From Elusimicrobia bacterium GWA2_62_23 (GTDB lineage: Bacteria; Elusimicrobiota; Elusimicrobia; Elusimicrobiales; UBA9959), in assembly GCA_001799635.1 (NCBI GenBank), contig MGTV01000029.1:1309-65308 (forward strand): a stretch of 64,000 nt of DNA, in the 5' to 3' direction. Positions 1 through 64,000 of this stretch are shown one piece after another. Under the pieces are notes generated by a model that did not search any database, was not told the origin of the DNA, and worked only from the letters and a program-made list of their open reading frames with translations. Every line of letters starts with the position of its first letter. Position 1 is the first letter of the stretch. The position numbers and the translations under genes are program-made.

Positions 1-90
1 AAATTTTTCTTTTTGCCGGGCAGGATATTCTAACAAAGAAATGCCAGGGAATCGGGGCAAACTTTTGAAGTAACTAGGAACTACATGGAT

Positions 91-160
91 TTGGGGTCAG
101 GTCTTTACTTTTGACCTTTAGCGAGAGCCGCCGGGGAAGCCCGGCGGTTTGTTTTTGGGG
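91..160 (+). repeat. Copy 1 of a ~70 nt intergenic repeat (GGGGTCAGGTCTTTACTTTTGACC module plus terminator hairpin)
   Basis: Near-identical to 981-1050 and partly to 585-612. Contains GGTCA-N12-TGACC, then the stem CCGCCGGG/CCCGGCGG (128-147, loop GAAG) and a T-tract (148-156). Confidence 0.7.
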
Positions 161-286
161 CGACACTACGCTGGCCGCCTGAAGAGCATAGCTCTTGATG
201 CGGCAGGGCCATAGGCCACTCGGGATGGCCTGCTAGGCTATATATACTGCGGGGGGATGTGGTCGGATATGATACATATAAAAGTA

Positions 287-315
287 TTGACAAATAGCCA
301 TATGCGGGGTAGACT
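287..315 (+). promoter_or_regulatory. Sigma70-like promoter (TTGACA-17 nt-TAGACT) for the 349-582 gene
   Basis: TTGACA at 287-292, exact 17-nt spacer, TAGACT at 310-315. GAGG at 341-344 precedes the ATG at 349. Confidence 0.5.
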
Positions 316-348
316 ATATGAAAGACGTGCGGAAAGGGGCGAGGTATT

Positions 349-582
349 ATGAAAAAGACAAAGGATGAAGATAAGCCGGTGGGGAAACTGACCCGGGTGG
401 ATGACTTTCTTCCGCCCCCGGGCGCGTTGGCCATGCCTGAGGACACCATAAAGGTGACCCTGTCTCTCAGCCGCTCCAGCGTGAACTTCTTCAAAGAGCA
501 GGCGCGCCGCAACCACACCAAGTACCAGCGCATGATACGCAGCCTGGTGGATACCTACACGGCCCATTACCTGCACCATTAG
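349..582 (+). CDS. Small ribbon-helix-helix/CopG-type antitoxin (BrnA-like), no adjacent toxin
   Basis: 77 aa. The LPPPGALAMPEDTIKVTLSLSRSSVNFFKEQARRNHTKYQRMIRSLVDTY pattern matches antitoxins of the BrnA/CopG class from memory. Has its own promoter and SD. Confidence 0.5.
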   Translation: MKKTKDEDKPVGKLTRVDDFLPPPGALAMPEDTIKVTLSLSRSSVNFFKEQARRNHTKYQRMIRSLVDTYTAHYLHH

Positions 583-584
583 TC

Positions 585-612
585 TTGGGGTCAGGTCTTT
601 ACTTTGACATTA
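585..612 (+). repeat. Copy 2 (5' module only) of the intergenic repeat
   Basis: CTTGGGGTCAGGTCTTTACTTTGAC matches the 5' half of copies 1 and 3. The terminator hairpin half is absent. Confidence 0.55.
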
Positions 613-674
613 TAAGAGAGAAGGTAATTCGTTAAACTGAAAGTCAGTTGGCGGTAATGCGTAAGGAGGGATGT

Positions 675-968
675 ATGCCACAAAACCATTTAGGCAGGAA
701 TGAGCCCTGCCACTGCGGCAGCGGCAAAAAATATAAGAATTGCCATTACTCCGAGGATAGGGGAAAACAGACGGAGGTGTTGAACACCACCGACAATGAG
801 CAGATCTCTCCAAGGCATAAGCAATTCCTCGGACTGCCCGCGCTGCCTCCGCAGTTTTCTGGTGCCGGTACCGCCCAGGGGATAAAGAAAGCCTATGCCC
901 TGTGGCTTGTGATATCGCTGTTCTCTTTGGCGGCGCTGCTGATCGTTCTTTTCATCTACAGAGGCTGA
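675..968 (+). CDS. SEC-C motif protein with a C-terminal transmembrane anchor
   Basis: CHCGSGKKYKNCH is the SecA C-terminal type metal-binding motif. Hydrophobic tail AYALWLVISLFSLAALLIVLFIY. AAGGAGG at 663-669 favours the ATG at 675 over upstream in-frame starts at 648 and 657. Confidence 0.6.
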   Translation: MPQNHLGRNEPCHCGSGKKYKNCHYSEDRGKQTEVLNTTDNEQISPRHKQFLGLPALPPQFSGAGTAQGIKKAYALWLVISLFSLAALLIVLFIYRG

Positions 969-980
969 CAGAACGCGGAT

Positions 981-1050
981 TAGGGGTCAGGTACTTATTT
1001 TGACCTTTAATGCGAGCCGCCGGGGAAGCCCGGCGGTTTTGTTTTTTGGG
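981..1050 (+). repeat. Copy 3 of the ~70 nt intergenic repeat, including an intrinsic terminator
   Basis: About 90 percent identical by eye to 91-160. Stem CCGCCGGG/CCCGGCGG at 1017-1036 followed by TTTTGTTTTTT. Confidence 0.7.
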
Positions 1051-1059
1051 GGGTGTTGG

Positions 1060-1186
1060 GGTCGGCCGGGGGGATGCCTCTGAGAACCAGTTGGGGAGGG
1101 GAGGCTCCGCCGCCGAAGGCGGTGGAGGGGAACCGCGCAACGGTTCCCTGCAGTCCTGGTTCGCGGAGGCATCCCCCCGGACGGCC
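1060..1186. other. Multi-stem structured element (candidate cis-regulatory RNA, sRNA or repeat)
   Basis: Perfect 15-bp long-range pairing CCGGGGGGATGCCTC (1066-1080) with GAGGCATCCCCCCGG (1166-1180), extendable to 1060/1186. Inner stem GAACCAG (1084-1090)/CTGGTTC (1156-1162). Hairpins at 1105-1127 and 1128-1148. Confidence 0.35.
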
Positions 1187-1213
1187 ACTTGGCTATGGGG
1201 GGGGCTGATTAGT

Positions 1214-1219
1214 TACAAT
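1214..1219 (+). promoter_or_regulatory. -10-like box TACAAT 7 nt upstream of the ATG at 1227 (possible leaderless start)
   Basis: TACAAT at 1214-1219. No SD between it and the start codon. Confidence 0.25.
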
Positions 1220-1226
1220 TATTGGG

Positions 1227-1988
1227 ATGTTCATACTGAAGAAGATTCTGGTGGCGTTTTTGCTGCCGCCGGGGACAATGGTGGTGGCTTTTTTGCTGCT
1301 GGCTTTCTACCTGCGGCGCAAGGAGCGGCTGGCCGCGCTGTTCTGCCTGGCCATGGCTGCCTTCACCTGGATAGGCACCACGCACGCCTTCGCGGACCTG
1401 TCCCTGCGCCCGCTGGAGAGCGCTTACACCCGCCCCGAAAAACCGCAGGGCGACGTTATAGTAATGCTCTGCGCGGGCTCGCGCGACTGGACCAATGTGC
1501 TGTCCGCAGCCGAGAACCTCTATCCCCACACCCTCGAGCGGGCCGCAGCCGCCGCCCTGCTCCATAAGAAGACCGGCCTGCCCATTATCATCACCGGCGG
1601 CTCGCCGTTCAGCGCCTATCCCGAGGCCGAGGCCGTGGCCCGCTGGCTGGAAGAAGCCGGCGTGCCGCGCAAGGCGCTCCTGACCGAGCCCGCCGCCCGC
1701 GACACTATCGAAAGCGCCGCCAATGTAAAGAAACTCTGCGACGAAAAGGGCTACAAGAAGATCCTGCTGCTCACCTTCGCCTACCACATGCCCCGCTCTG
1801 TTTTTCTCTTCAAAAAAGCCGGCTTCACCGACCTGGTGCCGTTCCCGGTTGCCCGCAGGGCCATGCCCGGAGCCAAACGCGATATCACCGATTACCTGCC
1901 CGGCAGCAGCCTGGAAGCCCGCGCGGCGCTCAACGAACGCCTGGGCCTGCTGGTTTACCGGCTGCGCTTCGGCGGCGATAAGAATTAA
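1227..1988 (+). CDS. DUF218/YdcF-family membrane-associated protein
   Basis: N-terminal TM segments. The GGSPFSAYPEAEAVARWL...ARDTIESAANV...LLLTFAYHMPRS pattern is typical of the YdcF/ElyC/SanA (DUF218) family. Confidence 0.6.
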   Translation: MFILKKILVAFLLPPGTMVVAFLLLAFYLRRKERLAALFCLAMAAFTWIGTTHAFADLSLRPLESAYTRPEKPQGDVIVMLCAGSRDWTNVLSAAENLYPHTLERAAAAALLHKKTGLPIIITGGSPFSAYPEAEAVARWLEEAGVPRKALLTEPAARDTIESAANVKKLCDEKGYKKILLLTFAYHMPRSVFLFKKAGFTDLVPFPVARRAMPGAKRDITDYLPGSSLEARAALNERLGLLVYRLRFGGDKN

Positions 1989-1991
1989 CCC

Positions 1992-4481
1992 ATGGAAAGC
2001 ATAGTCTTCTTCGGCAAAGGCGGCATAGGCAAGAGCACGGTGGCGTCCAACGTGTCGGCCATCCTCGCCGCGCGCGGCCGCAAGGTGCTGCACGTGGGCT
2101 GCGACCCCAAAGGCGATTCCACCCTGGCGCTCACCGGCCGCCGCGTAAAGCACTTCGCCGACGGCGGCGTGTTCGCGGGCGAGCAGGCCCTGCGCGCCAG
2201 CATCCATCCCTCGCTTTTCAAGAACATCAACTGCGTGGAAGCCGGCGGCCCGCAGGCCGGCGTGGGCTGCGCCGGCGCCGGCATAGGCGCCATGCTGGAC
2301 ATCATGAAGGAATTCTCCGTGCTGGAGAAGGACGGCTACGACGCCGTGGTGTTCGACGTGCTGGGCGACGTGGTGTGCGGCGGCTTCGCGGCCCCGTTGC
2401 GCCGCGGGCTCGCTGGCAAGGCAGTTATAGTGGTGTCCGAAGAGATGCTCTCACTTTACGCCGCCAATAAACTGGTGGCCATGGTGAACAATTACGCCCG
2501 CAACGGCGTGTGGCTGGCCGGCCTGGCCGTGAACGCCAAGGACCAGGCGGCCGTGCGCCTGGCGCAGGCCTTTGCCGCGGCCGCCCGTACGCGTGTGCTG
2601 GGCATGATCCCCCGCGACCCGGCCGTGGCGCGCGCCGAGAAAATGCACCGCCCCGTGACGGTGACGGATGCCCGCAGCCCCGCCGCGGCCGCCATGGTGC
2701 GCCTGGCGGCGGCCATACAGAACGCGAAAAAGCCGGAAGTCTCCCCGCGGCCCCTCTCGGACCAGGAATTCCAGGAACTCTTTACCGGCCGGCCCGCGGA
2801 GACGGCGCTGGCTGGCGTTTCGCGCGGAGACCGGGTGCCGCCGGCCGAGCGGCTGCGCCGTGCCGGCTTTACCGTTACCGGCATAGCCGGCGGCCAGGCG
2901 CTGGCCTCGTGGCGCTCCGGCCAGCTGGTCTTCAACGTGATAATTTCTTCCGCATCGGACGCCCGGCCCGGCATGACCCGCTCCGGCGACTGGGCGGTCT
3001 GCTTCGCCCCGGACGCCGGCCCGGAGTCCTCGGCCCGCAGGGGCGCGCTGGACGCGGCGGCCGCCGGGCTCTCGGGCGTCACCTTCGACGATTTCTTCAG
3101 CGCTTTCGGCGGCGGCACCGATTTCTACCGCAATATAAACGCTTTCGAGGAACTGGCCAGCCATTCCCTGCCCGGAGGCGGCGCCCCGCGCGAGCCGCAT
3201 GTGGGCTTTGGCCAGTGGCATCGTTTCGTCTTTCCCGGAGCTCAGACCATTTCCGTTCCTCCCGGCGTGGCGCTGGTGGAGCACGGCGAGGCCGAGTGCC
3301 GTTTTTCCAGCGCGGCCCGCACGCCGCTGAGCGCCCTGCAGCGTTCCGCCGCCGGCCTGGCCGGCAGCGGGCTGGAGCCGGTGTGCCCCGGTCTGCCCAA
3401 AGAGGACGCGAACGCCGTTAATACCGGGTTCACCTATGCCGACGCCGTGCTGGGCGACGGACCTAAGGTGGAAGCCGCGCTGGGCGCCGCCGCCAGGATG
3501 ACCGGCAAGGGCGGCCTGGTGGAACTCTACAACACCTGCTCGCCCATGCTGCTGGCCACCGACCTGAAGGCCCACGCCGGCCGGGTGGCCGCGGCCGAGG
3601 GTGTGAAGATCTCCCGCTACAATCTCAATAGTTTTTACCTGGGCGTGCCGGAAAAAACAGCGGCGCGGGCCGCCTATGCCGCCTCGCGGCTGAAGGCCAT
3701 GAAGCGCCGCCGGGCCTGGGATGTGAACCTCTGCGGTTTCGGCGCTTCCCGCGGTGCGCTGGAGGCGCTGCTTAAAAGCGCCGGCCTGTCCGCCGCGCCG
3801 GAAGCCGGGGATTTTTACGCCACCGCCGCCGGTTCCGCTCTACAGGTGCTGCCGGAGCCGGACCCGGTGCTGGAGAAAGGTTTTGCCGCGGCCGGTTACG
3901 GATACGTAGTGCCGCCGGCGCCTTACGGCCTGGCCGCCAGCGGGGCCTGGTTGAAAGCGGTAACCGCCGCGCTCGGCCGCAGGAAGAGCGCCGCGCTTCC
4001 CAAAGCCGCCTTGGACCAATACGATGTCCTCTCCAAAAAGCTGGCCCGTTTCGCCGTGGCTTTTGTGGGGCAGGCCGGGGAACTGGGCTGCCTGCGCGGG
4101 GCGCACCCGCGCTGCGGCGTGCCGGCGCTGGACTTCCTGGCCGAGGCGGGCATGAAACTGCGCCTGCTGGTTTACGCGCCCGCGCCCGAAGCGCGCGCCG
4201 CCGCCGCCGCGGAGGTCAAGCGGCTTCCCGCCGGGATAAGCCGGCGCGTTTCGCTGGCTTTTTTCTCGTCCCCGGAAGAACTGAACGAACTGCTGAAGAA
4301 AGACAAGGCCCTGCGGCTAGTCTATTCGGACATCCCCATGGATCCCCGCGCGGCCGCGGCCGGTAAGACCGCCCTGTCGCCGCTGGTGTTCGAACCGGGT
4401 TACGAAGGCGCCGCCGAGACGCTGCGCCGTTTGGAAGCGCTGTGCCGCTGGAATTTCAATGAAAGATACCCGTCCCGCTAA
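1992..4481 (+). CDS. Nitrogenase-like fusion protein: NifH/BchL-type Fe-protein ATPase (aa 1-265) + unassigned insert + NifD/E/BchN-like component-1 domain
   Basis: P-loop GKGGIGKST, switch I CDPKGDST, and the 4Fe-4S ligand contexts GVGCAGAG and LGDVVCGGFA. The ORF continues without a stop into HGEAEC, PVCPG and NTCSPMLLATDL motifs plus VNLCGFG, resembling the Oxidored_nitro family. Confidence 0.8.
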   Translation: MESIVFFGKGGIGKSTVASNVSAILAARGRKVLHVGCDPKGDSTLALTGRRVKHFADGGVFAGEQALRASIHPSLFKNINCVEAGGPQAGVGCAGAGIGAMLDIMKEFSVLEKDGYDAVVFDVLGDVVCGGFAAPLRRGLAGKAVIVVSEEMLSLYAANKLVAMVNNYARNGVWLAGLAVNAKDQAAVRLAQAFAAAARTRVLGMIPRDPAVARAEKMHRPVTVTDARSPAAAAMVRLAAAIQNAKKPEVSPRPLSDQEFQELFTGRPAETALAGVSRGDRVPPAERLRRAGFTVTGIAGGQALASWRSGQLVFNVIISSASDARPGMTRSGDWAVCFAPDAGPESSARRGALDAAAAGLSGVTFDDFFSAFGGGTDFYRNINAFEELASHSLPGGGAPREPHVGFGQWHRFVFPGAQTISVPPGVALVEHGEAECRFSSAARTPLSALQRSAAGLAGSGLEPVCPGLPKEDANAVNTGFTYADAVLGDGPKVEAALGAAARMTGKGGLVELYNTCSPMLLATDLKAHAGRVAAAEGVKISRYNLNSFYLGVPEKTAARAAYAASRLKAMKRRRAWDVNLCGFGASRGALEALLKSAGLSAAPEAGDFYATAAGSALQVLPEPDPVLEKGFAAAGYGYVVPPAPYGLAASGAWLKAVTAALGRRKSAALPKAALDQYDVLSKKLARFAVAFVGQAGELGCLRGAHPRCGVPALDFLAEAGMKLRLLVYAPAPEARAAAAAEVKRLPAGISRRVSLAFFSSPEELNELLKKDKALRLVYSDIPMDPRAAAAGKTALSPLVFEPGYEGAAETLRRLEALCRWNFNERYPSR

Positions 4482-5775
4482 GGTCTTCGACAAGTCCTAC
4501 TCCATGCCCTACCTCATGGGGTATTTCCTCGCGGCCAACGCGGTGAAGGACCTGTGCGCCGTGGTGGACGGCGCCAACTGCGTGATGCAGAAAGTGGACC
4601 TGCTGGAAGGCAATCACGACCTGTTCTGTACCCTGCTCTCGCCGGACGGGCGGCACCGCGCCGTCTGCACCATGGTGAATCCTCTGAACCCGGACAAGAA
4701 CCCGGAGAAGAAGCTTTCCGCCCTGCTCAGGAGTCTGGCCGCCCACGGCGGTTACGGCGCGGTCACCGTTACCAGCCTGCCCTTCTGCCGCATGGCCGGC
4801 ATGGACTACGCCGGCATAGCCGGGGCCGTGCAGGGTAAAACCCCGGTGGCCGCCCTGCCGCCCATGCCACCGGAGGCGGACTGGCTGGATGGTTATGCCG
4901 ACACGCTCTATACGCTGGCCCGGTCCCTGCCGCTGGCCGGGAAGAAGGGGCGGCTCAAAGCGGCGGTAGTGGGCTACATGTTCGACCGCAATGAATTCGA
5001 CCACCTGGGCAATTTGAAGGAATTGAAGCGACTGCTGGGGCTGGCCGGGCTGGACCTGGTGTCGGTCTGGCCTTCCGGCGGCGGCTGCGCCGAACTTTCC
5101 CGCGCCGGCGAGGCCGGGCTGATAATTTCCCTGCCTTACGGCCGCAAGGCCGCCCGCACGCTGGCCGCGCGCACCGGGGCGAAACTGCTGGAGACCGGCC
5201 TGCCGCTGGGCCTTGGCGCCACATCGGCATGGCTAGCCGCCGCGCGCTCGGCGGCCGGCCTGAAAGGCCCCCTGCCCGCCGCCCTACACGCCGAGGAGGC
5301 CGCCGCGGCCGCCCTGCTGCGCCCCGCCCTGCGGCTGCTGCAGAACAGGAACATCGTTTTCTGCGGCGATCCCTGGCTTTACGGGGCGGTGGCCGCCTTC
5401 GCCGGCGAGCTCTGCTCGGAAGTCTCGGCCGCTTTTTTCAACTGCGCCCCCAGGCAGCTGGGGCCCGCGCCCAAGCCCGGAGCCCTGCTGTTCGCCCCGG
5501 CGCCCGACGACGCGGCCGCGGCGCTGCTGGCCCTGGGGCGCTACCGCCGCCCGGACCTGGCCGTGGCCGATTCTTTCGCCTGGCAGCAGGGGCTGACGGG
5601 GGGGGCGCCGCTGGCGGAGCTGGGGTTCCCTTCCTACGCCCGCCACTGCCTGGCCGACGAGCCTTTCCTCGGCTACGCCGGCGCCGCGCGCCTGGCCGCC
5701 CGCCTGGTGAACGCCCTGCAGGGCGGCCGCGGCTGCCCCCCCTTACAGGAAGGGCTTAAAAAAGGTAGAATATAG
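4459..5775 (+). CDS. Nitrogenase component-1-like protein (NifK/NifN/BchB-like partner)
   Basis: VVDGANC, LFCTLL, AVCTMV and SLPFCRMAGMDY motifs; KAAVVGYMF...LGNLKELKRLLGLAGLDLV resembles Oxidored_nitro family architecture. Overlaps the upstream gene by 23 nt. Confidence 0.65.
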   Translation: MKDTRPAKVFDKSYSMPYLMGYFLAANAVKDLCAVVDGANCVMQKVDLLEGNHDLFCTLLSPDGRHRAVCTMVNPLNPDKNPEKKLSALLRSLAAHGGYGAVTVTSLPFCRMAGMDYAGIAGAVQGKTPVAALPPMPPEADWLDGYADTLYTLARSLPLAGKKGRLKAAVVGYMFDRNEFDHLGNLKELKRLLGLAGLDLVSVWPSGGGCAELSRAGEAGLIISLPYGRKAARTLAARTGAKLLETGLPLGLGATSAWLAAARSAAGLKGPLPAALHAEEAAAAALLRPALRLLQNRNIVFCGDPWLYGAVAAFAGELCSEVSAAFFNCAPRQLGPAPKPGALLFAPAPDDAAAALLALGRYRRPDLAVADSFAWQQGLTGGAPLAELGFPSYARHCLADEPFLGYAGAARLAARLVNALQGGRGCPPLQEGLKKGRI

Positions 5776-5781
5776 CTATGA

Positions 5782-5800
5782 CGGGGCCTTGAAGGCCCCG
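5782..5800 (+). terminator. GC hairpin between the nitrogenase-like module and infC (terminator or processing/regulatory site, no U-tract)
   Basis: CGGGGCC-TTGAA-GGCCCCG. Confidence 0.3.
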
Positions 5801-5829
5801 CCGGTCGTCTAAGCCACAGGAGGCTAGTT

Positions 5830-6402
5830 TTGTACCACGATAAGAGAATCAGGGTTAACAGGAACGTTACGGCCCCGCAGGTGCGTCTCATCGACATGCA
5901 CGGGACCATGCTGGGCATAAAGCCCCTCATAGAGGCCGTCAATATGGCCAAGGGCGCCGGGCTCGACCTCGTCGAGATCTCCCCGGACGCCAACCCGCCC
6001 GTCTGCAAGGTGATGGACTTTTCCAAATTCCTTTACGAGAAGGAAAAGCAGGACCGCGAGAACCGCAAGAAGCAGAAGGCCGGCGTGCTCAAGGAAATAC
6101 GCCTTAACCCGCGCATAGCTTCCCACGACCTGCAGACCAAGGTCAAACATATAGAAGAATTCCTGAAGGAACACAACAAGGTGCGCGTCACCGTGGTGTT
6201 CCGCGGCCGCGAGAACCAGCACCGCAACCTCGGCGAAGAGATCCTGATGGCCATAAAGGACAACCTGTCCGCAGTAGGCGTGGTGGAAGGCCGCCCGTCC
6301 ATGATGGGCAACCGCATGAGCATCATGCTGGCCCCGGCCCATGTCCAGGCGAAGCCCGCCGCCAAGCCGGCGCCCAAGCCTGAGCAGGCCCCGGGAGCCT
6401 GA
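5830..6402 (+). CDS. infC: Translation initiation factor IF-3
   Basis: KRIRVNRNVTAPQVRLID...GLDLVEISPDANPPVCKVMDF is typical IF3. TTG start 6 nt after AGGAGG (5818-5823). Confidence 0.9.
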   Translation: MYHDKRIRVNRNVTAPQVRLIDMHGTMLGIKPLIEAVNMAKGAGLDLVEISPDANPPVCKVMDFSKFLYEKEKQDRENRKKQKAGVLKEIRLNPRIASHDLQTKVKHIEEFLKEHNKVRVTVVFRGRENQHRNLGEEILMAIKDNLSAVGVVEGRPSMMGNRMSIMLAPAHVQAKPAAKPAPKPEQAPGA

Positions 6403-6464
6403 CCTTTTCAAGGCAGCCCCGAAATTTATATAATAGACAGACTTACTTAGAGAGAGATAATACT

Positions 6465-6668
6465 ATGCCTAAAATGAAATCCCACAGCGGAGCCAAGAAA
6501 AGATTTAAGAAGACCGTCTCGGGCAAGTGGCTGCACCGGAAGTCCGGCCTGCGCCATCTGCTCACCGGGATGTCGGCCAAGCGCGGGCGCAATCTGCGCA
6601 CCGCCAAGGTGGAGGAGAAGAACTCCGCCGAGGCCCATGTCCTGCGCCAGGCCCTGCCGTACGGTTAA
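6465..6668 (+). CDS. rpmI: 50S ribosomal protein L35
   Basis: MPKMKSHSGAKKRFKKT... Canonical position between infC and rplT. Confidence 0.9.
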   Translation: MPKMKSHSGAKKRFKKTVSGKWLHRKSGLRHLLTGMSAKRGRNLRTAKVEEKNSAEAHVLRQALPYG

Positions 6669-6723
6669 TAACAATAAAAGGAGCCGCTCCCGACGGTAAA
6701 AGCCTCGGAACGGAAGTAGCGCC

Positions 6724-7107
6724 ATGAGAATAAAATACAGCGTAGCTCGCAACAAACGTAAGAAAAGGATTTTAAAGCTCTCCAAGGGCTATTACGGCAA
6801 TAAGGGCAACCGCCTGCGCCAGGCGACCCAGCAGGTCAAGAAGTCCCTGACCACCGCCTATATCCACCGCCGCGACAAGAAGGGCGACATCCGCCAGCTG
6901 TGGATAGTGCGCCTCAACGCCGCCGCCCGCGAAGAGGGAATGTCCTACAGCCGGTTCATGGACGGTCTGCACAAGGCCAACATCGCCCTGAACCGCAAGA
7001 TGCTCTCCGAGATAGCCATCCGCGACCCGCAGTCCTTCAAGCAGCTGGCCGAGATCTCCAGGAAAGCCATCGGTACGATCAAGAAAGTGGTCGGCACCGA
7101 GAAATAA
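6724..7107 (+). CDS. rplT: 50S ribosomal protein L20
   Basis: MRIKYSVARNKRKKRILKLSKGYYG...IALNRKMLSEIA. Confidence 0.95.
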   Translation: MRIKYSVARNKRKKRILKLSKGYYGNKGNRLRQATQQVKKSLTTAYIHRRDKKGDIRQLWIVRLNAAAREEGMSYSRFMDGLHKANIALNRKMLSEIAIRDPQSFKQLAEISRKAIGTIKKVVGTEK

Positions 7108-7116
7108 GGACTCGCC

Positions 7117-8166
7117 GTGAACGCCGGTGAGTGGAAGGAAAAACTGTCCGCAATACGGGACAGTTTTTCCGTTTCTATAGCCAAAAAACCCGCCGATAAC
7201 CCGGAGGCCCTGGAGCTGCGCTTCCTCGGCCGCAAGGGCGAGCTGGCGCTGTTGCTGCGGGACCTCAAGGATATCCCGCTCGAAGAGCGCAAGCCGCTAG
7301 GCGCGCTGGGCAATACCGCCAAGCAGGAAATGGAGGCGAAGCTCGCCGAGCTCAAGGGCGCCGCCCCCGCGGCCGGCCCCGCCGCCGCGCCCGGCCTGGA
7401 CCTGACCCTGCCCGGTACGCCCTTCCCCAAGGGCAGCCTGCACCCGCTTACCCACGTGATGAACCGCCTGGCCGAGGCCTTCCTCAAGCTCGGCTTCACC
7501 ATGAGCGACGGGCCGCTGGTGGAGGACGACTACCATAATTTCGAGGCGCTGAACTTCCCTCCGTTCCATCCCGCGCGCGACATGCAGGATACGTTCTACG
7601 TGGACGCCAAGGACGCCGCCGGCAAGTTCATGCTGCTGCGCACCCACACCTCCCCGGTGCAGATCCGCTCCATGGAGAAGACCGAGCCGCCCATCCGCGT
7701 GTTCCACACCGGGCGCGTGTTCCGCTCCGAGGCCGTGGACGCCAGCCACTCTTTCGCCTTCCACCAGATAGAAGGCCTCTACGTGGACAAGGGCGTGAGC
7801 ATGGCGGACCTGAAGTGGACCGCCGACGCCTTCATGAAGGACCTGTTCGGCTCCGGCGTGAAGACCCGCTTCAACCCGTCCTACTTCCCCTTCGTGGAAC
7901 CGGGCGCCGAAGTGGACATGAGCTGCGTTTTCTGCAAGACCGGCGCCGGGCGCTGCCCCGTCTGTAAAGGCACCGGCTGGCTGGAACTGATGGGCGCCGG
8001 CATGGTGCACCCCAACGTGCTGAAAGGCTGCAAGTACGATCCCGAAAAGTGGAGCGGCTTCGCCTTCGGTGGCGGCATAGAGCGCTTCGCCATGCTGCTC
8101 TACGGCATCAGCGACATGCGCATGCTCTACGAGAACGATCTCCGCGTATTGAAGCAGGTACAGTAA
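7117..8166 (+). CDS. pheS: Phenylalanine--tRNA ligase alpha subunit
   Basis: HPLTHV, FPPFHPARDMQDTFY, LLRTHTSPVQIR and GAGMVHPNVL motifs. GTG start. Confidence 0.95.
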   Translation: MNAGEWKEKLSAIRDSFSVSIAKKPADNPEALELRFLGRKGELALLLRDLKDIPLEERKPLGALGNTAKQEMEAKLAELKGAAPAAGPAAAPGLDLTLPGTPFPKGSLHPLTHVMNRLAEAFLKLGFTMSDGPLVEDDYHNFEALNFPPFHPARDMQDTFYVDAKDAAGKFMLLRTHTSPVQIRSMEKTEPPIRVFHTGRVFRSEAVDASHSFAFHQIEGLYVDKGVSMADLKWTADAFMKDLFGSGVKTRFNPSYFPFVEPGAEVDMSCVFCKTGAGRCPVCKGTGWLELMGAGMVHPNVLKGCKYDPEKWSGFAFGGGIERFAMLLYGISDMRMLYENDLRVLKQVQ

Positions 8167-10553
8167 TGAAAATACTCTATTCCTGGCTCTCCGATTTCAT
8201 CGAGAACCCTCCCGCGCCGGAAGACCTGTCGGCTAAGCTCTGCCGCATAGGCCTGAAGGTGGAGGAACTGCACAAGACCGGCGTGTCTTTTACCGGCGTG
8301 TGCGTGGGCCGGATAGAGAAGATAGACAAGCACCCCAACGCCGACAAGCTGGCGCTGGTGGACGTGAACGACGGCCGGGGCGTCATGCGCGTGGTCTGCG
8401 GCGCCAAGAACATAGCCGTGGGCCAGCATATCCCTTTCGCCAAGGTGGGCGCCATGCTCGCCGAGGGCGAGCTGAAGAAGGCCAAGATCCGCGGCGTGGA
8501 AAGCGAAGGCATGATCTGTTCCGCCGGCGAGCTGGGCCTGGAGGGCTACGACAATTCCGGCATCCTGGTGCTGGACCCCGGCACGCAGCTCGGTTCCGAC
8601 GCGGCCGCCCTTTTCCCCAAGGCCGATTACGTAATGGAAGTGGAGATGCTGCCCAACCAGGGTTACTGCCTCTCCCATTACGCGCTGGCCCGTGAACTTT
8701 CCGTTTTCTACGGCCTGAAGCTCAAGGACGCCTCCGTTTTCCAGGGCGAAGCCCGCGGCGAGACGGTGCCGGTGGAAGTGAAAGCGCCGGACCTCTGCAC
8801 CCGCTACACCGCCCTGGTCCTCAAGGGCGTGAAGAACGCCAGGACCCCCGAGTGGATGGGCGCGCGCCTGCGCGCCATGGGCTCCAATCCCAAGGGCAAT
8901 ATCCTTATAGACGGCTCCAACTACGTCATGTACGAGCTGGGCCAGCCCACGCACTGCTTCGATATCTCCCAGCTTTCCGGCCCCAAGATCATAGTCCGCC
9001 GCGCCCTGGCCGGCGAGATGATGAAGACCCTGGACGGCCAGGCGCTCAAGCTGGACCCGGGGATGCTCGTGATAGCCGATTCCTCCAAGCCCGTGGCCCT
9101 GGCCGGCGTGATGGGCGGCGCCTATTCTGCCGTTTCCGACGCCACCGAGGCGATACTCATAGAATCCGCCCGCTTTAACCCGCCGACCGTGCGGCAGGCA
9201 TCCAAGACCACCGGCATAAAGAGCGAGTCTTCCTACCGCTTCGAACGCGGCACCGACCCGGAGCTGACCCTGAAGGCCGCCCGGCGCCTGGCCGGCCTCA
9301 TCCTCGAGGCCGCGTCCGGGGCGAAGGTGGAGCAGATCAGCGACGTCTGCCCGGTGAAGTACCAGCCGCCGGTGGTGGAAGTGGCCCCGGCCAAGGTCAA
9401 CGCCATCCTCGGCACCGGCATCGCCGACGGCGAGATCTACGCCTGCCTGAAAGCTTTCCAGCCCGACCTCAGGGATTCCAAGCCCTGGAAGTTCTCCGTG
9501 CCTTCCTACCGGCAGGACATAGAGAGCGTCTGGGACGTGGCCGAAGAAGTGGCCCGCTATATCGGCTACGACGTGATCCCGTCCGTTTCGCACATGCCCA
9601 TGCTGCCGTCCACCGTGACCCCTCATTGGACGGCCGTCTCCGAACTGAAGACCGCGCTGGCCTCGCTCGGCTTCAGCGAAGCCTATAACTACGATTTCGT
9701 CTCCGCCAAGGAACTGAAGCTCTGCGGCCTGGCCCCGGAGGCGGCGCTGGAAGTGAAGAACCCGCTGTCGCTGGATTTCCAGTATCTGCGGCCCACGCTG
9801 CTGCCCGGCCTGCTCAAGACGCTGCGCTACAACCTCAACCGCGGCCGCGAGACCGTGCTGATCTTCGAGAGCGGCACCGTTTATTCCCGCAAAGAAGCGG
9901 GCAAGGCCGAGGACGTTCACTGCTCCGGCCTGCTGTACGGGGATTTCCCCGAAGGCGGGTCCTGGAAGGGCGGCGCCGGCAAAGCGGATTTCTACGCCCT
10001 CAAGGGCGTGATGGGCAGGCTCTTCTCCGGCAAGGGCGGTTTCCGCTACGAGAAGGCGAAGAAAGCCCCGTCCTATTTCCAGGCCGGCATGTGCCTGGAG
10101 ATGCGCCTGGGCGCCTCTTCGGCCGGCTATATAGGCAAGCTGAGCCGCGAAGCGGCCGCCGCGGCCGACCTGAAGGACGACAACGTTTTCCTGTTCGAGA
10201 TCCCGCTGGCCTGCGTGGCCCAGGCTGGCAAGACCGAGTTCTGGCAGAAGATCGTGAAGATAAAGCCGGTGTCGGCCTTCCCGCAGAACTGGCGCGACCT
10301 GTCCGTGGTGCTCGAAGAAAAGCACGAGTGGGGGGAGCTGGAACGGGCTTTCTCCGGCGTGCAGGACCTCGCGAGCGTGCGGCTGGTGGACGTTTACAAG
10401 GGCAAGAATATCCCCGCCGGCTTCCGCAGCCTGAGCATACGCTTTACCTTCTCCTCCGCGGAGAAGACCCTCAACGACGCCGAGGTGGGCGCCAGGATGA
10501 CCTCCATCCTGGACAAGCTCTCCAAGAACTTCGGCGCCAAGCTGCGCGCCTGA
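8166..10553 (+). CDS. pheT: Phenylalanine--tRNA ligase beta subunit
   Basis: MKILYSWLSDF N-terminus, tRNA-binding domain (KHPNADKL), B3/4 and B5 regions. The ATG overlaps the pheS stop by 1 nt. Confidence 0.95.
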   Translation: MKILYSWLSDFIENPPAPEDLSAKLCRIGLKVEELHKTGVSFTGVCVGRIEKIDKHPNADKLALVDVNDGRGVMRVVCGAKNIAVGQHIPFAKVGAMLAEGELKKAKIRGVESEGMICSAGELGLEGYDNSGILVLDPGTQLGSDAAALFPKADYVMEVEMLPNQGYCLSHYALARELSVFYGLKLKDASVFQGEARGETVPVEVKAPDLCTRYTALVLKGVKNARTPEWMGARLRAMGSNPKGNILIDGSNYVMYELGQPTHCFDISQLSGPKIIVRRALAGEMMKTLDGQALKLDPGMLVIADSSKPVALAGVMGGAYSAVSDATEAILIESARFNPPTVRQASKTTGIKSESSYRFERGTDPELTLKAARRLAGLILEAASGAKVEQISDVCPVKYQPPVVEVAPAKVNAILGTGIADGEIYACLKAFQPDLRDSKPWKFSVPSYRQDIESVWDVAEEVARYIGYDVIPSVSHMPMLPSTVTPHWTAVSELKTALASLGFSEAYNYDFVSAKELKLCGLAPEAALEVKNPLSLDFQYLRPTLLPGLLKTLRYNLNRGRETVLIFESGTVYSRKEAGKAEDVHCSGLLYGDFPEGGSWKGGAGKADFYALKGVMGRLFSGKGGFRYEKAKKAPSYFQAGMCLEMRLGASSAGYIGKLSREAAAAADLKDDNVFLFEIPLACVAQAGKTEFWQKIVKIKPVSAFPQNWRDLSVVLEEKHEWGELERAFSGVQDLASVRLVDVYKGKNIPAGFRSLSIRFTFSSAEKTLNDAEVGARMTSILDKLSKNFGAKLRA

Positions 10554-10554
10554 C

Positions 10555-10803
10555 ATGAAGCATAAACTCGAGGGCGTCTGTTCCAAAGAGGTCAGCTTCC
10601 GGGTGGCGGACGGGCGGCTGAAGGGCGTTAAGTTCTTCAAGGGCTGCCCCGGCAACCTGGAGGCGCTGGCCCGGCTGCTGGAAGGCATGCCCGTTAAGGA
10701 TGCCGTGAAAAAGCTCAAAGGCATAACCTGCGGCGACAAAGCCACTTCCTGCTCCGACCAGCTGGCGAAAGTACTGCTGAAGCTGATAAAAACCTCCAAA
10801 TAG
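10555..10803 (+). CDS. TSCPD-domain small protein (TIGR03905-like, 4-Cys)
   Basis: KGCPGNLEALARLLEGMPVKDAVKKLKGITCGDKATSCSDQLAKVL. Confidence 0.7.
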   Translation: MKHKLEGVCSKEVSFRVADGRLKGVKFFKGCPGNLEALARLLEGMPVKDAVKKLKGITCGDKATSCSDQLAKVLLKLIKTSK

Positions 10804-10826
10804 GCCCGCTTCCTTTGCCTTCCCGG

Positions 10827-10853
10827 CCGCCGGCTCGCCGGCGGTTTTTCTTT
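10827..10853 (+). terminator. Intrinsic terminator
   Basis: CCGCCGG-CTCG-CCGGCGG followed by TTTTTCTTT. Confidence 0.7.
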
Positions 10854-10916
10854 GCCGAGGTTGCCAAGCCGAGGGGCATTTGCTAAAAAATACTTAAAGG
10901 CCGGTGGAACGCTATT

Positions 10917-11762
10917 ATGAAAACCAGAAAACTTAAGACGGTGATGAAAGGCAACTGGGTCATGGAGGGCGCCGGAGTAAAGCTCCGCCGCATCTTCGGT
11001 TTTGGCGACACGTCGCTGACCGACCCGTTCCTGCTGCTGGATAATTTCGGCTCGGCCGACCCCGAAGATTACATCGCCGGCTTCCCGTGGCATCCCCACC
11101 GCGGCATGGAGACCATCACCTACATGCTGGAGGGCGAGGTGGAGCACCGCGATTCGCTGGGGAACATGGGCGTGATAAAGGGCGGCCAGGTGCAGTGGAT
11201 GACGGCGGGCTCCGGCATAGTGCACCAGGAGATGCCCAAGGCTTACGAGGGGACCATGCGGGGCTTCCAGCTCTGGGCCAACCTGCCGCGCAAACATAAA
11301 ATGACGCGACCCCGCTACCGCGACATCAGGGCGGGGGACATCCCCGAGGCCAGGGGACCCGGCTGGAGCATGAAGGTGATCTGCGGCGAGTACGCCGGGG
11401 TAAAGGGCCCCGCGGAAGATATCGTGATAGACCCCTGGTACTTCGACGTGAAGGCGGACCCGGGCGCCGAAATAAAACTGGCCACGCGGCCGGAAGACAA
11501 CGTGCTGGTCTGCGTGTTCGAGGGAAAAGGCTATTTTGACAAGGAAAAGGCGCAGCTGGTGGAGCCGGGCCAGGCCGCCCTGCTGGGCGGGGGGGAGACC
11601 CTGTTCTGCGCGGCCTCGGAGGAAGGGGTGCGCTTCATGCTGATGGCCGCCAAACCGCTCGGCGAGCCGGTGGCCTGGCGCGGCCCCATCGTCATGAACA
11701 CCGAGACCGAGCTGAAGGTGGCTTTCGACGAATACCGCAAGGGCACGTTCATAAAGAAATAA
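10917..11762 (+). CDS. Pirin-family protein
   Basis: FPWHPHRGMETITYMLEGEVEHRDSLGN, QWMTAGSGIVHQEMP. Confidence 0.9.
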   Translation: MKTRKLKTVMKGNWVMEGAGVKLRRIFGFGDTSLTDPFLLLDNFGSADPEDYIAGFPWHPHRGMETITYMLEGEVEHRDSLGNMGVIKGGQVQWMTAGSGIVHQEMPKAYEGTMRGFQLWANLPRKHKMTRPRYRDIRAGDIPEARGPGWSMKVICGEYAGVKGPAEDIVIDPWYFDVKADPGAEIKLATRPEDNVLVCVFEGKGYFDKEKAQLVEPGQAALLGGGETLFCAASEEGVRFMLMAAKPLGEPVAWRGPIVMNTETELKVAFDEYRKGTFIKK

Positions 11763-11763
11763 T

Positions 11764-12633
11764 ATGCAAGGCGCCATGTGGCTGATAGGACTGATGCTGG
11801 CCTCAGGCGGGGCCGTGCTGATCTTCGCCTCGCCCCCGGGCATGGCCGTGGCCGGCAGCGCCGGCGTGGGGCTCTGCTGCTCGGGAGGCCTGTTCCTGTT
11901 CGTCGCTTACTATCTCTCTCAGGACCGGGTCCACAAGCTGAACATAGTCAGGACCGGCGCGCTGGCGGGTTCCGCGGCGGCCGCCTTCTCCGGCTTCGTC
12001 ACGGTCATGTATTATCTCGGGTACTCCGAACTGCCCCATGCCCGGCTGTTCAGCGCGCTGGGTTACGCCGGCATAGCGGCCGGGCTGGCGGGAGCGGTTT
12101 ACGGCTACCGCTACCACGTCAACGCGGACCTGCTGGAACTGGCGGCGGCCCTCGGCCTGGCGCCGGCAGACAGCGGCCTGACCAGGCCCGACGGGCGTTA
12201 CGACCTGAAAGGCGTCATGAACGGGGTGGAGGTGCTGCTGGACGGCGCCGATCACGCCGGCGGGAAGGGCCGGCCGCATTCCGTGGGGCTGGACATAAAG
12301 TGCCGCGTGGCCAATTCCTCCGGGGCCTGGATAGCGGCGTATCCGGAAGGGTTCGGGAACAGGCCCCTGGGCTCGCTGCCCGCGGAGACCGGGCCGGTGC
12401 CTTACTGGGACTGGTACACCGTGCGTTCCGAGCCGCCGGACGCCGCCGAAAAACTGATCTCGGCGGCGCGCGGCCGCCCCGACTCAGTATTCCAGGACAA
12501 GTACGGCTTCAAATTTTTGGAACTCAAGGATAAGGAACTTTTCTGCCGTTTCCAGCAGGAGGGTTTTTTCCGGGAGGACTGGGTCCGCCGCTTAGCGGAC
12601 CAGGTTTCCAAACTGGCCGCGTCCATGACCTGA
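11764..12633 (+). CDS. Hypothetical membrane protein (about 4 N-terminal TM helices + soluble C-terminal domain)
   Basis: ORF with coding-like composition and hydrophobic N-terminal third. No family recognised. Confidence 0.45.
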   Translation: MQGAMWLIGLMLASGGAVLIFASPPGMAVAGSAGVGLCCSGGLFLFVAYYLSQDRVHKLNIVRTGALAGSAAAAFSGFVTVMYYLGYSELPHARLFSALGYAGIAAGLAGAVYGYRYHVNADLLELAAALGLAPADSGLTRPDGRYDLKGVMNGVEVLLDGADHAGGKGRPHSVGLDIKCRVANSSGAWIAAYPEGFGNRPLGSLPAETGPVPYWDWYTVRSEPPDAAEKLISAARGRPDSVFQDKYGFKFLELKDKELFCRFQQEGFFREDWVRRLADQVSKLAASMT

Positions 12634-12639
12634 CGCGGG

Positions 12640-13050
12640 CTACTCCCGTATCAGGCCTTTATATATCCAGCCTACGTCGCTCTTGACCAGCAGCAGCGCG
12701 CCACGGATCTTCTCGGCGCGGCCCGCCTTGGGCCCGGTGCCCAGCCTGGCGCTGACGTATTCCAGTTTTGCCAGGTAGGCCTGCGTTTCCTGCGGCCCGC
12801 CGTCCAGCCGCGCCGCTTCCTCCAGCGTAAGCCATTTGACCTCGCTCTCGAAGTTGAGCAGCAGCCCCTTGCCTTCGGGCAGGGCGCGCTCCGCGGCTTC
12901 CAGCTGCCGGAAGTCGAGCACTTCGGCCACGGCCGCCAGGTCCTTTCTGAACCCGCTTTCCGCGGCTACGGACGCCGATTCCGGGCAATTGCAGGCGCAA
13001 AGGCACAGGGCAGCGGCGGCGCAGGCCGCCTGTGTTAATATCGCGTTCAT
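12640..13050 (-). CDS. Hypothetical small exported/lipoprotein-like protein
   Basis: Cys-rich hydrophobic N-terminus MNAILTQAACAAAALCLCACNC. GGGGGA SD upstream. Confidence 0.4.
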   Translation of the reverse strand: MNAILTQAACAAAALCLCACNCPESASVAAESGFRKDLAAVAEVLDFRQLEAAERALPEGKGLLLNFESEVKWLTLEEAARLDGGPQETQAYLAKLEYVSARLGTGPKAGRAEKIRGALLLVKSDVGWIYKGLIRE

Positions 13051-13101
13051 GGTATCCCCCTAACGCTAATAGGGTAATACTTTTTAGCGGCCGAGGCAAA
13101 C

Positions 13102-13137
13102 CTGAAAATGAAGAACCCCGCTTTCGCGGGGTTCTTC
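13102..13137 (-). terminator. Intrinsic terminator of the protease gene
   Basis: GAAGAACCCCGC-GAAA-GCGGGGTTCTTC followed by ATTTTCAGG, read on the minus strand. Confidence 0.65.
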
Positions 13138-13156
13138 GTTGCTGCGTCGCGCCTGT

Positions 13157-14176
13157 TTAGAAGCGGATCTGGCGGGCGAGTTCCTCGGAGGGGGCTCCGA
13201 CTTCGCCTACCTGCATGTCCAGCAGCGTGGGCTCCGATTTGGAGACGCCGAGCCCGGGCACGTACTTGCTCACCTTGGAGATCTTGGTTACGGCCTCGCC
13301 TCTGCCTTCGTTCTGGCCGACCTTGGCCTGGACCTTGCAGCCCTGGGGCGTGTCCACAAAGTCGGTGCCGCCGCGCACCAGCACGCCTTCTATCTTGCCG
13401 GTGGAGGCGTTGAAGACCGCGCTGCCGGAGTTGCCGCCGAAAGTGTCCAGGTCGGTGAGGAAGAAGGCGCGCGGCTTATTGTCGCGCACGGTGCCGCCGC
13501 CGGTGACCTTGAGCGGCAGGCCCACGGGGTGCCCTATCACGAAAACCTTGTCGCCGTTGTTCACTTCGCCGCCGCGGTTGAGGGGTAGGGGCTTGCGGCC
13601 TTCCACTTTGCGGTCCAGCTGGATCACCGCGAAGTCAGGGCCGGCCTTATTAAGGAGGGCGCTGATGATGGCGAGGCCGGTGCCGAAGAGACCGGAACCC
13701 TGCTTGTCCAGGTCGCGCTTGATGATGCGCTTGCAGCCGTAAACGTCGGAGGGCTTGGTGGCGGTGACCGGGGCGGAGCCGCCGGCCTGGCCGATGTTGT
13801 AGCCGAAAACGAACTTGGTGTCGGCGCAGGAGGCCTCGTCGGTGATGCAGTGGCCGGCCGTCAGGACTATGTCCTCGCCTACCAGCGTGCCGGAACAGAA
13901 GGCGCCGATGGGCTGCTCGCGGAACTTCTCGCCCGGGCAGAGGTTGAGGGCGTCGCCGAAGCTGATGGTGGCCAGCATGTAATTGCCGTTCAGTTCCTTG
14001 ACCTGCTTGGAGGGCCAGAGGGAGACCACGGAGTCGGCCAGCCGCTGCATGGCGGCGGGGGCCTCGAAATAGTCGAGCCGGTCGTCGGAGCCGTAAATGC
14101 TCCTGTCGGCGAAAGCCGAGGCCGGGAAGAACAGGGCCGCGGCGAGGATGGAAAAGGACTTGCTGAATTTGCTCAT
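13157..14176 (-). CDS. Secreted trypsin-like (S1 family) serine endopeptidase
   Basis: Signal peptide MSKFSKSFSILAAALFFPASAFA. Catalytic contexts TAGHC, DFAVIQLD and GGNSGSAV. GGAGG SD before the ATG at 14176; the longer track ORF start at 14233 is rejected. Confidence 0.8.
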   Translation of the reverse strand: MSKFSKSFSILAAALFFPASAFADRSIYGSDDRLDYFEAPAAMQRLADSVVSLWPSKQVKELNGNYMLATISFGDALNLCPGEKFREQPIGAFCSGTLVGEDIVLTAGHCITDEASCADTKFVFGYNIGQAGGSAPVTATKPSDVYGCKRIIKRDLDKQGSGLFGTGLAIISALLNKAGPDFAVIQLDRKVEGRKPLPLNRGGEVNNGDKVFVIGHPVGLPLKVTGGGTVRDNKPRAFFLTDLDTFGGNSGSAVFNASTGKIEGVLVRGGTDFVDTPQGCKVQAKVGQNEGRGEAVTKISKVSKYVPGLGVSKSEPTLLDMQVGEVGAPSEELARQIRF

Positions 14177-14234
14177 GGAACCTCCGGTAGTAGACATTAG
14201 ATATATTATTCCTTCTTTAAGGAGGCGCCACAAA

Positions 14235-14269
14235 GGTCCAAGGGCCTTGTATTTGCCGGTCCAAGGGCC
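14235..14269. promoter_or_regulatory. Two 12-nt direct repeats (GGTCCAAGGGCC) spaced 23 nt start-to-start, upstream of the protease gene
   Basis: Exact copies at 14235-14246 and 14258-14269, between the kinase-gene terminator hairpin and the protease start. Confidence 0.3.
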
Positions 14270-14339
14270 CCCATGCCGGTAGGCCCAAAGGAAAGCCCCC
14301 GGTCGCGCCGGGGGCTTTGAACCGGGAGCGGCCGCCTTC

Positions 14340-16568
<2,229 letters not shown>

Positions 16569-16623
16569 AAAGTTGGATGAATGCGACCACGGCGCGGCTT
16601 CCTTTCAAGACCCCCGCAAATAA

Positions 16624-16629
16624 TATAAT
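16624..16629 (+). promoter_or_regulatory. -10 box TATAAT 8 nt upstream of the ATG at 16638 (possible leaderless start)
   Basis: TATAAT at 16624-16629, then ATTGCGCT, then ATG. No SD. Confidence 0.35.
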
Positions 16630-16637
16630 ATTGCGCT

Positions 16638-18812
16638 ATGGGTGAACTATGGCGTTTCAGGGACGAGTGGCTGCTGCGCGGCCTGGCCGCGGCGCCCGGG
16701 GTGACGCCGCAGCTCATAGAGCAGTTCCGCGCCGAAAAACGCAAATTCGTGGCCCACGCCCTCGTAGAGGCCGGGGTGATCACGGCCGGGCAGCTGGTGA
16801 CGACCGGCGAGACCCTTTCCAAAACAAAATATTTCCAGCTGGCCCCGGAACACGTGGATAAGTTCGCGCTTTCGCTGGTGCCCGAAAAGATCTGCCGCAA
16901 GTACGACCTGCTGCCGCTGAACCTGGGGGAAAGCGAGATAAAGGTGGCGATGCTGAACCCCACCGACATGACCGCGCAGGCGGACGTGGAGGCCCTGACC
17001 GGCCGGCGCGTGCTGCCGGTGTTCAGCGCGCCGCGGGAGATAGAGACCTGCCTGGAGCAGCTCTTCAGCGCCGACACGGTCATCTTCGACCTGCTTAACA
17101 AGGTGGAGGCGCCCGACGATATCATGGTGCTGGGCGCCGCCAAGAACTCCGAAAGCCAGGATTCCGCCATCACCTCCCCGGTGATCATGCTGGTGAATTC
17201 CATAATCTCCCAGGCTTACCGCCGGCGTTCCTCCGACATCCACATAGAGCACGAGGAACAGAACAGCCACGTGCGCATCCGCATAGACGGCGAGCTGAAG
17301 AACATCATGAAGCTGCCGCGCCACATAGCTACGGGGCCCGTGGTCTCGCGCATCAAGATCATGTCGGACCTGGACGTATCCAACCATTTCAAGCCCCAGG
17401 ACGGACGCACCAAGATCCGCATCGGCACTGCGGAAGTGGGTTTGCGCGTTTCCACGCTGCCCACCTCTTACGGCGAGAAAGTGGTGATGCGCATCCTGGA
17501 CCAGCGTGCGGCCGAGGTGCCGTTCGAAAAACTGGGTTTCGCCCCCGAAGTGGCCGCCGCCATAGACAAGTGCGCCGCCGCCCCGCAGGGGATCATCCTG
17601 GTGACCGGACCCACCGGCTCCGGCAAGACCACCACGCTTTATTCCGTGCTCAACAAGGTGAAGCAGGAGACCACCAACGTGGTCACCGTGGAAGACCCGA
17701 TAGAGTACAAACTTCCCGGCATCAACCAGGTGCAGGTGAACGAGAAACAGGGTCTCGGCTTCGCGGCCGTGCTGCGCTCGGTGCTGCGCCAGGACCCGGA
17801 CATCATCATGGTCGGCGAGATCCGCGATCATGAGACCGCGGACATCGCCTTCCAGGCGGCCATGACCGGCCACCTGGTGCTGTCCACCCTGCACACCAAC
17901 GATACGGTCTCGACCCTGGCGCGGCTGGTGGACATGGGCGTGGACCGTTTCAAGATCTCGCCCGGCCTGCTGGCCATAACCGCCCAGCGCCTGGTGCGCA
18001 GGCTGTGCCCACTTTGCAAAGCGCCCGTGCCGGAAGCGGAGGCCTCACCGGAGGTCCTCCGGGCCCTCGGAGACCGCGGCCTCGGCAAGGTTTATTACCG
18101 CCCCGCGGGGTGCAAGGCCTGCGAGGGCACCGGTTACGCCGGGCGCACCTCCATAGTGGAGCTGCTGCTGATAGACCCGAAGATCAAGGAACTGATAAAC
18201 GCCGGCGCCCTGGCGGAAGAGATCGTCAGGTCCGGTTCGGCTTCCGGTTCGCTGCGTACCATGTCGCATGACGCGCTCTGGCACCTGGCGACGGGGCAGT
18301 GCGACCTCAGGGAGATAGAGCCGTACCTCGCCCTGGGGAAGCAGGCCGCCGCGCCGCAAAAAGCGCCGCCGGAGACGGTCCATGAGGTTCCCGGCGCCCC
18401 GCCGGCCGCGGCCGCGCGGCCGGAAGGGAAGCCCCGCGTGATGATAGTGGACGACGACAAGATCATGCGGATGCTGCTGAAAAAATTCGTGGAGAACGCC
18501 GGGTACGAGGCCCTGGAGGCCGAGGACGGGGAAGCCGCCCTTACCAAAATAGCGGAGGGCCCCGCCCCTGACCTGCTGGTGTCGGATATCAATATGCCCA
18601 AGATGAACGGCCTTGAGCTGGTGAAGGGCCTGCGCAACACCCTGGGCCTGCTGGACCTGCCCGTGATAATGCTGACCACGGAAAGTTCCGACAAGAGCCA
18701 GGAGCTGGCTTTTCAGCTGGGCGCCGACGATTACGTGATAAAACCCTTCAAGGGCCCGCTGGTGATGGCGCGGATAACGGCCGCCCTGCGGCGGTCCGGG
18801 CGCCTGGGCTGA
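16638..18812 (+). CDS. GspE/PilB-family secretion ATPase fused to a C-terminal response-regulator receiver domain
   Basis: T2SSE N-terminal domain, Walker [17 protein letters not shown], Walker [13 protein letters not shown], His box [12 protein letters not shown], tetra-Cys CPLCK...CKACEGTG. A Pro/Ala linker then leads to the receiver [11 protein letters not shown]...[13 protein letters not shown]...DDYVIKPF. Confidence 0.9.
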
Positions 18813-18831
18813 ATGCTCCGCTCCAGCCTGA

Positions 18832-18870
18832 AAAAATACGCGCCGCTTTAAGCGGCGCGTATCTTTTTTG
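18832..18870. terminator. Bidirectional intrinsic terminator between convergent genes
   Basis: AAAAAATAC-GCGCCGC-TTTAA-GCGGCGC-GTATCTTTTTT. Confidence 0.75.
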
Positions 18871-18887
18871 AGGGGCCGGGAGCGGGG

Positions 18888-19265
18888 TCAGCCGCCGGTA
18901 AGGCGCTTGACGGCCTCCAGGACCTCCTCGGGTCTCGCTACCTTGTTGAGGACTATCACGGAGGGGCCTTCGTGGATCTTCTTGGCGACTTCGTCGGGGG
19001 CCATGGATGAGTAGATGAGGAAGGGGACCTGGAAAGAGCCGGACATCATCTGCAGGCGCTCGTAAACGGCGAAGCCGCCGCCGGCCGGCATCATGATGTC
19101 GAGTACTATGAGGTCCGGTTTGATCTGCTTGGCCAGCATGAGCCCCTGTATCGCGTCCAGGGCGGCGAAAACCTGGTAGCCGGCCTTCTCGAACATCAGC
19201 TTCAGCAGGGCGTGGACCGTGCGGTCGTCGTCCACCACAAGGATCTTCTTTCTGGTCGCGTCCAT
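18888..19265 (-). CDS. Single-domain response regulator (CheY-like receiver)
   Basis: KILVVDDDRTVHALL...DLIVLDIMMPAGGG. Confidence 0.85.
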   Translation of the reverse strand: MDATRKKILVVDDDRTVHALLKLMFEKAGYQVFAALDAIQGLMLAKQIKPDLIVLDIMMPAGGGFAVYERLQMMSGSFQVPFLIYSSMAPDEVAKKIHEGPSVIVLNKVARPEEVLEAVKRLTGG

Positions 19266-19336
19266 TTCGTTAAAATAATATCAAATTTGCGGCCGCCGGC
19301 CCCGTATTTTATTTCCTATAAATTTTATAGATTCGG

Positions 19337-19342
19337 TATAAT
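19337..19342 (+). promoter_or_regulatory. -10 box TATAAT 8 nt upstream of the ATG at 19351 (possible leaderless start)
   Basis: TATAAT at 19337-19342, then TACCATAG, then ATG. No SD. Confidence 0.35.
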
Positions 19343-19350
19343 TACCATAG

Positions 19351-19617
19351 ATGCACAGCCGCATAAAACGCCTTGAAGAACTGGTGGCCGGCGCCTCGGA
19401 ACTGATAGCCCGCCTGAAGGAGGAGAACGTGGTTCTCCGCAAACAGGTGGAGCTGCTGACCGCCGCCCGCAACAAGGCCGCTTCCAATACCGCCGCAGCG
19501 CGCGAACTGGCGGATTTTAAGGCCAAAGTCCGCCGCCGCCTGGAGCGGATCTGCGCCAAAATAGAGAAGGCGAACGACCTGCAACCCGGTCTGTTCGAGG
19601 AAGAAGATGAGCAATAA
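19351..19617 (+). CDS. Coiled-coil protein, ZapB-like/DUF904-like (cell-division associated)
   Basis: 88-aa heptad-rich sequence immediately upstream of, and overlapping, zapA. Confidence 0.35.
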   Translation: MHSRIKRLEELVAGASELIARLKEENVVLRKQVELLTAARNKAASNTAAARELADFKAKVRRRLERICAKIEKANDLQPGLFEEEDEQ

Positions 19618-19906
19618 CGATTTTGAGGCCAAGGTGCGCGGCCGGACCATAAAGTTCCCCGCCGTGGACGGCCTGACCGAGCTGGAGCTGGGCGGCATCG
19701 TCGCGCAGGTCGAGGAGAAGATAAGCCAGATAGAGGAAAAGCTCAACGTGGTGGATACCTCCAAGCTGGCCATCCTGGCCGCCTACGCCTTCGCCGTGGA
19801 ACTCAACAATCTCAGGCAGAAGTCCGAGACCAACCGCGAGGCGGACTCCAGAAAAGTGGAGGAAATGGTCTCCATGCTGGAAAAAACGCTGGAGGACGGC
19901 AAGTAA
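19607..19906 (+). CDS. zapA: Cell division protein ZapA
   Basis: Architecture V-x-G-R-x-I-x-F, then a helical region AILAAYAFAVELNNL, comparable to ZapA. Confidence 0.7.
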   Translation: MSNNDFEAKVRGRTIKFPAVDGLTELELGGIVAQVEEKISQIEEKLNVVDTSKLAILAAYAFAVELNNLRQKSETNREADSRKVEEMVSMLEKTLEDGK

Positions 19907-19907
19907 G

Positions 19908-21239
19908 ATGCCTGACTCCCTTTTCGACGAAAAGCCGACGGCTCCGGAACAGGAGGGCGGCCCCGCCTATAAGCCGCTGGCCGCCCGGCTCGCGCCCAGG
20001 GAGATAACCGAGTTCTCCGGGCAGGAGGAGATCCTGGGCGAGGGCAAGCTGCTGCGCCGCGCCATAGAGGCCGACACCCTTAAATCCGCCGTGTTCTTCG
20101 GTCCGCCCGGCTGCGGCAAAACGGCCCTCGCCCGCTACATAGCCGGCCGCGCCAACGCCAAGACCTTCGAGCTCAACGCCGTGATGGCCGGCGTGCCCGA
20201 CCTGCGCAAGATCATAGAGTACTCCAAAGGCCTGGGGGCGGGCCTGGCGCGGAGCCAGCGCGTGCTGCTGGTGCTGGACGAGATCCACCATTTCAACCGC
20301 ACCCAGCAGGACGTGCTGCTGCCCTCCGTGGAGAAGGGCGAGATCATCCTGATAGGCATGACCACGGAGAACCCGTTCTTCTACATCAACCAGGCCCTGC
20401 TGTCGCGCTTCATCGTGGTGGAGTTCAAGCCGTTGCAGGCCGCGCACCTTTCGGACATCTTCGACCGGGCCGTCACGCACCCGGAAGGGCTACTCAACCT
20501 TAAGCCCGAGGTCACTCCCGGGGCGAAAAAATATCTGATAGATAATTCCTCCGGCGACGCCCGCCGCCTGCTCAACGCGCTGGAGCTGGCCGCCGTCACC
20601 ACCAAGCCCGGGGCGGACGGCGTGCGCCGCATAGACGAGGCCGTGGCCCGCGAGAGCATACAGCGCAGGAGCCTCCGCTACGACCGCAGCTCCGACGAGC
20701 ATTACGACCATATCTCCGCTTTCATCAAGAGCATGCGCGGTTCCGACCCGGACGCCGCGGTCTACTGGCTCGCGAAGATGCTGGAGGCCGGCGAGGACCC
20801 CAGGTTCGTCGCGCGGCGCATCCTCATCTGCGCCTCGGAGGACGTGGGCAACGCCAACCCCATGGCGCTGGTCACGGCGCAGGCCGCTTTCAGCGCCGCG
20901 GAGGTCTTGGGCATGCCCGAGGCGCGCATAGTCCTGGCGCAGGCGGCCATCTACGTGGCCTGCTCGCCCAAGTCCAACGCTTCCTATCTGGCCGTGAACG
21001 CCGCCCAGGCCGAGGTGAAGAGCGGCACGGAGCGGCCGGTGCCGCTGCACCTGCGCGACGGCTCCAAGGACGGCGCGGCGCTGGGGCACGGCCGCGGCTA
21101 CAAGTACCCGCACGATTTCGAGAACCACTACGTCAGGCAGGAATACATGCCGGCCCCTGAAAAGTTCTACGAGCCTACCGACCAGGGTTTCGAGGCCGAG
21201 ATAGGCAAGCGCCTCAAGCGGCTGCGCGGGGAGAAATGA
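19908..21239 (+). CDS. rarA: Replication-associated recombination protein A (AAA+ ATPase)
   Basis: FFGPPGCGKTALA, LLVLDEIHHFNRTQQD, C-terminal MgsA domain DPDAAVYWLAKMLEAGEDPRF. Confidence 0.9.
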   Translation: MPDSLFDEKPTAPEQEGGPAYKPLAARLAPREITEFSGQEEILGEGKLLRRAIEADTLKSAVFFGPPGCGKTALARYIAGRANAKTFELNAVMAGVPDLRKIIEYSKGLGAGLARSQRVLLVLDEIHHFNRTQQDVLLPSVEKGEIILIGMTTENPFFYINQALLSRFIVVEFKPLQAAHLSDIFDRAVTHPEGLLNLKPEVTPGAKKYLIDNSSGDARRLLNALELAAVTTKPGADGVRRIDEAVARESIQRRSLRYDRSSDEHYDHISAFIKSMRGSDPDAAVYWLAKMLEAGEDPRFVARRILICASEDVGNANPMALVTAQAAFSAAEVLGMPEARIVLAQAAIYVACSPKSNASYLAVNAAQAEVKSGTERPVPLHLRDGSKDGAALGHGRGYKYPHDFENHYVRQEYMPAPEKFYEPTDQGFEAEIGKRLKRLRGEK

Positions 21240-22504
21240 CGGAACCAAGGATCTACACGGTCAGCGAGCTCAGCGGGGGCATCAAGTACCTGCTCGAGAC
21301 CAATTTCCGCGAGCTGTGGGTGGAGGGGGAGATCTCCGGCCTCAAGGTCTCGTCGCTCGGCCATACCTATTTCGACCTGAAGGACGCCAATTCCAATATC
21401 TCCGGCGTGCTGTTCCGCGGCTTCGCGCAGGGGCTGAAGTTCGACCTGCAGAACGGCCTGCTGGTGCGGGTGCGCGGCAATATCACCACTTACGACAAAC
21501 AGAGCAAGTACCAGCTGATGGCCAAGGAGGTGCAGCCGGCCGGCATTGGTCCGCTGCAGTTGGCCTTCGAGCAGCTCAAGAAAAAGCTCCAGGCCGAGGG
21601 CCTGTTCGACCCTGCGCGCAAACGCCCCATCCCGGCCCTGCCGCAGAAGATAGCGGTGGTAACTTCTCCGACGGGCGCGGCCATAAGGGACATCCTCTCC
21701 ATTCTCAAGCGGCGCTACACCAACATGCACATCATCGTGGCGCCGGTGAAGGTGCAGGGGGCAGGTTCCAAAGAGGAGATCGCCCAGGCCATAAAGGACC
21801 TCAACGAGGGCTTCCCGGACATAGACGTGATGCTGGTCGGGCGCGGCGGCGGGTCCATGGAGGACCTGTGGGCCTTCAACGAGGAGATAGTGGCCCGCGC
21901 CATAGCCGGCTCCAAAATACCGGTGATCTCCTGCGTTGGCCACGAGACCGATTTCACGATAGCCGACTTCGTCGCGGACCTGCGCGCCCCGACGCCGAGC
22001 GCGGCGGCCGAACTGGTGGTAAAGAGCAAGGTGGAGCTGGCGGCGCAGATAGCCGGGCTGGAGAAGCGGCTGCTGCAGAGCCTGCGCATCTATTACGAGA
22101 ACCTGCAGGGCAAGTTCCACCGCCTGGTCTCCAGCCGGCCCATGCAGAACCCGCTGGTTCTGCTGGAGCGGCCGCTGCGGCGCCTGGACGACGCCGTGGA
22201 GGGTATGGTGGCCGCTTCCGCCGACCGGCTGCGCCGCGCGGCGGAAAAACTGAATTTGCAGAGCGAAAAACTGAAAGCGCTGAGCCCGCTCTTCCCGCTG
22301 AAGAAAGGCTACGCCATAGTCAAGGACGCGCGGGGCAAGGCCGTGAAGACGGCGGCGGTCCTGGCTCCGGGCGACCGGCTGAACCTGCAGTTCGCGGAAG
22401 GCAGGGCCGAGGCGGAAGTGGTGGACGGCGGCGGCACGGCGGACAAGCCGCGGCCGGCTAAAAAAGCCGCGGAGAAGGGCGGCCAACAGGAGACTTTATG
22501 GTGA
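21236..22504 (+). CDS. xseA: Exodeoxyribonuclease VII large subunit
   Basis: YTVSELSGGIKYLLE...WVEGEISG, VVTSPTGAAIRDI, GRGGGSMEDLWAFN. Confidence 0.9.
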   Translation: MTEPRIYTVSELSGGIKYLLETNFRELWVEGEISGLKVSSLGHTYFDLKDANSNISGVLFRGFAQGLKFDLQNGLLVRVRGNITTYDKQSKYQLMAKEVQPAGIGPLQLAFEQLKKKLQAEGLFDPARKRPIPALPQKIAVVTSPTGAAIRDILSILKRRYTNMHIIVAPVKVQGAGSKEEIAQAIKDLNEGFPDIDVMLVGRGGGSMEDLWAFNEEIVARAIAGSKIPVISCVGHETDFTIADFVADLRAPTPSAAAELVVKSKVELAAQIAGLEKRLLQSLRIYYENLQGKFHRLVSSRPMQNPLVLLERPLRRLDDAVEGMVAASADRLRRAAEKLNLQSEKLKALSPLFPLKKGYAIVKDARGKAVKTAAVLAPGDRLNLQFAEGRAEAEVVDGGGTADKPRPAKKAAEKGGQQETLW

Positions 22505-22743
22505 AAAAAACTACCGGCGGTTTCGAGGAAAAGCTGGCCAAGCTCGAAGAGATAGTGGCCAAGCTCGAGGACGAGGGCACCCCCATAGAGGAATCCCTTT
22601 CCCTGTTCGAGGAAGGCGTGGGCATCTCCAAAGAGCTGTCCGTAAAGCTCGAAGAGGTGAAGCGCAAGATAGAAGTGCTGCGCAAGGACGCCGAGGGCAA
22701 ACTGAAACTCGAGGAATTCGAGGACGAAGACCGGGAGAAATAA
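22498..22743 (+). CDS. xseB: Exodeoxyribonuclease VII small subunit
   Basis: FEEKLAKLEEIVAKLEDEGTPIEESLSLFEEG. Confidence 0.85.
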   Translation: MVKKTTGGFEEKLAKLEEIVAKLEDEGTPIEESLSLFEEGVGISKELSVKLEEVKRKIEVLRKDAEGKLKLEEFEDEDREK

Positions 22744-22750
22744 ACGCCGG

Positions 22751-23488
22751 ATGAAAAAAAAACGCCTGGACGTAGCCTGCGTGGAGCGGGGCCTTTTCGA
22801 AAGCCGTGAAAAGGCCCTGCGCGCCATCATGGCCGGGCTGGTCACCGTCAACGGCCGCGCGGCCGATAAGGCCGGGCAGGCCGTGCGCGAGGACGACGCC
22901 CTGGAGCTGGTAAAGAACGACTGCCCCTACGTGTCCCGCGGCGGCCTGAAGCTGAAGGGCGCGCTGGACGCTTTCAAGGTCTCGCCAGCCGGCAAGGTCT
23001 GCCTGGACGTGGGCGTGGCCACCGGCGGCTTCACGGACTGCTTCCTGCAGGCCGGGGCGCTTAAGGTCTACGCTGTGGACGTGGGCGAAGGCCAGATCCA
23101 CGAACGCATCAAGAACGATCCACGGGTGGCCTTCATGCCGCAGACCAACGCCAGGTTCCTCAAGCCGGAATTGTTCCCCGAGCGGCCGGAACTCTGCGCC
23201 ATCGACGTGTCTTTCATTTCCCTTAAAATGATTCTGGGCCCCGTATTTTCCTCCATGGCCTCCGGCGGCGAGGTGCTGGCGCTGGTAAAGCCGCAGTTCG
23301 AGCTGCAGGCCGCCGACCTGCGGCGCGGGATCGTGAAGGACGAGCCTACCCGCCTCGGCGTGATGGACGGGATGCGGCGCTTCCTTAAGGAAAGCCTGCC
23401 CGGCGTGAAAGAGCTGGGGCTGGCGGACTCGCCTATAAAAGGCGCGAAAGGCAACCTGGAATTCCTGTGGCACCTGAAAAAGAAATAA
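22751..23488 (+). CDS. tlyA: TlyA-family rRNA (cytidine-2'-O)-methyltransferase
   Basis: S4 domain RLDVACVERGLFESREKA; YVSRGGLKLKGALDAF; LDVGVATGGFTDCFLQ. Confidence 0.85.
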   Translation: MKKKRLDVACVERGLFESREKALRAIMAGLVTVNGRAADKAGQAVREDDALELVKNDCPYVSRGGLKLKGALDAFKVSPAGKVCLDVGVATGGFTDCFLQAGALKVYAVDVGEGQIHERIKNDPRVAFMPQTNARFLKPELFPERPELCAIDVSFISLKMILGPVFSSMASGGEVLALVKPQFELQAADLRRGIVKDEPTRLGVMDGMRRFLKESLPGVKELGLADSPIKGAKGNLEFLWHLKKK

Positions 23489-24630
23489 AAGCGGCCAGGC
23501 CCGGGCCCGCCTGCGTGGTCTGGGAACTTACCCTGGCCTGCAATCTGAAATGCCTGCACTGCGGCTCCACCGCCGGCGGCCGGCGTGACGCCGAGCTTTC
23601 CCCGGCCGAGGCTCTCGCCCTTTGCGAGGACCTGAAACGTTCCGGCGCGCGGGGCGTGGCGCTGATGGGCGGCGAGCCGCTGCTCCGGAAGGATTTTTTC
23701 GAAATAGCCGCCAGGGTGCGGGAGCTGGGCATGGAACTCTCGGTGATCACCAACGGCACCGTGCCGGGAGAAGAAGTTTTTGCGCGTCTGGCGGCGCTGG
23801 CGCCGCGGGCCGTGGCCGTGAGCCTGGACGCCGCCGACCCGGCCCTGCACGACAGGATACGCGGCGTGCCCGGGGCTTTCGCCAAGTCTTTTGCGTTCAT
23901 AGAACGCTGCCTGAAGGCTGGCCTGCCGGTCAGCGTCATTACCACCGTTCACAAGCTGAACCTTAAAGAACTGCCGGCCCTGCGCGACCTGCTGAAAGGG
24001 CGCGGCATAGCCTGGCAGGTGCAGACCGCCGGCGCCGAGGGCGGCCGTTTCTCCCGGGACCTGCTGCTGGACCGGGAGGAATTCTACTCGGTGGGGATGT
24101 TCGTGGAGGCCTGCCGGCGAACTTACGCGCCCGAGGTGCTGCCGGTGATAGGAGCGCATGACCTGGGCTACCATTCCCTGCTGCTTGACAATGTTTCGCT
24201 TTACGAAAAGTGGGAAGGCTGCCAGGCGGGCCTCTCGGTGGCCGGGATACGCAGCGACGGCGGGGTGATGGGCTGCCTGGCCATGAACGCCCCCGGGTTC
24301 GTGGAGGGGAACGTTCGTGAAAAAAGCTTCACGGAGATCTGGAACGCCGCCGGAGGTTTCGCCTATACCCGCTCTTTCACCGAGGACCAGGCCGGCCCGG
24401 AATGCGCGGGCTGCGAACACGCGCGTACCTGCGGCGGCGGCTGCAGCGAGATGTCGCTGATGAAGACCGGGCGCCTGCATAACGATCCTTATTGCTTCGC
24501 ACGGATAGAACGGGAACTCTTCCCGGAAGAGCTGCCGGGGCCGTTCGCGAGGGCCGCCCTTTCGGCCCGAGGCCGCGCCGCCGGGAAGTTGGCCAGGCTG
24601 GGCCGGTTCTTTTCCGGAAAACGCAGCTGA
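23467..24630 (+). CDS. Radical SAM enzyme with a full SPASM domain
   Basis: CNLKCLHC (CxxxCxxC); MGGEPLL. SPASM Cys pattern CQAGLSVAGIRSDGGVMGC ... CAGCEHARTCGGGC ... PYC. GTG start at 23467 overlaps tlyA; alternative GTG at 23514. Confidence 0.85.
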   Translation: MAPEKEIKAARPGPACVVWELTLACNLKCLHCGSTAGGRRDAELSPAEALALCEDLKRSGARGVALMGGEPLLRKDFFEIAARVRELGMELSVITNGTVPGEEVFARLAALAPRAVAVSLDAADPALHDRIRGVPGAFAKSFAFIERCLKAGLPVSVITTVHKLNLKELPALRDLLKGRGIAWQVQTAGAEGGRFSRDLLLDREEFYSVGMFVEACRRTYAPEVLPVIGAHDLGYHSLLLDNVSLYEKWEGCQAGLSVAGIRSDGGVMGCLAMNAPGFVEGNVREKSFTEIWNAAGGFAYTRSFTEDQAGPECAGCEHARTCGGGCSEMSLMKTGRLHNDPYCFARIERELFPEELPGPFARAALSARGRAAGKLARLGRFFSGKRS

Positions 24631-24649
24631 TTTTTCATAGAATATCCAC

Positions 24650-25489
24650 ATGCTGATAGTGGCGGGCTCTAAAGCGTACGATGAGGCCGACTGGCTGCTC
24701 TCCAACGGGGCGGCCGAGGTCTATTGCGGCGTGCCAGGCCTGCCCAACCACCGCGACGAGGACCAGTGCCTGAAGGACGACGGGGAGTTCGTGCGCATAG
24801 CGCGCATGGCCAAGGGCAAGGGGAAGCGGGCGCTGCTCGCCATCAACGAAGCCTGCTTCGAAGAGAACTACCCCGAAGTGGCCGCGCGGGTGAAGGCCAT
24901 CCTGAAGGCCTGCCGGGTGCCGGTCATCATCCGCGAACTGCCGCTGCTGCATTACCTGCGCAAGAGCGGCGTCAAAGCCGACTTCATCATAAGCAGCCTG
25001 TCGCTGGTCTTTAATTCCCGCGCGCTGGATTACTACAAGGACCTCGGCGTGAAGCGGGTGATATTGCCCTTCCACCTGATGCCCTACGAGGCGGGCCGGA
25101 TCATAGACAACCGCCTGGGGATGGAGACCGAGATCTTCTTCCACGCCGATTTCTGCTGCCCCAACATGGACCCGGCCTGCCGGCTCGACGGCTGGCTGAA
25201 GTCCTTCCAGGTTTGCCGCTTCCCGTACACCTGCGGCGGCGAGCCCTACCGCATGCCCGAGGCCAACGTGCCGCAGAAGCTGGACATGGTCTACGACGCT
25301 TTCCACGCCGGGATAAAGTACCTGAAGATCATCCGCGTCACCGATTTCGGCGACCAGCGGGAAGTGCTCAAAGAGGCCCGGGTGATGCTGGCCCTGCTGG
25401 AGAAAGGAGTTTCCCGGGAGGATTTTAGGAAGCTCGGCGAGAAACTGTATTTCTCCGTCTCGCGCCACGGCGCAAGGACCGGCCGATGA
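24650..25489 (+). CDS. UbiU-like peptidase-U32-family protein, paralog 1 (putative Fe-S subunit of an O2-independent hydroxylase)
   Basis: N-terminus resembles U32 (AGSKAYDEADWLLSNGAAEVYCG). Cys cluster FFHADFCCPNMDPACRL...CRFPYTC is a divergent form of the U32 signature. Clear paralog of 26190-27035. Confidence 0.55.
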   Translation: MLIVAGSKAYDEADWLLSNGAAEVYCGVPGLPNHRDEDQCLKDDGEFVRIARMAKGKGKRALLAINEACFEENYPEVAARVKAILKACRVPVIIRELPLLHYLRKSGVKADFIISSLSLVFNSRALDYYKDLGVKRVILPFHLMPYEAGRIIDNRLGMETEIFFHADFCCPNMDPACRLDGWLKSFQVCRFPYTCGGEPYRMPEANVPQKLDMVYDAFHAGIKYLKIIRVTDFGDQREVLKEARVMLALLEKGVSREDFRKLGEKLYFSVSRHGARTGR

Positions 25490-26193
25490 AAATCGAACGC
25501 GCCCTTCAACTGAGCGCTCCCGCCCTGCGGGCGGCCGCCCCCGGGGCCTTTAAGAAGGCCGGGCTACTTTATCTGGGCGACGAGTTCTGCCAGAACCTGG
25601 TGCCGTCCCCGGAAGATTTCGCCCTGGCGCTGGCGAAGTTCCCCGGCCGGGTGGCGCTGGTGACCCCGCTGTTGACGGACGCCGCTTTCGACAGCGTGGA
25701 GGAGATAATTAAGGCGCAGTCCTCGCCGCGCCGCCGCCTGGAGGTGGTGGTGAACGACCTGGGCCTGCTCCACACGCTCAAGACCCGTTACGCCCGGCGC
25801 GTGCTGGTCTCCCTGGGACGGGTGTTCGCGCACAGGGTGAAGGTGATGCCGCGCTCTTTCGCCGCCGGCTTCCTGAAGAAACACAACGTGAAGCGCGTGG
25901 AACTGGACGACCCGGCGCTGCTGCCGCGCTTCGAAGGCCTCGGCCTGAAAGTCTCTTTCCATACGCCTTTCCGCTACGTGTCCGTTACGCGGTTCTGTCC
26001 GTGGGAGCGGCACTGGCCCGCCGGCTGCGGCTACGCCTGCGAGGGGCGCGTAAAGGAATTGGAGCATCCCCGCCTGCCTGCGCCGCTGCTGCTCAAGGGC
26101 CAGGCCTACGGCCTGAAGACCGGCGCCCCGCCGCGCCACCCGGCCATAGACAGGCTGGTGCAGGAGCCGCTTCCCGCGGGGAGGCGCAAGTGA
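25486..26193 (+). CDS. UbiV-like peptidase-U32-family protein, paralog 1
   Basis: Cys at YLGDEFC (C35) and TRFCPWERHWPAGCGYAC (C171, C181, C185). The spacing mirrors the four Fe-S Cys of E. coli UbiV as I recall them. ATGA overlap with the upstream gene. Confidence 0.55.
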   Translation: MKIERALQLSAPALRAAAPGAFKKAGLLYLGDEFCQNLVPSPEDFALALAKFPGRVALVTPLLTDAAFDSVEEIIKAQSSPRRRLEVVVNDLGLLHTLKTRYARRVLVSLGRVFAHRVKVMPRSFAAGFLKKHNVKRVELDDPALLPRFEGLGLKVSFHTPFRYVSVTRFCPWERHWPAGCGYACEGRVKELEHPRLPAPLLLKGQAYGLKTGAPPRHPAIDRLVQEPLPAGRRK

Positions 26194-27035
26194 AGACCGT
26201 GGTGGGGGTGAAGACCTACGACGAGGCCGCCACTATGCTGCGCCTCGGGGCCGACGAACTTTACGGCGGACTCGCCGCGGTTCCCAATCACCGGTTGCCC
26301 GCCCAGTCTTTCCAGACCATGGACGAGATAAAGGCCGCCGTTAAACTGACCAGGAAGCTGGGGCGCCGTTTCTCGCTGCTGGTGAACCAGCCTTCCTTCG
26401 GGGCCAAGTCCCGTAAAACGCTGGCCGTGGCGCGGGAGCTGGACGAAGCGGGCCTTGGCGCCTGCATAGTGCGCGAAATACCCATGCTGGAAAGCCTCGC
26501 CGCCCTCGGCCTGAAGGCCCGGCTTACGGTCAGCAGTCTGGCGCTGTGTTTTAATCTGCCGGCCATGCGGCGCTATAAACAATTGGGAGCTTCGCGCGTG
26601 GTGCTGCCTTTCCAATTGCTCCCCGGTGAGGCGGCGCCGCTGATAAAGAACCGCTACGGCCTGGAGACCGAGGTCTTCTTTCACGCCGATTTCTGCTGCG
26701 CCAACATAGACCCCGCCTGCCGCCTCTGGAACCTGACGCACCGCGACCAGACCTGCCGCTTCTCCTACAAGGGCCCCGGCGGGCGCTGGCGCATGCCCGA
26801 GGCCAACGCCCGGGAGAAGATGCGGGCCGTGTACGGCTTCTACCACAGCGGGGCCCGGTACCTGAAGATCATCCGCATGAACGATTTCTCCGAGGAGCTG
26901 GAAGTCTTCAAATTCGCCCGGATCGTGGACAAGCTGCTCGCGAAAGGGCAGAGCGAAGAGGAATTCGCCCGGCTGGGGGAAAAACTTTATTTTACCGTGT
27001 CGCGGCACGCGAGGAGCGCATGGAAAAAGCGTTAG
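26190..27035 (+). CDS. UbiU-like peptidase-U32-family protein, paralog 2
   Basis: GTG start overlapping the upstream stop (GTGA). VFFHADFCCANIDPACRL...CRFSY; C-terminal half aligns residue-for-residue with 24650-25489 (RMPEAN, YLKIIR, LGEKLYF-VSRH). Confidence 0.55.
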   Translation: MKTVVGVKTYDEAATMLRLGADELYGGLAAVPNHRLPAQSFQTMDEIKAAVKLTRKLGRRFSLLVNQPSFGAKSRKTLAVARELDEAGLGACIVREIPMLESLAALGLKARLTVSSLALCFNLPAMRRYKQLGASRVVLPFQLLPGEAAPLIKNRYGLETEVFFHADFCCANIDPACRLWNLTHRDQTCRFSYKGPGGRWRMPEANAREKMRAVYGFYHSGARYLKIIRMNDFSEELEVFKFARIVDKLLAKGQSEEEFARLGEKLYFTVSRHARSAWKKR

Positions 27036-27706
27036 CCCTGGAAAACTGCTCGCCCGGGGCGCTGCGCAAGCTCCCCGCCGACTGCCGGGCGGTGGTCATA
27101 GGCTCCGAATTCTGTTCGGGGCTGCTGCCGTCGCCGGCCGAAGCCCGCGCGCTCCGGCGGAAGTCCCGGGGCCGGATAATACTGGCCACCACGCTGCTCA
27201 CCCAGGCCGCCCTGGAGAAAGTGAAGGAATTGATAAAAATAATTAATTCCGGCGGGCCGGCCGAGGTAGTGGCCAACGACCTGGGGCTGCTGGAAACGCT
27301 GCGCGCCGGCAGGAAGGCGCCGCCCGTAAGCTGCGGCCGCATCCTCGCGCACCGGGTAAAGATCATGCCGGAGGCTTATGCCAGGAACTTCCTGGCCCGC
27401 TACCGCGTCGCCGGGTTCGAGGTGGACGACGCCTCGATCATAAAGCGGCTGGCGCCTTACGGCCTGCCTTTCTCCTGGCATTACCCTTTCCGCTACGCCA
27501 CCGTCACCCGGTTCTGCCCCTGGGAGAACCGCTGGGCGGCCGGCTGCGCCCGCTCCTGCCTCGGGCGGGCCCGCAAATTGGTGAGCCCGCGGGTTCCCGG
27601 CCCGCTCTGGCTGCGCGGCTGCGCCTATTTCATACCCGGGCAGAAGCCGCGCCGGGACGCCGCCCGCAACGTCTATACGCCTCCGGCTGAAACGAATGAA
27701 GCTTAA
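27020..27706 (+). CDS. UbiV-like peptidase-U32-family protein, paralog 2
   Basis: VIGSEFC and TRFCPWENRWAAGCARSC. Paralog of 25486-26193. Overlaps both neighbours. Confidence 0.55.
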   Translation: MEKALALENCSPGALRKLPADCRAVVIGSEFCSGLLPSPAEARALRRKSRGRIILATTLLTQAALEKVKELIKIINSGGPAEVVANDLGLLETLRAGRKAPPVSCGRILAHRVKIMPEAYARNFLARYRVAGFEVDDASIIKRLAPYGLPFSWHYPFRYATVTRFCPWENRWAAGCARSCLGRARKLVSPRVPGPLWLRGCAYFIPGQKPRRDAARNVYTPPAETNEA

Positions 27707-28658
27707 CCTCGGCTGCGGGTATAACCGCCTGGAAGGCTGGCTCAACCTGGACGCCAGTCCCGCTTCCGCGGCGGACCGGACCATGCCGGCGCACGATCTG
27801 GATCTCCCCGCCGCTTCCGTTTCCGAGATCCGCGCCGTCCAGCTGGCGGAACACCTGGGTTTTTTCAAGGCCAAGTACTTTCTCTCGGAATGCTGGCGGG
27901 TGCTGGAGCCCGGCGGCAAACTGCTGCTGGAAACCCCGCACATAGAAAAGACCTTCGAGTTCTTCCTGGCCGGCGGCCACGCCGTAAAAGAAGCCGCCCT
28001 CGGCTGGGTTTACGGCTCCGAGACCCCTGGTATGGGGCATGTTTATTGTTTCCCCGCGCCGCTTCTGGAGGAACTGCTGTCCGAGGCCGGGTTCGAGGTG
28101 GAGCGGCGTGAGGAGTTCCTGTTCCAGCCGGCCCGCCCCGCCCTGCGGTTCCTGGTCGTGAAAAAGCAGGGGGAAAAGGCGGCGCTGAACGCGGCCCTGC
28201 GGCGCAAACTCCTGGACGACGGCGTGGCCATTTTCGGGGAAGAAGAAACTTCCGCCGGGCTGGAGCTGGCCGTGCGCAGGCTGGTGGCCGGCGGGGGTAA
28301 TTCCGCCTCTGAGCTGGAGCAGGCGCTGGTGAGCGCCCCGGCAGCGCTCGCTTATTTTTCGCTCGCCGAAGAGAACGAACACCGCCCGTCCAGGGAGGCC
28401 GCCGCCTGCGCCAGGCTCTGCGGCTGGGAGCTGCAGGGGCGCCAGGCCGCCGCCTATCTGGCCGGCCTGGAGTCCGGGCTGAGCGACCGGCAGGCTTTCG
28501 AGAAAGGCCTGGAGGCCGGCCGGGAACTGTTGGCCGCCGCCCTGGCCGGGCAGGCGCAGCCGCCGGGCCAGGGGCCGCAACCGGGCGCGCCCGCGGTTTT
28601 TACGCCGGGCGCCGCGGCCGGCTGGGCGTTCCGGCGGAAATTCAAGGCGCCGCGGTGA
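27696..28658 (+). CDS. Class I SAM-dependent methyltransferase (Methyltransf_11-like) with a ~170-aa helical C-terminal extension
   Basis: MKLNLGCGYNRLEGWLNLD, VLEPGGKLLLETP. Overlaps the upstream gene by 11 nt. Confidence 0.75.
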   Translation: MKLNLGCGYNRLEGWLNLDASPASAADRTMPAHDLDLPAASVSEIRAVQLAEHLGFFKAKYFLSECWRVLEPGGKLLLETPHIEKTFEFFLAGGHAVKEAALGWVYGSETPGMGHVYCFPAPLLEELLSEAGFEVERREEFLFQPARPALRFLVVKKQGEKAALNAALRRKLLDDGVAIFGEEETSAGLELAVRRLVAGGGNSASELEQALVSAPAALAYFSLAEENEHRPSREAAACARLCGWELQGRQAAAYLAGLESGLSDRQAFEKGLEAGRELLAAALAGQAQPPGQGPQPGAPAVFTPGAAAGWAFRRKFKAPR

Positions 28659-28704
28659 TTTGCCGGGGCGGGCGCAAATATTATAGGCTTTAGTTAAGGA
28701 AGGG

Positions 28705-28732
28705 GCGGACCAGGGGGTCCGCTCTTTGTTTT
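28705..28732 (+). terminator. Intrinsic terminator closing the radical-SAM/U32/methyltransferase operon
   Basis: GCGGACC-AGGG-GGTCCGC followed by TCTTTGTTTT. Confidence 0.75.
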
Positions 28733-28793
28733 ATACTGGAAAAATTTACCGGCTTTCGCCTAAGACGGCCGGACATCATAGGAGAAACTACAA

Positions 28794-28970
28794 ATGAAGA
28801 AAATAGCACTGTTCACTCTGCCCTTCGCCGCGCTGTTGCTGGCCGCCGCCTGCAAGAAACAGGAAGCCGCCCCGGCCGCCGAGCAGGTCGCCGGTACCGC
28901 CGTCGAGGCCGCCCCGACCGCCGCGCCGGCTGCCGCCCCGACCGCCGCCCCGGAAAAGAAAGGCAACTAA
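28794..28970 (+). CDS. Small Ala/Pro-rich putative lipoprotein (58 aa, below the ORF-track cutoff)
   Basis: MKKIALFTLPFAALLLAAAC lipobox-like signal. GGAGAA SD. Followed by a strong terminator. Confidence 0.4.
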   Translation: MKKIALFTLPFAALLLAAACKKQEAAPAAEQVAGTAVEAAPTAAPAAAPTAAPEKKGN

Positions 28971-28989
28971 GTCTTTCCAGAGCCGAACC

Positions 28990-29025
28990 GCCGGCGCCTC
29001 CCTCAAGGGGGCGCCGGCTTTTTTT
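28990..29025 (+). terminator. Intrinsic terminator
   Basis: GCCGGCGCC...GGCGCCGGC stem followed by TTTTTTT. Confidence 0.75.
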
Positions 29026-29085
29026 CGCGCTCAAAATTAATTACACTATTCCTCAGCGGCGAGGCGCCGACCAAGGGGTTTTACT

Positions 29086-29382
29086 ATGAAAAAACTTTAC
29101 GAACTCGGGGCCAGGACCGGCCTGGACAAGGGCGACGTCAACCGCATCGCCAAGCTGGGCGTGCTGGGGCTGCTCGCCCTGGGCCTGGCCTCTCTGGCCG
29201 CCTGCTTCAAGGCGCAGAAAGCCGCCGAACCCGAAGCCGGGCCCCAGACGCTCCAGGACCTGGCCAATTCCGTGAACAGCAGCACCGGTCCCGTGAAGGA
29301 CGACTGCGGGCCTTATCCAGGGTATCCCTGCGGCACCCGCTACTACACCGTCAGCGTTTCCGATTTCCGGAGGTTGGCATGA
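29086..29382 (+). CDS. Hypothetical small membrane/lipoprotein-like protein
   Basis: Internal hydrophobic segment LGVLGLLALGLASLAAC. C-terminal CGPYPGYPCG motif. No family recognised. Confidence 0.4.
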   Translation: MKKLYELGARTGLDKGDVNRIAKLGVLGLLALGLASLAACFKAQKAAEPEAGPQTLQDLANSVNSSTGPVKDDCGPYPGYPCGTRYYTVSVSDFRRLA

Positions 29383-30323
29383 ACCGGAAATTAAAATTAG
29401 CCGCCCTGGCCCTGCTGCTCTGCGCGCCCGCCGCCGCGCTGGACTGCCCCCGCGGGCAGGAAACTGCCGAGGACTGCCCCTGGGCCGGCGCCGCCCGCCT
29501 GCTCAACGAGAAAGCGGCCCGGAACGAGCCGCTCGAGCCGGTCTTCGCCGCGCAGCTGCCCGGCCTGCTGCGCCAGCTGGACGCCGACCGCTCTTCCCCG
29601 GCGCTGCAGCTCTGGGGCGAAAGCATAAACTTCGACGAGCTGGCCAAGGGCGAGATAGTGCATCCCGGCATATTAACCTTTATTTCTGCCCGCCTGGGCG
29701 CCGCCAAGCCGCGCGGCCGCATAATTCACGCCGGGCTCGAACACACCTACGGCTATCTTTTCAGCCTGCTGCAGACCAAGTTCGGTTTCAAGCGCGCCCG
29801 CTGGGTACGCCCCGACATAGAGGACGGCCTGGGCCTGCCGCGCGGCAGCGCCGGGCCCGCGCCCGCCGAGGGCACGCTGCTGGCCAATATCACCTGCCTC
29901 GCCGGCGGCATAGCGCTCAAGGACGATCCGGCGGCCTCCGCGCTGCTCGCCCGCATGGTGCCCTACTGCTCGGGCCCTGTAAGGGCCTTCGCCGCCCGCC
30001 CGCTGAAGCGCGGGCGGCTTACCGAGGAAGTTCTGCTTCCCGGCGGCCGCAAGGTGGTGCTGCGCACCGACTTCGCTCCGTTCAGGGCGGTCAGCGGCGG
30101 CAATACCCACCTGCTGGTCTATTCCGTTTATGATTCCGTCCTGGGCCGCGCCTACTTGGTCACGGCTTTCCCGGTCGGCAAGGGTTTCGTCGACAACGCC
30201 CTGGCCCCGTCTGGGCTGGGCGCCGGCAAGCCGGTGCAGACGCGCTATAACGCCCACGTGGAAGGGCTGACCGGCGCCGGCAAGTTCAAGGGCAGCAGGG
30301 CTCTCGCCGTGATAGAGCAATGA
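29379..30323 (+). CDS. Hypothetical secreted protein
   Basis: Signal peptide MNRKLKLAALALLLCAPAAA. Overlaps both neighbours by 4 nt. No family recognised. Confidence 0.5.
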   Translation: MNRKLKLAALALLLCAPAAALDCPRGQETAEDCPWAGAARLLNEKAARNEPLEPVFAAQLPGLLRQLDADRSSPALQLWGESINFDELAKGEIVHPGILTFISARLGAAKPRGRIIHAGLEHTYGYLFSLLQTKFGFKRARWVRPDIEDGLGLPRGSAGPAPAEGTLLANITCLAGGIALKDDPAASALLARMVPYCSGPVRAFAARPLKRGRLTEEVLLPGGRKVVLRTDFAPFRAVSGGNTHLLVYSVYDSVLGRAYLVTAFPVGKGFVDNALAPSGLGAGKPVQTRYNAHVEGLTGAGKFKGSRALAVIEQ

Positions 30324-31813
30324 GAAAGCTGCTGCTGCCGCTGGCCCTGCTGCTCTCGGGCTGCGGCAATTATTATTCCGTAAGGGTTCCTTACAATCTG
30401 CCGGATATGCCCGGCGCCGCCTCGGCGCGTCCCGCCCTTTCCGCCGTCTACCTTAAAGTTTCCGTGCCAAAGTCCGGCGAAGATACCGGGCTGGGCGCCC
30501 TGGCCGGGGCGCTGACGAACCGCCAGGGCCCGGAGTTCAGGCCTTCAGAACTGGCCCGCAGGGCCGCCAGGGCGCTGAACGGTCCCGGCGCCAAAGTGTG
30601 CGCCTGGCGCGTGGACAAAACCGGCGGTGACGATCCCTTTCTCGGCCGGCTGGCTCCGTCGGGCCTGCTGGTAATAGAGGCGGCCGCGCCTTCCCTCTCT
30701 TCCAAAAAAGAAGAGCGCTCCAAGGTCTACTACAACAAGAAGAAGCAGTCTCAGACGGTGAAGAGCAAAGTCTGGGCCTACTCGGCCTCGCTCTACGCCA
30801 AAGTCTCCTTTTATTCCCTGCCGGAGATGCAGGAGCTTGACTCCTGGACGGACACCTTCTCTTTCGCCGAGGACCGCTTCGACAATTCCAAGGACGCCGC
30901 CGAGTGGTACGCCGAGAACGAGGGGAAACTCTACGCGGGGCTGGCCGAGCGGCTCAAGGGCCGCTACGCCGGGCGGCCCGTGGAGCGGTTCAGGCCGCTC
31001 TTCGCCGTGAAGAAAGACAAGGAATCCGAAGAGGCCCTTAAGCTGGCCAGAGAGAATAAGTGGGATGGGGCCGAAGAGATCTGGGGGCGCCGGGCCGGCG
31101 CGGCCGGCGGCTGGCGCGACCAGCTGGGCCTGGCGGTAGCCGCCGAACTGCGCAAGGACTACGCCGGAGCCGGGGCGCTTTACGCCCGCGCGCAGGCGGC
31201 CGCCGCCGGCGACAAGGCCGCCGGGGGCGTGCGCTGGGCCGAGATCTTCCGGGACCTGGAGATCTTCTCCTCCACCGCCGCGGCCGGCAGCTGCGGCCGG
31301 GACTGGTTCGGCGGGCGTACCGCGCTGCTGCCTTTCACCGACCAGACGACTTTCGTGGACGGGCCGCCGCTGGTGCGCCGCCTGGTCTACGAGCACCTCA
31401 AGGCCGCCGGCTACGACCTTTTGACGCTGGATGAAACTGACGAACTGCTGCGCCGCCGCGGCTTCTCGGACGGCGGCCAGCTGGCCGCGGCCAAGCCCGC
31501 CGACATCGCCGGCTGGCTGGGCGCGAAGCGCCTGATCTATTGCGATATCAGCGATTTCGGGGAGATCATGGCCGGGGTTTACAACCGGCGCATGGTGAAG
31601 GGTTCCGCGGTGGTCTGGGAAGCCGGTTCCGGCTCGGAACTGGCCTTCGAGGAAAGCGTGGTAAAGGTGAAGACCCCCAAGAACTTCGCATCGGGCCTGT
31701 TCAGCCAGCTCGCCAAGGGCCTGGCCGAGCGCATCAAGAACGCGCCGCTCGCCTACGAGAGCGGCCTCTTCGCCCGCCAGCTCACCGAAAACCTCCCCAA
31801 CCAAAGCAAATAA
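30320..31813 (+). CDS. Lipoprotein with a C-terminal DUF799/GNA1162-like domain
   Basis: Lipobox LALLLSGC. C-terminal LLPFTDQT...GYDLLTLDETDELL...GAKRLIYCDISDFG resembles DUF799 lipoproteins (from memory). Confidence 0.55.
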   Translation: MRKLLLPLALLLSGCGNYYSVRVPYNLPDMPGAASARPALSAVYLKVSVPKSGEDTGLGALAGALTNRQGPEFRPSELARRAARALNGPGAKVCAWRVDKTGGDDPFLGRLAPSGLLVIEAAAPSLSSKKEERSKVYYNKKKQSQTVKSKVWAYSASLYAKVSFYSLPEMQELDSWTDTFSFAEDRFDNSKDAAEWYAENEGKLYAGLAERLKGRYAGRPVERFRPLFAVKKDKESEEALKLARENKWDGAEEIWGRRAGAAGGWRDQLGLAVAAELRKDYAGAGALYARAQAAAAGDKAAGGVRWAEIFRDLEIFSSTAAAGSCGRDWFGGRTALLPFTDQTTFVDGPPLVRRLVYEHLKAAGYDLLTLDETDELLRRRGFSDGGQLAAAKPADIAGWLGAKRLIYCDISDFGEIMAGVYNRRMVKGSAVVWEAGSGSELAFEESVVKVKTPKNFASGLFSQLAKGLAERIKNAPLAYESGLFARQLTENLPNQSK

Positions 31814-31829
31814 GATCGATCGGCATGTT

Positions 31830-31858
31830 CCCCCTGCGAGCCGTTACGGCGCAGGGGG
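31830..31858 (+). terminator. GC hairpin after the lipoprotein gene (no clear U-tract)
   Basis: CCCCCTGCG-N11-CGCAGGGGG. Confidence 0.4.
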
Positions 31859-31870
31859 ATGTCCTTTCAT

Positions 31871-32041
31871 GCAGGCCGAATCATAGGAGCGGGTGGCGAG
31901 GGTGTGCCTTCCGAGGGATTTCCCGGAAGCCTGAGCTTGCGTAAGCGCGAAGGCTGAGGGATAAGCGGCGCGCACGGTGTGCGCGACCGCGTGCCCGAGG
32001 AAGGCATACCCTCGACAGGACCCGCGAACTTGCAGGCCTGC
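31871..32041 (+). repeat. Copy A of a 130-175 nt imperfect-palindrome intergenic repeat family
   Basis: Arms CGAGGGTGTGCCTTCC (31897-31912) and GGAAGGCATACCCTCG (31999-32014) pair over 16 bp. Shares conserved blocks with 39104-39233 (inverted) and 62721-62897. Confidence 0.75.
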
Positions 32042-32047
32042 CTACCC

Positions 32048-33328
32048 CTAATCCCTTTCGAAGACGAGCAGGGTTTCGGAGTGGGGGGTGTTGGGGTAGA
32101 AGTCGAAGGCGGCCGACCGGATTATCTTGTACTTCTCCATGAAGAAGGCGGCGTCGCGGCCCTGCGTGATGGGGTTGCAGGACAGGTAGATGATGCGCTT
32201 GGGCAGGATCTCCATGATGCGCTTGATGACCTTGTTATGCAGGCCCGCGCGCGGCGGGTCCAGCACCAGGATGTCGGTCCCGTCGAACAGGTCGTCCTTC
32301 ATCTTCTCGGAGAGCGAGCAGACCATGGAGAAGTTCTTGGCGCCGAGGTCCTTGGCGTTGAGCGCCGCGTACTTGGCCGAACTGTCCGAGGCCTCCACGG
32401 CCAGTACCTTGTCCGCGAGGTCGCGCAGGTGCAGGCCTATCACGCCCACGCCGGAATAGAGGTCCACCAGTTTGCCGCACTTGAATGCGGCGCCGCGGAT
32501 CTCCTTGAGCGCCTCGGCGAGCAGCTCCATGTTGTTCTGGAAGAAGCAGTCGAAGCCGTAATAGAATTTGTCGCCGAGGATCTCCTCGGTCACGAATTCC
32601 CGTCCCCAGGTCTTGAGTATTTCGTCCACCTGGCTGACCGAGCTGACGGGGTTGGAGTAGATGGCGAGGAAGCCGTCCAGCCCGGGCAGCAGCATGTCGG
32701 GCAGTTCGATGTCCCGGCGCTTCACGAACAGCGCCGCCACACGCGAGCCGGGTTTCTTGGCGTCGCGGATGATGAGCGTCTTGAGGTCGGCGGTGGAAAG
32801 CTTCAGGGAGTTGATGACGCCGAGGATCTTCAGGGCGGCGGCGTTGGCGGCCGGGCTGATGAGGGCGCAGCCTTCGGGCAGCAGGTATTTTTCACGGTAA
32901 TTGCCGCGCTTGTGGAAGGCGAAGGAGAGGGCGCCCGGCTCGCCGGTGAAACTGTACTCTATCTTGGTGCGGTAGCCGAAGATCTCTTTCGCGCCGTAGA
33001 ACTTGTCGAGCCTGATGGTCTCCTTGGTGGTCTGGTACAGCAGGTCCTCTATGAGGCCTTTCTTGGTCTCGCACTGGAACTCGTAGTCCATCACCTGCCA
33101 CGGCGAGCAGCTGAGGTAGTGGTCCTCCTTCGGGGCCACGCGGCGGGGGGAGGGCTTTACGATCTCCAGCAGCTCCGCCTCCGCGAAGTTCTTCTTCTCG
33201 AAAGTCACGCGGACCCTGGCGGTTTCCTCCGGCAGGACGCCGTAGCAGAATACCACCTTGCCCTCGCTTCTGCCGAGAGCTTTTCCTTCGCCTACAATTT
33301 TCTTGAATTCGAGCGTAATTTCGCGCAT
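32048..33328 (-). CDS. TRAM-domain class I SAM-dependent RNA (uracil-5) methyltransferase, RlmD/TrmA family
   Basis: N-terminal TRAM-like EGKALGRSEGKVVFCYGVLPEE. LVDLYSGVGVIGL SAM motif. C-terminal IIYLSCNP...DFYPNTPHSE. Confidence 0.8.
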   Translation of the reverse strand: MREITLEFKKIVGEGKALGRSEGKVVFCYGVLPEETARVRVTFEKKNFAEAELLEIVKPSPRRVAPKEDHYLSCSPWQVMDYEFQCETKKGLIEDLLYQTTKETIRLDKFYGAKEIFGYRTKIEYSFTGEPGALSFAFHKRGNYREKYLLPEGCALISPAANAAALKILGVINSLKLSTADLKTLIIRDAKKPGSRVAALFVKRRDIELPDMLLPGLDGFLAIYSNPVSSVSQVDEILKTWGREFVTEEILGDKFYYGFDCFFQNNMELLAEALKEIRGAAFKCGKLVDLYSGVGVIGLHLRDLADKVLAVEASDSSAKYAALNAKDLGAKNFSMVCSLSEKMKDDLFDGTDILVLDPPRAGLHNKVIKRIMEILPKRIIYLSCNPITQGRDAAFFMEKYKIIRSAAFDFYPNTPHSETLLVFERD

Positions 33329-33360
33329 AAAATCGCCTATTCCCGGTGCCGTTTGTTTTA

Positions 33361-33366
33361 TATACT
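33361..33366 (+). promoter_or_regulatory. -10-like box TATACT 9 nt upstream of the ATG at 33376
   Basis: TATACT, then ACATTTAGA, then ATG. No SD. Confidence 0.3.
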
Positions 33367-33375
33367 ACATTTAGA

Positions 33376-34524
33376 ATGACCGGACTGCAACAGAAACTTC
33401 CGCCCCACGTCAGGCAGCGGCTGCTTTATTGGGCGACGGTAGTGCTGGCCGCGGCCGCCCTGGCCGCCAATATAACGGCTTCCTGGAAGGTTTACCGCCA
33501 GGAGCCGCTGCGTGAGGCCGCCTCCCGCTCGCTCTTCGCCGCCAACTCCTCTTTTTTCTACGACTCCGGCCTGGCCGAGCCGCTGCCGGTATTCACGCTG
33601 AAGCTGGCCATGGCGGCGGGCGCGCCCCCGGACGCGGCGCTGCGCGCGCAGGGGCTGGCCGTCCTGGCCCTGCTGGGGTTGGTCACTTTCCTGGTCCTGC
33701 GCCGGCGTTTCGGGGAAACCGCGGCCGTCATGGCGGCGCTGTTCCTCGGGGCCAACCCGTATTTCGGCTTTTACGCCATGCAGGGCGGTTCCCACCTCTA
33801 CTCCCTTCTGTTCCTGCTGCTCTTCTGGCATTATTTCGACCTCCCGGGCGGCGGCCGGCGCGAGGCGCTGCTGGCCGGCCTGGCCGGCGGCCTGGCTTGC
33901 CTGAGCCGCCTCGATGCCGGGTGGGCGCTGCTGCTCCTGGCGGCCTGTTCGCTGGCGGCGCGCCGCGAAAAGACGCGGCTATTGCCGGCGGCGCTGGCGC
34001 TGGGCCTGGCCCTCCTGCTGACCCTGCCCTACCTGGCCTGGCAGAAGGCCAAGTATTCCAACGCCTTCTACGCGCAGGAACTGTCGCTGCGCCGCTGGGC
34101 CAATGTGGACAGTTACGGCTACGCGCCTGGGGCCCCGTACCAGGCCGCCCCGCTGGGACCCGCCGCCTTCGTTTTCCGCAACGGCGCTTCGGGCGCCCTG
34201 CAAAGTTTTTTCAGCGGCCTGGGCAGGGCCTTCTCCTACGAACTTCCGCGAACGGTATACTATAAATTCCTTTTCGTCCTGGTCTTCGTCGGGGGCTACG
34301 CAGCTTTCACACTTAAGAGGGACTGGCTGCTCTTTTTCCTGGCGGCGGCGCTGCTGCCGGTCCTGCCGCTCGCCACTATCAAGCAGGTGCCGGCCGCCGG
34401 AGGTATAGAACTCAGGTATTACCTCTGGGCGGCCTGGGCGCTCTTCGCGCTGGCGGGGCTTGGGTTCCAGGAACTGCTGGCTTTGCTGGAGCGCCGGTTG
34501 CAGAAAGCCGCGGTTAAAAAATAG
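33376..34524 (+). CDS. Polytopic membrane glycosyltransferase, GT-C fold (ArnT/PMT-like, GT39/83-like), putative
   Basis: About 10 hydrophobic segments, pattern resembling ArnT-type proteins. ATG at 33376 preferred over the track start at 33346. Confidence 0.45.
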   Translation: MTGLQQKLPPHVRQRLLYWATVVLAAAALAANITASWKVYRQEPLREAASRSLFAANSSFFYDSGLAEPLPVFTLKLAMAAGAPPDAALRAQGLAVLALLGLVTFLVLRRRFGETAAVMAALFLGANPYFGFYAMQGGSHLYSLLFLLLFWHYFDLPGGGRREALLAGLAGGLACLSRLDAGWALLLLAACSLAARREKTRLLPAALALGLALLLTLPYLAWQKAKYSNAFYAQELSLRRWANVDSYGYAPGAPYQAAPLGPAAFVFRNGASGALQSFFSGLGRAFSYELPRTVYYKFLFVLVFVGGYAAFTLKRDWLLFFLAAALLPVLPLATIKQVPAAGGIELRYYLWAAWALFALAGLGFQELLALLERRLQKAAVKK

Positions 34525-34541
34525 AAAGGACGGGCTTACCC

Positions 34542-35468
34542 ATGAACGGTAACAATAAATACAAATTCATCGCCGCGCTGGCGGGGCTCTTTCTGGTCCC
34601 TTTCCTTATCCTGAGCCGCCACTTCATTTACGGAGAGCGCGAACTCGAGCGCAAGGACATGTTGCGCTACCTGGAACTGCGCACGCAGACCGGCGCGGGG
34701 ATAATTTCCGACGTGCTCAACCTCAATTACAGCCTGTCCAGGCTGACCGCGGGCTCCGGCTCCGGGCAGGCCGGGATAAAGGACGAACTGCGGCGCCGGG
34801 TCAAAGAGGCCCCTTTCATCTATTCGGAACTGGCGCTGCTGGGGCCCTCTGGCTCCGAACTGGCCAGGTTCTCCGCGGAGAAGAGCGTGAAGGCGCGGCT
34901 TGACTACGGCCAAGTCTTCGCGGAGGCGAAAGAGAGCCGGGCTCCGGCCGGGGCGGTGGAGTACGGCGACTATACCCCGCCAGCGCTGGTACTCTGCGAG
35001 CCCCGCGCAGGCGCGGCCGCGAAGCCGGACTATTATCTGGCCGGGCGCCTGAGCCTGGCCTACCTGGGCGAAGTGGTGCGCATGATGGGCAAGAATTCCT
35101 CCGGCAATTTCGGCCTGGTGGACGCCGGCGGCCAGATCATCGCGGACTCCATGAGCATGTCCATAGTGAAACCGGGGCTTAAAGCCCCGCCCGAAGTAGT
35201 GAAACTGCTCCAGGTCTCCCAGGACCGGGAGGCGGAGAATTTTTCCAGCGAGGTATTCTTCCGGGGCCGGACCTATCTGGCCTCGGTCTCGGCCGTAGGC
35301 GGCACCCGGTGGTGGATCTACGAGATCATGGATGCGCCCGCTCTTTCGGCCAGGCAGACCTCCTCCTGGGCGATCCGTGTGGTGCTTTCGGGCGTGCTGC
35401 TGATAATCATCTTCTCCGTAATTTCATACCTGCTGGCCGTTCGCTGGCTTAAAGAGGAGCTTTTGTAG
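34542..35468 (+). CDS. Cache-like periplasmic sensor domain flanked by two TM helices, with no cytoplasmic output domain
   Basis: TM1 FIAALAGLFLVPFLIL and TM2 VVLSGVLLIIIFSVISYLLAV. Intervening pattern (LALLGPSGSELARF..., FGLVDAGGQIIADS) resembles Cache domains. Confidence 0.45.
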   Translation: MNGNNKYKFIAALAGLFLVPFLILSRHFIYGERELERKDMLRYLELRTQTGAGIISDVLNLNYSLSRLTAGSGSGQAGIKDELRRRVKEAPFIYSELALLGPSGSELARFSAEKSVKARLDYGQVFAEAKESRAPAGAVEYGDYTPPALVLCEPRAGAAAKPDYYLAGRLSLAYLGEVVRMMGKNSSGNFGLVDAGGQIIADSMSMSIVKPGLKAPPEVVKLLQVSQDREAENFSSEVFFRGRTYLASVSAVGGTRWWIYEIMDAPALSARQTSSWAIRVVLSGVLLIIIFSVISYLLAVRWLKEELL

Positions 35469-35541
35469 GCCTGGGACTTTAGGGCAAAGCTCCGGGGGCC
35501 GTTGCGCCCTTGCGGGCCGGCCGCCGGCGAGGTAACCTATC

Positions 35542-37482
35542 ATGATGGGTCTTTCCGTTCAGCTATTCAGGCTGGCTCTGCTGCTGGTCCTGCCGTTGGC
35601 GGCCTACGCCGGTCCCGAGGCGGACCGGGCGGCCGCCGGCATCCTTTTCGACGGCTCCCTCCCTTCCGCCCCTCTCCTGCCGGACGCGCCCGGCCAGAAA
35701 GCCGGCGCGGAGGCCGAGTTCCTGCGCCAGATGAAAGAGGTGCTCTCTTCCGGCGGCTGGGACGGCCCGTCGCCGCAGCTGCGGCATTTCGTTTTCAAGA
35801 ACGCCGCCGGCGGCTGGACCGCCCAGGCGCAGAGCGTCGGCCTGGAAGGTTTCCTCTGGACCAAGAAGGAGCTGGAAGGCAAATACGGGGCCGCCGCCTT
35901 CGCCGGGCAGACCGCCGATTATTTCAATTACCTGGACGCGCTGCTCAAGCCGGTGCCCTGGACCTCCGACCTGCGCAAGGCGCTCGACGAGCTGGAGGCT
36001 TCCGGCCTGAGCGAAGCCCAGAAGAACGCCCGCCTCAACCTCATCCTGGAGAGCTACGTGGCCGGCCTGCAGGCCAACATGGAGCGCTATGACGCGGCCG
36101 CCTGGTCGAAGAAAGCGCGGATCTACGAGCTGTTCCCGAGAGCCTATGATCTCGCCGGCAGCCGCGGCGGAAAATTCTTCAGGGAATTCCGGGCTTCGGA
36201 CTTCGACAGGATAAAAAAGATGGGTTTCGACGCGGTCTGGCCTATGGGCATTCTGCCCATAGGCGTGCGCGGCCAGACCGGCACCGGCGGCGGCTCCCCG
36301 TACTCCATCAGCGACCACGCCACGGTCAACCCCGACCTGGGCACGGAGGAAGATTTCCGCCAGTTCGTGCGGACGGCGCACGCGGCAGGGCTGCGGGTCA
36401 TAGTGGACTTCGTGGTGAACCACACCTCGCTGGATTCCCGGCTGCTGGCCGAGAACCCGGACTATTTCGTCAGCTTCCGCTACGACGGGTCCTGCCCGAA
36501 GGACGGCTATTTCGAGAGCTGGCATAACGGCTCGAAGTACTGCGTGCACCACGGCGGGTTCGAGTACGGCGGCGGCGTCTCCAGCTGGATAGACACCGCG
36601 CAGATAAATTATTCCAACCGGGGCCTGCGTGACAAGATGACCTCCATAGTGAAGGGCTGGGTGACCAAGTTCGACGTGGACGGCTTCCGCGTGGACATGG
36701 CCTACCTGGCGCTCAACAACGTTTTCTCCCGCACCTGGCAGAAAAGCATGCCGAAAGACGAGTTCTACCGCCAGTTGATCTGGACCGTGAAGGCCGCCAA
36801 GCCTTCCGCCGCTTTCATGGCCGAAGCCTACGCCTACCAGGAAGACCTGGGTGCCTGCGGTTTCGACACCATCTACAGTAAGCACGAAGAGGCCCGGCCC
36901 GAGGGGCAGACCGGCTGGTATAACGCTTCCGAAGCCGGCAACCCTTACGCCATGCAGAGTTCCATAAACCGGCAGGCCTTCCTGGCCTGGCAGGCGGGGG
37001 GCGCGGGGTCCGTGATGTTCACCGGCAACCACGACGAGCCGGCTCCTGAGAAAGTTTACGGCCGCCGGCTGCCGGCCGCCCTGGCGCTGACCTTCCTTTA
37101 CCCGGGCTCCGTCATGATGTATTCCGGGGCGGAAATAGGCTACGACGCCGCCGTCCCGACCGAGCATAAACCGCTGCCTTTCAGCGTGCCCTGCGAGATA
37201 GACTGGGACGGCGGGGACGCGCAGGTGAAGAGGACTTACCAGGAGGTGCTGGCCCTGGCCGCGCGGGTGCGCGGCGAGCTGGGCGCCTACGTGATCGAGC
37301 CCCTCTGGCCCGCTCCCGGCCAGAACTGGGCCGGCTACATTTTAAGTTCCACCGACAAGCCGGGCCTCAGGAAGGCGGTCATAGGCAACGTGACCTGGGA
37401 CACTACGCGGGCGGACCTGCCGCAGGCCGGGTTCAGCGGCCCGCTGGCGCCGGGCGAATACCGTGTTTTAGACCTGCGCTAG
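35542..37482 (+). CDS. Secreted alpha-amylase-family glycoside hydrolase (GH13)
   Basis: Signal peptide. GH13 regions I-IV: VDFVVNHTS, GFRVDMAYL, FMAEAY, FTGNHDEP. Confidence 0.8.
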   Translation: MMGLSVQLFRLALLLVLPLAAYAGPEADRAAAGILFDGSLPSAPLLPDAPGQKAGAEAEFLRQMKEVLSSGGWDGPSPQLRHFVFKNAAGGWTAQAQSVGLEGFLWTKKELEGKYGAAAFAGQTADYFNYLDALLKPVPWTSDLRKALDELEASGLSEAQKNARLNLILESYVAGLQANMERYDAAAWSKKARIYELFPRAYDLAGSRGGKFFREFRASDFDRIKKMGFDAVWPMGILPIGVRGQTGTGGGSPYSISDHATVNPDLGTEEDFRQFVRTAHAAGLRVIVDFVVNHTSLDSRLLAENPDYFVSFRYDGSCPKDGYFESWHNGSKYCVHHGGFEYGGGVSSWIDTAQINYSNRGLRDKMTSIVKGWVTKFDVDGFRVDMAYLALNNVFSRTWQKSMPKDEFYRQLIWTVKAAKPSAAFMAEAYAYQEDLGACGFDTIYSKHEEARPEGQTGWYNASEAGNPYAMQSSINRQAFLAWQAGGAGSVMFTGNHDEPAPEKVYGRRLPAALALTFLYPGSVMMYSGAEIGYDAAVPTEHKPLPFSVPCEIDWDGGDAQVKRTYQEVLALAARVRGELGAYVIEPLWPAPGQNWAGYILSSTDKPGLRKAVIGNVTWDTTRADLPQAGFSGPLAPGEYRVLDLR

Positions 37483-37488
37483 GCTATT

Positions 37489-37497
37489 TGCTATAAT
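37489..37497 (+). promoter_or_regulatory. Extended -10 promoter element TGCTATAAT
   Basis: TGnTATAAT match at 37489-37497, 52 nt upstream of the GTG at 37550. Confidence 0.4.
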
Positions 37498-37549
37498 TTG
37501 GGCGGGGTAGTATTCACAATATCTTGATAAGCGTCAACAGAGAGGGTCC

Positions 37550-39046
37550 GTGCTTCGTTCGAATCCGCACTTGATCGAAATCAACACCCGGCTGTGGCTC
37601 AAGCAGCTGAGGGTGAAGTATTCTCTCCCCGAGATGACGCTTTCCGCCGTCCCCGACGAGGAGTGGCTGGAACTGCGCCACCTCGGCTTCGACATCATCT
37701 GGCTGCTTGGTGTCTGGGAGGCCAGCCCAGAGTCCGAGCGGATAGCCCGGCAGGACCGCGTCCTGCTGGAGGAGCTCAAGAACCTGCCGCCCGGTTTCGG
37801 GCCGGAGGCCGTCGGTTCCTCGCCCTATTCCGTGCACTGGTACCGCCTGAACGCGGCGCTAGGCTTCGAGTGGGAGCTGAAGGCCCTGCGCGAAAAACTG
37901 AATTCCATGGGCATGAAGCTGATGGTGGACCTGGTCTCCAACCACACCTCCCGGGACAATCCTTATGTCAAGGAATGCCCGGACTGCTTCATCAACGGCA
38001 GCGAAGATGATTTTAAGGCGCACCCCGACTGGTTCTTCGAACTGGCCGACGGCGAGAAGAAGCGCTACATCGCCTACGGCCGCGATCCCAACTTCCCCGC
38101 CTGGACCGACAGCGCCCAACTCAACTATTTCAACCCCGACACCAGGGCGCGCATGCTGGACGTGCTGCTGCGCATCGCCGACATGGCCGACGGCGTGCGC
38201 TGCGACATGGTTATGCTGACCCTGAACGAGATCCATGAGGGCACCTGGGGCTGGCTGCTGGGCCGCAACGGCTATAAGCGGCCGGAGCAGGAGTTCTGGG
38301 AAAGCGCCATCAAAGCCGTCCGGGAAAAACACCCGGAGTTCGTCTTCCTGGCCGAGGTGTACTGGGGCCTGGAGTGGCGCGTGCAGCAGATCGGTTTCGA
38401 CTATACCTACGACAAAGGCACCTACGACCGCCTGCGCTTCCAGGGGCCGCAGGAAGTGCGCGGCCACCTGCGCGCCGAAAAGCTTTACCAGAAACGGTCC
38501 GCCCGGTTCATAGACAACCACGACGAGCAGCCCTCGCTCTCCGCTTTCGGGCGGCAGAAGGCCCTGGCGGCCGGCGTGGTGGTCTCCACCATCAAGGGCC
38601 TCCGGTTCTACAACGACAACCAGCTGGACGGCGTTAAGACCCGCGTGCCTCTGCAGCTCACGGAGCTCTACGAGCGGACGCCGGACCTGGAAGTGAAGAA
38701 ATTCTACGCCAAGCTGCTCAAGATCACCGACCATCCCGCCTTCCACGGCGGCGAATGGGCGCTGCTGGACGTGCGCCAGTGCGACAAGGAGAACCGCAGC
38801 AACGTTAATATCCTGGCCTGGAGCTGGGCCCAGCGCCGCACGCTGAAAGTGGTGGTGGTGAACTATTCCGGGGAGACTTCCTGCGGGGTGGTGAACGTTT
38901 CCATCAAGAGCGAGGGCGAGACCACGGCCCTCTTTGAGGAGCTCTCGGACCGGTTCTTCTCGTTCAAATCCGAGGACCTGGCCGGCGGCCTGCGCCTGCA
39001 GCAGATGGCCCCCTATTCCGCCCACATCTTCGACGTGCAGTTCTAA
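37550..39046 (+). CDS. Cytoplasmic alpha-amylase-family glycoside hydrolase (GH13)
   Basis: VDLVSNHTS, DGVRCDMVML, FLAEVYW, FIDNHDEQ. GTG start. Confidence 0.8.
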   Translation: MLRSNPHLIEINTRLWLKQLRVKYSLPEMTLSAVPDEEWLELRHLGFDIIWLLGVWEASPESERIARQDRVLLEELKNLPPGFGPEAVGSSPYSVHWYRLNAALGFEWELKALREKLNSMGMKLMVDLVSNHTSRDNPYVKECPDCFINGSEDDFKAHPDWFFELADGEKKRYIAYGRDPNFPAWTDSAQLNYFNPDTRARMLDVLLRIADMADGVRCDMVMLTLNEIHEGTWGWLLGRNGYKRPEQEFWESAIKAVREKHPEFVFLAEVYWGLEWRVQQIGFDYTYDKGTYDRLRFQGPQEVRGHLRAEKLYQKRSARFIDNHDEQPSLSAFGRQKALAAGVVVSTIKGLRFYNDNQLDGVKTRVPLQLTELYERTPDLEVKKFYAKLLKITDHPAFHGGEWALLDVRQCDKENRSNVNILAWSWAQRRTLKVVVVNYSGETSCGVVNVSIKSEGETTALFEELSDRFFSFKSEDLAGGLRLQQMAPYSAHIFDVQF

Positions 39047-39063
39047 ACTTTCCGTCCAAAAAG

Positions 39064-39091
39064 AAAGCCGGCCTAACCAGCCGGCTTTTTT
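39064..39091 (+). terminator. Intrinsic terminator
   Basis: AAAGCCGGC-CTAACCA-GCCGGCTTTTTT. Confidence 0.8.
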
Positions 39092-39103
39092 ATTTATGGA
39101 TAC

Positions 39104-39233
39104 TAGGCGGGCGAGGGTATGCCTTCTCCGGGTACGCACGGCCACACCGTGGCCGTGCTCTCGCACTCGGGCTCGTCGCTTCGCAAGCCTCGCCCTCGTG
39201 AGGCCCCTCCGAAGGCACACCCTCGCCCGCCTA
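39104..39233 (-). repeat. Copy B (inverted orientation, shorter) of the palindromic intergenic repeat family
   Basis: Its reverse complement aligns with copies A and C (GGCGGGCGAGGGTGTGCCTTCGGAGGGGC...GAGGCTTGCGAAGCGACGAG...CACGGTGTG...GAAGGCATACCCTCGCCCGCC). Confidence 0.75.
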
Positions 39234-39956
39234 GGGCTCGCGGGCCAGGGTGAAAGCGGCAACCGACTTCGCGCCGGCTTTCTTCAGTTCGGCGGCCAGT
39301 GAGGCCAGCGTGGCCAGCGTGGTGGCCACGTCGTCTATCAGCAGCACGTTCCTGGCGCGCACCAGCTCCGGCTTCAGCACTTCGAACGCCCCTTCCATGT
39401 TCAACCTGCGCTCCGTCTTGGAGAGCGAGGTCTGGCTCGGCGTGTCGCGCCGGCGCCCCAGCGCCCCCTCGAGGCGGAAGAGGCCCGCCGCCGGGGCCAG
39501 CCCCGCGGCCAGCAGTTCGGCCTGGTTGAAGCCGCGCGAGCGCAGCTTGGCCGGGTGCAGCGGTACGGCGGCGCAGAAATTGTAGGTGGCCAGCTCCGGC
39601 GCGCGCCGCAGGCCGGCGGCCATGCCCGCCGCCAGCCAGCCGGCCAGATCTTCCCTGCCGCGGTACTTGAACGCGTGCAGCAGCGAGCGCAGCGGCGGGT
39701 TGAAGACGTAGGCCGAGCGGGCGAGGGCCAGGGCGCCGGCGGCGCGGCCCCGGCAGTCGGGGCAGTTGGCGCCGCCGCCGGAGAGCGGCAGGCCGCAGAC
39801 CCGGCAGGAGAGGGCCGGGACCGGCTCCAGGGCCGCGAAGCAGCCGGGACAGAGCGGGCCCTGGTGCAGGTAATGCAGGTCTTCGAGGCAGTGCAGGCAG
39901 GCGCGGGGCAACAGCGCGTTTAGCAGCCAGCGCCCGGCTTTTACTAGAGGCTTCAT
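39231..39956 (-). CDS. comF: ComF-family protein (PRTase-fold, competence-associated)
   Basis: N-terminal Cys pairs CLHC...CPGC...CRVC...CPDC. C-terminal PRTase motif VLLIDDVATTLATL. Confidence 0.8.
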   Translation of the reverse strand: MKPLVKAGRWLLNALLPRACLHCLEDLHYLHQGPLCPGCFAALEPVPALSCRVCGLPLSGGGANCPDCRGRAAGALALARSAYVFNPPLRSLLHAFKYRGREDLAGWLAAGMAAGLRRAPELATYNFCAAVPLHPAKLRSRGFNQAELLAAGLAPAAGLFRLEGALGRRRDTPSQTSLSKTERRLNMEGAFEVLKPELVRARNVLLIDDVATTLATLASLAAELKKAGAKSVAAFTLAREP

Positions 39957-39981
39957 ATCCCCCCGGATACTTCCCTGACCG

Positions 39982-42900
39982 CTAGAACTGGAAGGTCAGC
40001 GTGCTGCCGGCCTGGTACGAGAGGTACTCTTCCTGCTTGAGATACTTGTGCCACAGGCGCTGCAGCCCGGCGTTGAAGGTCAGGCGCAGGTTCTTGGCGG
40101 CCTCGTAGTCGGCGCTGGAGTTCAGGGTGAAGAGCTTGGTGTTCTCCGCTATGGTTATGGGCGACGACTTGATGGCGTAGCTCAGCGTGGTGGTCCAGAC
40201 TATGCGGTTCGTGAAAATTATCGTCTGCTTCATGAATGGCAGCTTGAGGCCCTTTGGCAGCTGGAAGTCCGTCTTTATCAGCAGGCTGGGGGTGATGGTG
40301 CGGGTGTTCTGCGTCACCACGCCGAGCGCGGCCTTGGCCTTGTCGGAGACGTAGTCCGCCTTGGGGGTGAAGCGGAACTTGCCGTAATCAAAAGTGCCCT
40401 GCAGGGTGGCGTCGTCGTGGCGGGTGCTGCCGGTCAGGCGGTTCACGCGCAGGTCCCTCTTGTCGGTCAGGCGCAGGTTGTAGCTGGCGGCGGTGTCCAT
40501 CCAGTTGAGCAGTTTGAAGCGGAGGTCCATGCCGTACGTGTCCGAGGAGTCCAGGGAGATCTTCTTGGCCTCGTTGGTGTTGCGGGAGTACTTCAGGTTG
40601 ATGGTGGCGCCCTGGGCCCAGCGTCGGGCCCCGGTGAGCAGTTCCAACTGCGATAGCGACAGGATCATGTCCGGGAAGGTGCGGTTGACGCTCTTGGAGA
40701 TGGTGCCCGTCACTTCGGAGCGCTGAACCGAGTTGCTGTAATTGTTGGTCACCGACAGCGTCTTGAGCGCCGAGGCCCGGCCCGCGAAGGCGTAGCCCTC
40801 GAAGGGCTGCCAGCGCTGGGTGGAGCTCACGGTGTCGCGCATGGTTATGGAATTGCGCTGGGCCAGGCGGTTGGCCGGCTTCAGGGGGTCGCGGATCCAG
40901 AGCTTGTTGCGCGTGTTGTAGTCCTTCTCCACGTTCTGCCAGATGTCGCCGTCCTGGATCTGGTAGTTGGAGGACAGCACCAGCGAGCGCAGCAGGCGGT
41001 TGGAGGGCATCAGGTCGTTCATGCTGATGGTCAGGGCCACGCCGCCCTGCGCGGTGCGGTTCACGTTCTTGATCTGGCCGGCGGTGTAGACCTGCGAGCT
41101 CTGCGCCACGGTGACGGTGGTGGTGTTGAGGTTGTTGCTCTCCATGGTGGTCACGGAGTAGTTCACCGACGGGTTGAGCCAGCGGGCCAGCATGAAGTTG
41201 GAGTTGAAGTCCACCGTCTGCTGCATGGACTTGGGGTAGCGTTCCCGCGCGGTGGGGGCGGCCAGCGGCGAGCGCTCCTCCCGGGCGGTCTGCAGGGTAT
41301 AGCCCGGGTTGAAGGAGGACCCGTTCCAGGGGATGAAGGTGAGCCTGGCGCCGTACACGTCGGTGCGCTCGCTGGTGTCGTAGAGCCCGGAGAGGTTGAG
41401 CAGGCGGCTCTCGTCGTAGCGGACCCGGCTTAGTCCCAGGGAATAGTTGAGGTTCAGCGAGCGCGGCAGCACCGGCACCGCGCCCGGCACGGAGTAGGAC
41501 AGGTTGGCGGCGTAGAGGTCCCGGTCGTCCTTGCGGCTCAGCAGGTTGTAGTCGGTGATGCCCTTGGTGTAGTTCAGACCCAGCTTGGGCAGCGCCCCGA
41601 CGCTGAGCGTGCCGGCGGCCGTGCCGTCGAATTTCTTCACGCGGCCCTGCTGCAGCGAATTCACCAGGTTGTTGCCGCCGGTCACCAGGGCGTTGGGCGT
41701 TACGGTGATCTGGCGCGCCGCGGTGACGTTCACCGGGAAGAAGGCCAGGCGCGTGATGTTGAGGTAGCCCGTATTATGTTCGTTGTCCTGGTTAGCGATG
41801 GCGGTGACCGGCGTCTGGAAATTGCGGTCTACTAAACGGTGCTTGCCGCCGAAACTGAACCACCCGGGGATCTCGAAAGCGCCTTCCACCTTGCGGGCGT
41901 TGCCCACCCGGGTGAGCGGGTCCGCCACGTGCAGTTCGTTGAAATAGACGGCGCCGCTGTGGGGCTGGTCGTCCTTGGCGGCTATCCCGATGATGAACTG
42001 CGGCACCTGCTGCAGGCTGGGCGTGCCGGTGGAGGTCACTACCACGCCCGAAGTGCCGGAGGCCCAGCGGTCGGGTATCCCGTCTTCGGTTATGTCGGTC
42101 TGGTCGATGACCACCATCTTCCAGCCGGTGAAGTTAAGAGGGACCTCGGCCTTGAAGTAGCTGGCCTCGTCGCCGGCCTTCAGGTAGAAGCTGGCGTTGG
42201 CGTCCGCGGCGCCCTGGTTGTTCAGCAGGAAGCGCAGCTTGCCGTGCTGCGACACGTCTATGGCGCGGGTGAACTTGCGGTAGACGTAGGCGGTGGCCGT
42301 GGAAGAGACGTTGTCGTAGGTGACGGAGAGCGTCTGCTCCACCACGGTCGCGCCGTTGCTCTTTTCTTTCTGCTCCGAAACGGAACCGTAAAGGTCGTTA
42401 TAGACTATGGTAGCCTCGCCGCCGGCGTCGTAGATGGGGGTGTAGCCGGGGTTGTCCAGGTTGTTCACGGCGGTGGCCTGCATGGTGCCGGCCTGCGTGG
42501 CCGTGCCGGCGTTGACGGACCAGGTATTGCCCACGGCGGAGATGCGGGCGAACTTTAGGACGCCGGAGGCGGCGCCGCCGGGGGTCTGCTTCAGGGAGAT
42601 GCGCACCTGTTTCACGGCGTTCCATTTATAGGTGTCCGTGGAAGCTATGGCCAGCGGCATCACCAGGGTGTGCCAGCCGGCGAAGTCCACAGTATTCTTC
42701 AGGTTGCCGGAGTCGTTGTTGTCCGTGAATTTGGAGTTCTTCACGTAACCAAAGCTGTTCCCTGTTGAGTCACCGAAGTCCAGGCGTCCGTTCTTGTTGA
42801 GGTCTTCGGAGTCCAGGCGTCCGTTGTTCGCCCCGTAGCGGCGCGAGTTGACGGCGTTGGAGGGTGAGTAGAGCCAACCTATGTCCTCGGAACTTCCCAC

Positions 42901-45345
42901 CTGCGCGTCGCAGTTGAGGTCTTCGCTTTTGGGGGCGTTGTGAAGCACTAGTCCCGATGTGCAGACAAAGGTGTCGCCGCTGCGGCCGTCCGCGTCCTCG
43001 CTGATCTGTCCCAGGTGGATGTTTATCTGCGGACCCTCGTTCCCGGCGGCGGTGCTGTTCTGTCCGTAGACCACCAGTTCCAGCACGTTCTTCTGCGAGA
43101 AGTCCAGGCCGGTGGGGGACAGCGGGTAAACTATGGAGACTTCGGACGAGACGTTGAAGTCGTAGTTAACGCTCAATACCTGCTGGGAACCGTCCGAACT
43201 GGAGGCAGGGTTGATGTCGCGGGACTTCACGTTCTCGGTGTTCCAGTCCAGGGCCGTAGGGTCCGCGGGGGCGAGCGTGGGGTTGGCCGCTATGAACCAG
43301 TAGTTCCGGTCCATGGCCGCGGAATCCTCCTGTTTGGCGCCTTCCATGTTGTCTATCAGGGCCACGTCGTTGAGGTTGGGGTTCAACCGGCTCTGCGCTA
43401 CTTCTCCACCGATAGATGCCCGCAGGCCCAGCAGGTTCAGGCCTTTGAGCTGGGAGTCGCCTTCGTAGACCAGCATGCTGTTGGTGAGGTCCGTGATGTT
43501 CGGCACTGAATTGGACTTGATTCCTCCCTGGTAGAGCATGGTGGAACCCAGGGAGAAATGATCGCCGAAGTCGTAGGAGATGCGGCCTCCCACCATGGAC
43601 TGGTTGCCCACCCCGCCGAAGGGCGAAACTTCGTAGGAGATGTCTATCTTGGAATCCTGGCTGACGCGTTCCGGGTAGTAGAACGTGATGAAGCCGGAGT
43701 CGTAGTCTATGAAATATTCCTCGTTGCGGCCGAGCTTGCGGCCGTCCACGCGCACCACTTCCGACTGGAGCACTATGTTGGGCTCCAGCATGAAGGTCTT
43801 GAAGCGGTAGGAATATTCCACGCGGAAGACGCGTTTGGACACCGGGGCGGCCGAATATACCTGCTGGTCCGGGGTGGCGGGGGCCCCTTCCTCGCCGAAA
43901 GGCTCTTTCAGGTTGAAGATGCCCTGTTCGAAATCCACTTCGATATCGTCGGGATAGACCTGGCGTGGGCTCAGGGACGAACCGACGCTGTTGCGGTTGA
44001 GGTCCTGCACCTTAAGGGTGAAATTACCGGTGCCGTTGTCGCGCACGATATTGGTCTGGCCTATGGAATAGTAGGTCTTGAGCTCCCGGTTCCAGCAGGT
44101 CTCGGCGGCGGCCGTCAGCGTGTCGGAGGAGATCAGCGGGATGTCGCTGGGGCTCTTTATGATCTTGGGCAGCCCGCTGCCGCCGGTATTGAGCAACAGG
44201 GGGGCGGTGTTCTGGGCCAGCATGGAGCCGTCGGAGTTCTGGAAGTCTATTATGACCACGTCCTGCGGGTTCAGGGTGCGGCTGAACGTCACCATGCCCT
44301 TAATGTAGTCCATCACGTAGTCTATGCCGGGGCTCAGCAGCTGGAAGCGGCCCCGGTAGGTGACCGTGGACAGCGCCAGATCGTCGGCGGTGATGTCGAA
44401 GACCGTGACATTGTCCACCTGCGCCAGCGTCTGCTGGTCTATGTAGATGCGTTCGGTCCCGGACTTGATAGGCAGGCGGTTGCAGACCGTGGTATCGCAG
44501 CCGAAGGTGAGGTCGTAGTACTTGCGGCGCAGGTAGCTGACGTCCAGGATGTCCGTGCCCTGGAACTGGGTGTTGCCGGTGAACTGCTTGGTCTTGGTCT
44601 GGCCCTTGGTGCGCGAGCCCACGAAGGTGAACTTGAGGCGGTTGGTCTTGAGGTCGGCGCGGATACCGAACAGCTGCTTATTGTAGGAAACGAATTCGGT
44701 GGCCGGCAGCGAGAGGTCGATGTCGCCGAACGAAACGTTCTGCACCACTTCGTTGGGGTCGCCGGTATAGACCACCGAGATGTCCTGCTTGTCCACCTTG
44801 GTGTCGTCGTAGTCCACGTTGACGGTGATCTTCTGGCCCACCTTGCCCTGCATGCGCACCTGCATCTGCTGGGTGATCTCGAAGAGGCTGAGGCTGCGGG
44901 GGCGCGTGTTGGTGGTCTGTTCGTAAAGGTACTTCTTGCCGCTGTAGTTGAGGGCTATCACCTTGCGGCCCGTCACGGAGAGCGTGGTGCCGGATTCCTT
45001 GAACTCAACCTGCGGTTCCACCATGGTAGGCAGGTCGGTGGAGATCTCTATGGCCCTGGCGGGGGCCAGTTCGTCCTGGCGGAAGCGGCCGGTCTCCACC
45101 GCCTCGCGCACCGAGTTCCAGGCGTCCTCGCTGTAGGAGAAAGGCAGGTCGCCGGACATTTCGTCAAGGGTGGAGCCCGCGGGCTCGGCCTGTTCCTGGT
45201 CCACGGTCACGCGTGAAGGGTCGGGCCTGTCGAGCAGGAGGAAGCGGCCGCCCTCCGGCTTCGGCACGGCGAAGTCGGCGGCCGCCGCGCCGGGGGCGCA
45301 GGCCAGTACCGCTGTGAGGAAAAGTAGTTTCGCCGTCTCTTTCAC
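39982..45345 (-). CDS. Giant outer-membrane beta-barrel protein, SprA-like
   Basis: Signal peptide MKETAKLLFLTAVLACAPGAAAA if the GTG at 45345 is used (alternatives 45366, 45426). The block VVYTGDPNEVVQNVSFGDIDLSLP...QLFGIRADLKTNRLKFTFVGSRTKGQ resembles the conserved SprA N-terminal signature (from memory). Ends in ...STLTFQF. Confidence 0.55.
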   Translation of the reverse strand: MKETAKLLFLTAVLACAPGAAAADFAVPKPEGGRFLLLDRPDPSRVTVDQEQAEPAGSTLDEMSGDLPFSYSEDAWNSVREAVETGRFRQDELAPARAIEISTDLPTMVEPQVEFKESGTTLSVTGRKVIALNYSGKKYLYEQTTNTRPRSLSLFEITQQMQVRMQGKVGQKITVNVDYDDTKVDKQDISVVYTGDPNEVVQNVSFGDIDLSLPATEFVSYNKQLFGIRADLKTNRLKFTFVGSRTKGQTKTKQFTGNTQFQGTDILDVSYLRRKYYDLTFGCDTTVCNRLPIKSGTERIYIDQQTLAQVDNVTVFDITADDLALSTVTYRGRFQLLSPGIDYVMDYIKGMVTFSRTLNPQDVVIIDFQNSDGSMLAQNTAPLLLNTGGSGLPKIIKSPSDIPLISSDTLTAAAETCWNRELKTYYSIGQTNIVRDNGTGNFTLKVQDLNRNSVGSSLSPRQVYPDDIEVDFEQGIFNLKEPFGEEGAPATPDQQVYSAAPVSKRVFRVEYSYRFKTFMLEPNIVLQSEVVRVDGRKLGRNEEYFIDYDSGFITFYYPERVSQDSKIDISYEVSPFGGVGNQSMVGGRISYDFGDHFSLGSTMLYQGGIKSNSVPNITDLTNSMLVYEGDSQLKGLNLLGLRASIGGEVAQSRLNPNLNDVALIDNMEGAKQEDSAAMDRNYWFIAANPTLAPADPTALDWNTENVKSRDINPASSSDGSQQVLSVNYDFNVSSEVSIVYPLSPTGLDFSQKNVLELVVYGQNSTAAGNEGPQINIHLGQISEDADGRSGDTFVCTSGLVLHNAPKSEDLNCDAQVGSSEDIGWLYSPSNAVNSRRYGANNGRLDSEDLNKNGRLDFGDSTGNSFGYVKNSKFTDNNDSGNLKNTVDFAGWHTLVMPLAIASTDTYKWNAVKQVRISLKQTPGGAASGVLKFARISAVGNTWSVNAGTATQAGTMQATAVNNLDNPGYTPIYDAGGEATIVYNDLYGSVSEQKEKSNGATVVEQTLSVTYDNVSSTATAYVYRKFTRAIDVSQHGKLRFLLNNQGAADANASFYLKAGDEASYFKAEVPLNFTGWKMVVIDQTDITEDGIPDRWASGTSGVVVTSTGTPSLQQVPQFIIGIAAKDDQPHSGAVYFNELHVADPLTRVGNARKVEGAFEIPGWFSFGGKHRLVDRNFQTPVTAIANQDNEHNTGYLNITRLAFFPVNVTAARQITVTPNALVTGGNNLVNSLQQGRVKKFDGTAAGTLSVGALPKLGLNYTKGITDYNLLSRKDDRDLYAANLSYSVPGAVPVLPRSLNLNYSLGLSRVRYDESRLLNLSGLYDTSERTDVYGARLTFIPWNGSSFNPGYTLQTAREERSPLAAPTARERYPKSMQQTVDFNSNFMLARWLNPSVNYSVTTMESNNLNTTTVTVAQSSQVYTAGQIKNVNRTAQGGVALTISMNDLMPSNRLLRSLVLSSNYQIQDGDIWQNVEKDYNTRNKLWIRDPLKPANRLAQRNSITMRDTVSSTQRWQPFEGYAFAGRASALKTLSVTNNYSNSVQRSEVTGTISKSVNRTFPDMILSLSQLELLTGARRWAQGATINLKYSRNTNEAKKISLDSSDTYGMDLRFKLLNWMDTAASYNLRLTDKRDLRVNRLTGSTRHDDATLQGTFDYGKFRFTPKADYVSDKAKAALGVVTQNTRTITPSLLIKTDFQLPKGLKLPFMKQTIIFTNRIVWTTTLSYAIKSSPITIAENTKLFTLNSSADYEAAKNLRLTFNAGLQRLWHKYLKQEEYLSYQAGSTLTFQF

Positions 45346-45434
45346 TTTAAATAAATCAAGAACCACAGGCCTGCCGGTTTTCCCCGGGCAAGCGAGACCG
45401 CGGCCGCCGCGAAGTTTCCACGGCACCGTCGATA

Positions 45435-45440
45435 TATAAT
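45435..45440 (+). promoter_or_regulatory. -10 box TATAAT 11 nt upstream of the ATG at 45452
   Basis: TATAAT, then AGAATAAATAA, then ATG. No SD. Confidence 0.3.
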
Positions 45441-45451
45441 AGAATAAATAA

Positions 45452-46564
45452 ATGGCCGTGCCTATAGCCCGACTTTACCTGCTCAAGGTCTTCTCCAAAT
45501 TCCTGGGGCTGTCGCTGTTCGTCTTCGTGGCGCTGCTCGTGATGCTGAATTTCGTGCAGATAGTCAACCAGGGCGTGCTGGCCGGGTTCTCCTTCTATTT
45601 CCTGGCCAAGAGCATCCTTTTCCTGCTGCCGAACATAGTGGCCACTTCCCTGCCGCTGGCCTTTCTGCTCGCCATGCTGCTCTCGCTGGGGCAGATGTCG
45701 CAGGACGGCGAGATCATAGCGCTGCGCGCGGGCGGCTTCTCCTTCAAGGAGATCCTGTCCTGCGTGTTCTGGGCCTCGGTGGCGGCCTCGCTGCTGCTGC
45801 TCGTCATCAACAACTGGGTCGGGCCCGCGGCCCTGCGGCGGTCCACGGACTACACCGTCTCCATGCTCAACCGCGTCACCAAGATAGAGCTCAAGCCCCG
45901 CACTTTCCAGAAGATCTCCGACTGGGTGCTCTACGCCGGCGAGGTGGACGCGCTCAGCGGGGACATGCGCGGCGTCAAGCTGACGCGCCGCATCAACAAG
46001 GGCGACGCTCCCGCTTTCGTCACCAAGATCAACGCCGCCGACGGGCGCTACCGCGTGGTGCGCGAGAAGGGGCTGGAGATAGAGCTGGCCAGCGGCCAGT
46101 TCAGCCAGACCGACTGCGCCGACGCCGAGAAACTGCTCTACGGCCGCTTCTCCTCCTATAAGACGCTGCTGCCTTTCTTCTCCGATAACGGCAAAGGGCG
46201 CAAGCTCAACCAGCGCGAGATCTCCACCCCTGGCCTCCTCGCCCGGCTGCGCGCCGGCATCCCGGACCCGCAGATAGCCGCCAAGTTCCGCATAGAGGCC
46301 GCTTCCCGCTTCGCGCTGGCCCTGGCGCCGCTGGTCTTCTTCCTGGTGGGCGCGCCGCTGGGCGTGGCCCTGGACAAGCGCGGGCGCTCGGCGGGCTTCG
46401 GCCTGACGCTGCTTATAATCTTCTTTTACTACGGCCTGACCATAACCGGGATGGTGCTGGCCCGCAAGTACTCGGCCCTTTTCCCGTGGGCTATCTTCGT
46501 GCCGGCCCTGCTTACCGGGGGCGCAGGCGGGTGGCTGTGGCGCCGCCGGCTGCACGCTAAATAA
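45452..46564 (+). CDS. lptF: LPS export ABC permease, LptF/LptG (YjgP/YjgQ) family
   Basis: ARLYLLKVFSKFLGLSLFVFVALLVM N-terminus and six-TM topology with a periplasmic insert. F versus G is assigned by gene order only. Confidence 0.75.
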   Translation: MAVPIARLYLLKVFSKFLGLSLFVFVALLVMLNFVQIVNQGVLAGFSFYFLAKSILFLLPNIVATSLPLAFLLAMLLSLGQMSQDGEIIALRAGGFSFKEILSCVFWASVAASLLLLVINNWVGPAALRRSTDYTVSMLNRVTKIELKPRTFQKISDWVLYAGEVDALSGDMRGVKLTRRINKGDAPAFVTKINAADGRYRVVREKGLEIELASGQFSQTDCADAEKLLYGRFSSYKTLLPFFSDNGKGRKLNQREISTPGLLARLRAGIPDPQIAAKFRIEAASRFALALAPLVFFLVGAPLGVALDKRGRSAGFGLTLLIIFFYYGLTITGMVLARKYSALFPWAIFVPALLTGGAGGWLWRRRLHAK

Positions 46565-47653
46565 ATGAACAGGATCTTCTTCCGCTACATCGCGCGCTCC
46601 TTCTGGGCCCCTTTCGGGTTCGGGCTGGGCGTGTTCTGCCTGCTGCTGCTGTTCGGCAGCCTGTTCGACAACCTTAATTTCTTCATGAAGAGCGGGGCCG
46701 GGGCCGGCGTCTTTTTAAGCTACGTCTTCTACCAGGCGCCCTACTTCATGGTGAAGATGACCCCCATAGCGACCCTGCTGGCGGTGCTGTTCGCCATGGG
46801 CGGGATGATGGCCAGGGGGGAATGGAAGGCGGGGCTCGCGGGCGGCTGGCGGCCCTTCGACATGATAAAGCCGCTGCTGGTCTGCGCCGCGCTCGCCGGC
46901 GCCGGGCAGTTCGCGCTGCAGGAGACGGCGGCTCCCGATTTTTACCTGCGCTCGGAGCATCTCTTCGAAGAGAAACTGCGCGGCCGCGAGGATTGGCGGC
47001 GCGTGGTGAAGAAGGACGTCTCTTTCTCCGCCGGCGACGATGTGTTCGTGACGGCGCATCTCTTCGACGGGCGGCAGAAGAACATGCAGCGGGTGATAGT
47101 GAATATCTACAAGGAAGGGGCGCTTTTCCTGGAGCTCAATTCGTCCTGGGCGCAGTGGCTGCCCGAGACCAAGCAATGGATGTTCCACGACGGCGTCATG
47201 ATAAAGTACGACGGGGACAATAAGCCGTCCACCAAGCGGTTCGCCGAGTACCGGTCCGCCATCTCCGTGCCCCCGGAGAACCTGGTGCTGGAGAAACTGG
47301 TGCCGGAAGGCGTGTCCATGCTGGACGTGCTGCGCCGCCTGCGCCGCCTGAAGGCGGTGGGCGCGCCTGCCGCCGCCGAGCGGACGCTGCTCTGGGTGAA
47401 GTTGGCCGCGCCGCTGGCCAACCCCGCCATGGCGCTGATAGGCGCCGCGATGGTGCTGCTGATGCGCAGGAACAATAAATTTTTCAGCTTCGGCCTGGCG
47501 CTGGGCTTCGGCTTTTTCTTCTGGGCCGTGATCATCATGTCCCAGGAGGCCGGCAACGCCGAGCTGGTGCACCCGGTGATAGCCGGGTTCGCGCCGGCCG
47601 CGGGGTTCGCGCTGGCTTCGCTTTGGGGCCTGCGCCGCGCGCGGGCTATTTAG
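46565..47653 (+). CDS. lptG: LPS export ABC permease, LptF/LptG family
   Basis: IFFRYIARSFWAPFGFGLGVFCLLLLF. Abuts the preceding permease gene with no gap. Confidence 0.75.
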   Translation: MNRIFFRYIARSFWAPFGFGLGVFCLLLLFGSLFDNLNFFMKSGAGAGVFLSYVFYQAPYFMVKMTPIATLLAVLFAMGGMMARGEWKAGLAGGWRPFDMIKPLLVCAALAGAGQFALQETAAPDFYLRSEHLFEEKLRGREDWRRVVKKDVSFSAGDDVFVTAHLFDGRQKNMQRVIVNIYKEGALFLELNSSWAQWLPETKQWMFHDGVMIKYDGDNKPSTKRFAEYRSAISVPPENLVLEKLVPEGVSMLDVLRRLRRLKAVGAPAAAERTLLWVKLAAPLANPAMALIGAAMVLLMRRNNKFFSFGLALGFGFFFWAVIIMSQEAGNAELVHPVIAGFAPAAGFALASLWGLRRARAI

Positions 47654-48146
47654 GGTAGGTTACCTGCAGGACTTCCAGCCGCACCGTCTCGTTCTTCCTG
47701 TTCCAATTTACCACGCTGCCCGGTTTGGCGCCTATGAGGGCCGCGGCCAGGGGCGCTGACCAGTTCAGCTTGCCCGCCGCCGGGTCGGCTTCGTCTTCCC
47801 CGACTATCGTGTAATCTTTTTCAGCGCCGCCGGCCTCGCGTACCCGCACCGACGCGCCGAAGCGCGCCTCGCTGTCGGCCAGGCCCCTGTTGTCCACTAA
47901 TATCGCCCGGCCGATCTGGCCTTCGTAGTAGCTCAGGTCCAGCTCGGCCTGCCGCAGGGGCAGACCGGCCGGCTCGCCGGGCTTTTTGGCTTTCAAGAGA
48001 CTCGCGCGCAGCGTCGAGAGTTCAGAGGCTTTGGCCTGCAGCATGGCCAGGCCCGCCGGGGTCACATAGTTCGGCCGGCCGCTGGGCTGGCGCCGCACCG
48101 GTTCTTCCGGCGTATCGGCGTCGTTCTTGATGAAAGCCTGGCTCAC
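47646..48146 (-). CDS. GreA/GreB-family transcription factor-like protein
   Basis: N-terminal coiled-coil plus C-terminal FGASVRV...YTIVGEDEADPAAGKLNWSAPLAAALIGAKPG, typical of the GreA C-terminal domain. Confidence 0.65.
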   Translation of the reverse strand: MSQAFIKNDADTPEEPVRRQPSGRPNYVTPAGLAMLQAKASELSTLRASLLKAKKPGEPAGLPLRQAELDLSYYEGQIGRAILVDNRGLADSEARFGASVRVREAGGAEKDYTIVGEDEADPAAGKLNWSAPLAAALIGAKPGSVVNWNRKNETVRLEVLQVTYPK

Positions 48147-48149
48147 GTC

Positions 48150-50114
48150 CTATTTCACCAGCTTTTTCGCCGCCGCGGCTATCTTTTCCGGGGTTATCCC
48201 CAGGGCCGCGTAGGCCTGGCCGGCCGGGGCGGATTTACCGAAAGTTTCCACGCCTATGGTCGAGACGTCGGTGCCCAGCAGCTCGGTCCAGCCTACGGAG
48301 CGGCCGGCTTCCACCGCCAGCTTGGGCAGGTTGGGCAGGAACACGGAATCCTTATAGGCCTGGTCCTGTTCGCGGAACAGCTCGAAAGAGGGAACCGAGA
48401 TGATGCGGGCGGCTATGCCGTCCTTCTCCAGCAGCGCGGCCGCTTCGAATAGCATGGACACTTCCGAGCCGGAGGCGATGAGTTCCACCGACGGCACCGT
48501 GGACGGGCCGCGCAGCAGGTAGGCGCCGCGCTTGAGGCCGGCGGCGATCTTTTCCTTGTACTGCGTCATGAGCGGCAGCTTCTGTCGCGAGAGCGCCAGG
48601 CACGCCGGGCGTTTGGAGCGCACCGCGGCCTCCCAGGCGTAAAGCGTTTCCCAGGCGTCGGCCGGGCGCAGCACCAGCAGGCCCGGGATCAGCCGCAGGC
48701 TCATCAGGTGCTCCACCGGCTGGTGGGTGGGGCCGTCCTCGCCAACGCCGATGCTGTCGTGAGTGAACACGAACACCGCCGGGGTCTGCATGAGCGCGGC
48801 CAGGCGCAGCGCCGGGCGCATGTAGTCCGAGAAGACCAGGAACGTGGCGCCGAAGGGGATCAGCCCGCCGTGCAGCGCCAGGCCGTTGAGGATGGCGCCC
48901 ATGGCGTGCTCGCGGATGCCGAAATGCAGCGTGCGGCCGGGCTCTTTGACGAAGTCGGTCTTCGTGGACGGGCCCAGGTCGGCCGAACCGCCGGTGAGGC
49001 CGGGCAGCGCGTCGGCCATGAGGTTGATGACCTTGCCGGAAGCTTCGCGCGTGGCCACCGGCTTGTCGAAGAAGGACGGTTCCTGGTTGAAGAGGCCTTC
49101 CGGGATCTCGCGGCCCAGCATGGCCTTGGCGAGGTCCGCTTTCGCCGGGTTGGCCTCGGAGTAGTTCTTCCAGAGCTTCAGCCAGCGCTTGCGGTCGCGC
49201 TCGCCGGCGGCGGCCTGCTCGGCGAAGCGGGCGCGGGCTTCCGCGGGCACGCAGAAAGGCTCGTCGGGGGGGCAGCCGAGCACTTTTTTGGTGGCGGCGA
49301 TCTCTTCTGGCTTGAGCGGTTCGCCGTGCACCGAGTTCTTGTCCTGCTTGGGGCTGCCGAAGCCGATATGGGTCTTGGCGATGATGATGGAGGGCTGCTC
49401 GGCCTCCCTTTTGGCTTTGCGGATGGCGGCGTCCAGGGCGTCGAGGTCGTTGCCGTCCTCCACCTCTATGACCTGCCAGCTCTGGGCCTGGAAGCGCTTC
49501 TTCACGTCTTCGGTGAAGGCCAGGTCGGTGGAGCCTTCTATGGTGATGCCGTTGGAGTCGTAGATGCAGATCAGTTTGCCCAGCTTCATGGTGCCGGCGA
49601 GGGAGGCCGCCTCGTAGGAGACGCCTTCCATCAGGTCGCCGTCGCCGCAGAGCACGTAGGTGCAGTGGTCCACCAGCGGGAATTCGGGGGTGTTGAGCTT
49701 CTCGGCCATGAGCTTCTCGGCGAGGGCCATGCCCACCGCGGTGGCGAAACCCTGCCCCAGCGGGCCGGTGGTCATTTCCACGCCCTTGGTGTGGCGGTAT
49801 TCCGGGTGGCCGGGGGTGAGGCTGTCGAGCTGGCGGAATTTCTTCAGGTCGTCCAGCTCCAGGCCGAAGCCGTAAAGGTGCAGCAGCGAGTAGAGCATGG
49901 ACGAGCCGTGCCCGGCGGAGAGCACGAAGCGGTCCCGGTCGAACCACTCGGGGTCGGAGGCGGAGAATTTGAGCGAGCCGGCCCAGAGGGCGTAGGCCAG
50001 GGGCGCGGCGCCGAGGGGGAGTCCGGGGTGGCCTGAATCGGCCTTGCCTACCATGTCTATGGAAAGGCCGCGGATGGTGTTCACGCACAGGTTGTCGGTC
50101 GTGTCGAATTTCAT
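48150..50114 (-). CDS. tkt: Transketolase
   Basis: SGHPGLPLGAAP, GHGSMLLYSLLHL, GDGDLMEGVS, THDSIGVGEDGPTHQP. Confidence 0.95.
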   Translation of the reverse strand: MKFDTTDNLCVNTIRGLSIDMVGKADSGHPGLPLGAAPLAYALWAGSLKFSASDPEWFDRDRFVLSAGHGSSMLYSLLHLYGFGLELDDLKKFRQLDSLTPGHPEYRHTKGVEMTTGPLGQGFATAVGMALAEKLMAEKLNTPEFPLVDHCTYVLCGDGDLMEGVSYEAASLAGTMKLGKLICIYDSNGITIEGSTDLAFTEDVKKRFQAQSWQVIEVEDGNDLDALDAAIRKAKREAEQPSIIIAKTHIGFGSPKQDKNSVHGEPLKPEEIAATKKVLGCPPDEPFCVPAEARARFAEQAAAGERDRKRWLKLWKNYSEANPAKADLAKAMLGREIPEGLFNQEPSFFDKPVATREASGKVINLMADALPGLTGGSADLGPSTKTDFVKEPGRTLHFGIREHAMGAILNGLALHGGLIPFGATFLVFSDYMRPALRLAALMQTPAVFVFTHDSIGVGEDGPTHQPVEHLMSLRLIPGLLVLRPADAWETLYAWEAAVRSKRPACLALSRQKLPLMTQYKEKIAAGLKRGAYLLRGPSTVPSVELIASGSEVSMLFEAAALLEKDGIAARIISVPSFELFREQDQAYKDSVFLPNLPKLAVEAGRSVGWTELLGTDVSTIGVETFGKSAPAGQAYAALGITPEKIAAAAKKLVK

Positions 50115-50692
50115 TTTCGCTCCAGTAGTTTAATTTTCCACGCCTGCAAAGCTATGATGGTCTTGGCGTCCCGGATAAGTCCGGCCTTGAACAGCCGCCA
50201 CGCCTTTTCGAAAGTAAGGACCTCGGTGCGCACGAACTCGTCCTCGTCGGGTGAGGCGGGCCCCGGGCGTAGCCCGGAAGCGGTGAAGATGTGCAGCACC
50301 TCGTTGGAGAAGGCGGTGGTGGGCCAGAAGGCGACCAGCGGTTTTACGCTCTTCGCCGTGTAGCCGGTCTCTTCCTGCAACTCGGCCTTCGCCCGCGCCA
50401 GCGGCCGGTCCGCGGCGGAATGCAGTTTGCCGGCCGGGATCTCCAGGGTGGCTTCGCCTACGGGGTAGCGGTATTGCCGCACGAAAATTATCCGGCCGTC
50501 GGGCAGCACCGGCAGCACGGCCACCGCGCCCGGGTGCGCCATGAAGGCCCGCGTGGCCTTCTTGCCGTTGGGCAGCACCACCGTATCGGCGCGGAAATCC
50601 ACCGTGCCCGAGAACACCAGGCGCTTCTTGTGGAACCGCTCCGTCAATCCCGCGTGCTTCTTCATCCCCCCATTATATAATTTCCGTATCAA
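50111..50692 (-). CDS. NUDIX hydrolase (ADP-ribose pyrophosphatase-like)
   Basis: Nudix box region AGKLH...ARAKAELQEETGY. Confidence 0.8.
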   Translation of the reverse strand: MIRKLYNGGMKKHAGLTERFHKKRLVFSGTVDFRADTVVLPNGKKATRAFMAHPGAVAVLPVLPDGRIIFVRQYRYPVGEATLEIPAGKLHSAADRPLARAKAELQEETGYTAKSVKPLVAFWPTTAFSNEVLHIFTASGLRPGPASPDEDEFVRTEVLTFEKAWRLFKAGLIRDAKTIIALQAWKIKLLERK

Positions 50693-50829
50693 TATACAGT
50701 CCAGGTCGGCGGGGCGGAGGCACGCGGGCCCTCTTCCGCCGCGCCCGCTTAGGCGAACGAGGGGAACATGCCGGCGACACTACGGTGTCGGGGTGGTCTG
50801 CTAGGCTATTGGGGGAGGCCGGAGGGCCC

Positions 50830-50858
50830 TTGACCGGAGGCTGCCGCTGATGTATACT
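50830..50858 (+). promoter_or_regulatory. Sigma70-like promoter (TTGACC-17 nt-TATACT) for mazEF
   Basis: TTGACC at 50830-50835, 17-nt spacer, TATACT at 50853-50858. AGGAGG at 50871-50876 before the ATG at 50882. Confidence 0.5.
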
Positions 50859-50881
50859 CAATGTAGATACAGGAGGCGGTT

Positions 50882-51124
50882 ATGACGACAGTGGTACAGA
50901 AATGGGGCAATAGCCTGGCTCTGCGCATCCCCAGCGCCTTCGCCAAGGACATACACCTGCACCAGGGGTCAACGGTGGAGGTGGCCATAGTGGAGGGGAA
51001 TATGGTGATAAAACCAAGGAAGAAGCGGAAACCGTCGCTGGCGCGCCTACTTAAGGGCGTAACCGCCCGGAACCTGCACGCCGAACAGGACTATGGCGAA
51101 CAGGCTGGCCGGGAGACCTGGTAA
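50882..51124 (+). CDS. mazE: AbrB/MazE-family antitoxin
   Basis: VQKWGNSLALRIPSAFAKDIHL SpoVT/AbrB fold signature. Confidence 0.8.
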   Translation: MTTVVQKWGNSLALRIPSAFAKDIHLHQGSTVEVAIVEGNMVIKPRKKRKPSLARLLKGVTARNLHAEQDYGEQAGRETW

Positions 51125-51125
51125 T

Positions 51126-51461
51126 ATGCCCTACGTCCCGGAGCGCGGAGACGTGGTCTGGCTCAGCTTCGCGCCCCAGGCCGGCCATGAACAGGCCGGG
51201 CACAGGCCGGCCCTGGTGCTGTCGCCCTCCGCCTACAATAAAAAAGTAGGCCTCGCGCTCTTCTGCCCCCTGACCACCCAGGTGAAAGGGTACCCCTTTG
51301 AAGTTTTGGTCCCTCCGGGTCTTAAAGCCGGCGGCGTAGTCCTCTCCGACCAGGTCCGCACCATGGACTGGCGCGCGAGAGGGGCCAAGCTCTGCTGCCG
51401 GATCCCGCAGGGCACCGTGTCCGAAGTCCTGGAAAAGCTCGGCGCCCTGATCGGGGAGTAA
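51126..51461 (+). CDS. mazF: MazF/PemK-family endoribonuclease toxin
   Basis: YVPERGDVVWLSFAPQAGHEQAGHRPALVLSP...CPLTTQVKGYPFEV...VVLSDQVRTMDW. Confidence 0.9.
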   Translation: MPYVPERGDVVWLSFAPQAGHEQAGHRPALVLSPSAYNKKVGLALFCPLTTQVKGYPFEVLVPPGLKAGGVVLSDQVRTMDWRARGAKLCCRIPQGTVSEVLEKLGALIGE

Positions 51462-51566
51462 GTTCGGGCCCGGCGCCCGAAATTCCTTAAGGGCTATATT
51501 TATTTATATAATTAAGGGACGCGGGTTATTTGGGCCGCGGGCGGTTTCGCTTTATTCCGGGTAGAG

Positions 51567-54500
51567 ATGCAAACAAAGTTCGTCCATCTTCATAACCACT
51601 CCGAGTACTCGCTGCTCGACGGCATGCTGCGCCTTTCCGACGGGCACGGCGGCCCTTCCGATTTCCTCAAGGGCCTGGGCGCCCACCCCGGCAACGCCCT
51701 GGCCATCACCGACCACGGCAATATGTACGGCGCCATGGAGTTCTACTTCATGGCCAAGGCCGTGAACCTCAAGCCCATAATCGGCTGCGAATGCTACGTC
51801 ACCCGCGGCTCGCGCAAGGACCGCGACAAGAGCACCGGCCGCCGCGACAACGGCCACATGACCGTGCTCGCCAAGAACGACGTCGGTTACCGCAACCTCA
51901 TGAAGCTGGTTTCCGCCTCGTTCATAGAGGGCTTCTACCACGATCCCCGCATAGACGCGGAGCTCCTGGCCAAGCACGCCGAGGGCCTGGTCTGCCTGTC
52001 CGGCTGCCTCAAGTCGCATATCGCGCGCAACTGCGCCGAGAACAAGCTGGACGAAGCCGCCAAGATAGCCATGGAGTACCAGGATATCCTGGGCAAGGGC
52101 AATTTCTACCTGGAGCTGATGGACCACAATATCCCCGAGGAGACCGCCGCCATGGCCGGCCTCATAGAAGTGGCCAAGCGCACCGGCATCCCGCTCGTGG
52201 CCACGAACGACTGCCATTACCAGAAGAAGGACGACTGGGAAGCGCACGACGCGCACATCTGCATTTCCACCGGCTCGCTCATGGACGACCCGGACCGCAT
52301 GCGGATGACCACCCACGAGCTCTACTACAAATCCCCCGACGAGATGATAAAGCTCTTCTCGCACACCCCGGAGGCCATCAAGAACACGCTGGCCATCGCC
52401 GAGATGTGCGACGTCAAGATAGACACCAGCAAACTGCACCTGCCCGCTTTCGATATCCCGAAGGACTACAAGGACAAGCACCCGGAGGGCGACGGCGACT
52501 TCTACTACCTCAGGGACCTCTGCGAGGCCGGCCTGAAGAAGAAAGTGCCCGGCGCCGGGGCCGAGTACCATAAGCGCCTGGAGTTCGAACTCGACACCAT
52601 AAAGAAGATGGGCTTTTCCAGCTACTTCCTGATAGTCATGGATTTCATCAACCACGGCCGCTCCATAGGCGTGCCCGTGGGGCCCGGCCGCGGTTCCGGC
52701 GCCGGCGCGCTGGTGGCCTATACGCTGGACATTACCCGCGTGGACCCGCTGCCCAATTCCCTGCTGTTCGAGCGCTTCCTGAACCCGGGCCGCAAGAGCA
52801 TGCCGGACCTCGACATCGACTTTTCCGACGACGGCCGCGAGAAGGTGGTGCAGTACGTGCGCGAGAAGTACGGCTCTTCGCGCGTGGCCAACATCATCAC
52901 CTACGGCACCATCAAGGCCAAGAGCGCCATCCGGGACGTGGGCCGCGTGATGAACATACCGCTTACCGAGGTCAACGCCATCGCCAAGCTCATCCCCGGC
53001 GACCCCAAGGCCACCCTGTTCAAGGCCATGAACGAAGTGGGTGAGCTCAAAGAGTTCATGCGGGACCCCAAGCTTAAGAAGATGTTCGACATCGCCCTTA
53101 AGGTGGAAGGCCTGCGCCGCCACACCGGCGTGCACGCCGCCGGCGTGGTGATCTCCAAGGACGAAGTCACGGATTACGTGCCGCTGTCCAACCGCAACAC
53201 CAAGGAAATAGTCACCACCCAGTACGACGGCAACATGCTAGGCAGCCTCGGCATGCTCAAGGTGGACTTCCTGGGCCTGCGCACGCTCACCATCATAGAG
53301 ACCGCCAGCGAATTCATCCGCAAACTGCCGGACAAGAAAGATTTCGACATCTATTCCGTCCCGATGGACGACAAGAAGACCTTCGACCTGCTCTGCGAAG
53401 GCAGGACCACCGGCGTGTTCCAGCTGGAAAGCGAAGGCATGAAGAAGCTGGTGAAGGGCCTGAAACCCTCAGCGTTCAGCGACATCGCGGCCCTGGTCGC
53501 TCTCTACCGCCCCGGCCCCATAGAGAGCGGCATGCTCGAGATGTTCGTGGAGCGCAAGCACGGCCGCAAGAAGATCGTGTACGACCACCCGCTGCTCGAG
53601 CCTATCCTGAAGGACACCTACGGCACCATGGTGTACCAGGAGCAGGTCATGGAAATTTCCAAGAAGCTGGCCGACTTCACGCCCAGCGAGGCCGACGACT
53701 TCCGCAAAGCCATGGGCAAGAAGAAGCTGGACGTCATGGAGAAGCTGCGCGTGAAGTTCGTGGAGCAGTCCAAGAAATTCCACGACGTGTCCAATAAGCT
53801 TTCCAGCAAGATCTTCGACGACATGGCGAAGTTCGCCGGCTACGGCTTTAATAAGTCCCACTCGGTGGCTTACGCCCTGGTGGCCTATCATACGGCCTGG
53901 CTCAAGGCCAATTACCCGGTGGAGTTCATGGCCGCCCTGCTGACGAGCGAGATAGGCAAGAGCGCCGTCAATTCCGAAGAGAAAGAGAATAAGCTGGTCA
54001 CCTACATAGGCGAATCCCAGGACATGGAGATAGAGATAGCCGGGCCCAGCGTGAACCGCTCCTTCACTAAATTTTCCATCGAGGACCACAACGGCCGGCC
54101 GGCCATCCGCTTCGCGCTCACCGCGGTGAAGAACGTGGGCGAGGGCGTGGTGGAGGCCATAGTGGCCGAGCGCGCCAAGAACGGGCCCTTCCGCTCTTTC
54201 GAGGAATTCACCCTGCGCGCCGATTCCAAGCAACTCAATAAGCGCGTCATCGAGTCCCTGGCCAAAGGCGGCTGTTTCGACTGCTTCTACCCCGCCGAGA
54301 AGCCGGAGCAGTCCCGTACCAAGGCTATGGAAGCCGTGGAGCTGTTCTGCGGCGGCAAGGGGAAGGACTGCAACCAGGCCATGCTCTTCGGCGAGGAGAA
54401 GAAGGCCGCGCCGGTGATGAGCGAGCACGCCCTGCTCAAGAACGAGCACGAGGTGCTGGGTTTCTATTTCTCGGGCCACCCGCTCAACAGCTACCGGCGC

Positions 54501-55079
54501 CACCTGGCCATGGTCTCCAACGCGCAGGCCGACAAGGTGCTGGCCGGCGGTTTCGAGGAAGGCGCCATAGTGCGCGTGGCCGGCATAGTGACGCAGTTCA
54601 AGAACATGCAGACCAAGAAGACCGGCGAGGCCATGGCCAAGTTCGAGGTGGAAGACCTGACCGGCAACATAGGCGTCTGCCTGTTCCCCAAGAAGTACAA
54701 GATCTACGGTTCCCAGCTGGGCCCCAACAAAGTGGTGGTGGTCACCGGCAAGGTGCAGAAATCCGATTTCGGCGAGCAGAATTTCGAGCTGATAGCCGAA
54801 GAGGCGTACCCGCTCTTCGACGCCATGAACAAGTGGGCCCGCGGCCTGGTGGTGAACCTGCCGGAGGGCATCCTTTTCGACGAGAAGCAGCTGCACGACC
54901 TGAGGAGCGTCCTGGGCAAGAGCCACGGGCTGTGCCCCGTCTATTTCCAGGTGAACACCAAGGGGCACAGCACCTACATGATAGAGACCACCGAACGGGT
55001 AGGCCTGACGGAGCACCTGCTGCACGATATAGAGAAGCTGCTGGGGGATAAAACATGGAAAGTGGAAAGCGGATCCTGA
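51567..55079 (+). CDS. dnaE: DNA polymerase III alpha subunit
   Basis: PHP domain HLHNHSEYSLLDG; GPGRGSGAGALVAY; DIDIDF; HAAGVVIS; OB-fold C-terminus. Confidence 0.97.
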   Translation: MQTKFVHLHNHSEYSLLDGMLRLSDGHGGPSDFLKGLGAHPGNALAITDHGNMYGAMEFYFMAKAVNLKPIIGCECYVTRGSRKDRDKSTGRRDNGHMTVLAKNDVGYRNLMKLVSASFIEGFYHDPRIDAELLAKHAEGLVCLSGCLKSHIARNCAENKLDEAAKIAMEYQDILGKGNFYLELMDHNIPEETAAMAGLIEVAKRTGIPLVATNDCHYQKKDDWEAHDAHICISTGSLMDDPDRMRMTTHELYYKSPDEMIKLFSHTPEAIKNTLAIAEMCDVKIDTSKLHLPAFDIPKDYKDKHPEGDGDFYYLRDLCEAGLKKKVPGAGAEYHKRLEFELDTIKKMGFSSYFLIVMDFINHGRSIGVPVGPGRGSGAGALVAYTLDITRVDPLPNSLLFERFLNPGRKSMPDLDIDFSDDGREKVVQYVREKYGSSRVANIITYGTIKAKSAIRDVGRVMNIPLTEVNAIAKLIPGDPKATLFKAMNEVGELKEFMRDPKLKKMFDIALKVEGLRRHTGVHAAGVVISKDEVTDYVPLSNRNTKEIVTTQYDGNMLGSLGMLKVDFLGLRTLTIIETASEFIRKLPDKKDFDIYSVPMDDKKTFDLLCEGRTTGVFQLESEGMKKLVKGLKPSAFSDIAALVALYRPGPIESGMLEMFVERKHGRKKIVYDHPLLEPILKDTYGTMVYQEQVMEISKKLADFTPSEADDFRKAMGKKKLDVMEKLRVKFVEQSKKFHDVSNKLSSKIFDDMAKFAGYGFNKSHSVAYALVAYHTAWLKANYPVEFMAALLTSEIGKSAVNSEEKENKLVTYIGESQDMEIEIAGPSVNRSFTKFSIEDHNGRPAIRFALTAVKNVGEGVVEAIVAERAKNGPFRSFEEFTLRADSKQLNKRVIESLAKGGCFDCFYPAEKPEQSRTKAMEAVELFCGGKGKDCNQAMLFGEEKKAAPVMSEHALLKNEHEVLGFYFSGHPLNSYRRHLAMVSNAQADKVLAGGFEEGAIVRVAGIVTQFKNMQTKKTGEAMAKFEVEDLTGNIGVCLFPKKYKIYGSQLGPNKVVVVTGKVQKSDFGEQNFELIAEEAYPLFDAMNKWARGLVVNLPEGILFDEKQLHDLRSVLGKSHGLCPVYFQVNTKGHSTYMIETTERVGLTEHLLHDIEKLLGDKTWKVESGS

Positions 55080-55426
55080 TAGCTGACGACGACCCGGATA
55101 TAATCGACCTGCTGGAGGCCTACTTCCGGAAGGCGGGGTACCACGTCACCGCCAAGGTGAACGGCAAAGACGCGCTGCAGGCCGCCGAGACCGAGAAGTT
55201 CGATCTGGTGCTGCTGGACGTGATGATGCCCTACATAGACGGCTACCATGTGGCCAGCGAGATCTCCTCGCGGCTTGGGTCGGAGGCGCCCAAGATCATC
55301 ATCATGACCTCTCGCGACGTGGCGGCTGAAAAAGGCATCGCCCTGCTCAGCGGGGCCACCGACGCCGTGCAGAAGCCGTTCTCGCTGGAAGAACTGGAAG
55401 CGAAGGTGAAGGCCGCGCTGGCCTGA
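55055..55426 (+). CDS. Single-domain response regulator (receiver only)
   Basis: RILIADDDPDIIDLL...DLVLLDVMMPYIDG...QKPF. Its start overlaps the dnaE 3' end by 25 nt. Confidence 0.85.
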   Translation: MESGKRILIADDDPDIIDLLEAYFRKAGYHVTAKVNGKDALQAAETEKFDLVLLDVMMPYIDGYHVASEISSRLGSEAPKIIIMTSRDVAAEKGIALLSGATDAVQKPFSLEELEAKVKAALA

Positions 55427-55463
55427 AGATTTGGCAAGTCATTACTCTCAAGGAAGGTAAACG

Positions 55464-56213
55464 ATGAAAAAGTTCAAAGTCGCCGTAACGCTGCTGCTGC
55501 TGGCCGCCGCTCCCGCGCTGGCCGCCAAGGATAAGGACAAGGGCGAATCCGTGGTGCTGCCGGACGTGGAAATGATAGACGTCCCCACCGCCGGTATCCT
55601 CGACTACTACGGTTTCATGGTAAAGACCCGCGCCTATTCCGGCGGCGGCGTGCTGACCGGGCTCAATTTCGGCGTGCTCGAGCGCCTGAACCTGGGCGCG
55701 GCGATGACGGTGGATAAGTTCATCGGTTCGGATTCCGGCATAAAGATGCGCAAACCGGAGATCCAGGTGAAGTTCCGCTTTTACGACGGCGGCTACTACA
55801 TCCCGGCCGCGGCCCTCGGTTACGACGGCCAGGGCTACTTCTATAACCCGGACAGCAAGAAATACCTGGAGAAGGGCAAGGGCCTTTACCTGGTGGGGTC
55901 CAAGGAGATCGGCATCCCCGGCCTGGCGCTGCACGGCGGCTTCAACGTGCCGGACTTCGACAATAATTACCTGTTCGGCTTCCTGGGCATGAACTACACC
56001 CTGGAGGACAAGATAGCGTTCATGCTGGAATCCGACAGCATGTTCCACTCCGACGACCCGTCCCGCTTCAACGCCGGCACGCGCATCTACATCACGCCTT
56101 ACTTCCAGCTGGACTTCGCGCTGCGCGAGATAGGCCGCAACGGCACTTTCTCCAACGGCGCGCCGCGCAAATCCGAGCGCATAGTACAGATGCGCTACAA
56201 CACCAGTTTCTGA
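55464..56213 (+). CDS. Hypothetical outer-membrane beta-barrel protein
   Basis: Signal peptide MKKFKVAVTLLLLAAAPALA. Alternating-polarity strands. C-terminal ...MRYNTSF. Confidence 0.5.
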   Translation: MKKFKVAVTLLLLAAAPALAAKDKDKGESVVLPDVEMIDVPTAGILDYYGFMVKTRAYSGGGVLTGLNFGVLERLNLGAAMTVDKFIGSDSGIKMRKPEIQVKFRFYDGGYYIPAAALGYDGQGYFYNPDSKKYLEKGKGLYLVGSKEIGIPGLALHGGFNVPDFDNNYLFGFLGMNYTLEDKIAFMLESDSMFHSDDPSRFNAGTRIYITPYFQLDFALREIGRNGTFSNGAPRKSERIVQMRYNTSF

Positions 56214-56239
56214 CCCTACACCAAGGAGACCATACCACT

Positions 56240-57274
56240 ATGAAAAAAAAGATAGGCATACTGACCGGCGGCGGCGACTGTCCCGGGCTTAACCCGGCCA
56301 TCCGCGGCTGCGTTTACGCGGCGGAGAAGTTCGGCTACCAGTGCGTGGGCCTGCAGGACGGCTGGAAGGGCCTGGTAAACGGCGTCACGATGCCGCTGGA
56401 CCGCGAAGCCGTGGAATACGCCATCATGAAGGGCGGCACCATGCTCGGCACCTCCCGCACCAATCCTTTCAAGGACGAGGCCAACGTGAAGAAGTGCCTG
56501 GCCAATTTCAAGAAGCTGGGCCTGCACGCGCTGGTGGCGATGGGCGGCGAGGACACCCTCGGCGTGGCCACGCGCCTTTACGGCGAGCACAAGCTTAACG
56601 TCGTGGGCGTGCCCAAGACCATGGACAACGACCTGAGCGCCACCGATTATACCTTCGGCTTCGACACCTCCGTCACGAAGGCCATGGAGGCCGCCGAGGC
56701 CCTCATGGACACCGGGCGCAGCCACCGCCGCGTGATGGTTATGGAAGTGATGGGCCGCCACGCGGGCTGGGTGGCGCTGTTTACCGGCATCGCCTCGGCC
56801 GCCGACTACGTCTGCCTGCCCGAGCGCAAGATCAACACGATAGAGATGATAGAGAAGATCAAGGCCGCCTACTCCCGCAAGCGCTTCGCGCTGGTGGTCA
56901 CGAGCGAAGCCGCCGTGCTGCCCGCCGAGAAGGCTGACGAGAGCAAGCACGAACTGGACCAGTTCGGCCACCACATCCTCAAGGACCGCGGCATGGGCGA
57001 GCACATAGCGCACTTCATAGAGAAGCAGACCGGCTTCGAGACCCGTTCGGCCGTGATAGGCCACATGCAGCGCGGCGGCGCGCCGACGCTGTTCGACCGG
57101 ATCCTAGGCACCCGCGTGGGCATCAAGGCCGCGGAGCTGGTGCGCGACGGCGACTTCGGCAAAATGAGCGCCCTCGTGGGCAACAACGTGGTGGGCGTGC
57201 CGCTGGAAAAAGCCACCGGCGAGCTCAAGACCGTCTCCAAAGAGTGGTTCGACCTGATGGAAGTGCTGTTCTAA
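56240..57274 (+). CDS. pfp: 6-phosphofructokinase, predicted PPi-dependent type
   Basis: GILTGGGDCPGLN. MGGEDT (Asp at the position of E. coli Gly104) and PKTMDND (Lys at the position of Gly124). Confidence 0.85.
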   Translation: MKKKIGILTGGGDCPGLNPAIRGCVYAAEKFGYQCVGLQDGWKGLVNGVTMPLDREAVEYAIMKGGTMLGTSRTNPFKDEANVKKCLANFKKLGLHALVAMGGEDTLGVATRLYGEHKLNVVGVPKTMDNDLSATDYTFGFDTSVTKAMEAAEALMDTGRSHRRVMVMEVMGRHAGWVALFTGIASAADYVCLPERKINTIEMIEKIKAAYSRKRFALVVTSEAAVLPAEKADESKHELDQFGHHILKDRGMGEHIAHFIEKQTGFETRSAVIGHMQRGGAPTLFDRILGTRVGIKAAELVRDGDFGKMSALVGNNVVGVPLEKATGELKTVSKEWFDLMEVLF

Positions 57275-57283
57275 AGGGAGCTT

Positions 57284-57826
57284 ATGGAAAACACCCAAAA
57301 CAAGCCGGCGCCGCAGTTCCAGCGCAAGACGATACTCATAAAGAAGCACCTGCAATACCGCTACATGGCGCTCATCTTCGCGAGCGTGCTGCTCGCCTTC
57401 ATAGTGGTGGGGCTGGATATCCTGTGGACCGTCTCCAAGGTGGTCAACGAGCATCCCATGATGCAGCCGCTGCTCGAGGAGATGTCCGCCATGATGCCGT
57501 TGTTCGGCATCAAGATCGTGATGTACATGATCATGGTGCTGATAGTGTCGGCCGTGGTCTCGCACCGCATGGCCGGCCCCATCTTCAAGTTCGAGAAGAG
57601 CTGCGCCACCGTGGCCGAGGGCGACCTTACGCACCGCGTCTACCTGCGCCAGGGCGACCAGCTCACCGAGCTGCAGGACCACTTCAATAACATGACCGGC
57701 GCCGTCAACGAGGCGGTGAAGGAATACGAGGCGTTCCGCCAGGCGGCCGCCGCGGCCGGCATGCAGGACAAGGCCGAAGAACTCCGCAAGAAAGTCGCGG
57801 AGATAATGCCTAAGTTCAAGGTGTAA
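57284..57826 (+). CDS. Two-TM protein with a HAMP domain and no output domain
   Basis: HRMAGPIFKFEKSCATVAEGDLTHRVYLRQGDQLTELQDHFNNM. Confidence 0.6.
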   Translation: MENTQNKPAPQFQRKTILIKKHLQYRYMALIFASVLLAFIVVGLDILWTVSKVVNEHPMMQPLLEEMSAMMPLFGIKIVMYMIMVLIVSAVVSHRMAGPIFKFEKSCATVAEGDLTHRVYLRQGDQLTELQDHFNNMTGAVNEAVKEYEAFRQAAAAAGMQDKAEELRKKVAEIMPKFKV

Positions 57827-57827
57827 G

Positions 57828-59114
57828 ATGCGATCCGAAAGGCTGGCCGCCGCGCTGGTGGCGCTGTTCATAGGCGCCGCCGCGGCGCAGGGCGGCGGGG
57901 AAACCCTTACCATAGACGGCGCCGTGGCGCTGGCGGTGAAGAACAGCCCGGCGGCGCTCGCCGCCGAGCAGGACATCATTATAGCCAGGCAGCGCGTGCG
58001 CGAAGCGCGTTTCATGGCCCTGCCCCAGTTCGCGCTCTCCGGCATAGCCAGCCGCGCCAGCCTGGAGCATCCAGCCGTGCTGGGGCCGGAACTGGGTGAA
58101 AGCTACCTCTCCCCAGACATAGACAATTCCTTCTACACGCTGCGCGCGCAGGCGCTGCAGCCCCTCTACACCGGCGGCAAGAACACCAACACCCTCAAGC
58201 TCGCCAAGACCGCGCATAACCAGGCCAAGGTGAATTACGAGACCGCCAAGGCGGACGCCGCCCTGGGCGCGAAAAAAGCTTTTTATACGCTGCTCTACCA
58301 GCGCCGGCTGAGCGAGACCGCCGCCGGCTGGATGCGCAAAGCCCGGGCGCTGGACGCCGGCCTGCGCAAGGACGCTTTCGAGGAGTTGGAGGCGGCCATG
58401 CTGCTGGCGGGGTTGGCCGACAAGGCACGGCAGGCCGCCGCGGACGAAGAGGCGGCGGAGTCGGACTTGCTCCGGGCCCTGAACCTGGAGCCCGGCTACA
58501 AGGCGCGCCTGGAAGGCGACTTCCAGCCGAGGCCGGTGGAGGAGGACGCCACCCGCAGCCTGGTGACGGCCATGGAACTGCGGTCCGAGCTCAAGAGCGA
58601 GCTGTACAAGGCGCAGATGGACGACATCGCCGTGAACATGGCCATGGTGCGCCGCTACCCTACTATTTATCTCGGGGCCAGTTACGACGTGAACGCCTAC
58701 CGCCTGCAGGACCTGTCCGATAACGCGCGGCGCTCCAGCAACTGGCTGGCCTCGCTGGCCGTTAAATTCCCGCTTTCCTACGACGTCTGGACCCAGGTGC
58801 AGCAGCGCAAGGCGCAGCAGCGCCAGGGCGAGCTGAAACGCGCCGAGCTGCAGGATAAGGTGCGTTTCGAGATCATTTCCGCCCACAAGGAGGCCGCGGC
58901 CTGGCAGGCCGAAGCCGTCCGCCTGACCGAAGAGGCGGCCCGGATGAAATCCGGCTACGAGGCCGCCGTGCGCGCGGCCCGCCCGTCCATGGCCGCCCTG
59001 CGCGCCCTTTGCGCCCTCTGCGATCTGGAGCGCAAAGCGCTGGACGCGGTGCGCCGCCAGCTGATGGCCCGCATCCGCCTGGAATGGGCGCGCGGCAGGG
59101 ACCTGGCCCGCTGA
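57828..59114 (+). CDS. TolC-family outer-membrane efflux protein
   Basis: Signal peptide, two OEP repeats (LTIDGAVALAVKNSPAL...; LRALNLEPGY...). Confidence 0.75.
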   Translation: MRSERLAAALVALFIGAAAAQGGGETLTIDGAVALAVKNSPAALAAEQDIIIARQRVREARFMALPQFALSGIASRASLEHPAVLGPELGESYLSPDIDNSFYTLRAQALQPLYTGGKNTNTLKLAKTAHNQAKVNYETAKADAALGAKKAFYTLLYQRRLSETAAGWMRKARALDAGLRKDAFEELEAAMLLAGLADKARQAAADEEAAESDLLRALNLEPGYKARLEGDFQPRPVEEDATRSLVTAMELRSELKSELYKAQMDDIAVNMAMVRRYPTIYLGASYDVNAYRLQDLSDNARRSSNWLASLAVKFPLSYDVWTQVQQRKAQQRQGELKRAELQDKVRFEIISAHKEAAAWQAEAVRLTEEAARMKSGYEAAVRAARPSMAALRALCALCDLERKALDAVRRQLMARIRLEWARGRDLAR

Positions 59115-59142
59115 CCCGGGCCGCCCGGCACTTTTTCAAAAG

Positions 59143-60084
59143 ATGAAAACCTTTCTCGCCATCCTGCTGCTATGCCTGACCGCGCTGCCCGCGGCCGCCC
59201 AGCTTTCCGACGACGAGATCCTGCGGGAGGCCCTTTGGACCAGGGCCGCCACCGCCAAGCGGCCCGCCCGCCCTTCGGTGGGTCTGGCCTTGTCCGGAGG
59301 CGGGGCCCGCGGTTTCGCCCATACCGGCGTGCTGGAAGCCCTGGAATACGCGGGGTTCCCTGTGGATTACGTGGCCGGGACTTCCATGGGCGCGCTGATA
59401 GGGGCCATATATTCTTCCGGCCAGCCCATAGAGGAACTCTGGGGTTTCGGGCGCGACGCGGCCCGCCTCAAGGTCGGCAGGGATTTCGGCGGCATCAAGA
59501 TGCTGCCGCTGCTGATAGCCGACAAGCTCATAACTCCCAAATACATCACCCAGTTCATACAGGGCCGCCTCGCCGGCCTCACCTTCGAAAAATTGCGCAA
59601 GCCCTTCGCCTGTACCGCCATGGATATCCGCACCGGCGAGAAGATCATTTTTACCGAAGGCCCCCTGGACATCGCGGTGCGGGCCAGCGTCAACATCCCC
59701 GGCGTTTTCGCGCCGGTGCAGTACCGGCACCGGTACCTGGTGGACGGCGGCGTGGTGGATAACGTGCCGGTGGACGCGGCGCGCGGGCTCGGCGCCGACT
59801 GGGTGCTGGCCAGCGTCATGGAGAACTCGGTGAACAAGAACCCGGAGAGCGTGCTGACCACGCTGCTGCAGGTGATAGATATCCGCGGTTCGCTGCTTTC
59901 CAAGGAAGCTGAAAAGACCTCCAATTTCGTCATGCGGTCCCAGGTGGGGGACATGAGCGTGGCCGACTTCGAACGCTGCACCGAAGCCGGAGAGGCCGGC
60001 CTTACCGCGGCGTCGGCGGCCATGGACGCCGCCCGGGAGAATTTCCTGGTCTATGCCGCCCCGCGCCTGGTGGAGGGCCTATGA
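59143..60084 (+). CDS. Patatin-like phospholipase
   Basis: GLALSGGGARGFAHTG, catalytic GTSMGA, and DGG (VDGGVVDNVP). Confidence 0.85.
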   Translation: MKTFLAILLLCLTALPAAAQLSDDEILREALWTRAATAKRPARPSVGLALSGGGARGFAHTGVLEALEYAGFPVDYVAGTSMGALIGAIYSSGQPIEELWGFGRDAARLKVGRDFGGIKMLPLLIADKLITPKYITQFIQGRLAGLTFEKLRKPFACTAMDIRTGEKIIFTEGPLDIAVRASVNIPGVFAPVQYRHRYLVDGGVVDNVPVDAARGLGADWVLASVMENSVNKNPESVLTTLLQVIDIRGSLLSKEAEKTSNFVMRSQVGDMSVADFERCTEAGEAGLTAASAAMDAARENFLVYAAPRLVEGL

Positions 60085-61055
60085 GGTTCCCGGCGGCGCT
60101 GCTCCTGCTGCTGGCCGCCGCCCCGGCGCACGCGTTCATTTTCGGAAAGAGCCCCTCCGGCAGGGCCGAGGCCATCCTCACCGAGATGCGCGCCGCGCGC
60201 GACCGGGGAGACTGCGGCGCTGTCTCCCGTCAGGCCGACGCTTTCCTGGCCGAAAAACCGCCGCCCGCCATGCGGGAAGCCGCCTATGCCTGCATAGGCG
60301 CCTGTCATGAGAGCAGCGGCCTCACCGACAAGGCCATAAGCCTCTATAAGCTCGCTATAGAGCTTTATCCCGAAAACGCCGGTTTCAAGTCCCGCCTGGC
60401 CGCCATTTACAACAGTTCCGGGTTCCATTCCAACGCCGCCCCGCTGTTCCTGAAAGTGCTGGATAAGCGCCCCGACGATATCCCCGCCAACCTGGGGCTG
60501 GCCCGGGCCTATTCGGCCCTGGGGTTCTACTCAAGGGCCAAGACCTATTTCTCCCGCGCCGTGGTGCTGCAGGATTTTTACGACCCCGCCGCGCTGCGGG
60601 ATTACTCCGTCTGCCTGCTCAAGAAGCGGGACTGGGAGGAGGCGCTGTTCATAGCCGGCAAAGGCGCCGCCGCCCAGCCGGGTTCCGCCTACTGGCACCT
60701 GGTCAGGGCCAGGGCCCAGGCCGGGCGCGGGGATTACTATAAAGCCCTGCCCGAGATGGAGGGCGCCATATTGTTGGAACCTTCACGGCAGCTTCGCCTT
60801 GAGCGCGCGCTTTACCTGCTGCTGGGCGGCCTTCCCCGCCGGGCTATAACCGCCGCGGAGGCGGAACTGGCCGCGCGGCCCGGTGACCCGCTGGCCTCCG
60901 TGGTGAAAGGCATGGCGCTGTACCGGCTCGGCGACAAGGCCGCGGCGCGGCCTTATTTCGAAGCCGCGCGCTCCGGGGGGGAATTCACCGCCAGGGTCGC
61001 GGCTTCCTTCCTTGGCGTGAGCGCGGCGGCGGGGCCTCAAACATGCGAAAAATAA
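60081..61055 (+). CDS. Secreted TPR-repeat protein
   Basis: Signal peptide MRFPAALLLLLAAAPAHA. Repeated A-x-x-x-Y-x-x-A-hydrophobic TPR-like helices. Confidence 0.6.
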   Translation: MRFPAALLLLLAAAPAHAFIFGKSPSGRAEAILTEMRAARDRGDCGAVSRQADAFLAEKPPPAMREAAYACIGACHESSGLTDKAISLYKLAIELYPENAGFKSRLAAIYNSSGFHSNAAPLFLKVLDKRPDDIPANLGLARAYSALGFYSRAKTYFSRAVVLQDFYDPAALRDYSVCLLKKRDWEEALFIAGKGAAAQPGSAYWHLVRARAQAGRGDYYKALPEMEGAILLEPSRQLRLERALYLLLGGLPRRAITAAEAELAARPGDPLASVVKGMALYRLGDKAAARPYFEAARSGGEFTARVAASFLGVSAAAGPQTCEK

Positions 61056-61843
61056 AATTCTGGAAAATGTCGGGGGCGGGCAACGATTTCGCGCTGATCA
61101 CCGGCGCGGCCCGGACTTCCGCCCTGAAATCCCTGGCTGTCAGGCTGTGTGCCAGGAAAGAGGGCGTGGGAGCCGACGGGTTGCTGTTCGTCCGCCGGGC
61201 GGGCCGCGGCGCCGTGGAGGTCCGTTATTTCAATTCCGACGGCTCGGAGGCTTTCTGCGGCAACGGGTCGCGCTGCGCGGCCTGGTGGGCGCACCTGAAA
61301 GGGCTGGCGGGCCGCAAGTTCCTCCTGAAGACCCTGGCCGGAACGCTGGAGGCGGAAATAGCCGGCCCCGAAAGCGTGCGCATGCGCATGCCCGACGTGA
61401 AAGGCGCGTCCCTGGCGCACAAGGGGAAGTACCCGCGCGGCGTGGGCCTGGTGCATTTTCTCAATACCGGGGTGCCGCACGCGGTGGCGCCGGTGCGCGG
61501 GCTGGAAAAGCTGGATGTGGCAACCCTTGGGCGCCTGTTGCGGTTCAATAAGGCTTTCGGGCGGGCGGGCGCCAACGCGGATTTCGTGGAGGTGCGGGGC
61601 GGCCGGGTGCAGGTCCGCACTTACGAACGTGGAGTGGAAGGTGAGACACTGGCCTGCGGCACCGGCATTACCGCGGCCGCCGTGGCGCTTTCGCTGGCCG
61701 GCTCGCTGACGCCTCCGGTGACGCTGCTCTCGCGCAGCGGCGAGAAATTCAAGGTGTGGCTGAAGCCGGCCGGGAAGAAGGCTTCGAAAATAGTCCTCCA
61801 GGGCCCGGCGCGGTTGATCTTCGAAGGAGAATTCAAATGCTGA
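61043..61843 (+). CDS. dapF: Diaminopimelate epimerase
   Basis: FWKMSGAGNDFALI, NSDGSEAFCGNG, LACGTGITA. Confidence 0.9.
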   Translation: MRKIKFWKMSGAGNDFALITGAARTSALKSLAVRLCARKEGVGADGLLFVRRAGRGAVEVRYFNSDGSEAFCGNGSRCAAWWAHLKGLAGRKFLLKTLAGTLEAEIAGPESVRMRMPDVKGASLAHKGKYPRGVGLVHFLNTGVPHAVAPVRGLEKLDVATLGRLLRFNKAFGRAGANADFVEVRGGRVQVRTYERGVEGETLACGTGITAAAVALSLAGSLTPPVTLLSRSGEKFKVWLKPAGKKASKIVLQGPARLIFEGEFKC

Positions 61844-62721
61844 AACTCAAAGGCGTTTTCACGGCTATCGTTACCCCTTTCAAGAGCGGCAAGCCGGACC
61901 TCGAGGCGCTCAAAAAAATAGTGAAGTTCCAGATAGAAGGCGGCGTGAGCGGCCTGGTGCCCTGCGGTTCCACCGGTGAGGCGGCTACGCTGTCGCCGGA
62001 AGAATACCTGGCCGTGATAAAGACCGTGGTGGCCGCGGCCAAGGGCAAAGTGCCCGTGGTCCCCGGGGTAGGCACGAATTCCACCGAAAAGTCGGTGGAG
62101 ATGGTGAAGAAGGTCTCCGCTCTCGGCGTGGACGGCCTGCTGGCCATAGTGCCCTACTACAACAAGCCCACGCAGGAAGGCATGACCGTTCATTTCTCCG
62201 AGCTGGCCAAGGCCACGCGCCTGCCGGTGATCCTCTACAATATCCCCGGCCGCACCGGTGTGAACATGCTGCCGGCCACGGCGCTGGGGCTGCGCGCTAA
62301 ATTCTCCAACATAGTCGGCATCAAGGAAGCCTCTGGCAGCCTCGACCAGGTGAGCGAGATCATAAACGGGGCCGATAAGGATTTTATCGTCATGAGCGGC
62401 GACGATTCGCTGACGCTGCCGATGATGTCGGTAGGCGCGAAGGGCGTAATCTCGGTGGCGGCCAACGTGGCGCCCGCCGAGACGGCCCGGATGTGCGAGT
62501 TGTTCCTGGACGGGGACATCTCCGGCGCGGCGGAGCTGCACCACCGGCTGTTCCCGCTGGTGAAGGCCCTGTTCTGCGAGACCAACCCTATACCTGTGAA
62601 GTACGCGGCGTCGCTCCTGGGCCTGTGCTCTTGCGAGCCGCGCCTGCCGCTCACGCCGCTCTCCCAGGCCCGCCGGGCCGGGCTGAAAGCGGAACTGATA
62701 AAAGCCGGCATCCTTAACTAG
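61837..62721 (+). CDS. dapA: 4-hydroxy-tetrahydrodipicolinate synthase
   Basis: GVFTAIVTPF, GSTGEAATLS, YNKPTQEG, ILYNIPGRTG, GIKEASG. The ATG at 61837 overlaps the dapF stop. Confidence 0.95.
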   Translation: MLKLKGVFTAIVTPFKSGKPDLEALKKIVKFQIEGGVSGLVPCGSTGEAATLSPEEYLAVIKTVVAAAKGKVPVVPGVGTNSTEKSVEMVKKVSALGVDGLLAIVPYYNKPTQEGMTVHFSELAKATRLPVILYNIPGRTGVNMLPATALGLRAKFSNIVGIKEASGSLDQVSEIINGADKDFIVMSGDDSLTLPMMSVGAKGVISVAANVAPAETARMCELFLDGDISGAAELHHRLFPLVKALFCETNPIPVKYAASLLGLCSCEPRLPLTPLSQARRAGLKAELIKAGILN

Positions 62722-62897
62722 CCTGTTGCCGAATAATAGGAGCGGGTGGCGACGGGTATGCCTTCGGAGGGGCGTCGCGGAGGCCGAGGCTTACGTAAGC
62801 GACGAGGCCGAGCGACGAGCGGCGAGCACGGTGTGCGAGACCGCGTACCCGTAGAAGGCATACCCGTCGACACTCGCGAACCTGCAGGCAACAGGCC
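62721..62897 (+). repeat. Copy C of the palindromic intergenic repeat family
   Basis: Outer stem GCCTGTTGCC (62721-62730)/GGCAACAGGC (62887-62896). Inner 16-bp arms CGACGGGTATGCCTTC/GAAGGCATACCCGTCG. Central GCTTACGTAAGC palindrome. Confidence 0.75.
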
Positions 62898-62900
62898 TGA

Positions 62901-63740
62901 CTATTCCTGGGGTGGTTCGCCCGCGGCTGCGGGCGTGCTTACTATTACTTCGGTGGAATTGATGACCTCGAAAGAGTCCTGCAGGACCGCGTCCTCGGCT
63001 TCATCGGGGAGGTAGCCTGAGGCGCGCATGCGGCCTATGATGCGGCTCTTCTGGCGCTCCATGAAGCGCGTGCCGCCCACCGGGTTGTAGCGCCGGGGGG
63101 AGGGCAGGGCGGCCGCCAGGGCGGCGGCTTCCTCCGGCGTGAGGTCCGCGGCGCTCTTGCCGAAGTAGGCCTGCGCCGCCGCTTCCGCGCCGTAAATGCC
63201 TTTGCCCCACTCCGCCACGTTCAGGTAGAGCTCGAAAATGCGGCGCTTGCCCAGGTGGCGCTCCAGCCGGCGGGCGATGAGAATCTCTTTCACCTTGCGC
63301 AGCGGGTTCTTGGAGGGGGAGAGGTAGAGATTGCGCGCGAGCTGCTGGGTGATGGTGCTGCCGCCCTTGGCGAAGCGGCGCTTCTTCAGGTCTTCGGCTA
63401 TGGCCCGCTGGGTGCTCTCCCAGTCCACGCCCTTGTGGGCGTAGAACCCGTCGTCCTCGGCCACCAGCACCGCGTGTTTCAGGTTCTCCGAAATGGCCGT
63501 CCAGGGCGTCCAGACCATGCGGCGCGGCAGTTTTTTGCCCTGCGCCCGGGCCTGGCGCTCCTTGAGGCGCATGAAAGAGGTTTCTGACGGGTTCGTCTTT
63601 TTGAGCGGGGTAACGTCGGGCAGCCACAGCACGTAGCCGGCGCTGACCAGGAGGAACAGGCCCAGCAGCGCTGCCAGGACGCGCAATTCTCGGCCGGCGA
63701 AGGGATAGCCGCCGCGCGCGGCCGGAGAAGTTCTGGGCAT
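62901..63740 (-). CDS. mtgA: Monofunctional peptidoglycan glycosyltransferase (GT51)
   Basis: AVLVAEDDGFYAHKGVD, GGSTITQQLARN, RRIFELYLNVAEWG. Confidence 0.9.
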   Translation of the reverse strand: MPRTSPAARGGYPFAGRELRVLAALLGLFLLVSAGYVLWLPDVTPLKKTNPSETSFMRLKERQARAQGKKLPRRMVWTPWTAISENLKHAVLVAEDDGFYAHKGVDWESTQRAIAEDLKKRRFAKGGSTITQQLARNLYLSPSKNPLRKVKEILIARRLERHLGKRRIFELYLNVAEWGKGIYGAEAAAQAYFGKSAADLTPEEAAALAAALPSPRRYNPVGGTRFMERQKSRIIGRMRASGYLPDEAEDAVLQDSFEVINSTEVIVSTPAAAGEPPQE

Positions 63741-63744
63741 GGGT

Positions 63745-64000
63745 TTAATGCCGGCCCAGCAGGCGGTCGGCGGCTTCCAGGCCTTCCTTCACGCTCTCTT
63801 CCATGAAGGAGTATTTCCACCCGCCGTAGCGGCCTATGCTCTGGGCTTTGCGGGCTTTGAGCCAGTCGCCGATTACGGGCAGGGCGGCGGTCCGCTCCTT
63901 GTTGTAGACCACGTAGGCGCAGGGGATCTTGAGCCAAAGCTTTTCCACTACGCGCGCGCCGGGGCCGAGCAGGCCGCAGGCCTTCAGGCCTTTCAGGGCG
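63745..64000 (-). CDS. C-terminal fragment of a FAD-dependent oxidoreductase-like protein (gene continues beyond the window)
   Basis: The tail ...SIGRYGGWKYSFMEESVKEG resembles amine-oxidase/UDP-galactopyranose-mutase-type flavoproteins. The ORF is open to the window edge. Confidence 0.35.
   Translation of the reverse strand, partial: ALKGLKACGLLGPGARVVEKLWLKIPCAYVVYNKERTAALPVIGDWLKARKAQSIGRYGGWKYSFMEESVKEGLEAADRLLGRH

Follow-up and report, generated by a model that had tools for sequence, protein, structure and literature searches.

The region between two convergent genes of Elusimicrobia bacterium GWA2_62_23 is filled by a long imperfect palindrome, which raises the question of whether this sequence serves its neighbours as a terminator, encodes a structured RNA or belongs to a repeat family that is dispersed over the genome. 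The window, i.e. the whole 64 kb stretch of DNA that was analysed, had been described in an earlier note as carrying three copies of the palindrome, here called A, B and C. An nhmmer profile built from the three copies recovered only A, B and C in the 64 kb (E values of 2e-50, 5e-50 and 1e-30), and the three positions were thereby borne out in the range from 1e-30 to 1e-50, with refined coordinates (Table 1). The best further nhmmer match in the window had an E value of 0.16, and a covariance model (CM) that was run on the window with its filters switched off gave one extra weak match, at 1056-1190, with 25 bits. The elements have an overall size of 132-176 nt and a core of about 110 nt. The conserved sequence blocks that had been quoted for the three copies can be seen in the alignment, except that copy A contains GAGCTTGCGTAAGCG and not GAGGCTT.

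Table 1 Features of the window, with positions, strands and gene contexts
Feature	Position	Strand	Properties	Context
Copy A	31871..32041	+	long-form T1; nhmmer E 2e-50; CM 114 bits; MFE -106.2 kcal/mol, z -9.1	GNA1162-like lipoprotein (ends 31813) / tRNA_U5-meth_tr (stop 32048), convergent; fills the intergenic region
Copy A, long-form 5' extension	31871..31899	+	GCAGGCC-GAATCATAGGA-GCGGGTGGCGA	
Copy A, core	31900..32011	+	helices recur with compensatory changes in the 40-copy and 57-copy alignments	
Copy A, basal stem arms	31900-31911; 32000-32011	+	GGGTGTGCCTTC; GAAGGCATACCC; then GGG/CCC helix	
Copy A, hairpin H1	~31929-31954	+	GCTTGCGTAAGC	
Copy A, hairpin H2	~31965-31990	+	GCACGGTGTGC, loop GGT	
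Copy B	39103..39234	- (sense)	short-form T1; CM 140 bits; MFE -95.4 kcal/mol, z -9.5	Alpha-amylase GH13 / ComF-like DZR_2+Pribosyltran, convergent
Copy C	62721..62896	+	long-form T1; nhmmer E 5e-50; CM 115.5 bits; MFE -109.5 kcal/mol, z -9.1	DHDPS (dapA) / Transgly (mtgA, monofunctional transglycosylase), convergent; fills the intergenic region
T3 sibling	1060..1186	+	closing helix GGGGGGATGCCTC/GAGGCATCCCCCC and two hairpins, one of them GGAACCGCGCAACGGTTCC	upstream of DUF218 gene
Bidirectional intrinsic terminator	39064..39088	.	outside the repeat; present at the empty L058 site	adjoins copy B
Small hairpin	31830..31858	+	CCCCCTGCG-AGCCGTTACGG-CGCAGGGGG	between upstream gene and copy A

The three copies share the same predicted fold, which consists of a long closing helix including GGGTRTGCCTTC/GAAGGCATACCC, a 3-bp GGG/CCC helix and two small conserved hairpins, H1 (GCTT-GCGT-AAGC) and H2 (CAC-GGT-GTG), arranged around a three-way junction. 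In each copy, the core of about 110 nt is closed by 10-35 further base pairs. The z-scores, which were computed against dinucleotide shuffles, agree with the earlier view that the palindrome forms a hairpin (Table 1), and the pairing of the arms over about 16 bp that had been proposed is equalled or exceeded in all predicted folds. Copy A is predicted to form a basal stem of about 16 bp and further outer helices, copy B a perfect closing helix of 24 bp (CTAGGCGGGCGAGGGTGTGCCTTC) and copy C helices of 16+7+10 bp. For copy A, the antisense strand reaches an MFE of -91.0 kcal/mol as compared to -106.2 kcal/mol for the sense strand. Its 5' extension is predicted to pair with positions 32012-32041 (TCGACAGGACCCGC-GAACTTGCA-GGCCTGC). 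This long form, which is common to copies A and C and to six loci in relatives (L012, L015, L024, L033, L034 and L035), is distinguished by one more helix and by an internal loop in which GAATAAYAGGA/GAACCTGCAG is conserved. Its outermost helix is variable in sequence and retains its pairing; for instance, GCCTGTTGCC/GGCAACAGGC in copy C is unlike GCAGGCC/GGCCTGC in copy A, yet it is paired. The small hairpin that precedes copy A lies outside the profile and CM matches and has no T tract; it is distinct from the repeat and may represent the native 3'-end hairpin of the upstream gene.

Copies of the family, which we designate T1, are also present in other genomes. An exact-pattern scan that covered one genome per species and required both basal arms identified 39 loci, 36 of which belong to MAGs of Elusimicrobia/Elusimicrobiales and represent at least 14 genomes. 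Of these genomes, one contains nine and another one six exact-pattern T1 copies. The proposal of a repeat family, which depended on further copies being found in relatives, is thus sustained by T1 elements in at least 14 related MAGs. A CM derived from 40 T1 copies re-detected all of them at 105-154 bits. Moreover, the same model uncovered about 20 full-length but weaker matches (53-80 bits) that lie beside T1 in the opposite orientation. These matches constitute the sibling family T2, which has the two inner hairpins of T1 and different junction and closing-helix sequences. A further sibling, T3, combines a T1-like architecture with its own conserved hairpin, GGAACCGCGCAACGGTTCC. The T3 element of the window, at 1060-1186, is an inverted repeat with an MFE of -97.6 kcal/mol (z -7.4) that the T1 model recognises with 25 bits (E 5e-4), and its relatives in L040, L025, L011 and L073 are mostly inverted beside T1. 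An inverted T2 or T3 accompanies T1 on its 5' side at about 20 related loci, with a spacing of 30-80 nt in the case of T2. In part of the genomes, another long-range helix surrounds the doublet, which gives nested structures of about 400 nt. The copies A, B and C in the window are singletons that have no doublet partner. T1 is a previously undescribed repeat family in the intergenic DNA of GC-rich Elusimicrobiales, T1, T2 and T3 are parts of one wider superfamily, and their head-to-head pairs are doublets of the BIME/REPIN kind. The three-way-junction fold, the strand-specific covariation described below, the sibling families with their inverted doublets and the element at 1060-1186 had been overlooked in the earlier note.

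Several candidate relatives and modules were rejected. A Coprococcus hairpin with GGGTATGCCTTCGCAGGGGC...GAGAAGGCATACCC shares 20 nt of the basal region and suggested a family that extends across phyla. A metagenome scan traced it to one locus, present in single copy, which has identical flanks throughout and invariably precedes the same gene, presumably a glycerol kinase gene as judged from the N-terminus. The likeness is treated here as a coincidence or a very distant relation and the hairpin not as a member of the family. The match in L010, from Paracoccaceae, is an unrelated palindrome around tandem repeats. What looked like a GTAG-tagged REP module of its own, GCGGTAGGCCGCC, corresponds to the outer stem of T2 in some genomes and does not occur in the window. 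Insertion of the elements into pre-existing palindromes was also considered; no empty GCCGGYGA...TCRCCGGC hairpin was detected in the window or in 43 loci and, therefore, the outer helix belongs to the element.

The predicted fold is mirrored by covariation. RNAalifold returned 37 pairs for 40 T1 copies, 18 of them with double compensatory changes. For 57 T1 and T2 copies, whose alignment was fitted to the model and whose pair counts are drawn from related sequences, 97.9% of the cells are paired, as compared to 38-46% once the 3' partners are slid by 1-3 columns; double-sided changes are found in 32 of the 37 pairs and none of 500 column shuffles matched the observed pairing values. For instance, the 3-bp helix GGG/CCC of T1 is replaced by AAA/UUU in T2. 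The invariance of the basal stem is partly an artefact because the pattern used for the genome scan required both basal arms; copies that were obtained by other routes (L004:4803-4939, L042 and L055) have basal arms that vary in a compensatory manner, such as GGGTAAGCC/GGCTTACCC in L042. The outer 10-12 bp beyond the basal arms are free to differ among T1 copies while complementarity is kept, and loops and junctions are better conserved than stems. Furthermore, the two strands are not equivalent. Among the non-canonical pairs, 93 are G-U/U-G and 11 are A-C/C-A, and the sense strand is more stable than the antisense strand in 56 of the 57 copies (mean of -87.1 vs -76.9 kcal/mol). A constraint acting on duplex DNA or on a cruciform would be strand-symmetric, and the selected species is therefore a single strand, either RNA or a defined DNA strand. 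As far as aligned copies can tell, the covariation and the G-U bias show that selection maintains the single-stranded fold of the sense strand.

The same data bear on the idea that the elements act as duplex DNA, either as cruciform-prone palindromes that are bound by a nucleoid, gyrase or IHF-like protein or as recombination sites. The binding of nucleoid, gyrase or IHF-like proteins has been reported for BIMEs, and the idea fits the long near-perfect inverted repeats, the random orientation relative to transcription and the interior inversions at orthologous sites, which are compatible with recombination between the arms. However, a strand-symmetric duplex predicts neither the roughly eightfold excess of G-T over A-C nor the bias towards the same strand in nearly all copies, and the interior hairpins and the junction are non-palindromic and yet the most conserved parts of the element. 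We consider a duplex DNA function highly improbable and give equally little credence to the suggestion that the compensatory changes derive from templated repair within the palindrome and not from selection on RNA. The covariation could also be explained by a multi-copy family of non-coding RNA genes of about 110-170 nt, whose products form a three-way junction and act in trans or bind a protein and whose turnover is ordinary gain and loss. Covariation at the level of curated RNA families, loops and junctions that are more conserved than stems, the strand-specific G-U bias together with the stability of the sense strand and an element that is kept at site C in L042 with many compensatory changes would all be expected from such genes. 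The behaviour of the elements at orthologous sites and the composition of their flanks are harder to reconcile with them.

The comparison of orthologous intergenic regions, which had been suggested as a way to detect mobility, indeed revealed presence/absence differences, with empty sites in L041 and L058. At site C (dapA/mtgA), the intergenic region of L041, whose DapA is 93% identical, consists of 23 nt and contains no element. A 97% identical strain (L040) has at this site a long-form T1 remnant in the opposite orientation that is fused to T3, and in L042, with 86% dapA identity, the orientation of T1 is unchanged and compensatory differences are numerous. At site A, a 92% relative (L055) carries the long form in the orientation opposite to that of copy A, an 89% relative (L056) has another neighbouring gene and no element, and the contigs of L052 and L054 terminate exactly at the element. 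At site B, the intergenic region of L058, an 83% relative whose ComF ends in the same C-terminus, measures 65 nt and contains only the bidirectional terminator. Moreover, a T2-T1 doublet is inverted as a whole between orthologous loci (L029 vs L013/L018), and L005 and L073 contain chimeric elements or arms. In JAMPXK01, the elements at sites A and C have in common an insertion of 23 nt and a variant of H2, neither of which is present in copies A and C of the window. In general, the copies of one genome are more alike than positional orthologues, and the mean identity of T1 copies is 0.82 within a genome and 0.74 between genomes. Strains with identical flanking proteins have intergenic regions of equal length, and polymorphism is confined to relatives with 83-97% protein identity. 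Turnover, inversion, chimeras and homogenisation within genomes are characteristic of a repeat family that replicates and/or undergoes gene conversion, and they show that the elements have spread or been exchanged within genomes. Much of the turnover could be explained by gene conversion and deletion. Together with the copies in relatives and the doublets, the insertion polymorphism corroborates the earlier assignment to REP/BIME/MITE-like dispersed repeats. A family of RNA genes, on the other hand, fits poorly with empty orthologous sites in close relatives and with nested, chimeric and inverted arrangements.

Identification of the neighbouring genes by Pfam confirmed that all three copies are located between the stop codons of convergent genes. 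The stop codon of the comF-like gene (39231-39233) lies inside the terminal CTAG of copy B, and the first base of copy C is the last base of the dapA stop codon. The protein encoded by this dapA is 100% identical to DapA of GWA2_62_23. In the window, 6 of 50 junctions are convergent, and the naive probability that all three copies occupy convergent junctions is about 0.002. The elements could therefore be selected, specifically at convergent ends, as bidirectional terminators or mRNA-stabilising hairpins. Indeed, no other strong hairpin lies between the gene pairs of copies A and C, the predicted folds of both strands are very stable and a gene 3' end faces the element on at least one side in 31 of 36 family contexts. 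However, the 33 element-bearing junctions in relatives, for which the gene calls are GC3-based heuristics, comprise 6 convergent, 22 tandem and 5 divergent ones, the latter being promoter regions, and 6 of 33 is not a significant enrichment over the convergent background of 13% (Fisher p 0.39). The proposal that the family is selected at or targeted to convergent ends was not upheld by these numbers. Likewise, the suggestion of a classical bidirectional terminator was not supported. An intrinsic terminator is a GC-rich stem-loop followed by a U/T tract, and neither a U/T tract after the stem nor a terminator-like site was found at A or C on either strand. Copy B has the comF-like stop codon on one side and, on the other, a distinct canonical terminator, which is also present at the empty orthologous site. 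Close relatives, moreover, lack the element at the same sites. Selection as terminators or stabilisers specifically at convergent ends thus appears quite unlikely, and the termination or stabilisation of transcripts is, by analogy with other repeats, a plausible role of T1.

The flanks of the elements argue against RNA genes as well. Searches for promoter-like sites at A and C were negative, and no promoter or terminator belonging to the element itself was identified at either copy. In addition, there is no conservation of the flanks just beyond the closing helix, stop codons adjoin or overlap with copies of the element and no Rfam match was obtained. We regard a family of non-coding RNA genes as unlikely. 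No orientation bias of the elements was apparent with respect to upstream genes, the coding strand (24 vs 16) or GC skew (17 vs 23), and this random orientation is a poor fit with a strictly orientation-dependent RNA role in cis.

How the elements might be mobilised was addressed by inspecting their surroundings. In accordance with the earlier note, no transposase was found nearby: Pfam assigned the neighbours to housekeeping genes, and clustering of the proteins encoded across the 39 loci yielded no recurrent neighbouring family. Neither solo arms nor a longer element with the same ends nor an autonomous IS with matching ends was detected in 436 kb, and no RAYT gene was seen in the sequence examined. 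An autonomous partner was ruled out for the 436 kb and the 39 loci by the lack of solo arms and of a recurrent neighbouring protein. The view that there is no obvious target-site duplication was also supported: no convincing case was found, and direct repeats are missing at the ends of A, C and the majority of the other copies. Possible duplications are CTAG...CTAG (or TA) at copy B and TA...TA in L025. The empty sites have diverged too far for a reconstruction of the target. No conserved terminal repeat was identified, as the outer 10-12 bp vary from copy to copy in a compensatory manner. Inspection of the copies did not reveal a conserved ORF, and indels between copies break the frame. The coding of a small peptide was rejected since the only short frame in copy A (AGGAG...GTG) stops after 13 codons and is broken by indels in other copies.

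The earlier note had not recognised the sequence as a known repeat, and searches of Rfam, plasmid, viral and literature collections gave no relevant match. With Rfam 15 at the gathering score, there were no matches in the window and none on the elements in seven related loci; at E values of up to 10, there was noise only (MIR1437, 13.6 bits). A known RNA family was rejected as Rfam retrieved nothing relevant from the window, the related loci and the Coprococcus locus. A plasmid or phage origin was rejected as well because blastn of PLSDB and a pattern scan of viral contigs gave no match. The literature search revealed no paper that ties Elusimicrobia to REP, MITE or structured RNA motifs, and the arm sequences turned up only as unrelated primers.

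By its features, T1 is a new family within the class that comprises REP/BIME/REPIN, ERIC, Correia and RIME elements, and it is a member of no named family. REP hairpins at gene 3' ends can stabilise mRNA in E. coli, and the REP/BIME elements and REPINs of proteobacteria are mobilised by RAYT Y1 transposases. Like the REP/BIME/REPIN elements of proteobacteria, T1 elements are extragenic GC-rich multi-copy hairpins that occur singly or in inverted doublets and mosaics, keep the complementarity of their stems and are positioned at gene 3' ends. In both cases, the elements persist at orthologous sites, yet they are gained, lost and homogenised within genomes. The inverted doublets that define REPINs are present in about 20 related loci, in a phylum that differs from that of the REP hosts. 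However, the REP unit is a simple palindrome of 20-40 nt, whereas the T1 unit has 110-175 nt and a three-way junction. PMC3733652 describes a conserved GTAG or CGTC tetranucleotide at one end as the tag of REP sequences. In contrast, the 5' ends of about 40 T1 copies read NNAGG (GCAG, GGAG, CTAG, ATAG and others), and GTAG is found there only in L013, L018 and L025 (about 3 of 40 copies).

ERIC elements are known only from Enterobacteriaceae and Vibrio. By PMC2759123 and by what is generally known of these repeats, ERIC/IRU (about 127 bp) and T1 are both imperfect palindromes of more than 100 nt that are intergenic (and transcribed in the case of ERIC), have no coding capacity and no known transposase, and, together with the enterobacterial RU, are variable at orthologous sites and show size variants due to indels. 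As judged by description, T1 differs from ERIC and Correia elements in consensus sequence and host range, and no sequence similarity between T1 and ERIC is apparent. Unlike ERIC, T1 has conserved internal hairpins, siblings that share modules and covariation that is documented far more strongly. Correia elements end in conserved inverted repeats and duplicate a TA target, and their hairpins are substrates of RNase III. T1 resembles the Correia/NEMIS elements of Neisseria and other bacterial MITEs in its size of 100-160 nt, its inverted ends, the long RNA hairpins that it would form within mRNAs, the existence of long and short forms, the proximity to genes and the assembly breaks. By analogy, the perfect 24-bp helix of copy B would be a plausible RNase III substrate. 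In contrast to Correia elements, the outer arms of T1 covary and are not conserved, and flanking CTAG/TA is found only at copy B. Small non-coding multi-copy elements with insertion polymorphism, as is typical of MITEs, are represented by T1 (132-176 nt; at least nine copies in one MAG), whereas terminal inverted repeats shared with an autonomous IS were not found in the 436 kb searched. RIME of Rhizobium and the Deinococcus repeats are mosaic, lineage-restricted intergenic elements of about 100-200 nt that are composed of palindromic modules. RIME and the small non-coding repeats of Deinococcus have the same build as T1 and unrelated sequences, and we know of no comparable analysis of covariation or strand bias for them.

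Taken together, T1 and its siblings probably form a superfamily of mosaic intergenic repeats in Elusimicrobiales that are structured and non-autonomous and in which selection acts on the fold of the sense strand. The elements would be mobilised in trans, either via a transposase or via recombination or gene conversion between copies. The folded species is presumably the transcript of the intergenic region or, alternatively, a single-stranded DNA transposition intermediate. If it is the transcript, the copies in the window would place an RNA hairpin of -90 to -110 kcal/mol at the 3' ends of two convergent genes. Such a hairpin could be a barrier to exonucleases or read-through, or a target of RNase III, roles that are known from REP, ERIC and Correia elements. 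It would differ from a classical intrinsic terminator. It is also conceivable, but very unlikely in our opinion, that T1, T2 and T3 are not passive DNA repeats but mobile functional structured RNAs whose junction and loops are recognised by a dedicated partner. Candidate partners would be a reverse transcriptase, an HUH enzyme, a nuclease or an RNA-binding protein that recognises RNA or single-stranded nucleic acid, and the elements would propagate via a single-stranded intermediate or act in trans. Mobile RNAs of this kind would explain together the strand-specific covariation, the orientation that is independent of genes and the combination of conserved loops and variable stems.

The description of T1, T2 and T3 as a non-autonomous repeat superfamily adds a structure-supported group of elements to a phylum that is known almost only from metagenome bins. 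T1 elements break metagenome assemblies, as contigs end there, and they inflate intergenic regions. Moreover, the loci provide a natural data set on the maintenance of hairpin repeats because the same site is found empty, occupied, inverted and rearranged among strains with 86-97% identity, and the fold is kept by compensatory, strand-specific changes despite the turnover of sites. Although elements of this kind are familiar, the family, whose fold is unusually well preserved, is a good candidate for a curated entry by virtue of its high-quality covariation, its strand specificity and its modular siblings. If the fold is read as RNA, the elements would influence the 3' ends of numerous housekeeping transcripts of these bacteria; if it is read as single-stranded DNA, it would point to a mobilising enzyme.

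Near its start the window contains an element of T3, which is a sibling family of the 130-175 nt structured intergenic hairpin repeats designated T1. The closing helix of the T3 element is formed by GGGGGGATGCCTC/GAGGCATCCCCCC, its conserved hairpin is GGAACCGCGCAACGGTTCC, and a DUF218 gene is located downstream. T3 relatives were found at L040, L025, L011 and L073, where they usually adjoin a T1 element in inverted orientation. The region from 86 to 1045 looks like a small cassette array, in which two small ORFs are bracketed by copies of the motif GGGGTCAGGTCTTTACTTTTGACC and by terminator-like repeats. The small-ORF region near the start of the window and a PemK/MazF toxin gene (51093-51461) are each preceded by a copy of the short sequence GCGACACTACG ... 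CTGCTAGGCTAT. The orthologous intergenic region of L017, a close relative, has a doublet of T1 and T2, another sibling family, in place of this sequence. Both copies of a 133-nt direct repeat lie within neighbouring plus-strand ORFs, and the repeat probably represents two paralogous tandem genes.

Features located in the window and in the compared loci
Feature	Locus	Position	Remarks
T3 element	window	1060-1186	fourth hairpin element; architecture as in T1 copies, sequence different
Motif GGGGTCAGGTCTTTACTTTTGACC	window	about 94, 587, 983	~30 nt, three copies
Terminator-like repeats	window	109-156, 998-1045	48 nt, two copies, 90% identity
Small ORF	window	349-582	no Pfam match
Small ORF	window	675-968	SEC-C motif
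GCGACACTACG ... CTGCTAGGCTAT	window	160-245, 50780-50830	
Direct repeat	window	25054-25186, 26594-26726	133 nt, 77% identity, spacing 1540 nt
Single-copy hairpin, gut Coprococcus species	L021	1715-1865	150 nt, fold z -9.3
Palindrome, Paracoccaceae MAG	L010	4764-4885	perfect, 18 bp
2dG-II purine riboswitch aptamer, Elusimicrobiales MAG	L039	2619-2689	Rfam RF03165, 73 bits

The Coprococcus hairpin, which occurs at L021, L032 and L059-L079 except L073, is always located upstream of one gene, presumably encoding glycerol kinase as judged from its N-terminus. It shares GGGTATGCCTTCGCAGGGGC...GAGAAGGCATACCC with T1, whereas the interior is different and the outer stem is AT-rich and complementary. 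No Rfam family matched the hairpin. Possibly it is a leader RNA; its likeness to T1 may be due to chance. The Paracoccaceae palindrome (GAGGGTGTGCCTTCAGGC), which surrounds tandem 16-17-nt repeats, matched the exact search pattern requiring both T1 basal arms but is otherwise without similarity to T1, and was rejected as a relative. The 2dG-II aptamer is likewise unrelated to T1-type repeats.

In two independent assemblies, L052 (MGUF01000117.1) and L054, the contig ends exactly at the stop codon adjoining element A, the T1 copy at 31871-32041 of the window, which suggests that the T1-type repeats cause breaks in metagenome assemblies of these organisms.
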